Assembly: GCA_047602425.1 (NCBI GenBank)
Contig: JASGHG010000001.1
Coordinates: forward strand, 1,600,001-1,664,000
Source of the DNA: Nibricoccus sp.
Lineage (GTDB): Bacteria > Verrucomicrobiota > Verrucomicrobiia > Opitutales > Opitutaceae
Direction of reading: 5' to 3'
DNA: 64,000 bases
The translations under genes and the position numbers were made by a program. Positions 1-64,000 of this stretch are shown here, piece by piece. Numbering within the stretch: the first letter of the stretch is position 1; the number at the start of each line of letters is the position of its first letter. The notes under the pieces were generated by a model. That model saw nothing but the letters and a program-made list of their open reading frames with translations, was not told the origin of the DNA and did no database searches.

Positions 1-690
1 GTTGCCAGGCAGCGCAAGGCCGAGCGCTTCGCAGAGGCAGTTCATGGAGTTGGCCGTGAACATACCTGAGCAAGAGCCGCAGGTCGGGCAGGCGCTTTGC
101 TCCATTTTCAGGAGCTCTTCCGGCGTGATGTTGCCGGTTTGAAGCGCACCCACGCCTTTGAAAACCGTGATCAAATCGCTCTTTTGGTCCGCCGGTCGCA
201 AATGTTCAGGCAGCTCGCTTGATGTATCCGTATGGGCAATACCAGCGGCCATCGGACCACCGGAAACGAAGACCGTTGGAATGTTCACCCGCAATGCGCC
301 CATCATCATGCCCGGGACGATCTTGTCGCAGTTGGGAATGCAAACCATGCCGTCGAAACAATGGGCGCGCAGCATCGTCTCGACGCTGTCAGCAATCAGC
401 TCGCGCGAAGGCAATGAGTACTTCATGCCCGAGTGACCCATGGCGATACCATCGTCGACGCCGATGGTATTGAAGATGAAAGGCACTCCACCCGCTTCGC
501 GGACCAGACGTTTCACCAACTGCCCGATTTCGTTGAGATGCGCGTGACCGGGAATGCAGTCGATGTAACTGTTGCAGATGGCAATGAACGGCTTGTTAAA
601 GTCCTCCTCGGATTCGATCACGCCGGTGGCGCGAAGCAAACTCCGGTGCGGAGCACGTTCAAAACCCTTCTTGATAGTGTCAGAGCGCAT
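1..690 (-). CDS. ilvD: Dihydroxy-acid dehydratase, N-terminal part (runs off the window start)
   Basis: Manual translation from ATG at 690: [23 protein letters not shown]...[28 protein letters not shown]...NCDKIVPG...[19 protein letters not shown]; classic IlvD motifs. Not in the ORF track because it is open at the edge. Confidence 0.97.
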
Positions 691-853
691 GATGGTAAAA
701 ATGGAAAAGGGAAGAACGTAGTAACTCCATCCACTTTTGCCACAACGGAAAATCAGAGCGTTTTTCGCCTTAACTTTTCCCGAATCGAGCGCATCAGGCG
801 GATCATCTCCGTGCCTCTTCTTGTCCCGGCTTCAAAAATTGTCTGCCGAAGGA

Positions 854-1465
854 CTAATCCTTTTCGCGAGCACGTGCCATTATTTGTACAACCGCGGAAT
901 GCCCCGAGTGGCTCGTGCCCTCGATCACCTCGCGCTCCAATTCGCGCGCAACGAGCAGCTCCAGACCGGTGAGTTCTTCGCGCAACGCGGACAAAGTCGG
1001 GAGCAATGCCACATCCTTCGGTCCGCCCGTGCCGAAAGCAAGTTGCGCGGGGGTGTACGCTTCCAAAATAAAAATTCCTCCCGGCGCAAGTCCGCGCACC
1101 GCCCCCGCGTATACACGTCGACGAAGCTCGGGCGGCAGATGACAGAAAATCGAAACGATGCCCGACCAGCGTCCCGGCGCGATTTTGTAGTTCGCCAAAT
1201 CCGCCACCTGCGTCGTCACGGTGACACCGCGCGTCTCCGCAAGACGGCGCGCCTTGGCGAGGCCAACCTCGGACTGATCGACCGCGGTAACAGAGTGCCC
1301 GAGAGTCGCCAAATGAACCGCATTTCGCCCTTCGCCCTCTCCAAGGCAAAGCACCGGACCCGCCGGAATCTTCCCGGCCATTTCCGCAAGGAAAAGGTTC
1401 GGCTCGGTACCAAAAACAAAACCTTCGTTCCCGGCGTAACGGTCATTCCAAAATGAAGCTTCCAT
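854..1465 (-). CDS. Class I SAM-dependent methyltransferase (TehB-like)
   Basis: FWNDRY...FGTEPN, SAM motif VLCLGEGEGRNA, VTAVDQS, LAPGG. Start set at ATG 1465. Confidence 0.88.
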   Translation of the reverse strand: MEASFWNDRYAGNEGFVFGTEPNLFLAEMAGKIPAGPVLCLGEGEGRNAVHLATLGHSVTAVDQSEVGLAKARRLAETRGVTVTTQVADLANYKIAPGRWSGIVSIFCHLPPELRRRVYAGAVRGLAPGGIFILEAYTPAQLAFGTGGPKDVALLPTLSALREELTGLELLVARELEREVIEGTSHSGHSAVVQIMARAREKD

Positions 1466-1477
1466 CGCGGGCAAAGT

Positions 1478-1858
1478 TCAGGGTTTTCTCACGGGCAGGC
1501 CGGCGGATTGCCACGCCGCAAAAGCGCCGACATTTTCGGTCTTAAAACCTTCCTTCGCGAGAAACGACGCGACCTGGCCGGAGCGATTTCCCGAACGACA
1601 CATCAATAACAATGTCTTGTCCCGGTTTTTTTCGAGAAAGGGTTTCCATTGCGTGCGTGCGCCACGCAGATCGCTCATCGCAAGAAGCACCGCCGGCTCG
1701 GCCACGCCGGTTTCGGCCCATTCGTCCGCCTCGCGTACGTCGACGAGGAGGACATCGGGATTTTTCAAACGCGTAGCGATGGCCGCAGGTTCGGGAAAAC
1801 CAGCTCCGTAGGATGCAAGGGAAGTCATGATCAAAAACAAGAGAACTCGAAAAAACAT
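1478..1858 (-). CDS. Rhodanese-domain sulfurtransferase with signal-peptide-like N-terminus
   Basis: LVDVREADEW and active-site loop CRSGNRS, C-terminal WQSAGLP; hydrophobic N-terminus MFFRVLLFLIMTSLASYGA. Confidence 0.88.
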   Translation of the reverse strand: MFFRVLLFLIMTSLASYGAGFPEPAAIATRLKNPDVLLVDVREADEWAETGVAEPAVLLAMSDLRGARTQWKPFLEKNRDKTLLLMCRSGNRSGQVASFLAKEGFKTENVGAFAAWQSAGLPVRKP

Positions 1859-1875
1859 TTCCGCAATGTCGGTAG

Positions 1876-2271
1876 CTATTTGGTTGGCAGGCCGGCGGAT
1901 TGCCAACGGCGGTAACCACCCAGGTTGGCCACACGATAGCCTTCTTTCTTCAAGATGCCAGCCGCCGTGCCCGAACGCAGGCCTGACGCACAATACAGGA
2001 TAACAAGCTTATCTTTGTTCTGCAGGAGGTATGGTTTCCATTCGCGGCGCTCACCTTGCAGATCGCTCAGCGAGAGCAAGGCAGCTGGTGCCGCGGCACC
2101 ATTGGCCCATTCGGATGGTTCCAGTACATCGACCAGGATGGCGGAACCGGCGGCGATTTGCGCGGCGGCATCGCCTGGCGCGATGCGCGATCCACCCAGA
2201 ATGAGCGGGCGCAACAAGAAGAAGGCACTCGCGACAAGGAGGCTGTAGAAGAAAATTTGTCCGATGGTCAT
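1876..2271 (-). CDS. Membrane-anchored rhodanese-domain protein
   Basis: Start [13 protein letters not shown] overlaps the RND stop (ATGA); [33 protein letters not shown]. Confidence 0.88.
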
Positions 2272-5200
2272 GAAAGCGGTCCGGTTTTGGAATGGTTTTG
2301 ATTGGCCATGAAATACAGCACGGGCACGGCCATGCGACTGATGAAAAGCGAAGCGATTTCGCCAAACATCAGACTGATCGCAAGACCCTGAAAAATGGGA
2401 TCGGCCAGAATCACGCTCGCGCCCACCACGACAGCGAGGGCGGTGAGCAGCATGGGACGAAATCGCACCGCACCAGCTTCGACCACGGCTTCGCGCAGCG
2501 GCAGGCCGTGCGCGCGGCGCAACTCGATGAAATCGACGAGAATGATGGAATTTCTCACGACAATGCCCGCACCGGCCATAAAACCGATCATTGAGGTCGC
2601 GGTGAAAAAAGCACCCATCGCCCAATGAGCCGGCAAAATTCCAATCAACGAAAACGGTATCGCCGCCATCACTACAAGCGGTGTCACGTAACTCCGGAAC
2701 CAACCAACCATGAGCATGGCAATGAGCACGAGCACCACGGCGAACGCGAGGCCGAGGTCGCGGAAAACTTCGAGCGTGATGTGCCATTCGCCGTCCCATT
2801 TCATCGCAGGCTCCGTGCTGTTGAAGGGCAGCGTGAAATTGAGCACGTTCAGTTTCGCATCGATGCCGCCGAATTCGCGCGCATCGATCTTCGCGATTTC
2901 ACGGTTCATCGAGAAAAGCGCGTAGGCCGGACTTTCAACCATACCCGCGACATCTGCCGTGACGTAGGTGACGGGCTTCAGGTTTTTGCGGTACAGATTG
3001 CGCTCGCCCGTGGTGCGTTCGATCCGGACGAGTTCGCTCAATGGAAGAGAAGGCGCAGAAGCATCGCGTTCGGAACGCACGCGCAACATCAGCAACGACT
3101 CGGGTTGCGAGCGGGCGGAAGCGGGCAACTCGAAAACGATATTCACATCCTCGCGCTCGCCGGGCAAGTGCAGCAAATCGACCGGCGTGCCTTGCGCGCC
3201 GAGTTGCAAGGTCTGTGCGATCGCTGCGGCGTTGATGCCGTGCAGCGCTGCCTTTTCCTTATCGACTACGTAACGGACTTTCGACTGCTCAGCTTCGACA
3301 TACCAGTCGACATCGACCACGCCGGTGGATTTTTCCATGATATCGCGAATTTTTTTCGCGAGCTTAAGCCGCATCGCTTCGCTTGGACCGTAGATTTCTG
3401 CGACAAGCGTCTGTAACACGGGTGGACCGGGAGGAACTTCGGCCACGGCCACCGAAGCGCCGTATTTCGCCGCAATCGCAGCCACCCGCGGCCGAATGCG
3501 TTTCGCGATCGCATGGCTCTGTTCGGAACGGTCGGCTTTGCCCATGAGATTCACCTGGATGTCGGCGACATTCGGACCGCGACGCATGAAATAATGCCGA
3601 ACTAATCCATTGAAGTTAAACGGAGATGCAGTGCCGGCGTAGATCTGATAGTCGCGGACCTCCGGTTCCGTGCGAATCGCCGCCGCCATTTCTGACGCAA
3701 TGCGCGCGGTCTGCTCCAAAGTCGTTCCTTCCTCGGTATTCAGGATGATCTGAAACTCCGATTTATTATCGAACGGCAGCATCTTGACCTTCACCGCACC
3801 CAAACCGACCAAGCCTATCGCACCCAACAAAAGAAAAACAATGATCCCCAAGAATGCCCAACGCCACCCCGCACGCGTGAGCAACGGATCCATGACCTTG
3901 TGATAAAGCCGTGTCGACCAATCATCCGTAGCATGGCCCTGGTCCTCAGAACCTTTGTCACGTATTACGTGACAACCGTTTTTCTCCTTAACGTCTTGAA
4001 TAAAGACGCCGGTGCGACGTTTTAAAATGCGAATTGCAGCCCAAGGGGTGATCGTAAAAGCAATGCCCAGCGAGAATAACATCGCCGCAGTCGAACCAAT
4101 TGGTATCGGCCGCATATAAGGGCCCATCAGTCCGCCAACAAAGGCCATTGGCAGGATCGCCGCGATCACTGCCCACGTCGCTAGAATCGCGGGATTTCCC
4201 ACCTCATCGACCGCGTCCAACGCGATCTGATTGAGCGGCTTTTTTTCGTTACCCGGCAGGCGCACGTGGCGGACGATGTTTTCCACCACCACGATTGCAT
4301 CGTCCACCAGAATGCCGATGGAAAAAATCAGCGCAAAAAGCGTGATGCGATTGAGCGTGTAACCATAGAGATAAAAAACGAGCAATGTCAGCGCGAGCGT
4401 CGATGGAATGGCGATCAAGACGACCAACGATTCGCGCCAACCGAGAAAAATCAGGATCAGCAATGCCACGCCAAACACCGCGATGCCCATATGTAGGAGG
4501 AGTTCGTTGCTCTTTTCGGCGGCGGTGTGACCGTAGTCGCGCGTGATCGACACCTCGACGCCAGCCGGCAATAACGAACCACGCAACGTATCTACTTTTT
4601 TCAACACGTTATTGACGACGTCGATGGCGTTGGCGCCCGGCCGTTTTGCGAGGCTGATCGTAACCGCCGCCTCGGTGTTCGCCGGCCCATATACGACCCG
4701 ATCTTGTGTCGGTGCCGCTTCGACTCCGCGAATCGGCATGCCCGGAGCGGACGCAAGGTCCTTCTCTGAGCCGACACCGCGACCGTGCAAGACGTAGTCA
4801 GTCGGTTCGGCGGCTCCGTCGACGATTGTCGCCACGTCGCGCAGATAAACCGGCAAATCCTTGAACACACCGATCACGACCGCACCGGCATCCGCGCCAT
4901 CGCGCAGAAACGAGCCGATTTCGAGCAGCGTCTCGCTATTGGCGAAAGGCTGGGAACCGGCCTGCACCTGACGGTTGGCCGCTTGTAGATAAGGAATAAT
5001 TTGGGTTGGTGTAAGCGAGCGCGCCGCGAGCGCAGCCGGATCGAACTGCACGCGCACGGTACGACGTACCCCACCGATCAAGTTCGTTTCTGCGACCTGT
5101 GGGACGGATTTGATTTCGTCGTCCACCTGCGCTGCAAAACGCCGAAGGGCAAGATGATCGTACTTCGCACTGTGCAATGTGAGCGCAAGCACCGGCACAT

Positions 5201-5630
5201 CGTCGATCGAACGCGGTTTGATCATCGGAAAACTTACGCCCGACGGGATGCGGTCGAAATTTGTCTGTAGCTTCTGGTTTAACCGGACTAATGCGCCCTC
5301 TAGATCTGTTCCGACCTTGTAACGCACAATCACCAGGCTGCCGCCCGGGCTCGACGTGGAAAAAAGATATTCAACGCCGGGGATTTCCCACAGGAGTTTC
5401 TCCATCGGCCGTGTAACTCGATTTTCCACCTCGGCTGCGGTGGCGCCGGGCATCGACACGAACACGTCGACCATTGGAACCTTGATTTGCGGTTCCTCTT
5501 CACGCGGCAGCATGAGCACCGCAAAAAGTCCCATCAAAATCGATGCGGCGATAACGATCAGCGTGAGTTTTGAATCGATAAAAAACGCCGCGAGCCGTCC
5601 GGCCATTCCATATTTCCCAGGCTCGCTCAT
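2268..5630 (-). CDS. RND efflux transporter permease subunit (AcrB/CusA superfamily)
   Basis: 1120 aa; [22 protein letters not shown] (TM4), [20 protein letters not shown] motifs. Confidence 0.95.
3955..3975. repeat. Perfect 21-bp palindrome inside the RND coding sequence (REP-like)
   Basis: TTGTCACGTA-T-TACGTGACAA; encodes CHVIRDK in the loop between the two RND halves. Confidence 0.75.
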
Positions 5631-6646
5631 GGCTGCACCCCCACGGGCTGGCCATCACGCAACATGGCAGCAGGCGCCGCAACGATCCTCTCGCCCGCAT
5701 CGAGACCAGCGAGAACAACGGCTTTTCCGTCGACACGTGTCCCGATTTTTACGAGCCGCAAGCTCAGCTTGCCATCGGAAATCACAAACACCCGCTCCAT
5801 CTGCCCGAACATACTCACGGAGCCAACCGGAATGCGGAGTTTCTTCACTGCGGGACCGGAGAACCTTACGCGTACAAACTGTCCGGACGAAACCTGTGCT
5901 TCTGCGTCGAGATGCAGCTTAACCAGCACCGAACGCGAAGCCACGTCCGCTCCGGCGGCAATTTCCGCCACAGACGCTTTCGCCCATCCTGCCTGCAACT
6001 CGACAGGCAGTTCGTCGCCTAGTTTCACGTTGGCGACGAATGTTTCTGGCACTGCCACCTCGACTTCGAAGCGACCCTCACCTTCCAATGTGAGCAATGC
6101 CTGGCCGGGCAGCGCCAGATCACCCGGATATGCCTGGCGCGCGGCGACACGAGCGTCGAACGGCGCATGGATTTCCGTGTAAGAAAGCATGGCTTCGGCT
6201 TCAGCCAGTGCGGCTTTGGCGGATTGAACTTGTTCGGCACCGCGGCGCACTGCCTCATCGGTGCCGGCTCCGCTCGCAGAAAGCGATTTATCGCGGGCAA
6301 GTTCGCGTTCCGCCTGTTCGAGCTGCGTGCGGGCACGGGAAAATTGCGCCGCATATTCGGGTGCGGAGAGTCGCACAAGCGTCTCGCCCCGTTTTACCCG
6401 CTGTCCGAGACCCCAAGGCAGTTCGCTGATGGTGCCGGAAATTTTGGCTGAAATCACTGCGCGATCGATCGCGCGAACCGTGCCTGGCAACGCGACCGAC
6501 TCCGACTCCTCAACCTGTTCGACCACCGCCGCCGTCACTCGCACCGGCGGACCGGAGGGAGCAGTCGATTTCGCAGCACGACCGCAGCCAGCTAAAAGGC
6601 CTAAAACCAAAAGCATCGCCGGTGACAGGAACTTTGAACCGTTCAT
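5627..6646 (-). CDS. RND periplasmic adaptor (membrane fusion lipoprotein)
   Basis: Lipobox [18 protein letters not shown], coiled coil, [16 protein letters not shown]. An alternative GTG start at 6688 overlaps the DUF2892 stop. Confidence 0.92.
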
Positions 6647-6684
6647 CGTGTGATCGAGTTTGAAATTTTCCACGAAACACCGGT

Positions 6685-6915
6685 TCACGCCTGCTTGTGG
6701 CCGTGGCTATTGCAACACGCGCCCTCGCCTTTGGTCAGACCGAGCTTTCGGAAGAGGATTTCCGGCGGACAAAAGCCGGTGAAGGCGGATTGGATCAAGT
6801 TGATCGCGGCAAACACGGCCAGCAACAGCCACCACTCACTCACAAAGTGAGCGAGCGTGACGCTGGTCAGAACCACGGAGCCAGCAAGAATGCGGATAAG
6901 GGATTCAGTCTTCAT
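6685..6915 (-). CDS. DUF2892 / YgaP-like small inner-membrane protein
   Basis: 76 aa, two hydrophobic segments, NLIQSAFTGFCP motif, C-terminal ACC. Confidence 0.85.
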   Translation of the reverse strand: MKTESLIRILAGSVVLTSVTLAHFVSEWWLLLAVFAAINLIQSAFTGFCPPEILFRKLGLTKGEGACCNSHGHKQA

Positions 6916-6934
6916 GAGCGGATTAAAGATTATT

Positions 6935-6972
6935 TATATGAGCATATACTCATATACTTGATATTATGTCAA
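6935..6972. promoter_or_regulatory. Probable ArsR operator overlapping the divergent promoter
   Basis: TATATGAG-N6-CTCATATA perfect 8-bp inverted repeat (6935-6956); minus-strand TTGACA at 6967-6972 facing the efflux operon. Confidence 0.65.
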
Positions 6973-6992
6973 GCTCCTGCTTTCTTTCCGGC

Positions 6993-7337
6993 ATGGCCAA
7001 AGCCCAAAAAATTCGCCCGATGACCGACGAAGCCCTCACATTGGTGGCCCGCCGTTTTGCGGTGTTGAGCGAGCCCATGCGCCTGCGGCTGCTGCACGCG
7101 CTCTTTGACGGCGAAAAACCGGTTAACACTCTCGTTGAAGCCACGGGCGGCACGCAGGCCAACGTTTCACGCCACCTGCAAACGCTCACCGACTCCGGCC
7201 TGCTCACGCGCCGTAAAGAAGGTCTGCAAGTCTTCTACGCCATCGCGGATCCGTCGATTTTCCAGCTCTGCGAACTCGTCTGCGGCAGTCTCGAAAAGCA
7301 GCACGCCGCCCGGGCGGAGATGTTGGGTTCTAGATAA
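6993..7337 (+). CDS. ArsR/SmtB family transcriptional repressor
   Basis: FAVLSEPMRLRLL, QANVSRHLQTL, RRKEGLQVFY winged HTH; CELVC in the last helix. Confidence 0.93.
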   Translation: MAKAQKIRPMTDEALTLVARRFAVLSEPMRLRLLHALFDGEKPVNTLVEATGGTQANVSRHLQTLTDSGLLTRRKEGLQVFYAIADPSIFQLCELVCGSLEKQHAARAEMLGSR

Positions 7338-7431
7338 TGCCCAAAGTGAAACGCGCCGGTACAAGGCGCAATTGCGCGGCAACCGGTGTGACAAGCGTGG
7401 GCTTGGCGTTCTTGCGCTAGCACCTCACCGG

Positions 7432-8112
7432 TTATGCTCGTTTTGGGATGAGCTCACTACGATCAGGATCAATAATCGGAAAGAGCCCAGATTGTGCGTG
7501 TGTCTGAAGCAGCGCCGGACCACCAATCTCTCGCGCAAAAGCCGCCTCTAAATCTGTAACGGCTGCAAGGTGGAAAAACTCAAAACGTCCCGATTCAAGC
7601 TGAACGGAGTCAGGCGTTCCGACCGCTGGCGCAAGAATCAAAAAGGTAAGCTTCGAGTCTCCGACAAGCGGCGCTTTAAGAGGTATGCGATCGTAAACTG
7701 ACAACGTCTCGCGACCGGCGTAACGCCCATGAGCCAACAAAATCTGAAATGCCATTACGTGCAGTAGCCGAAGAATTGCCCACTGTGATTCTGCCACGGT
7801 CTCGAGGATGAATTCACATCCAAGCCCAGAAAAACCCTTCGGGTCGGGCAGGTCAGAATCCCAATCGTTCGACATGCCAGAGGTGACATATAGCCAAGAC
7901 CGCCGTGCCGCGGTCGGTGCAAACTGGAAAACACCATAGTGCAACCAGCGTGGATCAATCGACTCTTGTTTGAAGGTGTCAGCGAGTATCTCGGCATTGA
8001 GAGAATAGATTCCTTTGCTCTCGCGGCCAAACAGTGACGGATAAACTTCTTCTTCTCGGTACGCCCAAACACGCTCGAACCACCCATGCTCTGTGTTGTT
8101 CGCTGCACTCAT
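7432..8112 (-). CDS. Suppressor-of-fused (SUFU) domain protein
   Basis: WLYVTSGMS, GLGCEFIL, GRFEFFHLAAVTDLE pattern typical of bacterial SUFU-like proteins; start ATG 8112. Confidence 0.75.
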   Translation of the reverse strand: MSAANNTEHGWFERVWAYREEEVYPSLFGRESKGIYSLNAEILADTFKQESIDPRWLHYGVFQFAPTAARRSWLYVTSGMSNDWDSDLPDPKGFSGLGCEFILETVAESQWAILRLLHVMAFQILLAHGRYAGRETLSVYDRIPLKAPLVGDSKLTFLILAPAVGTPDSVQLESGRFEFFHLAAVTDLEAAFAREIGGPALLQTHAQSGLFPIIDPDRSELIPKRA

Positions 8113-8123
8113 TTCACCCCAAG

Positions 8124-8729
8124 CTACTTCGCCAAATCGTACAGTGCGTAGCCTGCGAAGAGATTGGGGCGAAACGCGCACGGCGTTTTCCAGTCGCCAC
8201 TGAGCAATGCGCGGCGGACGGCGCGGATCTTTTTCGTAGCGAGAAAATGTTCGAAATCCGCAATGCTCGCCGGATTCGACGGACGACTTTCGAACCACTC
8301 GGTCGTATACACGGCGTTGCGCGGCTTTCGCCCATGCAGCAGCGCCGCGAGTCGGTTTTTCCAATAACCGTGGTTCACGAAACCGACGGTGACGGATTTC
8401 GCCACGCGGAGGGCTTCGTCGATGACCGCCGCCGGATTTTCGACTTCTTCGAGCGTGCGCGAACAGATCACGCGATCGAAATGCCCGGCGGGAAACGATC
8501 GCATAAACGCGAGCATGTCACCCTGGTAGGCAGTGACGCCACGGCGCACGCAAGCGGAGATTTTTTCAAACTGCATGTCCACGCCCACCGCGTAGACGTC
8601 CTTCGTTTGCACGAGCGATTCGAGCAAAACACCACGGCCGCAACCGAGATCGAGCACACGCGACTTGGGTTCGACCCAGTCCGCGATGATCTGCATGTCG
8701 ACGGTGCGTTTGACGGCGGTTTTCTGCAT
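8124..8729 (-). CDS. metW: Methionine biosynthesis protein MetW (methyltransferase fold)
   Basis: IADWVEPKSRVLDLGCGRG, FVNHGYWKNRLAALLHGRKP, WFESRPSN. Confidence 0.85.
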   Translation of the reverse strand: MQKTAVKRTVDMQIIADWVEPKSRVLDLGCGRGVLLESLVQTKDVYAVGVDMQFEKISACVRRGVTAYQGDMLAFMRSFPAGHFDRVICSRTLEEVENPAAVIDEALRVAKSVTVGFVNHGYWKNRLAALLHGRKPRNAVYTTEWFESRPSNPASIADFEHFLATKKIRAVRRALLSGDWKTPCAFRPNLFAGYALYDLAK

Positions 8730-8913
8730 GGTTGGACGCGGCCATTGACATTCAAGCCGCCAGCCGGGTCAAGCGCAGGCAGGATTTTGGAGGCCATAAG
8801 CTGGTTCACTTTACACTGACTGTACGGAAGATTTGGGGAAAATTTGCTTTCTGCCATCCCGACAACCTATACAAAAGCCCGACCGGTTCCTCCGGTAACA
8901 ACCCCTGTCCATC

Positions 8914-10704
8914 GTGCATCTCCCTAACCTTGTTCTCGCCACAGCTGCGAGCGCGGCTCCGTCCGGCGGCTCCAGCTCGATTCTGCTCAATCTCGCCGCG
9001 GTCGATTACGCGATCCTGGCCATTTACTTCGCGTTCGTCATCGGCATCGGCTGGGTGCTGAAGAGCTACCTGAAGACCAGTTCGGATTACTTTGAATCCG
9101 GCCGCTCCCTCCCCGCGTGGATTTGCGCGCTGGGCTTCATTGGCGCGAATCTCGGAGCCCAGGAAGTCATGGGCATGGCCGCTTCGGGCGCCAAATACGG
9201 CATCTCGACCAGCCACTTCTATTGGATCGGCGCGATTCCCGCGATGGTGTTTGTCGGTATTTTTATGATGCCGTTCTACTACGGCTCGAAGGCCCGCTCG
9301 GTGCCCGAATACCTGAAGCTGCGCTTCGATGAAAAAACCCGGACTTTCAACGCGCTCACGTTTGCCGTGATGACCGTTTTTTCCTCCGGCATCTCGATGC
9401 ACGCGCTGGCCCTGTTGCTCAATGCGACCCTCAGCAGCTCCATCCCGTGGTTAAACTACCACGTCTGCATCGCCTTCTCCGGCGTCATCGTCCTCATCTA
9501 CATCTACACGGGCGGCCTTACCTCGGCCATCTACAACGAGGTCATTCAGTTCTTCCTGATCGTGCTTGGTTTCGCTCCGCTCGTTTTCCTCGGTCTCAAG
9601 GATGTCGGCGGCTGGGACGGCCTGATGACCAAACTCGGACTCTACTCCCAAACTCAAGGCATGCCCGGCGCCTGGTCTCATTCTTGGGCTCACATGGGCA
9701 CCTCCACCGGCAACCCAATGGGTGTCGAATGGTTCGGCCTCGCCATGGGCCTCGGCTTCGTTCTCTCGTTCGGCTACTGGTGCACGGACTTCCTCGTGAT
9801 TCAGCGCGCCATGGCCGCCAAGGACATGAACTCGGCCCGCCGCACGCCAATCATCGCCGCGATTCCGAAAATGCTTTTCCCCGCGCTCGTGATTTTGCCC
9901 GGCATGATTGCCATCGCCCTCGTTCAGCAAGGCGGCAACTCCATCAGTCTTCCGACCACGCCCGGCGGCGAAACCGATTTCAACATGGTCGTCCCCGCCC
10001 TGCTCGCGAAGTACTTCCCCACCGGCATGCTCGGCCTCGGTCTCACCGCCCTCATGGCCTCTTTCATGTCCGGCATGGCGGGCAATGTCACCGCCTTCAA
10101 TACGGTCTGGACCTACGATCTTTACCATAACCACATCAACCCGAAAGCCAGCGACGCCGATCTCGTCCGCATGGGCCGGCTCACCACCGTGGTCGGCTTG
10201 TTGATCAGCGCAGCCGCGGCCTACACGGCCCGCGAGTTCAATAACATCATGGACATGCTCCAATTGGTGTTCGGCTTCGTCAACGCCCCGCTCTTCGCCG
10301 CGTTTCTCCTCGGCATGTTCTGGCGGCGCAGCACCGGCCACGGCGCGTTCTATGGTCTGCTCGCAGGAACACTCTCCGCGATGATTTTCCACGGTCTCAC
10401 GCTTCCCGCCGCTGGCACCGCCACTGGCATCAAGGGCGGCTGGATCGGCGTGCAACACACGTTCACGAGTTCGATGGCGCAAAACTTCTGGATGGCGATC
10501 TTCGCCTTCACCGGCTGCTTCATCGCGACCATCGTCATTTCGCTCGCCACCAAAGCCAACAAAACCGACGACGAACTCCGCGGCCTGGTTTACTCGCTCA
10601 CGCCAAAAGCCAAGGACGAAGGCGCTCCCTGGTATTCCCGTCCCGCCACTCTCGGCGCCGTCGTCATGGCGGGCGCACTGGTGCTCAACATCATCTTCTG
10701 GTAA
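8914..10704 (+). CDS. Sodium:solute symporter (SLC5/SSS family, probably a sugar)
   Basis: DYFESGRSLP, SVPEYLKLRFD, GGLTSAIYNEVIQ, YWCTDFLVIQRAMAA; many TM helices. Confidence 0.93.
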   Translation: MHLPNLVLATAASAAPSGGSSSILLNLAAVDYAILAIYFAFVIGIGWVLKSYLKTSSDYFESGRSLPAWICALGFIGANLGAQEVMGMAASGAKYGISTSHFYWIGAIPAMVFVGIFMMPFYYGSKARSVPEYLKLRFDEKTRTFNALTFAVMTVFSSGISMHALALLLNATLSSSIPWLNYHVCIAFSGVIVLIYIYTGGLTSAIYNEVIQFFLIVLGFAPLVFLGLKDVGGWDGLMTKLGLYSQTQGMPGAWSHSWAHMGTSTGNPMGVEWFGLAMGLGFVLSFGYWCTDFLVIQRAMAAKDMNSARRTPIIAAIPKMLFPALVILPGMIAIALVQQGGNSISLPTTPGGETDFNMVVPALLAKYFPTGMLGLGLTALMASFMSGMAGNVTAFNTVWTYDLYHNHINPKASDADLVRMGRLTTVVGLLISAAAAYTAREFNNIMDMLQLVFGFVNAPLFAAFLLGMFWRRSTGHGAFYGLLAGTLSAMIFHGLTLPAAGTATGIKGGWIGVQHTFTSSMAQNFWMAIFAFTGCFIATIVISLATKANKTDDELRGLVYSLTPKAKDEGAPWYSRPATLGAVVMAGALVLNIIFW

Positions 10705-10724
10705 CCCTCGACCCTTATTTCATC

Positions 10725-10925
10725 ATGAATCTCGACGTCCGCCTCCCCATGGGTCTGCTCTTCGCCATCATCGGCGCCATCCTGATTGTGCATGGCTTCG
10801 CCGCCGACCCGGCGATTTTCAACACCCATTCCCTCGGCATCAATATCAACGTGCGCTGGGGCATCATCATCTTCGCCTTCGGCGCGATCATGCTGCTCCT
10901 TTCCCGCAAAAAAAAGCAGGAGTAA
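10725..10925 (+). CDS. Small two-TM membrane protein, likely SSS partner
   Basis: MNLDVRLPMGLLF...SLGININVRWG; 20 bp downstream of the symporter, followed by a terminator. Confidence 0.75.
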   Translation: MNLDVRLPMGLLFAIIGAILIVHGFAADPAIFNTHSLGININVRWGIIIFAFGAIMLLLSRKKKQE

Positions 10926-10946
10926 GCACAACCTCGTTCCATCTCC

Positions 10947-10976
10947 AAGCGCGGCGCCAAAACGCCGCGCTTTTTT
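10947..10976 (+). terminator. Rho-independent terminator
   Basis: AAGCGCGGCG-ccaaaa-CGCCGCGCTT plus T run. Confidence 0.8.
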
Positions 10977-11059
10977 GTGTCCTTTTAAGTCCACGACCCG
11001 GTGCAATGACACGAGGGTTCGAAGTCAAAAGAGAATCTCCAATCAGGCTCCTCCAGACA

Positions 11060-11084
11060 GTTTGTAACTTAATAGATTACAAAC
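11060..11084. repeat. Degenerate palindrome related to the one at 3955
   Basis: GTTTGTAA-cttaataga-TTACAAAC; would read CNLIDYK (compare CHVIRDK). Confidence 0.55.
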
Positions 11085-11147
11085 CATCCGACCGATCTAA
11101 AGAATAGGTTTTGTAATAATCGAACCGCGGTACCGCAAAATTTCCGT

Positions 11148-12194
11148 CTACGCTCCGACGGCGAGTTGCCCGCAGCCGGCCGCGATATCGATACCCCGTC
11201 GCTGCCGAACCGTGCTCGGTAAATAGTACTCCGCGAGAATCGCCTGAAAGCGCTTCGCCGCGTCCAGCTGCGTGGGGTGGCCGTCGTATCCACACGTTGG
11301 ATTCAACGGAATGAGGTTCACCTGCGCCTGCAAACCTTTGAGCAATACTCCGACCGCGCGCGCCTGTTCCACCGTGTCGTTTTTTCCCTCGATCAAAGCC
11401 CATTCGAAGAAAATACGCCGGTCGAGCTTCCGCACAAAATACCGGCATGCGTCCATCAACGCGTCGAGCGGCCAGCGTTTCGCGACCGGCACAAGGGCCT
11501 CGCGTTCCGCTTGCGTTGCCGCGTGCAAACTCACCGCCAGGTGCACTGGCCGCGCTTCGTCTGCCATGCGAATGATGCCCGGCACTACGCCCACCGTGCT
11601 GAGGGTGATTTTCTTCGCGCCAAGCGCGACGCCGTTGGAATCGCGCAGGATGTCGCACGCCTTCATCACCGTATCGTAGTTGTGCAAGGGCTCTCCCATG
11701 CCCATCAGCACCATGTTCCGCAACCGATCGCCAGAACCACGCAGAAGTCTTTGCACGTGCAAAGCCTGCCCCACGATTTCGCCAGCGGTGAGATTACGCT
11801 TAAAACCCATTTGCCCCGTGGCGCAAAACACACAGCCCATCGCGCAACCCACCTGGCTGCTCACGCAAGCAGTGACGCGTCCCGTGAAACGCATGAGCAC
11901 CGTCTCGACTTTCGCATCGTCGTCGAGTCCGAGCAGAAATTTCCGCGTAAAACCATCGCTGCTGTGGAGCTCGCGCGCGACCGGCAGCACTTCCAGCCTG
12001 CATTCTGCGTCGAGTCGCTTGCGCAATTTCGGCGGCAATTCCGACATCGCCGCGAACGAATCCACACATTCGTAATAAAGATAGTTCCACAGCCGCGCCG
12101 CGTGCACGGGACTTAAATCCCACGAGACAACCAGCTCCTGTAGCTCCGCACGCGTCAGCTCATGGAGATTATGCCGTGCGGTGGAATTGTTCAC
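11148..12194 (-). CDS. rlmN: 23S rRNA A2503 C2-methyltransferase RlmN (radical SAM)
   Basis: CVSSQVGCAMGCVFCATG, MGMGEP, SLHA, NLIPLN, RGIDIAAGCGQL. Start uncertain (GTG 12194). Confidence 0.93.
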   Translation of the reverse strand: MNNSTARHNLHELTRAELQELVVSWDLSPVHAARLWNYLYYECVDSFAAMSELPPKLRKRLDAECRLEVLPVARELHSSDGFTRKFLLGLDDDAKVETVLMRFTGRVTACVSSQVGCAMGCVFCATGQMGFKRNLTAGEIVGQALHVQRLLRGSGDRLRNMVLMGMGEPLHNYDTVMKACDILRDSNGVALGAKKITLSTVGVVPGIIRMADEARPVHLAVSLHAATQAEREALVPVAKRWPLDALMDACRYFVRKLDRRIFFEWALIEGKNDTVEQARAVGVLLKGLQAQVNLIPLNPTCGYDGHPTQLDAAKRFQAILAEYYLPSTVRQRRGIDIAAGCGQLAVGA

Positions 12195-12346
12195 GCGCGC
12201 AACCAAAGCGATCTCTGCCCCACGCACAAGGGTTTGCTGCTCGCTCCGCAAAAATCCGGCCCCTTCTCTAAACTTCTCTCAGGGGCGCGCCGCCAGTTTG
12301 CGGCGCGCCCGTTCGTCACCCTCCCGGCGCGCGCAATTCCAAAAAA

Positions 12347-12610
12347 TCACCTATGCTCCGTCGGAGGATCGTCGGCTTTGCCTTCGTAGGCGTGAACCGA
12401 ACGCGCCGAGTCGCTCCACGTCGGCAAGTTTGCCCGCCGCCAGAAGTGCGCATGCGTAATATCCGCCCGCACCTCAGGCTCGTCGGCACGCATCATGAGT
12501 TGATTGATCGCGGCATATGCAACGTCCTCGGGATGCAAATGCAGTTGCTCCGCCAAACGGCAAATGGGCGCGTACTCTTCATCATCAAGGTAGACTTTGA
12601 TCGCTGGCAT
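12347..12610 (-). CDS. Hypothetical 87-aa protein, ribbon-helix-helix-like N-terminus
   Basis: Strong AGGAGG RBS before ATG; IKVYLD strand followed by two predicted helices. Confidence 0.7.
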   Translation of the reverse strand: MPAIKVYLDDEEYAPICRLAEQLHLHPEDVAYAAINQLMMRADEPEVRADITHAHFWRRANLPTWSDSARSVHAYEGKADDPPTEHR

Positions 12611-12660
12611 GTCGGCCTCCTGTTTTTGGGGTTTCGGGAAATACGTTCTTGGCGGCCCCG

Positions 12661-12689
12661 AGACTAAGCTGACCGATACCTACAGGCAA
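12661..12689 (-). promoter_or_regulatory. Putative sigma70 promoter of the 87-aa gene
   Basis: TTGCCT-17 bp-TAGTCT on the minus strand. Confidence 0.4.
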
Positions 12690-13196
12690 GAGCAGCAAAT
12701 CATAATATTGTGCCGCGTAAGCGGCTCATTACTAAATGGTAGCGTGTATTTTAGTTTCAGATAAAAATCCGATTTCTAGGACGTAGGGCGACACCGGAAA
12801 TACGTGAAAAACAATCCTGCCGTATCCATTTTCCACCTACAAATATTGGTTCGGCCCCAGTGAAAAGGTTCCGGCGCGAATAGCCCGCCGTCCCGTTCGC
12901 GCGTGCTTCTGATTGCCAATGGTTTGCACTCAAAACGCCAACCCCTAATCTTACGCAGATTTTCCACGCAATCTTTTGTAGTGGTTTCCCCGTTTTATTC
13001 CCTTTGGTACAATTCACGATGGCACCGGGAGCATAGGGGTTTTATCGACGAGTCGTTAGCAGAACTATGCTTTGTTTCACCCATCCTTCGAGCGCGCGCT
13101 CCAAGCTCGCGCAGTTCCGTCGTATCGCAACCGGTACGTTTCCGCGCCTGCTCATGAACTTTTCGGGCTAACACCCGTCCAATCCACCGCCTTTCC

Positions 13197-14795
13197 GTGC
13201 GTTATCTGCACTCAACACCGCCCTTTGCCGCCCTGCCGGATGCCCACACCCGGCACGACCGGCCGCCTCCAGCGCCCTTGCTGGCCGCAGCCGTGCACGC
13301 ACAAAGTGAAGGTGTGCTCATCGCCGCCCGCCGGTGGACGAAAAAAGGCCTGCGCATTCTTTTCGCGAACGAAAGTTTTTGCGCTCTCACCGGCTACACC
13401 ACCGCCGAATTGCGCGAACGCGGCCACGGTTTCCTTCACGACAACAAGAAAGATCTTGTTCAACTCCACCGCTGGCAGGCCCGGCTGAAACCCGGTTCCA
13501 CGCTGAGCGGCGAAGGTATTCTCATCCGCAAGGATGGCGTGCGCGTGTATTCATCCTGGAACTACTGCCCGGTCTCCGACGAAAAAGGCAAAGTCACGCA
13601 TATCGTCGCCACTTATCGAGACCTCACCGAAAAACGCCGGATGCAGGAAGCTCTCATTCATTCGCAACGTCTCGACGCCGTGGGCCGGCTCGCCGGCGGC
13701 ATTGCGCATGATTTCAACAACCTGCTCTCCGTCATCAACGGCTATTGCGAGATGATGGGATCGAAGCGCGATGTCCGTAAGCTTGTCACTCGCGAGCTTC
13801 AGGAAATCCATGAGGCCAGCCAAAAAGCCGCAGGCCTCGTCGGCCAGCTTCTCGCCTTCAGCCGCCGCCAGACCAGCAATCCGCGCGTCATTAATCTCGA
13901 TCAACTCATTAGGGACAATAGCAACATTCTTTCGCGCCTGCTAAAACCAGCCCGCGCTCTCGAATTTTCCCTGTCCGCCGGTACGGCCAACATTCGCGTC
14001 GACCCAGCCCAACTCCAACAGGTGCTGCTCAACCTGGTTCTCAACGCGCGCGACGCCCTGCAGGAAGGCGGGACCGCCACCATCTCCACTTGCGTGCGCG
14101 AGGCCAGCCCCGATACCAACGACCCCTCGCGTCGCGGCCACTACGCAATTCTGACCGTCTCCGACAATGGTTCCGGCATGGACGAAGAAGTGCGCGCCCA
14201 TCTTTTCGAACCATTCTTTACAACCAAAGCCTCCGGCAAAGGCACCGGTCTTGGCCTCGCGCTCGTTTACGGAGTGGTGCAACAAAGTTCCGGCTTCATC
14301 CGCGTGCGAAGCGTCCCGGGCGCCGGCTCGACCTTCGAAATTTTCCTTCCGCTCATTAACCGCCCGGCCCACCATCGTCATTCCGCCGTGCCCGCCCTCC
14401 CGACCATTCGTGGCCAGGAACGCGTGCTCCTCATCGAGGAGGAAACTTCCGTGCGCAACATGATCACGGAAATATTCCGCGCCGCCGGCTACAAACTCGA
14501 AGCCGTCGCCTCCACGACCGAGGCTCTCGAGCTGCTGAAAAAGCAACGCCAGCCTTTCAACCTCGTCATCATTCAAGCGAGCGCCCGGCAAACCCGTGCC
14601 GACGAAATTTTCACTCGCGCCCTTCCCATCATGCTGCCCGAGGCGCGCGTCCTTTCCATCTCCAACTCGGAAACTTCCTGTTTTCCCGATCTCAACCCCG
14701 CTTTCCAAGCGACGCTGCCAAAGCCTTTCACGCTGAGCGCTGTTCTCAAAACCGCTCGCAGCCTGCTCGACGCCAAAACACCCGTCGCGTCATAG
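13197..14795 (+). CDS. PAS hybrid histidine kinase with degenerate receiver domain
   Basis: PAS ([12 protein letters not shown]), H-box [42 protein letters not shown]-terminal REC-like domain. Confidence 0.92.
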
Positions 14796-14836
14796 GTTGA
14801 CCTGAGGGCGTTCCACTCTTTCTGCTAGAGCGCAAC

Positions 14837-15367
14837 ATGCCCCTGTATCTGGTTCGCCATGCCCATGCCGTCGATGAAGAGGAGAATCGCAAGCGTCCGC
14901 TGAGCGAACGTGGTCGCACCCAAGTGCGCGCGCTGGCGGCCTTTTTCAACAACAACCAGCTCTTCACGCCCGCGCATGTCTGGCACAGTCCGCTCCTTCG
15001 CGCCCGCGAAACCGCCGAATTGCTTCTCAACGGCCTGGCCAGCGATGCCGCATTGGTGGAAACGCCCGACCTGCTACCCGAAGACGATCCAGTCCTAATC
15101 GCCAACCGGATTCAGGCCATCAACACCGCAATCAATATCGCGCTCGTCGGCCATCAACCCCACCTCGGCGCGCTTGTGACGCTTCTGCTTCGCGGCAAAC
15201 CTGCGCGAGAACTGGTGGACGTGCAGAAGGCCGCCGTGATCTCGCTCGGTCAAACCGGCGAAATCCACAAAAAGACCGGCCGCGCGCTCTGGCGGATCAA
15301 TTGGCATATCACGCCCGACTTGCTCACTGCCCGCCCCGCCCCCGCCGCACAACCGTGGCCTCCCTGA
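14837..15367 (+). CDS. sixA: Phosphohistidine phosphatase SixA-like
   Basis: LYLVRHAHA, RPLSERGR, HSPLLRARETAE, LVGHQP. Confidence 0.85.
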   Translation: MPLYLVRHAHAVDEEENRKRPLSERGRTQVRALAAFFNNNQLFTPAHVWHSPLLRARETAELLLNGLASDAALVETPDLLPEDDPVLIANRIQAINTAINIALVGHQPHLGALVTLLLRGKPARELVDVQKAAVISLGQTGEIHKKTGRALWRINWHITPDLLTARPAPAAQPWPP

Positions 15368-15383
15368 ACCAGTCGCCGTAGCC

Positions 15384-16106
15384 ATGCGTCTCGATCTCCT
15401 TCCCACCCGCACCGGCGGCGCCGCCGAAAACATGGCGACCGATCTTCTGCTTCTACAGCGCTACCCTGTCGAAGAAAACGTCCGCTTTCGTCACTATAAC
15501 TGGCATCGTCCCGCCTTCACCTTCGGCTATAGTCAGCCACTTGACTTCGTTCGCGCCCAACTGCCCGCCGACGAGAACGTCGAAATTTGCCGGCGCCCCT
15601 CCGGGGGCGGTATGGTCGATCATCGCAACGATTGGACGTATGCATTGGTTATACCTCGCGCCCACGATCTTTACGAAGCTTGCGCGACAGAATCCTATCG
15701 GCTGGTGCATGCCTGCATCGCGCAAACGTTCACCACCCTTGGTCAACCCGCCGCGCTCAAGGAGCCAAAACCTGACTCAACCGCTAACGATACTGCCGGC
15801 TGCGGCCCCGGCGTTTGTTTTACCAAGGCCGAAGTCTACGATGTGATCCACCCGCACACCGGCGCAAAGATTGCCGGTGCAGCCCAAAAACGTTCCCGCC
15901 CCGGTATTCTTTTCCAAGGCTCGATCGCGCGCGATGCCGTGTCGCCCGATCTCGATTGGGATAAATTCGAGGAATCGCTCTCCACCGCACTCGCACAAGC
16001 CCTCGGGATGGGGGCCGAATCCGCGCCCTGGCCGGAATTTTCCGAAGACGAATTGTCCGCCCTGACCGAGCAATACTCCACCGAAGAGTGGAATGGCCGT
16101 CGCTAA
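15384..16106 (+). CDS. Lipoate-protein ligase / octanoyltransferase family (LplA/LipM-like)
   Basis: NMATDLLL, FTFGYSQ, RRPSGGGMVDH, KIAGAAQKR, FQGS. Confidence 0.85.
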   Translation: MRLDLLPTRTGGAAENMATDLLLLQRYPVEENVRFRHYNWHRPAFTFGYSQPLDFVRAQLPADENVEICRRPSGGGMVDHRNDWTYALVIPRAHDLYEACATESYRLVHACIAQTFTTLGQPAALKEPKPDSTANDTAGCGPGVCFTKAEVYDVIHPHTGAKIAGAAQKRSRPGILFQGSIARDAVSPDLDWDKFEESLSTALAQALGMGAESAPWPEFSEDELSALTEQYSTEEWNGRR

Positions 16107-17128
16107 TTGCGCGCGGCGTCGACAAACGCGCGGACGTTTTCCGTGGTCACGCCGGGCGGCATGCCACCGGCGCAAGAGAGAAGAAGCCGCGACGGGTTGG
16201 GGGTGTCAGCAAGGAGTTTTTGCACGGCGGCGCGCACGTCGGCTGGGGTGCCCTGGGCGAGCACATCGCGCGGCGGAATCGTGCCGAGAATGGTAAGACG
16301 ATTGTCGCACAGACGCCGCATTTCGGTGAGAGAAGTTTGAACACCGGGGTTGTAGAGGTTGATGCCTATGTCCGCGTAATGTCGGATCGACTGCGCGCAC
16401 GCGGCATCGTTGTGAAAAAACTTCACCGTTACTTCGCTCGCGTAGAGCTCTTTCAAATACGGAAAACCGAACTCCAAAAAGTCCGCCTCGCCCATGAAAC
16501 CGACGATATCGTCGAGCATCATGATGCCATCGATAGTCGGGAATGTTTTCCGCTGCAAAGCATGCCACTGTTTCAGGAAATCAGTGATAACGCGGAGCAA
16601 CTTGTGCATTTGCACTGGATCGGTTTTGATCGCACAAAGAAACTCCGTCGTGCCCATCAAAAAAGTCGCGACATTCAAGGGTCCGCGCGAAACCGAGAAA
16701 CGGATCTCGTGGCCGAGTGCTTTGATTTTCGGTTCGGCCCAGCGCAGGCGATTAAGCATGAATGGCAGCAGACCGTCGGTTTCGACATTGGGCACGACAA
16801 GCGTGTCAACTTGGGCGACGTCGTTGATGATTTTCTCGGCAAAAGGAAATTCGTTGCGCGGGAACTGACAGCGCGTGCCGAAAGCAGATGGTTCGGTGCA
16901 CATGCCAAACTCCGACCAGAACCCGGGCAGAAACCAAACATCGGGAAAAGTTTCGATAGCGCGGCGGTTGGCCTCGAACCAAATTTCGTCGCCGCAAAGA
17001 TAGTCCGCAATCTGCACGCCATGCCAGTTCGGCAACCAGGGACAATCAATGATGAAGGCTACCGGCCGGGGTTGAACGATTTCGCCGCGAACGACGGCGC
17101 AAAGTTGGTTCCATTGTTGGTTCGTCAT
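16103..17128 (-). CDS. Uroporphyrinogen decarboxylase (URO-D/MtaA-like) family protein
   Basis: RGPLNVATFLMG, LDDIVGF, FFHNDA, ILGTIPP, LLSCAGGMPPGVTTEN. Not a canonical HemE. Confidence 0.8.
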   Translation of the reverse strand: MTNQQWNQLCAVVRGEIVQPRPVAFIIDCPWLPNWHGVQIADYLCGDEIWFEANRRAIETFPDVWFLPGFWSEFGMCTEPSAFGTRCQFPRNEFPFAEKIINDVAQVDTLVVPNVETDGLLPFMLNRLRWAEPKIKALGHEIRFSVSRGPLNVATFLMGTTEFLCAIKTDPVQMHKLLRVITDFLKQWHALQRKTFPTIDGIMMLDDIVGFMGEADFLEFGFPYLKELYASEVTVKFFHNDAACAQSIRHYADIGINLYNPGVQTSLTEMRRLCDNRLTILGTIPPRDVLAQGTPADVRAAVQKLLADTPNPSRLLLSCAGGMPPGVTTENVRAFVDAARN

Positions 17129-17207
17129 CGGGTAACGGGGTTGCCGCGACGCTAACAGGCGCACCCGGCAGAGCAACGACAACCAAGTCGCAACAATAGA
17201 CTGGGAC

Positions 17208-17238
17208 AAAAAATAAGCGGGATGAAAACATCCCGCTT
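17208..17238 (-). terminator. Terminator after argJ
   Basis: AAGCGGGATG-aaaa-CATCCCGCTT with an upstream A run (U run on the minus strand). Confidence 0.75.
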
Positions 17239-17266
17239 GAATTCTTATCGGCGGAAATGAAAGCGA

Positions 17267-18640
17267 TCAGCTGCGGTAGTCGGCGTTCTCGCTTACGTAT
17301 TCGTGCGTCAAGTCGGCGCCAATCACCGTCGCACTCGCCGTACCAACCCCGAGATCGACTTCGATTTCGACACAGCGTTCATGCGGCGGAAAATCGATCG
17401 GTGGAGAAAAAACTCCGTCCTTCGGTGGAGCGCTTTCGTAGAGCTCGGCACTTTTGAGATGAGCCACGAGTTGCTTTTCCTTGGCCGGATCGAGCGCGAA
17501 GATGCCATCCTTCACGATCTGGATACCGCCGAGCTTCATCTGCGTCTTGCCGAGCGCGATGTTAGGCTCGTGGGCGCCGACGTATTTGCCGACCGCCTGC
17601 ACGAGGCGACCGACGTTGGGATCGTTGCCGGCGACGGCGCATTTGAAGAGCGGAGCATTGACAATGGTTTTGGCAATGGCTCTGGCGGTGCGTTCGGTCG
17701 GAACACCGGAAACCTTCACCCGCATCACGTGGCGCACGCCTTCACCATTGCGGGCCACGTCTTCGGCGAGGTCGGCGCAGACGACGTTGAGCGCGGCTTC
17801 AAAAGCGGCGAGGTCCTTGCAGGGAACTTTGCCCGAAGACAGCATCGCGACAGTATCAGAAGTGCTGGTGTCGCTATCGATGCTCATGCAGTTGAAACTG
17901 CGATCGACGGCGCGGGCGAGGATGGAGCGCAACTCGGCGCGCGGAACGGCGAGATCGGTCAAAATATACACGAGCATGGTCGCCATGTTCGGCTCGATCA
18001 TACCGGCGCCCTTGGCGATGCCGACGATGCTGCCGCCGAGGAGATCGGCGCGGCGGATTTTCGGATAAAGATCGGTGGTCACGATGCCTTCGGCGGCGGG
18101 CAGGATCGAGCCAGCAGCGAGCGAACCAATCGTTTGCGGCAACGCCGCTGCCATGGCGTCCGCAGGCAATCGCCAGCCGATCACGCCGGTCGAACTCGGC
18201 AGAATTTCGTCGGCACTGAGGCCAAGACTCTTGGCGGCCGCGGTGCAAAGACGTTCGGCCGTTTCGACGCCACCAGGCGCGCAGACGTTGGAAATTTTAT
18301 TGTTAACGAGAATCGCGCCGAGCTTTGCGCCATCGAGTCGCTTGCGGCCAACGATGACCGGCGCACCAGGAAACGCGTTCTTCGTGAACATCGCGGCGAA
18401 GTCCGGCGTGGGTTTGTCGAGGACGATGAGCGTGAGCGTCATCTTCGCGGGCTTCGGCACTTCGAAGGGCGTGAATTCAAAACGAGAGGTGCCCACGCGG
18501 AAACCCGCCGGCAATGCGGCCTGACTTGCAAGCCAGGCGCGGTGTTGATCGCGGGAGGAAAAGGTGAGGTTGGTACTTGGCACGAGTGGGAAATGTGAAC
18601 CGTGTGCGGGCGGAGTGAAGCCGAATTTATGTGACGGCAT
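17267..18640 (-). CDS. argJ: Ornithine acetyltransferase / N-acetylglutamate synthase ArgJ
   Basis: SSTGVIG, TTD, KGAGMIEPNMATML (autocleavage site), DTSTSDT, GEG, DPNVGR, DLTHEYVSENADYRS. Start uncertain. Confidence 0.95.
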   Translation of the reverse strand: MPSHKFGFTPPAHGSHFPLVPSTNLTFSSRDQHRAWLASQAALPAGFRVGTSRFEFTPFEVPKPAKMTLTLIVLDKPTPDFAAMFTKNAFPGAPVIVGRKRLDGAKLGAILVNNKISNVCAPGGVETAERLCTAAAKSLGLSADEILPSSTGVIGWRLPADAMAAALPQTIGSLAAGSILPAAEGIVTTDLYPKIRRADLLGGSIVGIAKGAGMIEPNMATMLVYILTDLAVPRAELRSILARAVDRSFNCMSIDSDTSTSDTVAMLSSGKVPCKDLAAFEAALNVVCADLAEDVARNGEGVRHVMRVKVSGVPTERTARAIAKTIVNAPLFKCAVAGNDPNVGRLVQAVGKYVGAHEPNIALGKTQMKLGGIQIVKDGIFALDPAKEKQLVAHLKSAELYESAPPKDGVFSPPIDFPPHERCVEIEVDLGVGTASATVIGADLTHEYVSENADYRS

Positions 18641-18826
18641 CGTCACACAACGAAGTTGGCGAGCGGCACAGCTGCGAAGTTTTTTCGCTCACACCGAAAA
18701 TTATTATGGAAATACGAAGCTCGCGCGCCTAGGCATTTCCCACTTCGGATTTTTATGACCGCACACTTTTTCCAATCTCAGTCTTTCGCGGCGCACTGCC
18801 GCGCACTCTGATTGCCCGATTTTTCG

Positions 18827-19714
18827 ATGAGCATTGATATCTCCGAAGTCACCGCAAAGGCCAAAGTCCTCCTCGAGGCGTTGCCCTACATACAAGATTT
18901 CCGCGGCTCCACGTTTGTCGTGAAGTATGGCGGCAGTTTCATGGACGATCCCGATCCGATCGCACGCACGCGCGTCGCCTACGACATCGCGTTTCTCGCG
19001 GCCGTCGGCATCAACGTCGTCGTCGTTCACGGCGGCGGCAAAGCGATCACACGCGCGATGGCCGAGTCCGGCTTGAAGGCAAATTTCATCAACGGCCTCC
19101 GCGTCACCGACGAAGCCACGATGCAAGTCGTGAAGAAAACGTTGAACGAAATCGTCAACAAAGACGTTTGCGACGCGATCGTTGTCGCCAAGGGCAAACC
19201 CCGCGGCATTCCAGGCGACTCCGTGCTCACCTGCGCGAAACTCGAAGAGGACGACGACGGCAACAAAGTCGACCTCGGCTACGTCGGCGATGTCACCGAG
19301 GTGAAGGTTAAGGTGATCAAAAAAGAAATCGCCGACGGTTTCGTTCCCGTCATTTCTCCCGTCGCCGAAGGCCTCGACGGCAAACCTTACAACGTAAACG
19401 CCGACGTCGCCGCCGGCCGCGTCGCCAGCGCACTGCGGGCCCGCCGCCTCGTTTACATGAGCGATGTCCCCGGCCTGCTCTCCGCGCCGCCCGACCCGGA
19501 GTCGCTCATTTCCACGCTCAAGGTGAACCAAGTCGAAGATCTAAAAAAGAAAGGCATCATCGACAAAGGCATGCGCCCGAAAGTTTCCAGCGCCGTCCGC
19601 GCCTTGCAGGAAGGCGTGCAGCGCGTCCACTTTATCGATGGCCGCCTGCCGCACAGCTTGCTGCTGGAGATTTTCACCGACAAAGGCATCGGCACCGAAA
19701 TCGTCCAGAGCTGA
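18827..19714 (+). CDS. argB: Acetylglutamate kinase
   Basis: [42 protein letters not shown]. Confidence 0.97.
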
Positions 19715-19717
19715 TCC

Positions 19718-19809
19718 AAATCTTTCTCTTTCGTCTTCCTCGCTCTCTTTATCCACGGCCGAGTTTCAGACGGGAGAAAGATGAAGAGAAAGAGAACGAA
19801 GAAAGATTT
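19718..19809. repeat. Imperfect inverted repeat with ~6-bp periodic pyrimidine/purine arms, between argB and argD
   Basis: AAATCTTTCTCTTTCGTCTTCCTCGCTCTCTTT ... GAGAAAGATGAAGAGAAAGAGAACGAAGAAAGATTT. Confidence 0.65.
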
Positions 19810-19812
19810 CCC

Positions 19813-21033
<1,221 letters not shown>

Positions 21034-21095
21034 CAGCTCTGCCAGTTTTTTCTCTGGTCGACGGGAACGGTCTTGCCTATGACTGACCGTTTCCC

Positions 21096-22049
21096 ATGAA
21101 GCATTTCCTCAAAGAAACGGACCTGTCGTTGCGCGAAGCAGCGGCGGTCTTCGCGCAGGCCGCGAGCTTCAAGAAATCCCGCGGCCGGAAAACGGCGCCC
21201 GTGCTCAAAAATCAGACATGGGCCATGATTTTCTCGAAATCGAGTACGCGCACCCGAGTTTCCTTTGAGGTCGGCATCCATGAACTGGGCGGCAATCCGC
21301 TGTTTCTCAACAAGAACGACATCCAACTTGGCCGCGGTGAGACCATCGAGGACACCGCAAAAGTCCTTTCGCGTTACGTGCACGGCTTGGTCGTCCGCAC
21401 TTTCGATCACAATGACGTCGTCAAACTGGCCAACAGTTCATCGATTCCAGTGATCAACGCTCTCACTGATCTGCTGCATCCGTGCCAGATGTACTCCGAC
21501 GCGTTTACGCTGGCGGAACGTTGGGCCGGTCGGAGCAAAAATTTGCTCGGTTCGCTCAAGGGCAAAAAAATCGCGTTTGTCGGCGACACCGCCTGCAACA
21601 TGGCGAGTTCATGGGTCCTCGGCGCCAATTACTTCGGCATGAAGATTGCCGTCGCCGGTCCCAAAGGTTTTCGCCCCTCGCCTGCGTTCGATGCATTTTT
21701 GGCCACACAAGGATTCGAAGACGCCTACGAATTTACCACCGATCCGTACGAAGCCGTGCGTGGCGCCGATGTTGTCTATACGGACGTCTGGGTCAGCATG
21801 GGCAAAGAAGCCGAGTCGCAGCAGCGCTTAAAGCTCCTTCGTCCATATACGATCGATACAAAGATGTTTTCTGCGGCAAAAAAAGACGCGTTTTTCATGC
21901 ATTGCCTGCCGGCTTATGCGGGCAACGAAGCCACGCAGGAAGTCCTCGATCATCCGCGCTCGATCATCTTCGACCAGGCCGAAAACCGCCTCCACATGCA
22001 AAAGGCGATCATGGCCTTCCTCGCGAAAGCCGCGAAGTCGAAGCGTTGA
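21096..22049 (+). CDS. argF: Ornithine carbamoyltransferase
   Basis: STRTRVSF, HPCQ, DVWVSMG, HCLP, QAENRLH. Confidence 0.97.
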   Translation: MKHFLKETDLSLREAAAVFAQAASFKKSRGRKTAPVLKNQTWAMIFSKSSTRTRVSFEVGIHELGGNPLFLNKNDIQLGRGETIEDTAKVLSRYVHGLVVRTFDHNDVVKLANSSSIPVINALTDLLHPCQMYSDAFTLAERWAGRSKNLLGSLKGKKIAFVGDTACNMASSWVLGANYFGMKIAVAGPKGFRPSPAFDAFLATQGFEDAYEFTTDPYEAVRGADVVYTDVWVSMGKEAESQQRLKLLRPYTIDTKMFSAAKKDAFFMHCLPAYAGNEATQEVLDHPRSIIFDQAENRLHMQKAIMAFLAKAAKSKR

Positions 22050-22053
22050 GATT

Positions 22054-22508
22054 TTTTAACCGCGAATGGACGCGAATTAACGCGAATACTCCATGGCTGC
22101 GAACGATGTTCTGCTTCGGGATGAAGTGTTTCGCATCGTTGGTGCGGCGTTGGAGGTGATCAATTCGCTTGGTCACGGGCTACATGAGAAGCCGTATGAA
22201 AATGCGCTGGTGGTGGAATTTGGTTTGGCGAAAATACCCATTGAACAGCAGAAACGTTTTCCCGTGCTCTACAAAGGCGTGCAAGTGTCGGAGTACGTAC
22301 CCGACCTCATCGCGTTTGGTAGCGTGGTCGTGGACGCCAAGGTGGTCGACCGAATCACCGACCACGAACGCGGCCAGATGCTGAATTACCTCCGAATCAG
22401 CGGCCTAAAAGTTGGAGTACTCTTAAATTTCCAGCGCGCAAAGCTTGAGTGGGAGCGTGTAGTGTTGTCCGATCATTCGCGTTAATTCGCGTCCATTCGC
22501 GGTTAAAA
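22054..22508. mobile_element. Putative mobile cassette: GxxExxY gene bracketed by perfect 34-bp inverted repeats
   Basis: Left 22054-22087 TTTTAACCGCGAATGGACGCGAATTAACGCGAAT; right 22475-22508 is its exact reverse complement. Mobility is inferred. Confidence 0.6.
22093..22485 (+). CDS. GxxExxY protein (PD-(D/E)xK nuclease superfamily)
   Basis: GLHEKPY signature; PDL...DAK catalytic-like residues; QMLNYL; GVLLNF. Confidence 0.93.
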   Translation: MAANDVLLRDEVFRIVGAALEVINSLGHGLHEKPYENALVVEFGLAKIPIEQQKRFPVLYKGVQVSEYVPDLIAFGSVVVDAKVVDRITDHERGQMLNYLRISGLKVGVLLNFQRAKLEWERVVLSDHSR

Positions 22509-22527
22509 TTTTAAAATCCATTCCATT

Positions 22528-23754
22528 ATGAAAATCGTCCTCGCTTACTCCGGCGGACTCGACACGTCCGTCATCGTCAAGTGGCTCAAGGAAACATACG
22601 ACGCCGAAATCGTCACTTTCGCGACCGACGTCGGCCAGGAAGAGGAACTTCGTGGCCTCGATAAAAAAGCCAAGCGGACCGGCGCCTCTAAACACTACAC
22701 GCTCGATCTCGTCGAAGAATTTGCCCGCGACTTCATCTTCCCGATGATCCGCGCCAACGCTATTTACGAGGGCCAGTATTATCTCGGCACCTCGATCGCG
22801 CGTCCGCTCATCGCCAAAGCGCAGGTCGAAATCGCCCACAAGGAAAAAGCCGACACCGTCGCGCACGGCGCCACCGGCAAAGGCAACGACCAATGCCGCT
22901 TCGAGCTCACGTACATGGCGCTAGATCCAAAACTCCAGATTATTGCTCCATGGAAACTGGAAAACTATCGCGCTGAATTCCCCGGCCGCGCCGAGATGAT
23001 CGCCTACTGCGCAAAGCACAATATTCCCGTCGAAGCTTCGCTCAAGAAGCCATACTCGATGGACCGCAACCTTCTTCACATCTCCTACGAAGCCGGCATT
23101 CTCGAAGATCCGTGGTTCGACCCGACGACGAAGGAAAACAAGGGCATGTTCAAACTCTCCGTCTCGCCGGAAGACGCACCCGACAAACCCGAGTACGTCG
23201 AAATCGATTTCGAAAAAGGCAACGCCGTCGCGATCAACGGCAAGAAGCTCACGCCCGGCGCGCTGCTCAAAGCCCTCAACAAGCTCGGCGGCAAACATGG
23301 TATCGGCCGTGTTGACCTCGTGGAAAACCGTTTCGTCGGCATGAAGAGCCGTGGCGTGTACGAGACCCCCGGTGGCACGATCCTCATGCAGGCGCACCGC
23401 CAGGTGGAATCGCTCACGCTCGACCGCGAAGTGCTCCAACTCCGCGACAGCCTGATCCCGAAATACGCGCAACTCGTGTACAATGGTTTCTGGTTCGCAC
23501 CGGAACGCGAAGCGCTTCAAGCCCTCGTCGACGAAAGCCAGCGTTACGTCAGCGGCACGGTTCGGCTCAAGCTTTACAAAGGCAACATCATCACCTGCGG
23601 CCGCAAGTCGAAGTACTCCATGTACGACGACAAGATCGCGTCGATGGAAGGCGTGAAGAGCTGGTACAACCAGAGCGACGCCACCGGCTTCATCCGCCTC
23701 AACGGCCTGCGCCTCCGCGCCCGCAACCTCTCACAAGGCGGCCCGAAGATCTGA
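22528..23754 (+). CDS. argG: Argininosuccinate synthase
   Basis: [38 protein letters not shown]. Confidence 0.98.
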
Positions 23755-23778
23755 GCCTAACGATTCAAAATCTCTAAC

Positions 23779-23813
23779 AAAAAGCCAGCCACCGAAATGG
23801 GGCTGGCTTTTTT
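23779..23813 (+). terminator. Terminator of the argBDF-G operon
   Basis: AAAAAGCCAGCC...GGCTGGCTTTTTT. Confidence 0.85.
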
Positions 23814-23946
23814 GTGGCCGAGATTTTCAGTGAGTTATTTCACGAGCTCGAAGGGTGACTTTAATTGAGGTGCGGACGGTCGTGGTCGCGGCTCGGAAAG
23901 CGAATGCGATGTTGAGGATTTTTGCGGAGGTGCAAACGTATGCGCC

Positions 23947-24408
23947 ATGCCATCCAAACCCATCCCCGGTTCCACCGGTGAAGTGCTCACGTGTTTGCCG
24001 TCGCCGTATTTGCCGCATGCGGCGACCGGGCTTTTGTACCTGCCCCGTTTTCTCGCGAAGTGCAAATACACCAAGGAGCACGGTGCGCTGCCGAAGAGTT
24101 ATGCGAAAAATTACAAGCGCGGGATCGATCGTTTTCTCTGTTTGCACCTCGGCATCGATCCAAACGCCGTGGAAAAAATCGTGCATGAGTCGGCGGACGA
24201 CGTGGAGATCGAGACGAAATTGCGTGCGCTATTTCCGGCCGACGTGCGTGCGGCAAAATGGAATCGCGAGCTTGTGCAAAAAGGTATGACGCCAGCAGGC
24301 CGCGATTTTTTGAAAGAGGCGCTGACAGCGATGGGTTGCCTCGATCGCGTCGATCAGATCATCAGCGTGCCGGACTTGATCGATTTCGATGAAGGCCGCA
24401 TCGAGTGA
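23947..24408 (+). CDS. DUF5069-like protein
   Basis: LPSPY...GLLYLPRFLAK, GIDRFLCLHLGID, DLIDFDEGR pattern; family assigned from recall. Confidence 0.7.
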   Translation: MPSKPIPGSTGEVLTCLPSPYLPHAATGLLYLPRFLAKCKYTKEHGALPKSYAKNYKRGIDRFLCLHLGIDPNAVEKIVHESADDVEIETKLRALFPADVRAAKWNRELVQKGMTPAGRDFLKEALTAMGCLDRVDQIISVPDLIDFDEGRIE

Positions 24409-24486
24409 AATGCGATAGCCCAAGGATTTGCGCGGAGGGTAATTTCTTGAGTTTCACATTTCAAAAATCCCGTTAAGGTATTCGCC

Positions 24487-24822
24487 ATGGTCAAAGGACA
24501 ACGAGTCGTCTGCATCAACGATAGCTTCAGCCAATTCGTCCGGGCGCTGTATAAGCAGCTTCCGGTCAAGGATAAGACCTACACCATTCGCGAGGTGTTT
24601 TTGGGGCGCGAGAAGATCGTGAAGGGCGATGACACCGCTACCGTTGGTCTTCTGCTCGAAGAATTACACAATCCGCCCGATCCGTTTCACGCGGGCCAGC
24701 AGGAACTGGGGTTTTCTTCGGAGCGTTTCGCGCTGCTCGACGAATTGCCCGACGAGGAAAACGTTGAGGAAGAAGTCGCCGCCGGCGTGATCGGTTTCCC
24801 GAGCCAGGTGGGCGTAAACTGA
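24487..24822 (+). CDS. Hypothetical protein
   Basis: Clean 111-aa ORF with host-like codon use and an acidic tail. Confidence 0.7.
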   Translation: MVKGQRVVCINDSFSQFVRALYKQLPVKDKTYTIREVFLGREKIVKGDDTATVGLLLEELHNPPDPFHAGQQELGFSSERFALLDELPDEENVEEEVAAGVIGFPSQVGVN

Positions 24823-24880
24823 GCGCACGCCGCCAGCCGCTTCGACGGACGCGCGCAGGGACGATTGAGTTTGGTTTGGC

Positions 24881-25780
24881 TTAACGGCTGCCTGTCGCGG
24901 CGGCAGGCAGGTTTTTGAGGAAAAGCCAGAGAGCGCCGAGTTCGGTGTCATTCATTTGGCCGAATGCGCGCGGCATCACCGGACTGATTTCCGTGCCATT
25001 GGGGCGCCGGCCGGTGCGAAGCGTATTGATGAAATCGGTTTCGCTCCAGTTGGCGACGGCCGCTTTTTCGTGCGTCGTGAGATTGGCGGCGGCTGGCCAA
25101 TCGGGCGGTGCGCCAGTGATTGGGCCGCCAGAGTAGTTCGACCCATGGCACCCGGCGCAGCCCGCCGCAAGATAGCGGCCGTAGTCGACCGACCGAGCAA
25201 CTTTCACGGAAGCAGGTTTCAGGTTGGCGTGATCAATGACTTCGGCCGCAATCGGAAATTTCCCTGTCACGACGAGTACGCGGCCGACCGGTCCCAAAGC
25301 AATTGGCACCCGGGCGCGGTCGACAGGAGCGACGGTTTTCAAATAGGCAATAAGCGCTCCGAGATCTTCATCGCTGAAATGAGAAAATTCCTGCGACGGC
25401 ATGAGAAACAGCGGACGGCCCTCTTTGCTCACTCCATGCCGAATGGCCCGGACCCAATCCTCATCGCTAAAATTGGCGGCCAAACCTCCGTTGCCTCGCG
25501 TAAGGTTTGGGCCGTAGAGGCGGCCAATGGGTACGTTTTCGACGACCTTCGCGCCCGCAAAATCGGCACCGTGGCAGTCGATGCAGCCGCGCGTTTGTGC
25601 AATGTGACGCCCTTGCTCGATCGCAGCTGGGTCATTGGGAATGGTTAATGGATTGGCGGTGATACGATAGGTGCGGCGAAGCCGGCTATTACTCATCAAA
25701 TAGACGGTAGTAGCCGCTACGACAATTAACAGAATGATGCCCGCGAGAGCCCAGACGGTGTACTTCAATAACTTACGCAT
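24881..25780 (-). CDS. Membrane-anchored diheme cytochrome c
   Basis: N-terminal TM; two CxxCH motifs (CIDCH, CAGCH), PNLT/ANLT and MP distal-Met motifs. Confidence 0.9.
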   Translation of the reverse strand: MRKLLKYTVWALAGIILLIVVAATTVYLMSNSRLRRTYRITANPLTIPNDPAAIEQGRHIAQTRGCIDCHGADFAGAKVVENVPIGRLYGPNLTRGNGGLAANFSDEDWVRAIRHGVSKEGRPLFLMPSQEFSHFSDEDLGALIAYLKTVAPVDRARVPIALGPVGRVLVVTGKFPIAAEVIDHANLKPASVKVARSVDYGRYLAAGCAGCHGSNYSGGPITGAPPDWPAAANLTTHEKAAVANWSETDFINTLRTGRRPNGTEISPVMPRAFGQMNDTELGALWLFLKNLPAAATGSR

Positions 25781-26018
25781 GGAGGTGTTGTAGATGTTAA
25801 AACTTATGCAGTGGTGAAGTATATTTTATGGATTTGACGGACAATGTTACAAAGAAAGTGAGCTTTTTTCCAAACAACCCGCTACCTGCAAACGTACGGC
25901 AAAAAAACCTCATGGAATTCCTGTAACAATGCCTGCGAAAAACCTAAGAAGAGATATCAGTAGTCTGTAGTTGGCCGACCCGGTCGACTGCGCGTCTTAC
26001 CACACAACCAGTCTCTAT

Positions 26019-26729
26019 ATGAAAATAATCGTCCCATTCCTCCGCGTTGCCTCGGCCTGTCTGCTTGTTGCCGCTCTCGCCACGCAAGCCTCCGCCTTCG
26101 AAGGCAAAATTGATATGAAAAACACCGTCGGCAAAGACAGCACGCCGATGACTTTCTTCGTTAAAGGTCCCTTGATGCGAATGGAAATGAAGGCGTCGGG
26201 CGGAAAACGCAAAGGCGGCGAGGAAACTGCGGTCATGCTCCTCAACACAGAAACGCAAGAGGCGACCATGCTCATGGAGAAAGACAAAATGTACATGGTG
26301 CTCAAAATGCCCAAGGACCAGATCGAGCAGGCGCAAAAGGACAATGCCATGGAATTCAAGGCCACCGGTCGGAAGGAGAAAATCGCCGGCGTGGACGCAG
26401 AGGAATACATCGGCACCTCCAAAAAACAATACGTGGAAATCTGGGTCACGAAGGAGCTCGGAAAGTTCATGATGGCAAATCCGGGCGGACCGATGGGCGG
26501 CAAGAAAAAGACCGACCCGTGGCAGGTATTTGCTGAAAAAGAAAATTTCTTCCCGCTACGCACGATCACACGTGCGAAAGAAGGAGCTCCGGAAGAAAGC
26601 CGGATGGAAGTCACCGCCATCGATAAGAGCAAACAAGCCGACTCCCTTTTCAAGCCGCCAGCCGACTATCAGAAATTCGAAATGCCCAACATGGGCGATA
26701 TGATGCGGGGCATGGGACCGGGAAGATAA
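26019..26729 (+). CDS. Secreted DUF4412-like protein
   Basis: Signal peptide ending ASA|FEG; KATGRKEKIAGVDAEEY, EIWVT, FPLR, LFKPPADYQK. Confidence 0.75.
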   Translation: MKIIVPFLRVASACLLVAALATQASAFEGKIDMKNTVGKDSTPMTFFVKGPLMRMEMKASGGKRKGGEETAVMLLNTETQEATMLMEKDKMYMVLKMPKDQIEQAQKDNAMEFKATGRKEKIAGVDAEEYIGTSKKQYVEIWVTKELGKFMMANPGGPMGGKKKTDPWQVFAEKENFFPLRTITRAKEGAPEESRMEVTAIDKSKQADSLFKPPADYQKFEMPNMGDMMRGMGPGR

Positions 26730-26753
26730 TGGCGAAACTTTGTCAGACGTGCT

Positions 26754-26788
26754 CACCCCGGGAGTTGGTCCCGGGGTGTTTTATTTTT
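26754..26788 (+). terminator. Terminator
   Basis: CACCCCGGGA-gttgg-TCCCGGGGTG plus T-rich tail. Confidence 0.75.
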
Positions 26789-26840
26789 AGCGGCGAAACA
26801 TGCCGCTGATTTCCGCGAATTTTCCCGCGCAATTACTCAA

Positions 26841-27251
26841 CTATTTGCCTGATCCAAATTTCAGGATCGTCGCGAACTCTTCCGGTTTCAATGGCACCAC
26901 TGAGAGCCGGCCTTGGCGCACCAGCATGATGTTCGAAAGCGATTTCTCCACCTTGATTTGATCGAGCGTCACCGGGCTCGGCAAACTGCGCACTGCCTTA
27001 AGTTCAACGGCAGACCAATCGCCGTCATCGGCCGTTTGATCGGGAAAGGCTTCTTTCGTCACCTCGGCCAAACCGACAACGGCTTTTGTGGTCACGCTTT
27101 CATAGAAAAGCACCTGATCGCCCTTGCGCATGGCTCGCAGATTATTCCGCGCAGCGAAATTTCTCACTCCAGTCCACGCCGTTTTCTTTTCACGCAGAAA
27201 AGTTTCCCACGAATAGGCCTCGGGTTCGGATTTCACAAGCCAGTGTTGCAT
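26841..27251 (-). CDS. EVE domain protein
   Basis: MQHWLVKSEP, WTGVRNFAARN, MRKGDQVLFY, RLSVVP. Confidence 0.92.
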   Translation of the reverse strand: MQHWLVKSEPEAYSWETFLREKKTAWTGVRNFAARNNLRAMRKGDQVLFYESVTTKAVVGLAEVTKEAFPDQTADDGDWSAVELKAVRSLPSPVTLDQIKVEKSLSNIMLVRQGRLSVVPLKPEEFATILKFGSGK

Positions 27252-27302
27252 CGCGAATGGAGTATGCGCGTCGGCTCGCTTTGCAAACCGACGCGCCAAA
27301 AA

Positions 27303-28442
27303 TCACTCGTTCACGTGCACGACCGTCGCTGGCGGGAAGCCGTTGAAATAAGTCGAGGACGCGTGGCTGTAAGCGCCGATATTGGTGCTGTAAACGAGGT
27401 CGCCACGCTCAAGCGCGGGCAGGTTTTCAGCCATCGAAACGACATCGAGCGCATCGCAGGTCGGGCCGAAGACCGCGCTGATCTGCGTCGCGCCTTTCTT
27501 GAAGGCTTTGATCGGATAGTGGCAGTGATCGAAGATGACTCCCGAGTAGGTGTGATAAACACCGTCGTTGATGTAGTAGCAGGGCTTGCCGTCACGGACG
27601 GCCTTGCCGACGACCGACGACACAGCATAACCAGCCGTTGCCACCAAAAACCGGCCCGGTTCGGCTAAGATTTGGATGTTCTTCGGAAAGAGGCGTGTGA
27701 TCTCGGAATTGATGACCTTTGCGAGTTCCTTGAATGGCTTCACCGTGGCGTCGTATGGAGCGGGGAAACCGCCACCGATATCGACGAGGTTCATCTTCGT
27801 GTAACCGCGATCCTGGGCTTCCTTGAAGATGTTTGCGGTAAGATTTAGCGCTTGGACGTAGTTGTCGAAATTCGTCGTCTGACTGCCGACGTGGAAGCTG
27901 ATGCCTTCGACGGTCAGGCCAACACGGTCGGCTTCGAGAATCAGGTCAACGGCTTCGCCCGGTGACGCCCCGAATTTCGAGGAGAGCTCGACCATGGCGC
28001 CGGTGTTCGGGACCTTGAGGCGAAGCGCGAGGCCAGCCTGCGGCGCGTGCTTTTTGATTTTGTGGATCTCCTCGAGATTGTCGAAAGTGACGAGCGGCTT
28101 GTACTTATTGAGTTCCTCAAGCGTGTTCGTCGGCTTGGTGGGATTTGCGTAGATGATTTTATCCCAGATCCAATCCTGCCGCTGCTTCGCGGGCATATGC
28201 TTGATGTTTTCGTAGACGATCTTGAACTCCGGCATCGAAGCGACGTCGAAGCTCGAACCTTCCTTGTAGAGGGTGCGCACGATCGCCGGATCGGAATTTG
28301 CCTTTACGGCGAAATAAACCTGCACGCGGGGCAGATACTTTTTGAACTGCCGGTAATTCGCACGCAGCGCATCGTGGTCGATGACGAAGAGAGGCGTGCC
28401 GTTTTCTTTTGCGAGCGACTGGAGCTTGGCCAACGAGATCAT
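27303..28442 (-). CDS. Fold-type III PLP ornithine/lysine decarboxylase
   Basis: FAVKAN (PLP Lys), FDVAS, SKFGA, SFHVGSQ, DIGGGFP, EPGRF, GPTCD, GAYS, FNGF. Confidence 0.92.
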   Translation of the reverse strand: MISLAKLQSLAKENGTPLFVIDHDALRANYRQFKKYLPRVQVYFAVKANSDPAIVRTLYKEGSSFDVASMPEFKIVYENIKHMPAKQRQDWIWDKIIYANPTKPTNTLEELNKYKPLVTFDNLEEIHKIKKHAPQAGLALRLKVPNTGAMVELSSKFGASPGEAVDLILEADRVGLTVEGISFHVGSQTTNFDNYVQALNLTANIFKEAQDRGYTKMNLVDIGGGFPAPYDATVKPFKELAKVINSEITRLFPKNIQILAEPGRFLVATAGYAVSSVVGKAVRDGKPCYYINDGVYHTYSGVIFDHCHYPIKAFKKGATQISAVFGPTCDALDVVSMAENLPALERGDLVYSTNIGAYSHASSTYFNGFPPATVVHVNE

Positions 28443-28527
28443 GGTTATTTTCAGATGATAGGGTTGGCCGGAATAGCAAGTGGAACCACGCGACGCCGGC
28501 CCGGCGCGAGGAAGAAATTAGCTGCGC

Positions 28528-29979
28528 TCAACGTCCGTCCTGAATGAGGAAGTTCTTGAACTGCCACGGATCTTTCATGTCGAGGTCGGGTTTGTTATAA
28601 CCGTTAAACTCGTTGTGGTAATCGCGCAGCGGCGTCCAATCGGAGGACTTCGAGATATATTTGCCGAGATAAGGCTTGGCGATGCCGAGAACGTACTCGT
28701 GCGGAAGCTCATCAGGAACAACCACGCCCTCCTCGGGATTTTCGATCATCCACATCGTTGCCGCGGTGACGGAAATCGCGACCTGCATCGTCGTCGCGTT
28801 CTGATGCGGAACGAGTTTGCGCGATTGCTCGATGCTCAAATCGCTGCCGATCCACCATGAATTGTAAGCGTGACCCATGAGCAAGGCGCCGAGGATATCG
28901 GAACCGCTCGTGATCTCGTCATTCATAATGCGAAGCTTCGACTGGAGCTTGTAGTCGTAGCCACGCAGCTCGTTGAGCGAGGCAATGGCACAATCGCAGG
29001 GACAATAAGCGTAATGAACGGTCGGACGGTAAACGGCTTTGCCCTTTTCCAGAACCGTGAGCTTGTCCGAGATGGTAAACGCCTCGCCGTGGCGGACAAC
29101 CATTCCATGGATGGAATAGTTCGGCACCCACGTGCGCACCCAGGTGTTCATGCCCATGCGCGCGAGGCAGATTTGATTACGTGGGCCTTCCTTATGCTGA
29201 TAGGCGAAAGCCGGAAGCGTTTTCTCGTGCGTGCCCCACCCTAGCTCCGACGTGGTGATGCCTTCTTCGCGGAAACCTTCGATCGACCAGGTGTTGACGA
29301 ATTCGTCGACCTGCTTGGGTTGATCGGTGATCTGCGTATCGCGCTCGGAAACGTGAATGACCTTCACGCCGAGTTTTTGAGCCAGGACGTTGAAAGTCTG
29401 GTCCTTGATGAGTTGGGCAATCTCCTCGGCTTTTTTGCCGGTAAGCTTTTTATCGGCAATCAAGTTCTGACCGATATCGATCAAACCCTGTTTGGTGAAA
29501 TGCGAAATCAGGCCAGGGTTCGCACCGTGTTCGATGACGGCGGTCGGGCCCTTGACCTTCCACTTCGCCGTCATCCGGCGCAGGTTCATGTGGCGCCAAT
29601 AGAGCGTTTTTTCCGTCGGATGTTTGCCGGATTTGTAGGGATCCCACAGTTCAGTCGAAGTGTTGATATAGCGCACGCCGTTGTCGTGGCACCACTGGAG
29701 AATTTCCAAGGCATCGATGTTCCAAGCGAGATCGATGAGGATGTCACCTTGGCCGACGTGCTTGCCGAGAAGCTTGCTGAGATTCTCCTCAGTCACGCGG
29801 TCCTTCACGAAGCGCACGCCCTTGGCGGTCCACTTCTTCAGCTTCTCCCGGCGGTCTTCGAAGTCCATGATCGTGACGTTCTTCGCCGGCACTTTGATGT
29901 GCTTGAACAGGATCGGAAGCGTGCATTCGGCGACAGCACCATAACCAACAAACAGAACTTTATTATTAAACGTAATCAT
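28528..29979 (-). CDS. hss: Homospermidine synthase
   Basis: VGYGAVA Rossmann motif, HGANPGLISHF, SERDTQ, EFVNTWS.EG, RPTVHYAYCP, QNATTMQV, DPWQF. Confidence 0.92.
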   Translation of the reverse strand: MITFNNKVLFVGYGAVAECTLPILFKHIKVPAKNVTIMDFEDRREKLKKWTAKGVRFVKDRVTEENLSKLLGKHVGQGDILIDLAWNIDALEILQWCHDNGVRYINTSTELWDPYKSGKHPTEKTLYWRHMNLRRMTAKWKVKGPTAVIEHGANPGLISHFTKQGLIDIGQNLIADKKLTGKKAEEIAQLIKDQTFNVLAQKLGVKVIHVSERDTQITDQPKQVDEFVNTWSIEGFREEGITTSELGWGTHEKTLPAFAYQHKEGPRNQICLARMGMNTWVRTWVPNYSIHGMVVRHGEAFTISDKLTVLEKGKAVYRPTVHYAYCPCDCAIASLNELRGYDYKLQSKLRIMNDEITSGSDILGALLMGHAYNSWWIGSDLSIEQSRKLVPHQNATTMQVAISVTAATMWMIENPEEGVVVPDELPHEYVLGIAKPYLGKYISKSSDWTPLRDYHNEFNGYNKPDLDMKDPWQFKNFLIQDGR

Positions 29980-30181
29980 GATTTAGCGGACTTTTTTCCG
30001 CATACGCCGCGTCCGGGGTCGGAACGCTTCGAGCGCATGCGCGAAGATGTTGCACGAGTGGTGTGGAAACACGCGCGTCTGACAAGCAGTTTTCCGAGGG
30101 AAAACGCAGGAATTTGCGCGAATCGAAAAAATCGGTCCGGCGCCGTGTGACGTTGCGGTGTCGAAAAAAATCCGCGCAGCC

Positions 30182-31204
30182 TCAGGCGAGGCCGGCTGTC
30201 TCCTCGAAGCCAAGCCAAAGGTTCATGATTTGCACCGCCTGGCCGCTGGCACCTTTCACAAGGTTATCCTCGGCTGAAGTGATCACGAAATTTTTCGTGC
30301 GTGGATCGAATACCGCCGACATGTCGATGCGATTCGTGCCCACCACGTACGCCGTGTCGGGCGTTTCTCCCGCGGGAAGAATCTGCACGAACGGACGATT
30401 TGCGTACGTGGATTTCCACGAAGCGTAGAGCGCGTCGATGGAAGGATTCGCCGCAGGCACGGTGATCGTCGTCGCAATGCCACGCCGCATCGGCGCGAGA
30501 TGCGGATTGAATTGAATCACCGTCGCCGCACCCGTGCGCATAGCGAGTTGCTCCTCCACTTCGGCGAGATGGCGGTGCTTCACGAGACCGTAGGCCTTCG
30601 CGCTTTCGGCACGTTCGCAGAAAAGGTACGCTTCCTCGGCTTTTTTTCCGGCACCACTAACACCGCTGAAGGAATTCACGACGATGTGTTCGCGCAACAC
30701 GATGCCATCGCGTACGAGCGGGATGAGAGGCAGCAAAATACTCGTCGGATAGCAGCCGGGGGCGGCGATGAGCTTAGCTTCGGTTTTCCACGCAGGCGGC
30801 GTGAGCTCAGGCAAAACGAAACGCGCCGACGGCAACAGCTCCGGAGCGTGGTGTTTGCCGTAGTACTTTTCGTACGTATTCAAATCGGCAATACGGAAGT
30901 CAGCGCTGAGATCGATGACTTTTTTGCCGGCGGGCACGAGAACTTTGGCGTAGTCAGCCGCGGCACCGTGCGGAAGCGCGAGGAAGAAAAGGTCGATATC
31001 GCTTGCCGCAAGTGCGACAGCGTCGGAGTCGACAAACTTCAGGTCGCGATCAACGCCCCGAAGTGCCGGGATGACCTGCGAAAGGGATTTCCCTGCTTGC
31101 GACCGAGAGGTCACCGCTTCAAGCGTGACCTTTGGATGAGCAAGAAGGAGTTTGACTAGAGTTTCGCCGGAGTAGCCCGACGCGCCGATAATACCGACTT
31201 TCAT
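30182..31204 (-). CDS. argC: N-acetyl-gamma-glutamyl-phosphate reductase
   Basis: IIGASGYSG, ALPHG, DLSADFR, PGCYPT, SGVSGAG, DNLVKGASGQAVQ. Confidence 0.97.
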   Translation of the reverse strand: MKVGIIGASGYSGETLVKLLLAHPKVTLEAVTSRSQAGKSLSQVIPALRGVDRDLKFVDSDAVALAASDIDLFFLALPHGAAADYAKVLVPAGKKVIDLSADFRIADLNTYEKYYGKHHAPELLPSARFVLPELTPPAWKTEAKLIAAPGCYPTSILLPLIPLVRDGIVLREHIVVNSFSGVSGAGKKAEEAYLFCERAESAKAYGLVKHRHLAEVEEQLAMRTGAATVIQFNPHLAPMRRGIATTITVPAANPSIDALYASWKSTYANRPFVQILPAGETPDTAYVVGTNRIDMSAVFDPRTKNFVITSAEDNLVKGASGQAVQIMNLWLGFEETAGLA

Positions 31205-31397
31205 GGGAGGATGAGATTGGGAATTGTTTTTCTAAAAGTTAATGAACGCCAATGAGCGTCAATAAATCCAGTCAGGAAATTTATTTCCCAAAGCAGCGTC
31301 GTCTTTTCGCAGGGTGCACACCGCACAAAAGCCTAAAAGTCCAACCGCGACGCTGCACAGATAGGCGATCTCCGCGGAACGTTCTATTTCGTTAATG

Positions 31398-31428
31398 AAA
31401 AAGGCGCGGCTTTTTGGGCCGCGCCTTT
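31398..31428 (-). terminator. Terminator after the secretin operon
   Basis: AAAAAGGCGCGGC...GCCGCGCCTTT. Confidence 0.8.
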
Positions 31429-31451
31429 GAAACTCATGTGGCTAAAATGGC

Positions 31452-33170
31452 TTACTTATTGAACCAACCCTTTTTCTTCGGCTCCGGAGGCGGAGGTGTG
31501 AAGTAAGGATCCGAACCATCGCGATAGCCAGGCAGATCGTTCTTCTGGATTTCCATCTGGCGAATCATGCGGGGATCAAAGACCTCACCAGTATCGCCGC
31601 CATCAGGTTTGATGGTCTTGGCCGTCAGGAAGATCACAAGGTTCGTCGCCTGGGTATTCTTGCTGTCGCTGCGGAAGAGACGACCGAGGCCAGGGATATT
31701 ACCGAGAACCGGGACCTTGGACTGGCCTTTGGAATCGGCCTTCTGGATCATGCCACCGATACCCAACGTATAACCATCTTTCATGGTGACCTGCGTCTTG
31801 GCCTTGCGAGTGGTGATCACAGGCAATTGGGCCGAACCGAAAATCTTGTCCTTGGTCGGATCGGTCGAGCTGACTTCAGGTTCAACCGAGAGCTTGATAA
31901 AGCCAGCGTTGTTCACCTGAGGAGTCACCTTCAGGATGATACCAACGGGCTTGTAGGTGAAACCACTGATCTGGAAAACACCCTGCTCCTGGTTATAGGT
32001 GAAATTCGGAATCGGAATTTCGTCTCCCATATTAATAGCTGCTTCGGTGTTGTTCAACGTAACGACTGTGGGATTCGAAACCAATTTCGTGTCATTCTGC
32101 GTCTGGAGAGCGCTAATGATCAAATCGAATTGACCGGCGGAAAAAACAGCATTGGTGAGACGGGAAATATTATTCGTGAAGAGATTGGAAAGTTCCGAGG
32201 ACGGTCCTGTATCTTTTACTGCGCCAGTGGTATCGTCAAATTCAGGTCCAACACCTCGACCCGGCTGATTGATGCCGTTCGGCCCATTCACCATATCTGT
32301 AATCGAGCCAGCCGGCGAATTTGGGTAGTTCCTGTTCAACAGCGTGTCAGTCCTTTCATAGCCGTTCTGCATAAAAGGAACATCGATATTTTTCTCGGTG
32401 TGTTGGTTCGTGTTAACCCGCCCATTGGTTTGGAGATAGTTACGATTCACACTACCTCCTACTTTATAACCACCCAGCGAGGCCCAATTAACACCTACAT
32501 TTTTGATGTCAGCATTAGTGACTTCGATAAACTTGGATTCGATCATAACCTGCTCGGTTGGACGATCAAGGTTCTGAACGATAGGCTTCAGCTTTTGCAT
32601 GACCGAACCACGCTCTGTCACCACAAGCGCATTGCTGCGGGCGTCGACAACGATCTTGCCGCCAACCTTGGAATCGACGAGCGAATCGAGGCTGGGCTTG
32701 ATTTCAGAAGCTTTCGCGTAGTTAAGAATAAAGACCTCGGTCGTGAGGGGTTCAAGGTTGAGCGACTCCTGAGTTACAACCCGAATAATATTACCTTCCT
32801 CGACAATAGTATAACCTACCGGTTGGAGGACGACTTGATAAACTTGGCGCCATGTAACATCACGCAGCTTGATCGAGGTTTTCCCCTGCAATGTTTCCGG
32901 TATAACAAGGTTCAATTCGAACATATCGGCAACATTACGAAGTACCTCGCGGATTTCCGTATCAGGAAAATCGACGGTAAGTGTGTCCTTGCCCTTGGAA
33001 ACAAGGGGCTTGGTTTCGGCAGGAGCCGCAGGTTGTGCGGGTGCAACTGCAGTCGCCTCAGTTTTGGCCGGCGGAGGCGGCGTCGCGGCATCTTGAGCCA
33101 ACGCGACGACGCCCGAAATCGGGAGCATCGCGGACACCAACAGGGTGGTTTTTAGCATTCGAGTTCTCAT
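31452..33170 (-). CDS. Secretin (PilQ/GspD family)
   Basis: Signal peptide, N0/N3 domains (DARSNALVV, LDRPTEQVMIESKF), VGIILKVTPQV, KVPVLGNIPGLGRLF, LVIFLTA. Confidence 0.95.
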   Translation of the reverse strand: MRTRMLKTTLLVSAMLPISGVVALAQDAATPPPPAKTEATAVAPAQPAAPAETKPLVSKGKDTLTVDFPDTEIREVLRNVADMFELNLVIPETLQGKTSIKLRDVTWRQVYQVVLQPVGYTIVEEGNIIRVVTQESLNLEPLTTEVFILNYAKASEIKPSLDSLVDSKVGGKIVVDARSNALVVTERGSVMQKLKPIVQNLDRPTEQVMIESKFIEVTNADIKNVGVNWASLGGYKVGGSVNRNYLQTNGRVNTNQHTEKNIDVPFMQNGYERTDTLLNRNYPNSPAGSITDMVNGPNGINQPGRGVGPEFDDTTGAVKDTGPSSELSNLFTNNISRLTNAVFSAGQFDLIISALQTQNDTKLVSNPTVVTLNNTEAAINMGDEIPIPNFTYNQEQGVFQISGFTYKPVGIILKVTPQVNNAGFIKLSVEPEVSSTDPTKDKIFGSAQLPVITTRKAKTQVTMKDGYTLGIGGMIQKADSKGQSKVPVLGNIPGLGRLFRSDSKNTQATNLVIFLTAKTIKPDGGDTGEVFDPRMIRQMEIQKNDLPGYRDGSDPYFTPPPPEPKKKGWFNK

Positions 33171-33640
33171 GGAGTTTTTCCTGATTTAATAGGACGGGTA
33201 ATTTCCGTTTGGTTATAGCGTAACGAGAAGGTGGTGTTATCGATCGAGGTAACTTCGACTTCATACGAAGCCCCGTCAAAGGAAAGCGTTAGCTTGTCGT
33301 TGACTTTCACGGGCTTTTGACCTTTTCGCGTCAACATCATGTTACCGGGAACACCCATGGCGCCTAACGGCTGGATTTGTTCGGCAAGAACCAAGAGCAA
33401 GTCCTTATCCGAAGTAGGGCGTGCCGTAATTTCTTCGACGGGCGCCGCAATGAATGGATTTCGCAGATTTTCCGGAGGGAGCGCGGCCTCAGGTGAGGCG
33501 GTCTTCGCCAATTGAGCGGCTTGTTCCACAATCTGCTCGCGCTTTTTGGGGGCTTGGACGTCGGCTGGTGCAGCACTTGCAATATATACAAGGCCGAACA
33601 AAATAACACCGACAATTCTTTGGACAATTTGCGTCTTCAT
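33167..33640 (-). CDS. Exported protein in the PilP position
   Basis: Signal peptide, LRNPF motif (compare PilP RxPF), overlaps neighbours in the operon. Confidence 0.6.
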   Translation of the reverse strand: MKTQIVQRIVGVILFGLVYIASAAPADVQAPKKREQIVEQAAQLAKTASPEAALPPENLRNPFIAAPVEEITARPTSDKDLLLVLAEQIQPLGAMGVPGNMMLTRKGQKPVKVNDKLTLSFDGASYEVEVTSIDNTTFSLRYNQTEITRPIKSGKTP

Positions 33641-34233
33641 GCCTTTCCTAATATTTCGACGGTGAGTGACAGGATGATTTCGGGCGCTGTTTTCTTGTCA
33701 CCCGCGGCAGCATTAGTCTCTTCCTGTGCGGGATTACAATTGGCTGTCACAACGCGGCAGTAGTAACTGCCTTGTTCTAGACGGCGGAGGAATGTCAGCG
33801 CTCGAGTATAGCTACCTTGCAAGGAAACCGTGTATTGCACAGGCTTGTAACCGCCCTTCATGGTTGGAGCCGCTTTGCCCAAAACTGAAGAAGCCAAAGC
33901 AGGTCGCGTATCAAGAAGTTTTACTCCAGTCTCGCGCTCGAGCTTATAAAAATACTCCAAATTGATCGCTAGGTTTTGGGGATCTACGAGTCGGCTAGCG
34001 ATCGTTCGGTTGGCATTTTCCAATGCCTGCACGTGCTCCGCCAACTGATTGGAGTGTGAAATATTCGCAAGATGCCGCTGTGATTCTTCCGTATTTAGCT
34101 CCAACGACACTCTCAAGTCAGCCATGGCAGATCGACGTACAAAAAGGAGGCTGAGCATGACGATGAGCACCAAGGCCGCCACCGTGCCCAACGGATATTT
34201 TTTAGCCGTCGTTTTAATAATTCCGAGGTTCAT
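33637..34233 (-). CDS. PilO/GspM-like protein
   Basis: N-terminal TM, coiled coil, VSLQGSYTRALTFLRRLE PilO-type motif. Confidence 0.75.
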   Translation of the reverse strand: MNLGIIKTTAKKYPLGTVAALVLIVMLSLLFVRRSAMADLRVSLELNTEESQRHLANISHSNQLAEHVQALENANRTIASRLVDPQNLAINLEYFYKLERETGVKLLDTRPALASSVLGKAAPTMKGGYKPVQYTVSLQGSYTRALTFLRRLEQGSYYCRVVTANCNPAQEETNAAAGDKKTAPEIILSLTVEILGKA

Positions 34234-34234
34234 A

Positions 34235-34861
34235 CTATTTCGCTTTCGGCAGGTTGAACGACAATATGATTTCGAACATCAAGCGGCCGGCCTGAACATC
34301 GCGACTCACATTGGTCAGTGAAATTGATTTAAAGACGGTGTTGAGCTGCGGATCATCTCTCAGCTGGCGTTCGTAGGCTGATGCCGCACTGGTAGCCTGC
34401 TCAGAAATGCCTTGGGCGTACCCCTTGATCACTGCGCCGGTGTCTTTATATTCCACCGTCAGAAAAACGATGCCGGCGGGTTTATTTTGGCTCAGCCGAA
34501 TAAGCAGATCGGAATACACAATTTTCTGGCCTTTAACGAAACCATTGAGCTCGGTAATCTTTACTTCCTCGGCTTGGAATTGTTTATACAAGGCCACGGC
34601 TCGGCTGCTGGCGGCACGGTTCTTGTCGATTTGCGTCTGCAAATCGTTGTTTTGGCCACGGAGTATTGACAGTGTATATTCCTGGTAAGCGACCGCGAGT
34701 AAGGACGCAACAGCGAGGACAATGAGGAGTCCGTTTACGAAAAACGACGTCCGCACCAACTTGGTGTCAGGAAGTACAGCGAAATTCCTGAAGTTAGTAT
34801 GCCACGCTGGCGCCTGAGCCGCCTTGGCCTTATCTGAATTCTTCTTAAGCAGTGACAGCAT
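34235..34861 (-). CDS. PilN-like protein
   Basis: Short cytoplasmic N-terminus, TM, coiled coil, LSQNKPAGIVF...IKGYA ferredoxin-like pattern; operon position. Confidence 0.7.
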   Translation of the reverse strand: MLSLLKKNSDKAKAAQAPAWHTNFRNFAVLPDTKLVRTSFFVNGLLIVLAVASLLAVAYQEYTLSILRGQNNDLQTQIDKNRAASSRAVALYKQFQAEEVKITELNGFVKGQKIVYSDLLIRLSQNKPAGIVFLTVEYKDTGAVIKGYAQGISEQATSAASAYERQLRDDPQLNTVFKSISLTNVSRDVQAGRLMFEIILSFNLPKAK

Positions 34862-35883
34862 TGTTGTGGGTCAGCATCAGGCTAAAGAGCCCAAGCCAGC
34901 GGTTGTTCAGTTCTTGTTTCTTGGCCGTCGGACTCAGCGTAATTCCGCGAGCTTCAAGCCACCGCGGGTATTCCACCGTGAGCACAGAAACGCCGAGTTG
35001 ACTAGAAATTGCATTCTCGAGCCATGAGAGCTTCGGCGGCAGCAGCGTGCAGATTACCTGACCGATGGACTGGCCGGTCTGTACTTCGTAAAAGCCCACC
35101 GACGACTGGAGCTCCTTCAGCAATTTTTTGATTAACACGGGGCCCATGCCGGTGAAATCGAAGGCATTTGAATAAAAGAGCTTTCTGGCCGCTTCGGGGT
35201 CTTTAAGTCCGATTTCCTTTTGCACCGCAGGAATCATAGCTTCGAGTCCCTGCGAGATCGGCCGCGAATTCTCGACACCCGAGTCGCTCACAATAAAGGA
35301 CTGGGTCGATTCCGTATCGATTTCCAAAACCAGCGTCGGGGTTTTGATTTGGTTAAACTTCAGGTAGTCGACAATACCGCCAAGCGAGGTCCAGCGTACC
35401 GACCTCCAAGCGTTCAGGATAAAGACCCCTCTGTAAAAGCGTGTTTTGGATGCTGACGACTTCGTCGCTTCGAAGTCCGACCACGACTGCATCCTTAGCG
35501 CCAGCCGCATCAAAATCGAAATCCAAGCCATCTTTAGCTCCTAAAAGCGCTAAAGTGTATTTGTCGGCCTCAATGTGAATCTGATTCGCCAACACCTCGT
35601 CCATGTAGGATGGCTCCTTGTAGCGCTTCGGATCGAGGCTGACATGCCTGAGTAAACGTCCTTCGGTGTAAACGCCACATGTCGCATGCAAGTAGCCGTG
35701 CTGACCGGATTTCTTCGGGCGCAGCTGTTTGATCATCTCATCCAACGCGTCCGTATTGGCGGTGGGGCAACTATTCAGTTCCTCCACCACCATTGGGCCG
35801 GTGCGCGCTGACGTGGATGCGAGCAAAACACTATGGCTGTTGTGCTCAACAAAGTATCCTTTTGTTTTTTTAGTAAAAACCAT
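34845..35883 (-). pseudogene. PilM-like actin-fold protein split by a +1 frameshift (pseudogene or sequence error)
   Basis: Two overlapping ORFs (35353-35883, 34845-35531). Removing one G at 35391/35392 gives ...LEVGTL-TSLGGIVDYLKF... in one 345-aa frame with LVLEIDTEST and ELQSSVGFYE PilM-like motifs. Confidence 0.8.
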
Positions 35884-36074
35884 TGCGGTTAGTTCAAGGG
35901 GGTGAAGGAGTCTTTCGGCACGAAAGTGTTAAGATTGACAAAGAAATCGTGGGGAAAATTGACGGAAATTGCGGTGAAGTGACAAGCGTAAAGCCGGTCG
36001 TAACTCCTAACTAAAGGGTATTTACGGATTATTTAGTAATCGATATGCATCACTAGATGCATCTTTTTGCCCAC

Positions 36075-36105
36075 AAAAAAACCCGTTCTGCCATGCAAAA
36101 CGGGT
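36075..36105 (-). terminator. Terminator after the bS22-like gene
   Basis: AAAAAAACCCGTTCTGC-cat-GCAAAACGGGT. Confidence 0.65.
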
Positions 36106-36133
36106 GGAGAATAGGAGCGAAACCGGGAGTCGG

Positions 36134-36235
36134 TTACTTCTGCCAAGTGCGCTTTTTGTGACGATTGGCCTTGAGGCGCTTGCGGCGCTTGTGCTTCGAC
36201 ATCTTCAGACGACGTTTCTTTTTCAGATTTCCCAT
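36134..36235 (-). CDS. 33-aa basic protein, AURKAIP1/COX24 (bS22/mS38-like ribosomal protein)
   Basis: Manual translation [33 protein letters not shown]; own terminator; below the ORF-track cutoff. Confidence 0.9.
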
Positions 36236-36300
36236 GGTGGCTAGGTTTTTAAATGTGAAGGGTCAATCTGCGAAGCTTTCCTGCGACTGTAAAGCGCTTT

Positions 36301-39300
36301 TTAGCTCTTAGGTTCCTCGACCGCCAACCAGTCGCCCGCAGCGCTGGAGTAGACAAGGAGCCGCACCTCTTGTCCCGGCATAACCGCCAACAATGCCTGC
36401 CCATATGCCGAAAGTTGCGGCGCGTACTCCCGAGCCAAACGAACCAGCAATTCCCCTCCCCTTTCACTTGGGCGAAAGTGATTGGTTTTCCAATCGATCA
36501 CCACGACTTCGCGCCGCGCCGCATTATGCAGCACCAAATCCATCACGCCGTCGATCCAGCCGCTATCACCCAGCGGCGCAACAACCGCCAGCTCGGCAAG
36601 CAATGTCCAATCACCAGAGCGCAGTTGCGTCCATGCTTCGCTCGCCCGCAAAAGCCGGAGCTCTGTCTCCGCCCGGTCCTGAAAACCGCGCGCGCGCGCC
36701 TCAACCAATCGATCTGCCCAATGCGCCTCAATTTTCGCGTCCGTCAGCGTCCAAGGCGTATGCTCCATCGTCTCGTGCCACCATACACCGTAGTCGATCG
36801 CCTCTTCGCCCGCCATCAGCCGGGTAGGCAGCGGCTGGTCAAGCGCTGACTCGTGACGGAGGCTGCGCGAAAAATCCGTTTTGTGCGCCAATTGATGAGG
36901 AAGAATGCGCGGGGGCAAAATGGGCAGTGGTCGTGAAATTTCGTCGTTCGAATCCGCAGTTTGGGTGAAAGGACTTGGCTCCTCCGCTGGAACGACGTCT
37001 ATGTCTTCACAAGATGGTTTTCGCGAAAAAGTCGTACGCGGCAGTCCTTCCAATAGCGCGCGCTCACCCCAAATTTCCGCGAAACTGGGATCCTTGCGCT
37101 TGCTCACCCCAAAATCCTTGTCCCAAGGAATGATCAGCCGCCGTCGCGCGCGGGTTAAGGTCACGTAAAGCAAACGCACCAGCTCGCGGAAACGTTCGCG
37201 CTGCCGCGACTCCACTGTATCCGACGGCACGCTGTCCGCTCCAAGAAAAAGCCGCGCCCCACCCTTCGGTCCACCTTCGGAAATCAAGCTGATGCCACGT
37301 TGCGGCGCCTCGCCGATCTGACGCCAAAAACCAGCCGCTACCACCACGGGCCATTCCAGTCCTTTTGCTGAATGGCAGGTCATCAAATTGATCGCATCGT
37401 CCTGCGGTTTGCCAGTAGCGCGCAGGCTATCGAGCCCGGCCAGCAGTATTTTAAACCATTCGCGGGGACCTGCGCCGGACGCGCCCAATTCGGCCGCTTC
37501 GGCCAGCAATCGATCGAGTTCCGCACTCAAATCTCCGGATGGATCGAGGACAGCCGCCTTCTCGGCCAGCGCACAGTCCGCAACCAGTCCACGCGCAAAA
37601 TCCTCCAACGGCAGACCTTCATCGTCCACTCGCATAATCCAAGGGCGCACGATCGCCAGCGCCGTGCTCAAGGGCTCGGGATGCACCTCCGGAGTTTCCC
37701 ACTGAAATGTGCCTTTCTCGCGTCGCTCGATCGCCAGCATTGCATCGCTCACCGCGAAAATTTCGCGCAACACACCGAACCATTCGTAATCGTTATCAGG
37801 GTGGCACACCACCGCCAGCAATCCCGCCAGCCAAGCGTAGACCGGGCTGTCGCCACTGCGTCTGCGCTGGCTTTGCAGCGCCGTCTTAAGGCCGGCTTTT
37901 TCAAATTCCGCCTGAAAAAGCGGCAGCCAGTCGTTGCGCGGCGCCAAGACGCAAACTTCGCCCCAATTAATGGCACCGACGGAAGACGGCCCGTGAGATG
38001 CAAAAAATTCCGCGAGCTGGCTCGCCTCTTCCGACAAACGGTCGGCTACTCCATCCGCCGTTTTTTCCGGAGTTTGCAGAGGGAAAACTTCAATCCGTCC
38101 TTCCTCGTTGCCCGGCCCTGCCTCCAGGGGCTCATACGCGACCTGCAATAAGGGAGCCGGCGCACCTTCCTCGGGCGGCAAACCGAGGTTGTAGATGCGC
38201 GACGAACCAAATGCCTGAGGCAATCCGGCGTTCAGCAAATCGATTACGGCCCGCGGTGCTCGAAAGGTGACTTGAAACACCAGACGTTCGCCCCCGTCGC
38301 CGCGCGCATACGCTTCAATGTGGCGCATGAAATTACGGATGTCAGCCCGCGCCCGGTAGATCGCTTGCTGGCCGTCACCCACCAGACAGAAATGACCATC
38401 ACGTGGCGGCGCCCCTCCGCCATCGGGCCAGGAGCCTGGCACAGCACCGGAAGGGCGGGCAATTTCCACGAGCACGGCGAATTGTTGCGAGTCCGTGTCC
38501 TGCGCCTCGTCTAGGATCACGCGCCAGCCATCGTCGCGAATTCGGTCGAGCGTCGCCGGATCCTGCAAAACCGCCAGCGCCACGTCGATTTGATCGGCGT
38601 AGGTTTGTACCCCGCGTTCGGCGCGGTGGGCGCGAAACCGTTCCGCCAGTTCGGAGGTTAGCGTCGCCGCAGCGTCGGCCAACCAGTCTTTCAGCGGCGC
38701 CATCCAGTTCTGCGCAAGTTCGACGATGGCTTTGGAGGTACCGACAGGTTTGTAAAGCGGCAAAAATCCCCGGCCAGATTCGAAGCGTTCCCACCACCGC
38801 TGCGCCGCGCGCTGGTTGTTTTGCAGATTTCGCCGGGTGGATTCCGTGCCTTTTACGGGCAATGACAGAATTTGGTCCAAGATTGCCCGACTTGGACGCG
38901 GCAATGGACCCGAAGGACGCCGTCGCGCGAGCTGTTGCGATGCGACAGTGCCTATTTTTCGAGCCGTCTCAAACAAGTCCTCCAGCGGCACAAAACGCAA
39001 AAATGCATCCACTTCAGCCTTCGGCAGCGACTCAAACACCATCGAATCCTGTTCGAGAAATTCCTCGAAGAATATCTCCGCTTCCTCGCTGTCCTCGGTC
39101 AGCAGGCGAGGATTGAGATTGAGTCCGTGCGTGTGACCATAACGTTGCGCCAGGAGCAAACAGAAGCTATGGATCGTGCCGAAAAAAGCCCGCTCCAAAT
39201 GGTCGAGCGGACCGAGATCGGCAATGCCCGCGGCTTCCAAACGGCTCAACAAAACCTGCCGCGCCTTTTGGCCAATCTGCGCGGCCGCTTTTTTCGTGTA

Positions 39301-39483
39301 AGTCACGACCGCGGTTTTTTGCAGGGCAACCGCGCCTTCGGGAGATAGGGCCATGGCCGCCAACCGTTCCGAGATCGCTGTCGTTTTGCCCGAACCGGCA
39401 TTGGCGCTCACCGCAAAATTCCGCTGCCATTCGGTGCGAAAGCGGTCGCGCGCTTCCTGATCGATCAACGGCTCGCTATTCAT
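36301..39483 (-). CDS. addA: AddA-like UvrD helicase with C-terminal PD-(D/E)xK nuclease
   Basis: ANAGSGKT, TIHSFC, LDEAQDT, VGDGQQAIY, TCHSAKGLEW, RLLYVTLTRAR, GVMD...IDWKT...QLSAY. Confidence 0.88.
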   Translation of the reverse strand: MNSEPLIDQEARDRFRTEWQRNFAVSANAGSGKTTAISERLAAMALSPEGAVALQKTAVVTYTKKAAAQIGQKARQVLLSRLEAAGIADLGPLDHLERAFFGTIHSFCLLLAQRYGHTHGLNLNPRLLTEDSEEAEIFFEEFLEQDSMVFESLPKAEVDAFLRFVPLEDLFETARKIGTVASQQLARRRPSGPLPRPSRAILDQILSLPVKGTESTRRNLQNNQRAAQRWWERFESGRGFLPLYKPVGTSKAIVELAQNWMAPLKDWLADAAATLTSELAERFRAHRAERGVQTYADQIDVALAVLQDPATLDRIRDDGWRVILDEAQDTDSQQFAVLVEIARPSGAVPGSWPDGGGAPPRDGHFCLVGDGQQAIYRARADIRNFMRHIEAYARGDGGERLVFQVTFRAPRAVIDLLNAGLPQAFGSSRIYNLGLPPEEGAPAPLLQVAYEPLEAGPGNEEGRIEVFPLQTPEKTADGVADRLSEEASQLAEFFASHGPSSVGAINWGEVCVLAPRNDWLPLFQAEFEKAGLKTALQSQRRRSGDSPVYAWLAGLLAVVCHPDNDYEWFGVLREIFAVSDAMLAIERREKGTFQWETPEVHPEPLSTALAIVRPWIMRVDDEGLPLEDFARGLVADCALAEKAAVLDPSGDLSAELDRLLAEAAELGASGAGPREWFKILLAGLDSLRATGKPQDDAINLMTCHSAKGLEWPVVVAAGFWRQIGEAPQRGISLISEGGPKGGARLFLGADSVPSDTVESRQRERFRELVRLLYVTLTRARRRLIIPWDKDFGVSKRKDPSFAEIWGERALLEGLPRTTFSRKPSCEDIDVVPAEEPSPFTQTADSNDEISRPLPILPPRILPHQLAHKTDFSRSLRHESALDQPLPTRLMAGEEAIDYGVWWHETMEHTPWTLTDAKIEAHWADRLVEARARGFQDRAETELRLLRASEAWTQLRSGDWTLLAELAVVAPLGDSGWIDGVMDLVLHNAARREVVVIDWKTNHFRPSERGGELLVRLAREYAPQLSAYGQALLAVMPGQEVRLLVYSSAAGDWLAVEEPKS

Positions 39484-42370
39484 CGATTGCGTCTCCTTCG
39501 CTCGCGGCCTCTACGCCAAACGTCGCTGCGAATTTCTTTTGCAAAATCGACACCGGAATCGGCGTGCAGGCCAGCGGACGCGGCGCGCCAGAAACCTCAT
39601 ATTTGTTCTGATCCGGTGTCAGCGCACCATAGCGTCCCGTCGCCAAATGCCGGCCGATTTCTGCCAACGGCGCCAAGCCCAGATCGAGTTCGTCCATTGC
39701 CAGCGAAGAAACTCCATCGGGCTTAACCATCCAAACGCGACCAGACTGCGCACCGAGCGAGCGCGCTGCCGCAAGATAAATACCCAGTTGCAACGATTCG
39801 CCCGTGAGGCCCATGCGTTTTGCGGAAAGCGCGTTATCGCTCCCGGTCTTAAAATCCACAATGTCCACGACCGCGCCCGGCCAAGTCTCGCGGTCCGCCA
39901 TTATCAGGTCCATTCGCCCGCTCACGCTTATGCTTTCGGCACCGCCCAGCGGCAAAACCACCCCTTCAGGCAAACGGCGCTCGGTCGCCATGAGCGAACC
40001 ACCTTCGAGATCCAATACGCCTTCCATCACCGCTTCGGCCCCCTGCGCCAAGGAAGCGTGAAACGAATCCCAGAAACGATTGGCGGGCCACAACCCGCGA
40101 AGCCGTTGCAGCTCCTCCGCAAGTCGTTGCTCCACTTGCGACCTCTCTGGACGGGCAAAAAAAACGCCTTCCCGATGTCCGCCGCGCAAGGCCTTTGCCA
40201 CTACCCGATGGATCAGTTGCCCAAGCGCTCTCGGCGCAGAGCGCAGCAATGGCCCGTGATCGAGACACGCGCAGCCCAACACCGCCTCGTACCAAAGCAC
40301 AGCAGGGTCGGCCACTGCCGCCTCCAGCGTACGAACAGCCACGCGTTGCGGACGCAACTTTCCTGGATCGACGGAAAAAAAGAACTCGTCGAATGGGCGG
40401 CTTTGCTCGCGACGCCCCTCCCACACCGCGCGCCAGATTTTAGTTCTTTCAGATGGATTCGGCTTCACCGACACCCTGGACGCAAGTCGCTCGAATGCCG
40501 CTGGCAGGTCGCCGCCTTTTATGCCGTTGTGCCAGAGCACGCGTTCGAGCCAGGCATTAGGCGCAAGCGGAAGTTCGGGTTGAGCCTCGTCGGTCAAGGC
40601 CGCAGAAAACACCACTTGCTCCCGGGCATCGCGCGCGAGTGCAGCATAGCCCCGCCGCTCCATCCACGCGCGGTCATCCGCGGTGGGCGGAGCTGGCAGC
40701 GAGGGATTGCTTTTAGCCAAGGCTAGACGCTGCTCATCCGTCAGCCACCCACTCGAACTTTGCCGCTGCGGCCATATCCCGGCATTGCTGCCCGTAAAAA
40801 TGACGTGCGACCAAGCGAGCCCCTCCGCCCGGCGACGACTGGTAAGCGTTACACGTGCATAGGCCACCGCGTTTGCCGAACCAACGACCATGCTATCCTT
40901 CGGCAGAAAAGAATCTATAAGGATGAAGATTTCCCGCGCCGGCAGCAGACGGCTCTCGCGCTCTGCAAAATTAACCAGCGCCTGCCATCCAGGTGGATTG
41001 GGCAGATCCAGCTTCGAGCACACACTCTGAAAAGATTCCAAAGCTTGGCGCAGCGTCAGCTCGTCCGGCCACACGGGAAGCAACAGCCCGACCACGCGGG
41101 CCATTTCCTTCCACTCCGGCCGATCGCGACCTTCAAAAAGCGGTACGCACGCGGTCAGCGAATGCGTTAGCTGTTCGTCGAACAGGCGTTCACATATACC
41201 GCGCGCCTGAAGCAGCGACAATTCAGTTTGCCCTGTCGCCTGAAGCAGCGGCCAGAGTGACAACAACTCATCGAGTCGTCCGCCCTGTGCGTAGAAAGCG
41301 ATCAATGCCCGTTGTAGCCGCGCCTCCAGCGGGGCGGCAGCCTTGCAGGGCAGAAGGTTGATAAATGGTACTCCGCGTTGCGTCAACAACCCCGCCAATC
41401 GCCCGACCGCGGCCTCCGCTTTCGGAAAAATCACGGCAATTTCAGACGCGCCTCCTGCGAGTAGCCGAACCACTTTATCCGCTACCAAATCCATTTCCTC
41501 TCCGCGCGTCCGCCCCACCAAAACTTCGGGAGGCCGACTGCCGTCAGAGGGCGTTTCCGCCAACCCCGCGCCCCCCCACCATGCGGCTACATGTTCGCAG
41601 GATTCGGCTGGCGCCGCTTCGTCGAGGGGCAGGGCCTCGACACCAAGAAATTTTTCCCACAACGCCACCCAGTCTTCATCAAGCGTGCGACGGCCGGAAA
41701 ATTCCGGCTCCGGCAAAACGATGGTCACATCCTCGAAACACCGCGCGAATGCCGCCACGTTGAAAAATTCGCCCCATGCCTCAGGCCCCAAACCATAGAT
41801 CAGCAACCGACCCCGTGCAAAAACAATGGGATTCTTAAATCCCTCCAAAGCCACGGTGCGGCTTTGGCTGGAACCCAGCACGTAACCGAGCCTTTCCACC
41901 CTGAGCGCCACTTCGGCGAAAACTTCCCGCAAGATCGGATCCGCAAAATCGTGCGCCGTGCGTCCCGCCTTGAGCAGTTCGTCGAAGTCGTCGAAGGCGC
42001 GCTCAGCGTCGCTCAACAAACTTTTGAGCAATCCGCGCTTGGGATCCTCGGCGGTCAGGCAGGCAAGTTGTCCGGCGATTGCGACCCGCAGTTCGAAAAG
42101 CAATAATTCGCGACCCAAAGCCGGACCCGAACCAGCCAATGGAAGCCATTTTTGCCGTGCGAGCCCCGGCGAGAGAAACTCCACGCCGAGCAGGGGAAGA
42201 TTCTCCGCCACGCAACGCTGTTTCAAGCCATGCGCCTGGCCACGCGTCGGAACTACCACCTGACTCCGCGTCAGCCCGGCCTGCGAAACGGCCAGCCATG
42301 GGCGGATCACCGCCTGCCAGGCGGTTTCCGCATGACGGGCGAGCAGGATCTGGACTTTTGGTTCAGGCAT
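39476..42370 (-). CDS. addB: AddB-like protein with C-terminal PD-(D/E)xK nuclease
   Basis: Overlaps the addA start; GQLIHR, GRMDLI, IVDFKTG, LQLGIY. Confidence 0.78.
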   Translation of the reverse strand: MPEPKVQILLARHAETAWQAVIRPWLAVSQAGLTRSQVVVPTRGQAHGLKQRCVAENLPLLGVEFLSPGLARQKWLPLAGSGPALGRELLLFELRVAIAGQLACLTAEDPKRGLLKSLLSDAERAFDDFDELLKAGRTAHDFADPILREVFAEVALRVERLGYVLGSSQSRTVALEGFKNPIVFARGRLLIYGLGPEAWGEFFNVAAFARCFEDVTIVLPEPEFSGRRTLDEDWVALWEKFLGVEALPLDEAAPAESCEHVAAWWGGAGLAETPSDGSRPPEVLVGRTRGEEMDLVADKVVRLLAGGASEIAVIFPKAEAAVGRLAGLLTQRGVPFINLLPCKAAAPLEARLQRALIAFYAQGGRLDELLSLWPLLQATGQTELSLLQARGICERLFDEQLTHSLTACVPLFEGRDRPEWKEMARVVGLLLPVWPDELTLRQALESFQSVCSKLDLPNPPGWQALVNFAERESRLLPAREIFILIDSFLPKDSMVVGSANAVAYARVTLTSRRRAEGLAWSHVIFTGSNAGIWPQRQSSSGWLTDEQRLALAKSNPSLPAPPTADDRAWMERRGYAALARDAREQVVFSAALTDEAQPELPLAPNAWLERVLWHNGIKGGDLPAAFERLASRVSVKPNPSERTKIWRAVWEGRREQSRPFDEFFFSVDPGKLRPQRVAVRTLEAAVADPAVLWYEAVLGCACLDHGPLLRSAPRALGQLIHRVVAKALRGGHREGVFFARPERSQVEQRLAEELQRLRGLWPANRFWDSFHASLAQGAEAVMEGVLDLEGGSLMATERRLPEGVVLPLGGAESISVSGRMDLIMADRETWPGAVVDIVDFKTGSDNALSAKRMGLTGESLQLGIYLAAARSLGAQSGRVWMVKPDGVSSLAMDELDLGLAPLAEIGRHLATGRYGALTPDQNKYEVSGAPRPLACTPIPVSILQKKFAATFGVEAASEGDAIDE

Positions 42371-42448
42371 GTGTTTCGGCCGGGGCGACGGAAAGCAATT
42401 CGACACCCGGAGCGCATCGGATGATTCGCGTTGGAATCGCGCGATGAC

Positions 42449-42489
42449 AAAACAAAAAGCCCCCGCCGCGGTTTACGCGGGCGGAGGCT
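42449..42489 (-). terminator. Terminator after rpsT
   Basis: AAAAAGCCCCCGCCGCG...CGCGGGCGGAGGCT. Confidence 0.75.
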
Positions 42490-42519
42490 GGCGAAATGGG
42501 TTAAGCGCTGACGCGGACC

Positions 42520-42780
42520 TTACTTGGCCTGCGCGTACTTCGCAGCGTGCGATTTCGCACGGGCGGCGGCGTTCTTGTGCACCACGCCCGACTTGGTGGC
42601 CTTGTCCATGGCGGAGCTGTAAGCGATCGCAGCGGCCTTCGCAGCGGCGGCGTCGCCGGACTTGATGGCCTCGTCCAGCTTCTTGTGCAGGGTCTTCAGG
42701 CGGGTGTTGACACCCTTGTTACGGGTGGTGAGGCGCTCGGCTTTACGGGCGGCTTTGATAGCGGATTTGGTGTTGGCCAT
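42520..42780 (-). CDS. rpsT: 30S ribosomal protein S20
   Basis: MANTKSAIKAAR...MDKATKSGVVHKNAAARAKS. Confidence 0.97.
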   Translation of the reverse strand: MANTKSAIKAARKAERLTTRNKGVNTRLKTLHKKLDEAIKSGDAAAAKAAAIAYSSAMDKATKSGVVHKNAAARAKSHAAKYAQAK

Positions 42781-42971
42781 GGCGTGTTTCGACTTTTGAG
42801 CCGGACAGAAACCCAAACGAGCGCCCTAGAGTCAAGGGCAATTCTAAGTGCCCGCCGTTAACCAAGGTTTCAACGAACACGGTCCCTCGGCGTCGTTGAC
42901 CGCTCTTTCTGCATCGACTCCATGAATGCGCTCTCAAGACTTCGTCGGCAAATCCCCTCAATACCGATGCC

Positions 42972-44546
42972 ATGAAGCTGAAAACCCGCCTGGTGCTTCT
43001 GCTTTTGCTGATGTTCCTCGCCAGCTTGGCCGGGGTAGCGATGCTCCAAGCCATCCATCGAGCTGAGGAACAGGAGGCTTTTGCCTATAAACTGCTCGAA
43101 CGTGAAGACCTCTGCAATCAGGTCGTCCCGTTGCTTGAGTACCCCGTTGACCAGTTTGTCCGCGACTATTCGCAATGGGATGACTTGGTTCGTTTCGTCG
43201 CCGCGCCTGATCCAGAGTGGGCCCGGGTCAATATCGACAACAGCCTCACGACCTTTCGTCTCACGGCGGCGTGGATTCTCGATGCGCAAGGACAGGTCCT
43301 CTATGCCGCGAAGGAAGCTCGCGTCACAACGATGCCCGACATCCCCGCCGCGAATCCCCCCCTGCTCGATCTCCTGCGTAAAAAACGTTTTCTCAACTGC
43401 TATGCTCGCCAGGGCGACGCCACGTATGCCTTCCGAACGGCTCCCATCCAGCCCTCGGCCGACAACCAGCGCGTATCGCCTCCCCAGGGCTGGCTGATTG
43501 CCATTACTCCGGTCGATGCTGATTACCTCCAGCATTTCGGCACCTTGCTAGGCACAAAAGCAGAACTGCTCGCCGGATCCATCCCACGCGAGAGCCGTCC
43601 CTCCAACCAAATTACTCGCGAGTTAAGAGATTGCACCGGCCAAGTCATTGCCACGATCCGTCTCGACTATACTCCGCAAACCCTAACCAGTGACTCCAAT
43701 CTGCAGGAGATGCTCCTGCTCGTCGCCCTCGCCGTCACCCTCATCACGGCTGTCTTCTTCGCCTTGCATTTCTGGGTGCTCCGCCCGTTCGACCACATCA
43801 CCGAAAGCCTCGTCACCGGCAAACCTGATGCCCTCAAGCCGCTGCTCGGTAATCGCACCGAAATCGGTCACGTTGCCCGTCTTGTCCGGATTCATTTCGC
43901 CAACCAACGTTCCATGAGCGAAACCATGGAGGCGCGCGCCCAGCTCGCTCGGGATTTACACGATGGCGTCATCCAATCCATCTACGCGGCCGGCATGGGC
44001 GTCGCCGCCGCCCAGGCCCAGATCGACACCCAACCTGAAGCCGCCGCCAATCAACTTCAACAAATCCGCACGCTGCTCAACGATACGATCCGCGAAACCC
44101 GCAGCTTCATCACGGGCCTCGATTCCGGCAGCACCGACGACCAGCCCTTTGGGGCGGCGGTCGAGGCGCTTTTTGAATCCATGTCTTGGATACGCCGGGC
44201 CACTCCCGTTATCGAAATCAACGAGTCCGTCGCCCAACTCCTCCCGCGCCAATCTCGCGAGCAGGCGCTTCAAATGATCCGCGAGGCCCTCAGCAACAGC
44301 CTTCGTCACGGCCAAGCCTCGGAAATCAAGATAACCTTGCGACATGCCGGCGGAAACGCCGTCCTTTCTATTGCCGACAATGGTCGCGGTTTCGCCCTCG
44401 ATCAAAAAAAGGTCGGCGGCCATGGCCTCAACAATTTGGGAGAACGCGCAAATGCGATTGGTGCGCGGATAAAAATCGATTCTGCACCAGGCAAAGGCAC
44501 TTGCGTTACGGTGGAGTTCACCCCAACCAATCCGGCATCCCCATGA
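42972..44546 (+). CDS. Membrane sensor histidine kinase (CHASE4-like sensor, HisKA_3)
   Basis: Two TMs, DYSQWDD CHASE4-type motif, LARDLHDGVIQ, EALSNSLRHG, DNGRGF, GHGL, GKGT. Confidence 0.9.
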   Translation: MKLKTRLVLLLLLMFLASLAGVAMLQAIHRAEEQEAFAYKLLEREDLCNQVVPLLEYPVDQFVRDYSQWDDLVRFVAAPDPEWARVNIDNSLTTFRLTAAWILDAQGQVLYAAKEARVTTMPDIPAANPPLLDLLRKKRFLNCYARQGDATYAFRTAPIQPSADNQRVSPPQGWLIAITPVDADYLQHFGTLLGTKAELLAGSIPRESRPSNQITRELRDCTGQVIATIRLDYTPQTLTSDSNLQEMLLLVALAVTLITAVFFALHFWVLRPFDHITESLVTGKPDALKPLLGNRTEIGHVARLVRIHFANQRSMSETMEARAQLARDLHDGVIQSIYAAGMGVAAAQAQIDTQPEAAANQLQQIRTLLNDTIRETRSFITGLDSGSTDDQPFGAAVEALFESMSWIRRATPVIEINESVAQLLPRQSREQALQMIREALSNSLRHGQASEIKITLRHAGGNAVLSIADNGRGFALDQKKVGGHGLNNLGERANAIGARIKIDSAPGKGTCVTVEFTPTNPASP

Positions 44547-45211
44547 ACTCCCCCAAGCCCGTCATCCAATTGCTCATCGTGGACGACAGCCCGTTCGTCC
44601 GCCAGGGAGTGAAAGCCATCATTGAAACCATCGGACGTGGCTCCGGAATCAACGTCGTGGGCGAGGCCGCGTCCGTCGACGAAGCCATTAGGAAAAGTGT
44701 GCAGCTAAAACCCGATGTAGTGCTTTTGGACATACGCCTGCCCGATGGCTCAGGCATCGCCGCCTGCGAGAAAATCGCACGCCAAGACCCCGCGCCCAAG
44801 GTGCTTATTTTCACGTCTCATATCAGCGATCCTCTGATCTACGAAGCCATCACTGCGGGAGCCGAAGGCTATCTGATGAAGGAAATCGACCCCGGACATT
44901 TGATTGACTCCATCCAACGCGTCCACGACGGCGCGACCATCCTTTCGCCCGAACTCGCCTCGCGCATGATCAATCTCGTGCGCAAATCCGCCGAACCCGA
45001 CGAAAGAACTAAATTCGATCTTCTTTCGAACCAGGAACGGCGCGTCCTGGCCCTGGTTGCGGCCGGCAAGACCAACAAAGAAGTCTCCGCCGACCTCGGG
45101 CTCAGCGAAAACACGGTTAAAAACTATCTCGGCAGCGTTTACGAAAAGCTCGGAGTGAAAAGGAGATCCCAAGCTGCTTCCGTTTACGTTAGGGTCAGGA
45201 CCCAAACGTAA
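44543..45211 (+). CDS. NarL/LuxR (DevR-like) response regulator
   Basis: IVDD, PDVVLLDIRLPDGSG, GYLMK, GKTNKEV...LSENTVKNY; ATGA overlap with the kinase. Confidence 0.94.
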   Translation: MNSPKPVIQLLIVDDSPFVRQGVKAIIETIGRGSGINVVGEAASVDEAIRKSVQLKPDVVLLDIRLPDGSGIAACEKIARQDPAPKVLIFTSHISDPLIYEAITAGAEGYLMKEIDPGHLIDSIQRVHDGATILSPELASRMINLVRKSAEPDERTKFDLLSNQERRVLALVAAGKTNKEVSADLGLSENTVKNYLGSVYEKLGVKRRSQAASVYVRVRTQT

Positions 45212-45225
45212 AATACACCCATTCA

Positions 45226-45243
45226 GGCCTAGTCCACTAGGCC
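45226..45243. promoter_or_regulatory. Palindrome upstream of the pilin cassette (candidate regulator site)
   Basis: GGCCTAGT-CC-ACTAGGCC. Confidence 0.35.
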
Positions 45244-45300
45244 GTTATACCCGCCGGAAGGCCTCTACCTACCTTTTTCGTGGGCTGTTAGACTCTGGGA

Positions 45301-45774
45301 ATGGTACAGATCCCAAAAACAGCCGTTCGTTCCGCAACTACCCCGCGGGGAAAAGCCGCGACTAGAGGCCTCACGCTCGTCGAAGTCATGGTGGCCACTG
45401 TCGTGCTAGCTTTGGTGTTAACCACGTCGATTTCCGTTCTCGGGATGAATTTCAACACGATTGATACCGCGAGAAACAGCACGATTGCAGCTCAGGTCAT
45501 GCAATCGGAAATCGAACAACTGCGTCTTCTCAGCTGGACCGACATGCTGGCAAAAGTTGGAACGGCGACGACCAAAACCATCTCCGACCCCCAGACCGCC
45601 ACTTTCGTTTGCACACGCACGGTCACAGCCGATCCGGCCCGCCCGGCGACGATGCTCATCATAAACATCTCCACAACGTGGAAGAATCGCAACGGCACGG
45701 TGCATACACGTTCTTTCAGCACCAACTACGCGAAAGGAGGAATTTCCGATTACTATGTCACCCGCCATTCATAA
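45301..45774 (+). CDS. Prepilin-type protein (PilV/GspI-like minor pilin)
   Basis: Class III signal TRG|LTLVEVMVA with E5. Confidence 0.85.
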   Translation: MVQIPKTAVRSATTPRGKAATRGLTLVEVMVATVVLALVLTTSISVLGMNFNTIDTARNSTIAAQVMQSEIEQLRLLSWTDMLAKVGTATTKTISDPQTATFVCTRTVTADPARPATMLIINISTTWKNRNGTVHTRSFSTNYAKGGISDYYVTRHS

Positions 45775-46375
45775 GCACCCCCAACGCTCGCGAGCAGCTT
45801 TCACCCTCGTAGAAGTTCTGGTCGCGATGTCGATTTCACTCATGGTGATGGCCGGAGTGATGTCGACGTTTCTGTTCACCACTCGAGGGAATTATACTGT
45901 GTTCAATTACACCGACATGGAATCCGAGGCCCGCAATTGCCTCGATCAGTTCGGCGTCGATGTCCGCATGGCCCAAGATATTTCGTGGGATAGTGTTGCT
46001 CCGACCGACAGCACAACCCGGATCAGCCTCGTCATTCCGACGGCCACAGGTACCAAAACCTGCTCGTATGAATATGATCCGGCTGCAAAAACGTTTAGCC
46101 GGATCACTCCTGGAGGAACGCAGATTTTGGTTCATTCCGTCAAACCAGGCTCGTTCGTGCTAAATGGTTTCAAAGTCAGCATTGATCCATTGACCGGGGA
46201 ACCCAATGCCGTTGCCGACCCAATCGACCCCAGCAATCGCTCTCAAGCCGCCACCGACTGCAAACAATTACAAATCATACTTACCACCACTCGAGAACAG
46301 CGCACCCTTGCAGTCGTAACCGCCAAGTTAATTTCCGCACGTTTTATCCTCCGCAACAAGAAGGTCACAATTTGA
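45755..46375 (+). CDS. Prepilin-type protein (PilW/GspJ-like)
   Basis: RAA|FTLVEVLVA; QFGVDVRMA motif; ends ILRNK. Confidence 0.85.
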   Translation: MSPAIHKHPQRSRAAFTLVEVLVAMSISLMVMAGVMSTFLFTTRGNYTVFNYTDMESEARNCLDQFGVDVRMAQDISWDSVAPTDSTTRISLVIPTATGTKTCSYEYDPAAKTFSRITPGGTQILVHSVKPGSFVLNGFKVSIDPLTGEPNAVADPIDPSNRSQAATDCKQLQIILTTTREQRTLAVVTAKLISARFILRNKKVTI

Positions 46376-46382
46376 TATCGTC

Positions 46383-47840
46383 ATGAAAACGCCACTTCAA
46401 CAAAACCGGGGATCCATACTCCTCGTTACAATGATTTTCGTCGTGCTGGTAACCTTCATGGTTGCGAGCTACTTGGGCTTAACATCGACCTCACTGAAAG
46501 TATCGCACCGCATGTACCATTCGATCGCGGCCCTCGACGTCGCTGAATCCGGCCTCGAGGAGGCCATGTGGTCCATCAACAACGGCGGCATTAACACGAC
46601 CGGTGGCTGGACGATCAACGGCGCTGACGCCACGAAGACTGTAAGCAACTACCTCTTCGGTCAAAATAAGAGCGGGAGCGCCAAAATCTATGTTCGCAAT
46701 TTTGCCAGCCAGACAGCGACTCGGGTTGTCGCCTGTCGCGCTTCACTTGCCCTTCCAAATGCAGGCACGGTCGAACGCTGGATAGAGCTCACTCTGAGCC
46801 CTGGCATTTCTCCCTACGGACTTCCTCCTACCGGGAAACGTTTCGTAAAATTTAGCGGCCAGCCCACGGTGGACAGTTGGAATTCCGATCCGGATTTTGA
46901 TTCGTCTACGCCGTACGTGCCTTACAGCGCTGCGACCGCCCACGACAAAGGTGGCGTCGCCGCTGTGGAAATCACCGCCGACATCACAGTTTCCAACGGC
47001 ACCGTATGGGGAACCGCTGCGGTAGGCAGTAACAGCCTGAGCTCAATTACTCTTGGACCTAAAGGATTGGTCGGCCCTTATGGCACCCCCCAAGGTACGA
47101 TGCCTGGTGCCAGCACAGACTTCTCGGTTGCCCTGCCAAACATCGAACAACCTACAGGTGGCACTGTCACTGCCATTTCAGGTACTACCTTAACGGGCAG
47201 CAACGACCCTTTGCATCCCACAGTCTACACGGCCTCGTCTCTGTCATTTAATAAAGAAACGCTCACGGTTAATGGTTATGTAGAACTTCGCCTCACCGCC
47301 CCTGAAGGCCTTCCCGCTTTGACCATCACTGGCAATGGCGGAGGAATAAACATAGATGCCTCGATTGGATCAATCGTCATGCCCATCGACCCCGACAACC
47401 CCAGCGGTCCTACTCACATTGTCAACGGCCCGAGATCCGGGCTCACGATCTATACCGCCGGAGACGTTTCGATTCAGGGCAATGGCGTCGCCAACCAATA
47501 TACATCAGGTTCAGGTACGACCATGGGCCAGCCTTCGCTCTTTCAAGTCAAAGGGACCGGCACAACCCCCGGCGTTCAGAATATTACAATCGGCGGCAAT
47601 GGAAATCTGAGCGGCGTCGTTTACGCCCCCAACGCCGATATTACGCTCAACGGATTTGGTAATAGCGGCAACTTCTACGGCACTGCGATTGGCAACAGTC
47701 TTACCTTTAACGGATCCAATGTGGCCGTTCACTACGACGAATCGCTGAACAAATTGGGTGGCGCTACTCCGGCGCGCATCAGCAAATGGCGCGAACTCGT
47801 CACTCCCAACGAAAAACTCGCATACAGCGGCAAACTCTAA
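46383..47840 (+). CDS. PilX/GspK-like protein with large Gly/Thr/Asn-rich C-terminal domain
   Basis: NRG|SILLVTM (no E5), AESGLEEA, GVVYAPNADITL, HYDESL, WRE. Confidence 0.8.
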   Translation: MKTPLQQNRGSILLVTMIFVVLVTFMVASYLGLTSTSLKVSHRMYHSIAALDVAESGLEEAMWSINNGGINTTGGWTINGADATKTVSNYLFGQNKSGSAKIYVRNFASQTATRVVACRASLALPNAGTVERWIELTLSPGISPYGLPPTGKRFVKFSGQPTVDSWNSDPDFDSSTPYVPYSAATAHDKGGVAAVEITADITVSNGTVWGTAAVGSNSLSSITLGPKGLVGPYGTPQGTMPGASTDFSVALPNIEQPTGGTVTAISGTTLTGSNDPLHPTVYTASSLSFNKETLTVNGYVELRLTAPEGLPALTITGNGGGINIDASIGSIVMPIDPDNPSGPTHIVNGPRSGLTIYTAGDVSIQGNGVANQYTSGSGTTMGQPSLFQVKGTGTTPGVQNITIGGNGNLSGVVYAPNADITLNGFGNSGNFYGTAIGNSLTFNGSNVAVHYDESLNKLGGATPARISKWRELVTPNEKLAYSGKL

Positions 47841-47861
47841 AGGTCGTCTTTAGATAAGCCC

Positions 47862-48370
47862 TTGGTTTTGGAGCCGGTAAGCCGGATTCTGTGTACGCCT
47901 TGCGGCGGTGATCGTCATTTCTCTAACTGCTCGCGCAGCTTTTCGCCGAAGCGAAATGCGGCATACCCGCGGCTGTAGGACGGGCCGCCCAGCCGCCTAT
48001 TTTGCCTTGCACCGGATTGGGTTTTTCGTGCCGCCGTCATCGCTAACGACGCGGTGGGCTCTTACTCCACCTTTTCACCCTGACCTGCTTTCAAATCCCA
48101 AATCTCGCGATCTGGAATCCAAAAAACAGGCGGTCTGTTTTCTGTGACACTGTCCGTCGCACGCGGGATATGGCCCGCGGCGCCCCGGCTTGAGCAGAAG
48201 CGTGCTTGTGCGGTGACCTTTCGGCCGGTCCGACACGGCGCGACAACGTTTCTCGCCGGGAATCCTGCCCGGTGGTGTCCGGACTTTCCTCTCAAAGTTA
48301 CTTACGGGCGTGGCATTACCCACGCCTTGGGATCAAAGAACTAGGAGCGACGATCTGGCTCCAAAACCAA
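47862..48370 (-). ncRNA. rnpB: RNase P RNA (type A, expanded)
   Basis: Minus strand GAGGAAAGTCCGG...ACAGAAAAC...GGGTGAAAAGG...GCAAGGC...ACAGAATCCGGCTTA; P1 formed by TTGGTTTTGGAGCC / GGCTCCAAAACCAA. Ends approximate. Confidence 0.95.
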
Positions 48371-48485
48371 GGACCGAAGATCATAGGCCACCGTTTTCCC
48401 AACGCAACGCCGAAGAAAAACTTCACTGACCAGTCCCGACCCATTTTCCTCCATCGACCACCCAACCCCCGCCGTCTCTTGGCTA

Positions 48486-48520
48486 CTGACTTCTGGCGTC
48501 CGGCCTCTGGCATCTGGTTT
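48486..48520. repeat. Degenerate 7-bp tandem repeat
   Basis: CTGACTT CTGGCGT CCGGCCT CTGGCAT CTGGTTT. Confidence 0.5.
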
Positions 48521-48542
48521 CCAGCACGCGTCTCTCCGTGTA

Positions 48543-49247
48543 TCAGAAATCGAAATACACAATGCGTCCACATTGGTCGCAGGTCGCAAGCTTGTCGCCT
48601 TTGCGCGATTCCGACTCGGCTTCGCTGGAAACCTTCAAGTGACAGCCGCCACACTTTCCATCGCGAATCGGCACGCATGCCGGCAACCCGCGCGCCGCAA
48701 TCCGATCATAAATCCGGACGCTCGGCACATCGATGGGCTCCCGCGCCGCCACCACGGCCGCCTGCGCATCTTTGAGCTCCGCCGCGAGACTGGCCTCGCG
48801 TGTCTTCAAATCCCGGATACGCGCTTCATGGCCCGCGATGTTTTGCTTTAGCGTCGCTTCGGCCGCGTTGAATTTCTTTTTGGCTTCGTCGATCGCGTAC
48901 ATGACGCCGAGTTCGTTTTCCTCGAGTACACTGATCGCCGCCTGCGTCGTCTCGATTTCGTGACCCAGCGCCTGGAACTCGTCGTTTTTGCGCACGGAGA
49001 GTTGCTGCGTGCGATATTTTCCGAGTTTTTCCTCGGCCGCCCGAATATCCGTCTCCAAGGCCTTCTTTTTTACCTCCAGCTCTTTCATTTCCGTGCGCGC
49101 CGACTCGATGGCGGTTTTTTCAACGGCGATTTTTTGCTCCACAGAAGCGATGTCACGAGGCACAGCTTTCAATTGCGCCTCCAACGTGAGCCGCTTGCCG
49201 TCACGATCTTGCAGGATCAGGATTTTTTCGAGGGCGGGGTGACGCAT
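48543..49247 (-). CDS. Coiled-coil protein with C4 zinc ribbon (DUF164/CT398/HP0958-like)
   Basis: LILQDRD, long coiled coil, CGGCH...CDQCGRI; adjacent to rnpB. Confidence 0.9.
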   Translation of the reverse strand: MRHPALEKILILQDRDGKRLTLEAQLKAVPRDIASVEQKIAVEKTAIESARTEMKELEVKKKALETDIRAAEEKLGKYRTQQLSVRKNDEFQALGHEIETTQAAISVLEENELGVMYAIDEAKKKFNAAEATLKQNIAGHEARIRDLKTREASLAAELKDAQAAVVAAREPIDVPSVRIYDRIAARGLPACVPIRDGKCGGCHLKVSSEAESESRKGDKLATCDQCGRIVYFDF

Positions 49248-49345
49248 ACGATGCATCGTATGCGGCTTCGTCCGCCGGGCTCAATACCCAACTTACCCGG
49301 ATTTTCGCCAACCGCCCTCGCTGCTCCGGCTAAGCCGATTCCCGG

Positions 49346-49759
49346 TCAAATGTAATACATTTGGTCCGGGTTTTTCGCGACCAGCTTGTCGAGGGTGTAG
49401 CCACGGACCTTCGCTTCGAAGGAATCCCGGACTTCTTTCCAAATTTGGTTCACATGCTTGGCCGATTGTCCCGAACCGGCCGTGGTGATTTCCAACAAAT
49501 CCCCTTCGATCACCTCCACGATATCGAGCAGCGTGATCTTTTCCGGGTCCCGCGCTAGGGCATAACCGCCTTGTTTGCCCCGCCGACTGGTAATCAGCCC
49601 GCCGTTGCGTAATTCGCTTAAAATTTGCACCAAATAATTCGCCGGGACCGCCTCCAATCGCGCCAGCTCTTCGATGTGCGCCAGCTCCTCGCTACCATGT
49701 TGACGCGCCAACTGGGCAAGCACGCGACAAGCGTAATCAACTTTCACCGATAACTTCAT
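49346..49759 (-). CDS. Rrf2 family regulator (CymR-like)
   Basis: MKLSVKVDYA, YLVQIL, SRRGKQGGYALAR, ITLLDIVEVIEG; no Fe-S cysteines; ends MYYI. Confidence 0.9.
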   Translation of the reverse strand: MKLSVKVDYACRVLAQLARQHGSEELAHIEELARLEAVPANYLVQILSELRNGGLITSRRGKQGGYALARDPEKITLLDIVEVIEGDLLEITTAGSGQSAKHVNQIWKEVRDSFEAKVRGYTLDKLVAKNPDQMYYI

Positions 49760-49800
49760 GATGCCGAGGGTAGGACGTTATCTTTAGTTCGCAACCTTAA

Positions 49801-52428
<2,628 letters not shown>

Positions 52429-52432
52429 GCAA

Positions 52433-52507
52433 GGTCATGGGTCATAGGTTATGGGTCATGGGTCGGAAAATTCACCTATAACCCATCACCCATTACCAAT
52501 CACCTAT
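52433..52507. repeat. Inverted pair of 7-bp tandem repeats between gyrB and gyrA
   Basis: GGTCATG GGTCATA GGTTATG GGTCATG GGTC ... CACCTAT AACCCAT CACCCAT TACCAAT CACCTAT. Confidence 0.8.
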
Positions 52508-52536
52508 TCCGCCACCCACCATCTCCCACCTTTTCC

Positions 52537-55035
52537 ATGTATACAGCGTCCGAAAAACTTTCGACGGCCAACATCACCGACATCATGCAGACCGCTTACA
52601 TCGATTATTCGATGTCGGTCATCGTTTCGCGTGCCTTGCCCGACGCCCGCGACGGCCTAAAACCCGTCCAACGCCGCATCCTCTATGCGATGCTTCGTGA
52701 AGGTCTCCTGCACAATCGCCCTTTCGACAAATGCGCCGGCGTCGTTGGTGAAGTCCTCAAAAACTACCATCCACACGGCGATTCCTCCGTGTACGACACG
52801 CTCGTCCGCATGGCTCAGACGTGGGTCATGCGTTATCCGCTCATCGATCCGCAAGGCAATTTCGGCTCCGTCGACGGCGATCCACCCGCCGCCTACCGCT
52901 ACACGGAGTCTCGCCTCAACGAAATCGCCGAAGAGCTCCTCAAGGACATCGAAGAGGACACGGTCGATTTCGTCCCCAACTACAAGGAATCGACCACCGA
53001 GCCCACTGTATTGCCCGCAGCACTACCGAACTTGTTGATGAACGGCTCGACCGGCATCGCGGTCGGCATGACGACCAACATTCCGCCGCACAATCTCAAC
53101 GAGCTCATCGACGCCACTTGCGCCATCATCGACAAGCCGGCCATTTCCGTTAACGAAATCTGCGGCATCATCACCGGCCCCGATTTTCCGACCGGCGGCA
53201 CCATCTCCGGCCGTGAAGGCATTCTCTCCTATCTCACCACCGGCAAAGGTATCGTCCGTATCCGCGGCAAGGCCCACACCGAGGAAATCAAGGGCGGCAT
53301 GGAGCAAATCGTTATCACGGAAATTCCGTATAACGTCAACCGCGCCAACCTCGTCACCCGCATTGCCGAACTAGTCACAGACAAGGAAATTGACGGCATC
53401 CGCGATGTCCGCGACGAATCCGACGAAAACACCCGCGTCGTCATCGAGCTCAAGCGCGGCGAACAAGCCAAGGTTGTCATCAACCAGCTCTTCCAAAAGA
53501 CCGCCCTCGAATCCTCCTTCGGCGTCACGCTTCTCGCGCTCGATAAAAAGCGCCCGAAGCAGATGAACATCAAGGAACTCCTTGAGTGTTACATCGAGCA
53601 CCGTCGCGACGTTATCACCCGCCGCACGAAATTCCGTCTCCGCGAAGCCGAGGACCGCGCTCACATCCTCGAAGGCTACATTATCGCCCTCGATAACCTC
53701 GACGATTTCGTCAAAATCATCCGCGCCTCGCAAAACCGCGAGGAAGCCAAAGTGCGTTTGATGGCCAAGTATCCGCTTTCCGAGCGCCAGACCGACGCCA
53801 TTCTCGAACTTCGTTTGTACCAACTCACTGGTTTGGAACGCGGCAAGATCGAGGCCGAGTACATCGAACTCCAACGCCTCATCGAAGAACTTCGCAGCAT
53901 CCTCGAAAGTGAAGCCAAGCTCCTCTCCGTCATCAAAGCCGAACTCCTCGCGCTTCGCGAAAAATACTCGCAGCCCCGCCGCACCGAAATCATTGGCGAT
54001 GCCGGCGAGTTCCGCATGGAGGACGTTATCCCCAACGAAGGCTGCGTCATCACCGTTTCGCACCTCGGCTTCATCAAGCGCACGCCCGTCGCCGAATATC
54101 GCAGCCAAAAACGCGGCGGCAAAGGCATCATCGGCACCGAGACCTACGAAGAAGATTTCGTCGAGCACCTCTTCACCGCGAGCACGCACGACTACATTCT
54201 CTTCCTCACGAGCATTGGCCAGTGCCACGCGAAAAAAGTCTACGACATCCCTGAAGGCACACGCGCCTCCAAGGGAAAATCAGTCTCGTCGTTTCTCCGC
54301 CTGGCCGATGGCGAAAAAATTGCGTCGATGCTTTGCGTGAAAGATTTTGCCGATAGCCGTTACGTCGTCATGGCGACGAAACGCGGCATCATCAAAAAAA
54401 GCGCTCTCTCCGATTACGCCAATGCCACGCGCGAAGGCGGTCTCATCGGTATTAATCTCGATGCCAGCGACATCGTGATCGGCTCCGTGCTCACGACGGG
54501 CGACAACGAGCTCATCCTCGTTTCCCACCAAGGCCTCGCTGTGCGCTTCCGCGAGCGTGATCCGGTGACGGGCGAAGATAACTTCCGCGCCACCGGTCGC
54601 GCCACCAGCGGTGTTACCGGCATGCGATTCAAACTCGAAAGCGATTTCCTCGACGTGATCGAAGTCGTCGATCATGAGGCAAAATTCCTCGTCGCAAGCG
54701 AAGCCGGTCTCGGCGTTCGCACGCGTTTCGAAGATTACCGTCTCATCAACCGCGGCGGTTCCGGCGTTTGGGCGATCGATCTTCCCGAAGACGGCTCGAT
54801 CAAACTCGCTGGCGCACTCAGCGTTCGCGACACCGACGAAATCATGCTCCTCACCGCGAAAGGCCAAAGCGTCCGTTGTCCCGTGAATACTATTCGCGAG
54901 ACAGGTCGTGGCGCAAAAGGTGTTCGTCTCGTCACACTCGAAGCCGGCGACAAACTTCTTTCGATCGCTCGCATCGTTGAGACCGACGAAGAGACAGAAG
55001 CTCACGGTCAACCGACCGAATCGACGACAACCTGA
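52537..55035 (+). CDS. gyrA: DNA gyrase subunit A
   Basis: [27 protein letters not shown], GyrA-box QKRGGKG. Confidence 0.98.
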
Positions 55036-55050
55036 ATCGCCTCAGTTTTT

Positions 55051-55092
55051 GCACAAAGCGGAGCCGCAAATTGCAGCTCCGTTTTTTTGTGC
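55051..55092 (+). terminator. Terminator after gyrA
   Basis: GCACAAAGCGGAGC...GCTCCGTTTTTTTGTGC. Confidence 0.75.
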
Positions 55093-55183
55093 ACATTTTC
55101 AGGCGGACAAATTTCACTTTGTGCCGATTCAACCCTTGCCAACGACAAACTGTCGCCGTGTGCTTTTTTCACCGTTCGCTCCT

Positions 55184-55666
55184 ATGGCCGGCCGCCTCTC
55201 CAAGCTTCTAGACCCCACGCGCATTACGCTCGCTGTGCAGAGCACCAAGCGCACCGCTGCGCTCAATGAAGTTGCGCGCCTCCTCGACGGACATCCTGAC
55301 ATCACAAACTTCCAGGGATTCTACAACGAACTCCTCGCCCGCGAACGCCAGGACACCACGTGCCTTGGCAACGAACTCGCGCTTCCCCACGCCCGCACCG
55401 AGCACGTCAAAAAAATCGTCCTCGCCGTCGGCCGCTCTCAAGAAGGCGTCTTTTTCGAAAACGGAAACCAAACCGTTAAACTCCTTTTTGTCCTCGGCAC
55501 ACCCAAAGCGAATCCAACCGATTACCTCATGGTCGTCAGCTCGCTCTGCAAAATTTTAAAAGACGCTGGCAACCGCGACGCCCTGCTCTCCGCTGCCACT
55601 CCGGCCGACTTCATGCAAACGCTCATCGCCGCCGAGGAAAAACTCGTCGCTGCCCCGGTTAAGTAA
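55184..55666 (+). CDS. PTS EIIA (fructose/mannitol/Ntr-type) protein
   Basis: LLARERQDTTCLGNELALPHAR with phosphoacceptor His; start ATG 55184. Confidence 0.9.
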   Translation: MAGRLSKLLDPTRITLAVQSTKRTAALNEVARLLDGHPDITNFQGFYNELLARERQDTTCLGNELALPHARTEHVKKIVLAVGRSQEGVFFENGNQTVKLLFVLGTPKANPTDYLMVVSSLCKILKDAGNRDALLSAATPADFMQTLIAAEEKLVAAPVK

Positions 55667-56085
55667 CCATTCGTAACATCTAATTTTGCCGGCATCTCAT
55701 TTTGTAGGGCGGCAATTTCATCAAGTGCTTGAACTGCGTGAAGCGATAAAAAATCGAGCAGTTCAACTCGTCGTCGAAGATTCTTCGGACTGGTCGCACC
55801 ACCGCTTCTTCAATTGTCGCGATGCGACCGCAGCGATTCTTCGTCAATGGTTCGCACCCACCTCTACAATTTCGTTGCCGCATTGTATCGCCCTTCAAAT
55901 CGCCGCCCGAATTGATTCATCAGACTGATTCCGAAATGACCGGAATCGTTTCCAAAATCATGGAATCGCCGAATATTCCCGCGAGTTTCCGTTTCTCTCT
56001 GGATCCTCGGCAATAAAATCTCGCGATAAGTTTCAACCGAACAACTGGAGCATTTAAAAAAATGTCATAGCTGCACAACTCCGGC

Positions 56086-56155
56086 TGTAGGGGCGCAGTC
56101 TTGCTGCGCCCGGTTTGGCTGCCAAAGAAAGGACGCACAAGACTGCGCCCCTACA
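56086..56155. repeat. GTAG-family REP doublet (REPIN)
   Basis: TGTAGGGGCGCAGTCTTGCTGCGCCC ... GGACGCACAAGACTGCGCCCCTACA in inverted orientation. Confidence 0.85.
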
Positions 56156-56650
56156 AAGATAGTTCGGCTCATAACACCGATTTACGGCTACAGTTTTATT
56201 GTATGTGCTCTAGCTCGGTCGCCCAACAACGCGCAAATCGCAGGGATTGTGCAGTTCCCTCACTCGTCCGTCTGGAGAGCGAATGACTACCCTCTTGCCA
56301 CAATTCCGACAACGTCGCCTTTCAACGACCTCGTAAGAAGCTACGTTCAACAAATGCCAAAAAGCATCCATCAAAAACCGCCAATGCGAAGCATCATAAA
56401 TCCAAGTTCGGTTAAATCGGCGTTTCAAATGCTCTAAGCTCCGATTTTTTGAAACCGGTTCAGCCCCGAGCCTGCTCACAAGGGCATCCCTCCGACTCGA
56501 TGATCCCGCCTTACAGCCATTCCGACTTCGCTTAGACCTTTATCCGACCCAATAGCCCCACTTTCTGAACTCACTTAGTCTGAGTTAAGGATAAATCTTG
56601 CTTAACGAGATAGCGCTTGCCGCCGGCATCCGGCAACGATCTCCGACCTC

Positions 56651-56694
56651 AGAAAAGAAGAAGGCCCGGACGCTGCTTTCGCAACATCCGGGCC
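56651..56694 (-). terminator. rrn operon terminator
   Basis: GGCCCGGA...TCCGGGCC stem with a U-rich tail on the minus strand just after 5S. Confidence 0.7.
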
Positions 56695-56699
56695 ATAAA

Positions 56700-56814
56700 T
56701 CTGGCAACGACCTACTCTCGCGGGACCTAACGTCCTACTACCATTGGCTGCTCAGGGCTTAACGACCGTGTTCGAGATGGGAACGGGTGGGACCCCTGGC
56801 ATCTGGTCACCAGA
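56700..56814 (-). rRNA. rrf: 5S rRNA
   Basis: CCACCCGTTCCCATCTCGAACACGGTCGTTAAG...GAGAGTAGGTCGTTGCCAGA. Confidence 0.97.
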
Positions 56815-56900
56815 AAATTTATCTCTTTCGAGAAAGTGTTAAAGTTCAGGATAGAACTACCTGTAAGGAGGAAAAATAAACGCCTTGGAATAGTAAGGAT

Positions 56901-59806
<2,906 letters not shown>

Positions 59807-59938
59807 AAACGCTTACTATTCTAGGCGTTTATTCTACCTACTTACATACATATTCTATCCTAAACTTTCAAAGAACAAAATTATTTACCTTGCTGCCATC
59901 TGCCGCCCAATCCGCTATTATATAGACTCGCTATATAA

Positions 59939-60015
59939 TGGTGGGCCCAGATGGACTTGAACCATCGACCCCGCGCTTATCAAGCGCGTGCTCTAACCAA
60001 CTGAGCTATGAGCCC
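59939..60015 (-). tRNA. tRNA-Ile(GAT)
   Basis: GGGCTCATAGCTCAG...CGCGCTTGATAAGCGCG...GGTTCAAGTCC...CCCACCA. Confidence 0.97.
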
Positions 60016-60048
60016 ATTGGAAACTGGCAGTGATCAGGGAGTCGCAGA

Positions 60049-60124
60049 TGGTGGAGCCGGACGGATTCGAACCGACGACTTCCTGCTTGCAAAGCAGGCG
60101 CTCTGCCAACTGAGCTACGACCCC
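60049..60124 (-). tRNA. tRNA-Ala(TGC)
   Basis: GGGGTCGTAGCTCAG...CCTGCTTTGCAAGCAGG...CTCCACCA; G3:U70 identity pair. Confidence 0.97.
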
Positions 60125-60292
60125 ATGATGGGAAATATTTGAAAAGAACTTACTGATTGAAATTTACTTTGTGCGATCAACTGAGACCCAGACTACTTAT
60201 ATACAGTTTTAAGGCTATATACTTTTGTCTTTCGACCATCGGACACTGTAATAACAAACCGAAGTTTATTATCGAGCAGGTCCGTCTCCTTA

Positions 60293-61851
<1,559 letters not shown>

Positions 61852-61955
61852 GAGTTCTGAACCTAGTGATTCATGAACTACTGGTGAAGCGAACCGAAGT
61901 TCGCTTTACCGTATTATTTAACTTATATTGAATTGTTGATTGGGGGTCCCAATCA

Positions 61956-61982
61956 ATCGCACAAAGTAAATTTCAAAGAGCT
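61956..61982 (-). promoter_or_regulatory. rrn leader: boxA-like element and 16S processing stem arm
   Basis: Minus strand GCTCTTTGAAATTTACTTTGTGCGAT; 61956-61976 is a perfect 21-bp inverted repeat of 60157-60177. Confidence 0.7.
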
Positions 61983-62153
61983 TCCCGATGAGGGAAAGAG
62001 TTCCAACAAGAAGGATCGTCGTGCTTCGGTCAATACCTTTTTCGAACTTTTTTCTGAAACTTTCGAAAAAGATTTTTGAAGCAGTCGGCAATCTCAAGGA
62101 ACTCCCTTCATTGCCCGGCGTTTTTTACGTGCCGGCCGCAGAAGGGAGTGCGG

Positions 62154-62181
62154 ACAATGAAACTCCTCGCCCCGGGCTCAA
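62154..62181 (-). promoter_or_regulatory. Putative rrn promoter
   Basis: TTGAGC-16 bp-CATTGT with an AT-rich UP-like tract upstream. Confidence 0.4.
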
Positions 62182-62733
62182 GAAGTTTTTTTAATTCAAA
62201 AATAGAAAAATCACTAGTTATTTATAATTAGCTACTTAAAAATGATTTTTTTCGACGTTTTTGCGGAAATGCCATGCAGATGAAGAGGATTTTTCTGAGC
62301 GCGCCGACAGCGTATCCGATTCTTGGATACAGCTTGAGAGAGGCGTTGTTTTCGGTGCTGTGGAAGGGTTGAAAAGGTGGGCGTAAAATGAGCTTTTTTC
62401 GGCGTTTTTTTGGGGAATTTGGGGAGGGTTGAAGTTGCGGACGAGTGGTGCTGAATGGCCAAGGTTTTTTGGGTACGGAGGGCCGGTCGAGGGCTATCAG
62501 TTGCCTGAGGGCGCATGTAAACGTGCGCGGACGGAAGATTCGTGGACTGTCCCCTTCTCGGCCTACCTTTGGGATTACCCCTCCGATGGGCGTATTGGGT
62601 GGTTTATTTCTGGTTCTTGGTCTCGAGAGTGCAGAGGAGGAGTTGGTGGGAAGCGGTGGTGCCGCTGCTCTTGCACTTTGCCGGAAACATACCAGTCATA
62701 TGCAGGTCGTTACTCCCCGCCCCTGTTTCTCCT

Positions 62734-63153
62734 ATGAAGAATGTCGCTCATCTGGGTTTTAACCTCATCATGCTCCTAGGCTTGTTGTTATGTGCGAGCC
62801 CGGCCAGTGCCAAGGACGTGCCGGTCGATGCCAAGTCGGTGGTTGGGCATTGGGTTCTCGTGGATTTCCGAGGAGGAGACCCCCAAGCGCGGCCCATCGT
62901 GCTCGCCACTAAATTGGAGATGACGTTTCACGCCGATCGCACGGCTTCGGTCCGCGCCCGTCATCCGGAGGACGGCGGCAAAGTGGAAACAAGAAAGGGC
63001 AATTACACCGTGGAGAACGGGAAAATCGCCATGAAGCTCGAAGGTGAGACCGCCGAAGAACCGGCCCGGGCTGTGATTAGAGATGGCAAATTGGTTCTAC
63101 TTCCTGCCGACAGCACCGGAGGGGAACTCATTTTCACCAAATCGGGCAAGTGA
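62734..63153 (+). CDS. Secreted lipocalin-like hypothetical protein
   Basis: Signal peptide ending ASA, VVGHWVL, MTFHADRT, GNYTVENGKI. Confidence 0.65.
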   Translation: MKNVAHLGFNLIMLLGLLLCASPASAKDVPVDAKSVVGHWVLVDFRGGDPQARPIVLATKLEMTFHADRTASVRARHPEDGGKVETRKGNYTVENGKIAMKLEGETAEEPARAVIRDGKLVLLPADSTGGELIFTKSGK

Positions 63154-63314
63154 AGGGATGGTAGTTCTGGAGATAGGAGCCGATCTTGCGTCCGTCGGCC
63201 ACGCTTCGGAAAGGGGACGCAATCTTATGACAAGAGTGAAAACGATCTCGGCGCGGTTTGACCGACTGATGCGCGAGGGCGATTTCGTTTCAGCAGGAGG
63301 ATTTTGAAATCCTC

Positions 63315-64000
63315 TCAATTATCCTTGGGCGTTGGTTCGGCTTGATCGCCGACGTAGGCTTTGGCGAGTGCGGATAATTCCTTAACCGTGGCCGCGTGTT
63401 GAGGATCGTTGACGAGGTTTTTGAGTTCGTGGGGGTCGTTGAGGGGATCGACGAGCATAGCGCCGGCACCACGGCCGTAGAATTCGGCATAGCGCCAGCG
63501 TTCGGTGCGGACCACAACACCGGAAATACCGCGGGCGCGTTCGTTCCAAATCGTGTAGGCGGGGTGATCCCATTTGGCCTGCGGTCCGTTGAGGAGCGGA
63601 CGGAGGCTGAGGCCGTCGAGACCCGAAACGGCGGGCAGACCGCAGAGGTCGACCAAGGTTGGGTAAATATCAATCGATTGGACGATGCGCGGGGAGGGCT
63701 TGCCGTTTCCTTTGGCACGCGGGTCGTAAATCATGAGGGGAATGCGAGCGCCTTGTTCCCAGAGCGAGCCGGCTTTTGACCATTTGCCCTTTTCGCCGAG
63801 CTGGTAGCCGTTGTCGCCCCAGAAGACGATGATGGTGCGGTCGGCGAGACCGAGCTTTTCGAGTTCGTTAAGCACTCGGCCGGCGTTCCAGTCCATGTAC
63901 GATATGCAGGCGAGATAGCCGCGGATCATTTCTTTTGCCTCTTTCGAGGAAGCGTCGCGGGCAATGAAGAGGTCGGCGTTGTTCGGACGGATTGAGCCTG
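63315..64000 (-). CDS. Sulfatase (iduronate-2-sulfatase-like), C-terminal part; runs off the window end
   Basis: GYLACISYMD, TIIVFWGDNG, GEKGKWSK, IDIYPTL, DPHELKNL. Confidence 0.9.
   Translation of the reverse strand, partial: GSIRPNNADLFIARDASSKEAKEMIRGYLACISYMDWNAGRVLNELEKLGLADRTIIVFWGDNGYQLGEKGKWSKAGSLWEQGARIPLMIYDPRAKGNGKPSPRIVQSIDIYPTLVDLCGLPAVSGLDGLSLRPLLNGPQAKWDHPAYTIWNERARGISGVVVRTERWRYAEFYGRGAGAMLVDPLNDPHELKNLVNDPQHAATVKELSALAKAYVGDQAEPTPKDN

Follow-up and report, generated by a model that had tools for sequence, protein, structure and literature searches.

A GxxExxY nuclease gene with periodic inverted arms at the argF-argG junction of Nibricoccus sp.: co-variation of residue 12 and the arm unit points to a probable self-recognising gene-plus-arms element

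The argF-argG junction of Nibricoccus sp. carries a small gene of the GxxExxY family that is enclosed by two perfectly matched inverted arms. Across the family, the amino acid at position 12 varies together with the fifth base of the repeated arm unit, and from this comparison it appears very probable that the protein binds its own arms directly. The best explanation, to which we assign a probability of roughly 0.48, is that gene and arms together form a slow, promoterless, self-recognising DNA element that is moved rarely by its own nuclease with the help of host repair. Of these two parts, binding is much firmer than movement. GxxExxY genes are common, with 9005 cluster representatives at E<=0.001 and a gene in 72 of the 81 host-family genomes (it was not found in the remaining nine), yet they have no assigned function; in the available text of PMC3424549 the function of the family is given as Unknown.

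Anatomy of the unit and of its protein

The window is a stretch of 64,000 nucleotides from contig JASGHG010000001.1, and the features of the unit within it are collected in Table 1. The initial annotation had described a 455-bp unit, and this description was confirmed. The arms are 34 nt long and 100% complementary, with 387 nt between them, and each contains three CGCGAAT units with a 10-bp period. The left arm begins 4 bp after the end of argF and argG starts 19 bp after the right arm, into which the TAA stop of the GxxExxY gene falls. The open reading frame scores 124.5 bits on TIGR04256 (cut-off 35) and 113.8 bits on PF13366 (cut-off 22).

Table 1. Features of the gene-plus-arms unit and its neighbours (positions in the window)
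Feature	Position	Strand	Remark
argF (upstream host gene)	21096..22049	+	passes its NCBIfam cut-off
Left arm: T-run, AAC, three CGCGAAT units	22054..22087	+	likely three protein-binding sites, judging from the sequence
CGCGAAT units of the left arm	22061-67, 22071-77, 22081-87	+	10-bp period
Mini-ORF M-D-A-N-stop, four codons, within the left arm	22066..22080	+	read from sequence
GxxExxY gene, 130 aa, PD-(D/E)xK fold	22093..22485	+	TIGR04256, PF13366, structure model
Val12 codon, N-terminal helix 9-26; residue coupled to base 5 in the arm unit (here Val with A, elsewhere Thr with G)	22126..22128	+	
Right arm, perfectly inverted copy of the left	22475..22508	-	
argG (downstream host gene)	22528..23754	+	passes its NCBIfam cut-off

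No sigma-70 promoter-like site was found in positions 21900-22700. The argF transcript presumably carries the cassette, and the GxxExxY protein would then be expressed from host mRNA. The mini-ORF in the left arm may, judging by its position, aid the restart of ribosomes after argF. It is also possibly a by-product of the arm motif, because ATG is equally common in right arms. The GxxExxY gene of several relatives itself starts at an ATG located further along the arm.

The residues E32, D71, D81, K83, Q95, and Y99 are intact in this copy. Across 385 aligned sequences, K83 is conserved in 385, D71 in 384, and E32 in 381, and position 81 is either D or E. In the structure model (pLDDT 92.5), the first helix comprises residues 9-26. 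The best structural match is Cas4 SSO0001 (Z 8.0, rmsd 3.1, 98 aligned), and the other matches are restriction enzymes and lambda exonuclease. The modelled protein is a generic PD-(D/E)xK nuclease core; since no structure matched above Z 8.0, no specific structural relative is named. Sequence searches returned no match to the protein in the PDB at E 10, none in PADLOC at E 0.1, and, for the query used, no relative among viral contigs; Rfam likewise gave no match. Some longer proteins in the representative search (P0137, P0167, P0178, P0182, and P0194) contain GxxExxY-like stretches at least twice and up to 20 times.

Arms as a general feature of GxxExxY genes

The idea that inverted periodic repeats accompany GxxExxY genes in general was borne out when their flanks were extracted. 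An inverted-repeat score of at least 15 between the flanks was obtained for 167 of 194 loci from the host family and close homologues, for none of the shuffled flanks, and for 0 of 156 random small open reading frames of this genome. Two later locus sets gave inverted-repeat flanks in 63 of 88 and 47 of 80 cases. The Nibricoccus sp. genome itself encodes five GxxExxY genes, all with inverted periodic arms and with five different arm types. One paralogue (C1:4331872-4332165), whose match to the family model begins at position 18 and which has both of its CACGGAT arms, is likely decaying.

The arm consensus is AAC-CRCxyAT, three times over, and a single arm is not a tagged hairpin. For the comparisons below the arm unit is written C-R-C-x-y-A-z, with x as base 4 and y as base 5. 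The units follow each other with a period of one helical turn (10 nt) in this subfamily and of 8-9 nt in others. Fully complementary 30-nt cores were present in only 5 of 92 period-10 elements, and the perfect arms seen here are thus unusual.

Repeat copies without the gene, which the initial annotation had proposed to count, were also found. This genome contains 64 arms, 51 of which lie between genes, compared with 0 in a 1.5-Mb shuffle. The gene-less copies occur as pairs and as solo arms dispersed across the genome, and are read as decayed or non-autonomous copies. Period-10 arms are present in 57 of the 72 host-family genomes that have a GxxExxY gene vs. 2 of the 9 that do not, and GAAT arms occur in 23 of the 26 genomes that contain a close homologue vs. 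19 of the 55 that lack one; related genomes are not independent in either comparison.

At co-oriented junctions of this genome, 25 intergenic arms are of the right type and 15 of the left type, and many solo right arms lie 11-60 nt upstream of a start codon, as if retained for the downstream gene. A solo arm occupies the same position before the start codon in genome G004 (L393) and in this genome (C1:4317018); it is of the CGCGAAT type in one species and of the CGCTAAT type in the other, all three units having been switched. Arms can also enclose or alternate with hairpins in composite arrays (C1:4765779-4765948 and 5058847 in this genome, L402 in G002, L417-L427 in G003), and these hairpins we take to be GTAGG-type and REP-like.

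The same arm layout surrounds four of five four-helix-bundle (TIGR02436) genes in this genome, which counts against the favoured explanation. TIGR02436 genes with 7-mer periodic inverted arms lie at operon junctions at C1:4322482, 624183, 4405390, and 3849089 of this genome, and one in genome G025 occupies the argF-argG junction itself (L028:1883-2248). To our knowledge, no catalytic role is known for four-helix-bundle genes, and their cassettes are a parallel system without a nuclease.

Co-variation of residue 12 with base 5 of the arm unit

The arm type tracks the protein tree, for which co-inheritance alone would suffice. Among 362 loci, 243 could be typed, and residue 12 was present in 242 of these. 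Thr12 occurred together with G at base 5 in 69 loci and with another base in a single one, whereas other residues were found with G in 23 loci and with other bases in 149. G was therefore present in 69 of 70 loci with Thr12 vs. 23 of 172 loci with other residues. In the independent-pair test described below, Thr12 was the best of 434 column-residue tests, and the runner-up, Ile16, lies one turn away in the same helix. The coupling is equal in both arms (187 of 204 units on the left, 187 of 198 on the right).

The Thr12-G rule was written down before two held-out sets were examined. In the first (45 typed of 88 loci), G accompanied Thr12 in 13/13 cases and other residues in 5/32. In the second (26 typed, non-duplicate loci of 80), the counts were 14/14 and 2/12, so that the pooled held-out sets gave 27/27 for Thr12 vs. 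7/44 for the others. Of 22 close homologues, the 18 not flagged as previously used yielded 7/7 Thr proteins with G arms and 9/9 Val proteins with A arms. Several of these Thr loci probably belong to a single clade, and one of the Val loci may duplicate a locus of the training set. Exceptions to the rule were encountered among the same 18 homologues, as one Cys12 and one Ser12 protein have G arms.

Shared ancestry was addressed with independent pairs. Over all branches, 16.1 pairs were concordant, 0 opposite, and 6.8 tied (p 3e-5), as counted with our own pairing script on a tree from which the N-terminal helix had been excluded; the trees are quick and FastTree trees. With only well-supported (starred) branches there were 7 pairs, 4.7 in the same and 0 in the opposite direction (p 0.06), and the starred branches of the first locus set gave 4.3 and 0 (p 0.125). 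A change of this kind can be followed in the argF-argG lineage of L076 and L077, where Val12 has become Thr and the units of both arms have become ..GAT.

An overlap at the DNA level between codon 12 and the arm was ruled out as the source of the coupling, since all four Thr codons are used and the codon lies a median of 32 nt from the arm. Other parts of the written prediction failed in the held-out loci: T at base 4 accompanied Gly12 in 2 of 9 cases and Thr12 in 2 of 27, and G at this base accompanied Val12 or Cys12 in 1 of 5. A coupling of Arg115 with G at base 2 was likewise unsupported. Weaker couplings at residues 106, 124, and 24 are not claimed, given 434 tests per base.

The change of residue 12 in step with base 5 argues that the protein likely reads its own arms. 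The original suggestion of a nuclease that recognises its own repeats thus gains comparative support, at the level of sequence co-variation.

Age, selection, and a possible host function

Within the genus (five genomes), the gene has a dN/dS of 0.03-0.07, and 53-75% of synonymous sites have changed, which is near saturation. In the 30-nt cores of the arms, 3 of 240 positions have changed. The cassette is present at argF-argG in all four congeners and in 28 of the 81 close-homologue loci. This copy is an old resident under strong purifying selection. The reading of the copy as a recent insertion had to be abandoned, as recent transposition is ruled out by the genus-wide retention and the purifying selection.

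The alignment of the junction across relatives, which the initial annotation had proposed, did reveal empty as well as filled sites. Among 30 argG loci, 7 (including this one) carry the cassette at argF-argG and 11 have a short empty junction. The remainder comprise one lone arm, one gene-less pair of another type, three other genes, one four-helix-bundle gene with 7-mer arms, and six loci without argF. In one lineage (L067, L076, and L077) the unit is inverted at argF-argG. The copies of L076 and L077 are intact, with Thr12 and GAT arms, and show 11 synonymous and 2 replacement changes. L067 has a Val12 gene with GAAT arms and a changed GxxExxY motif, nested inside GAT-arm remnants.

The main rival explanation is that the protein is a domesticated host factor, which binds the arms and their dispersed copies on behalf of the host (for example, for operon tuning or repeat processing) and whose gene moves only incidentally. 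Domestication accounts better for the selection in place, because a purely selfish gene would hardly show so low a dN/dS unless it had re-invaded repeatedly, and the near-saturated synonymous sites point in the same direction. Furthermore, 7 of the 11 supported GxxExxY splits among 27 argF-argG loci agree with the host tree, the gene was encountered in only 7 plasmid records out of 72,556 and in none of the 50,697 phage records, and solo arms are retained at orthologous positions, once with all three units switched. On the other hand, the four deeper splits conflict with the host tree, and cassette and host distances correlate weakly (Mantel p 0.088). A host factor would also have to be reconciled with the nine host-family genomes in which no gene was found, the patchy sites, the frequent broken copies and remnants, and the swapping of cassette types at one junction. 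Taken together, we regard domestication as unlikely.

DNA sites or an RNA stem

The initial annotation further proposed that the arms form a 34-bp duplex on the operon mRNA. This copy can fold into a 34-bp RNA stem (z -6.6), but the family as a whole shows little sign of selection for such a stem. Among 92 elements, mismatches between the arms affect 87 of 2116 cells at motif positions and 225 of 644 cells at free positions, and 121 of these 225 are unable to pair on either strand. G-U-type mismatches show no preference for the sense strand (72 sense vs. 82 antisense; 217 vs. 271 of 1067 for all types), and at the variable base of the middle unit the two arms do not match each other (52 vs. 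51.5 of 92). Because the spacers often mismatch and a G-U bias is absent, the arms look like protein sites and not like a selected RNA stem. The simplest reading of the sequence pattern is that each end carries three protein sites, spaced by one helical turn, on double-stranded DNA. The probable substrate is each arm by itself in double-stranded form.

Spacer complementarity nevertheless exceeds that of permuted arms (208 vs. 188 of 368, p 0.001), also when the argF-argG clade is left out (144 vs. 130 of 268, p 0.015). The outer flanks have a small excess of complementarity too (p 0.005 without this clade). The excess could reflect RNA pairing or the copying of one arm from the other. This slight excess, together with the fixation of even the spacers within the genus (3 changes in 240 nt), leaves room for pairing.

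An intervening sequence at the RNA level would make use of such pairing: the arms would pair on the operon mRNA and the stem would be cut by RNase III or by the protein itself reading paired RNA. A precedent is the intervening sequence in the 23S rRNA of Coxiella, which, as far as covered by the available text of PMC4990558, encodes a four-helix-bundle protein, ends in a 28-bp stem with heptamer repeats, and is a target of RNase III cleavage. In both cases a small ORF lies in the loop of terminal inverted repeats with short tandem units inside a host transcript, which for the GxxExxY gene is presumed. The four-helix-bundle cassettes with 7-mer arms at similar mRNA junctions, once at argF-argG (G025), provide a further link, and the stem of this copy, the strong co-orientation with the operon, and the spacer excess would all be expected. 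However, the GxxExxY protein has a different fold, the unit resides at an mRNA and not an rRNA junction, and its ORF is under purifying selection and not decaying. The missing sense-strand preference, the unmatched middle-unit base, the intact inverted copies of L076 and L077 at argF-argG, and the persistence of solo arms also speak against an RNA-level process, which we consider distinctly improbable.

Movement of the unit

The 81 close-homologue loci fall into 28 junction classes, from which slow relocation over long periods is read. Among 154 resolved loci, the gene shares the direction of both neighbours in 128 and opposes both in 10, as determined with a strand caller that was correct in 170 of 196 test genes. 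A comparison with the congeners showed that one junction of 8-12 nt is empty in this genome and filled in two others, without a target duplication; other junctions of the congeners hold different cassette types, gene-less pairs, or, at one junction, a solo arm. The statement that no clear target duplication is present holds for the family, as no tested length or offset gave duplications in more than 4 of 92 elements. Same-genome paralogues (242 pairs after removal of 4 duplicates) reach a best identity of 88%, and since they are never near-identical, no recent self-copying was caught.

Two recent, uniform bursts of gene-less arms, in genomes G002 and G086, were rejected as proof of GxxExxY activity, as the arms lie inside the repeats of other elements. 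MITEs with an arm pair directly inside their ends (G002 L440-L463, G086 L493-L512, and G003 L407) have 16-bp outer repeats starting with CC and 4-5 bp duplications. The burst in G002 has 24 matches, with the outer repeat and a 5-bp duplication in 8 of the 9 copies in which both ends were read, and this genome contains IS1380-type remnants below the cut-off. From their end sequence, the MITE ends are presumably IS1380-like. The outer terminal repeats and 4-5 bp duplications around the burst arms therefore indicate that another transposase moved them, and the bursts in G002 and G086 are read as passengers of IS-derived MITEs. In G076 and G085, 30 of 130 arms were viewed; the copies varied and did not form a uniform burst.

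An addiction or defence module, in which a toxic nuclease would be restrained by binding its own arms and the arm types would be specificity groups, is very unlikely: same-genome paralogues mostly differ in arm type (five types for five genes here), the active site is intact, and the gene is selected in place, but there is no partner gene and no PADLOC match at E 0.1, the location is in housekeeping operons, and loss leaves simple remnants.

For the self-recognising element that we favour, the following steps can be proposed. The nuclease would bind double-stranded DNA at both ends of its own unit, on all three repeats of each arm, and on rare occasions would cut close to the outer, AT-rich margins of the arms. 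Host repair could then copy or swap the unit into other gene junctions, or invert it. We put such movement, by cutting and host recombination and without target duplication, at slightly less than even odds.

Comparison with known systems

REPtrons and TIRtrons consist of RAYT or TIRYT (HUH Y1) genes with REP/REPIN or terminal inverted repeats, as set out in the available text of PMC5581495, PMC8266576, and PMC3733652. A domesticated role has been argued for RAYTs (PMC5581495, text available in part), and enzyme and repeat co-evolve in systems of this type (PMC8266576, likewise in part). The GxxExxY unit resembles them in several respects: inverted repeats flank a small gene and also lie scattered through the genome without it, inheritance is mostly vertical (with partly conflicting deep splits), duplication is low, and the gene is rare on plasmids. 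The apparent co-evolution of enzyme and repeat is a further likeness, which for GxxExxY consists of sequence co-variation only. In contrast, the enzyme is of the PD-(D/E)xK and not the HUH Y1 type according to its family and fold matches, the arms are three periodic units instead of GTAG/CGTC-tagged hairpins, and the gene is promoterless within operons, with no ssDNA-hairpin requirement seen. The analogy to RAYT/REPIN drawn in the initial annotation therefore holds for the inheritance pattern and the flanking and gene-less repeats, and fails for the enzyme and the repeat type.

The ends of Tn7 and Mu contain repeated binding sites, and end-cutting can be performed by TnsA-type PD-(D/E)xK enzymes. 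The GxxExxY unit shares with them several inverted putative protein sites per end and a PD-(D/E)xK nuclease, but is without a DDE transposase, a target duplication, and near-identical copies in one genome. The last two points also separate it from classical IS elements and MITEs. Free-standing homing endonucleases are encoded by nuclease genes at gene junctions and spread via host repair. Similarly, the GxxExxY nuclease gene sits at a junction and has long been kept intact, and its spread would need host repair, whereas its specificity tracks its own arms and not one empty target, and 28 junction classes are occupied. By the criteria examined, the gene-plus-arms unit falls outside the IS, IVS, and homing-endonuclease classes, and it is an undescribed variant of nuclease-plus-cognate-repeat systems. 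No description of such a unit was found in the literature searched, which lay mostly outside subscription journals.

Significance

The recognition rule is the addition made here. The coupling of residue and base names a candidate substrate together with a single-residue test, and the function of this common family is therefore directly testable. It is conceivable, though rather doubtful, that the unit stands for a new minimal class of mobile elements. Their nuclease, 130 aa long and of restriction fold, would read bases through a residue code in its first helix and bind three phased sites per end. It would shift the unit from one operon junction to another with neither a transposase nor a target duplication, and in doing so would seed a large family of dispersed repeats. 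If the protein does move the unit, this would constitute a non-HUH, non-DDE route for the spread of short repeats in bacterial genomes, and the family would also offer a sequence-specific nuclease of very small size with naturally varying specificity.
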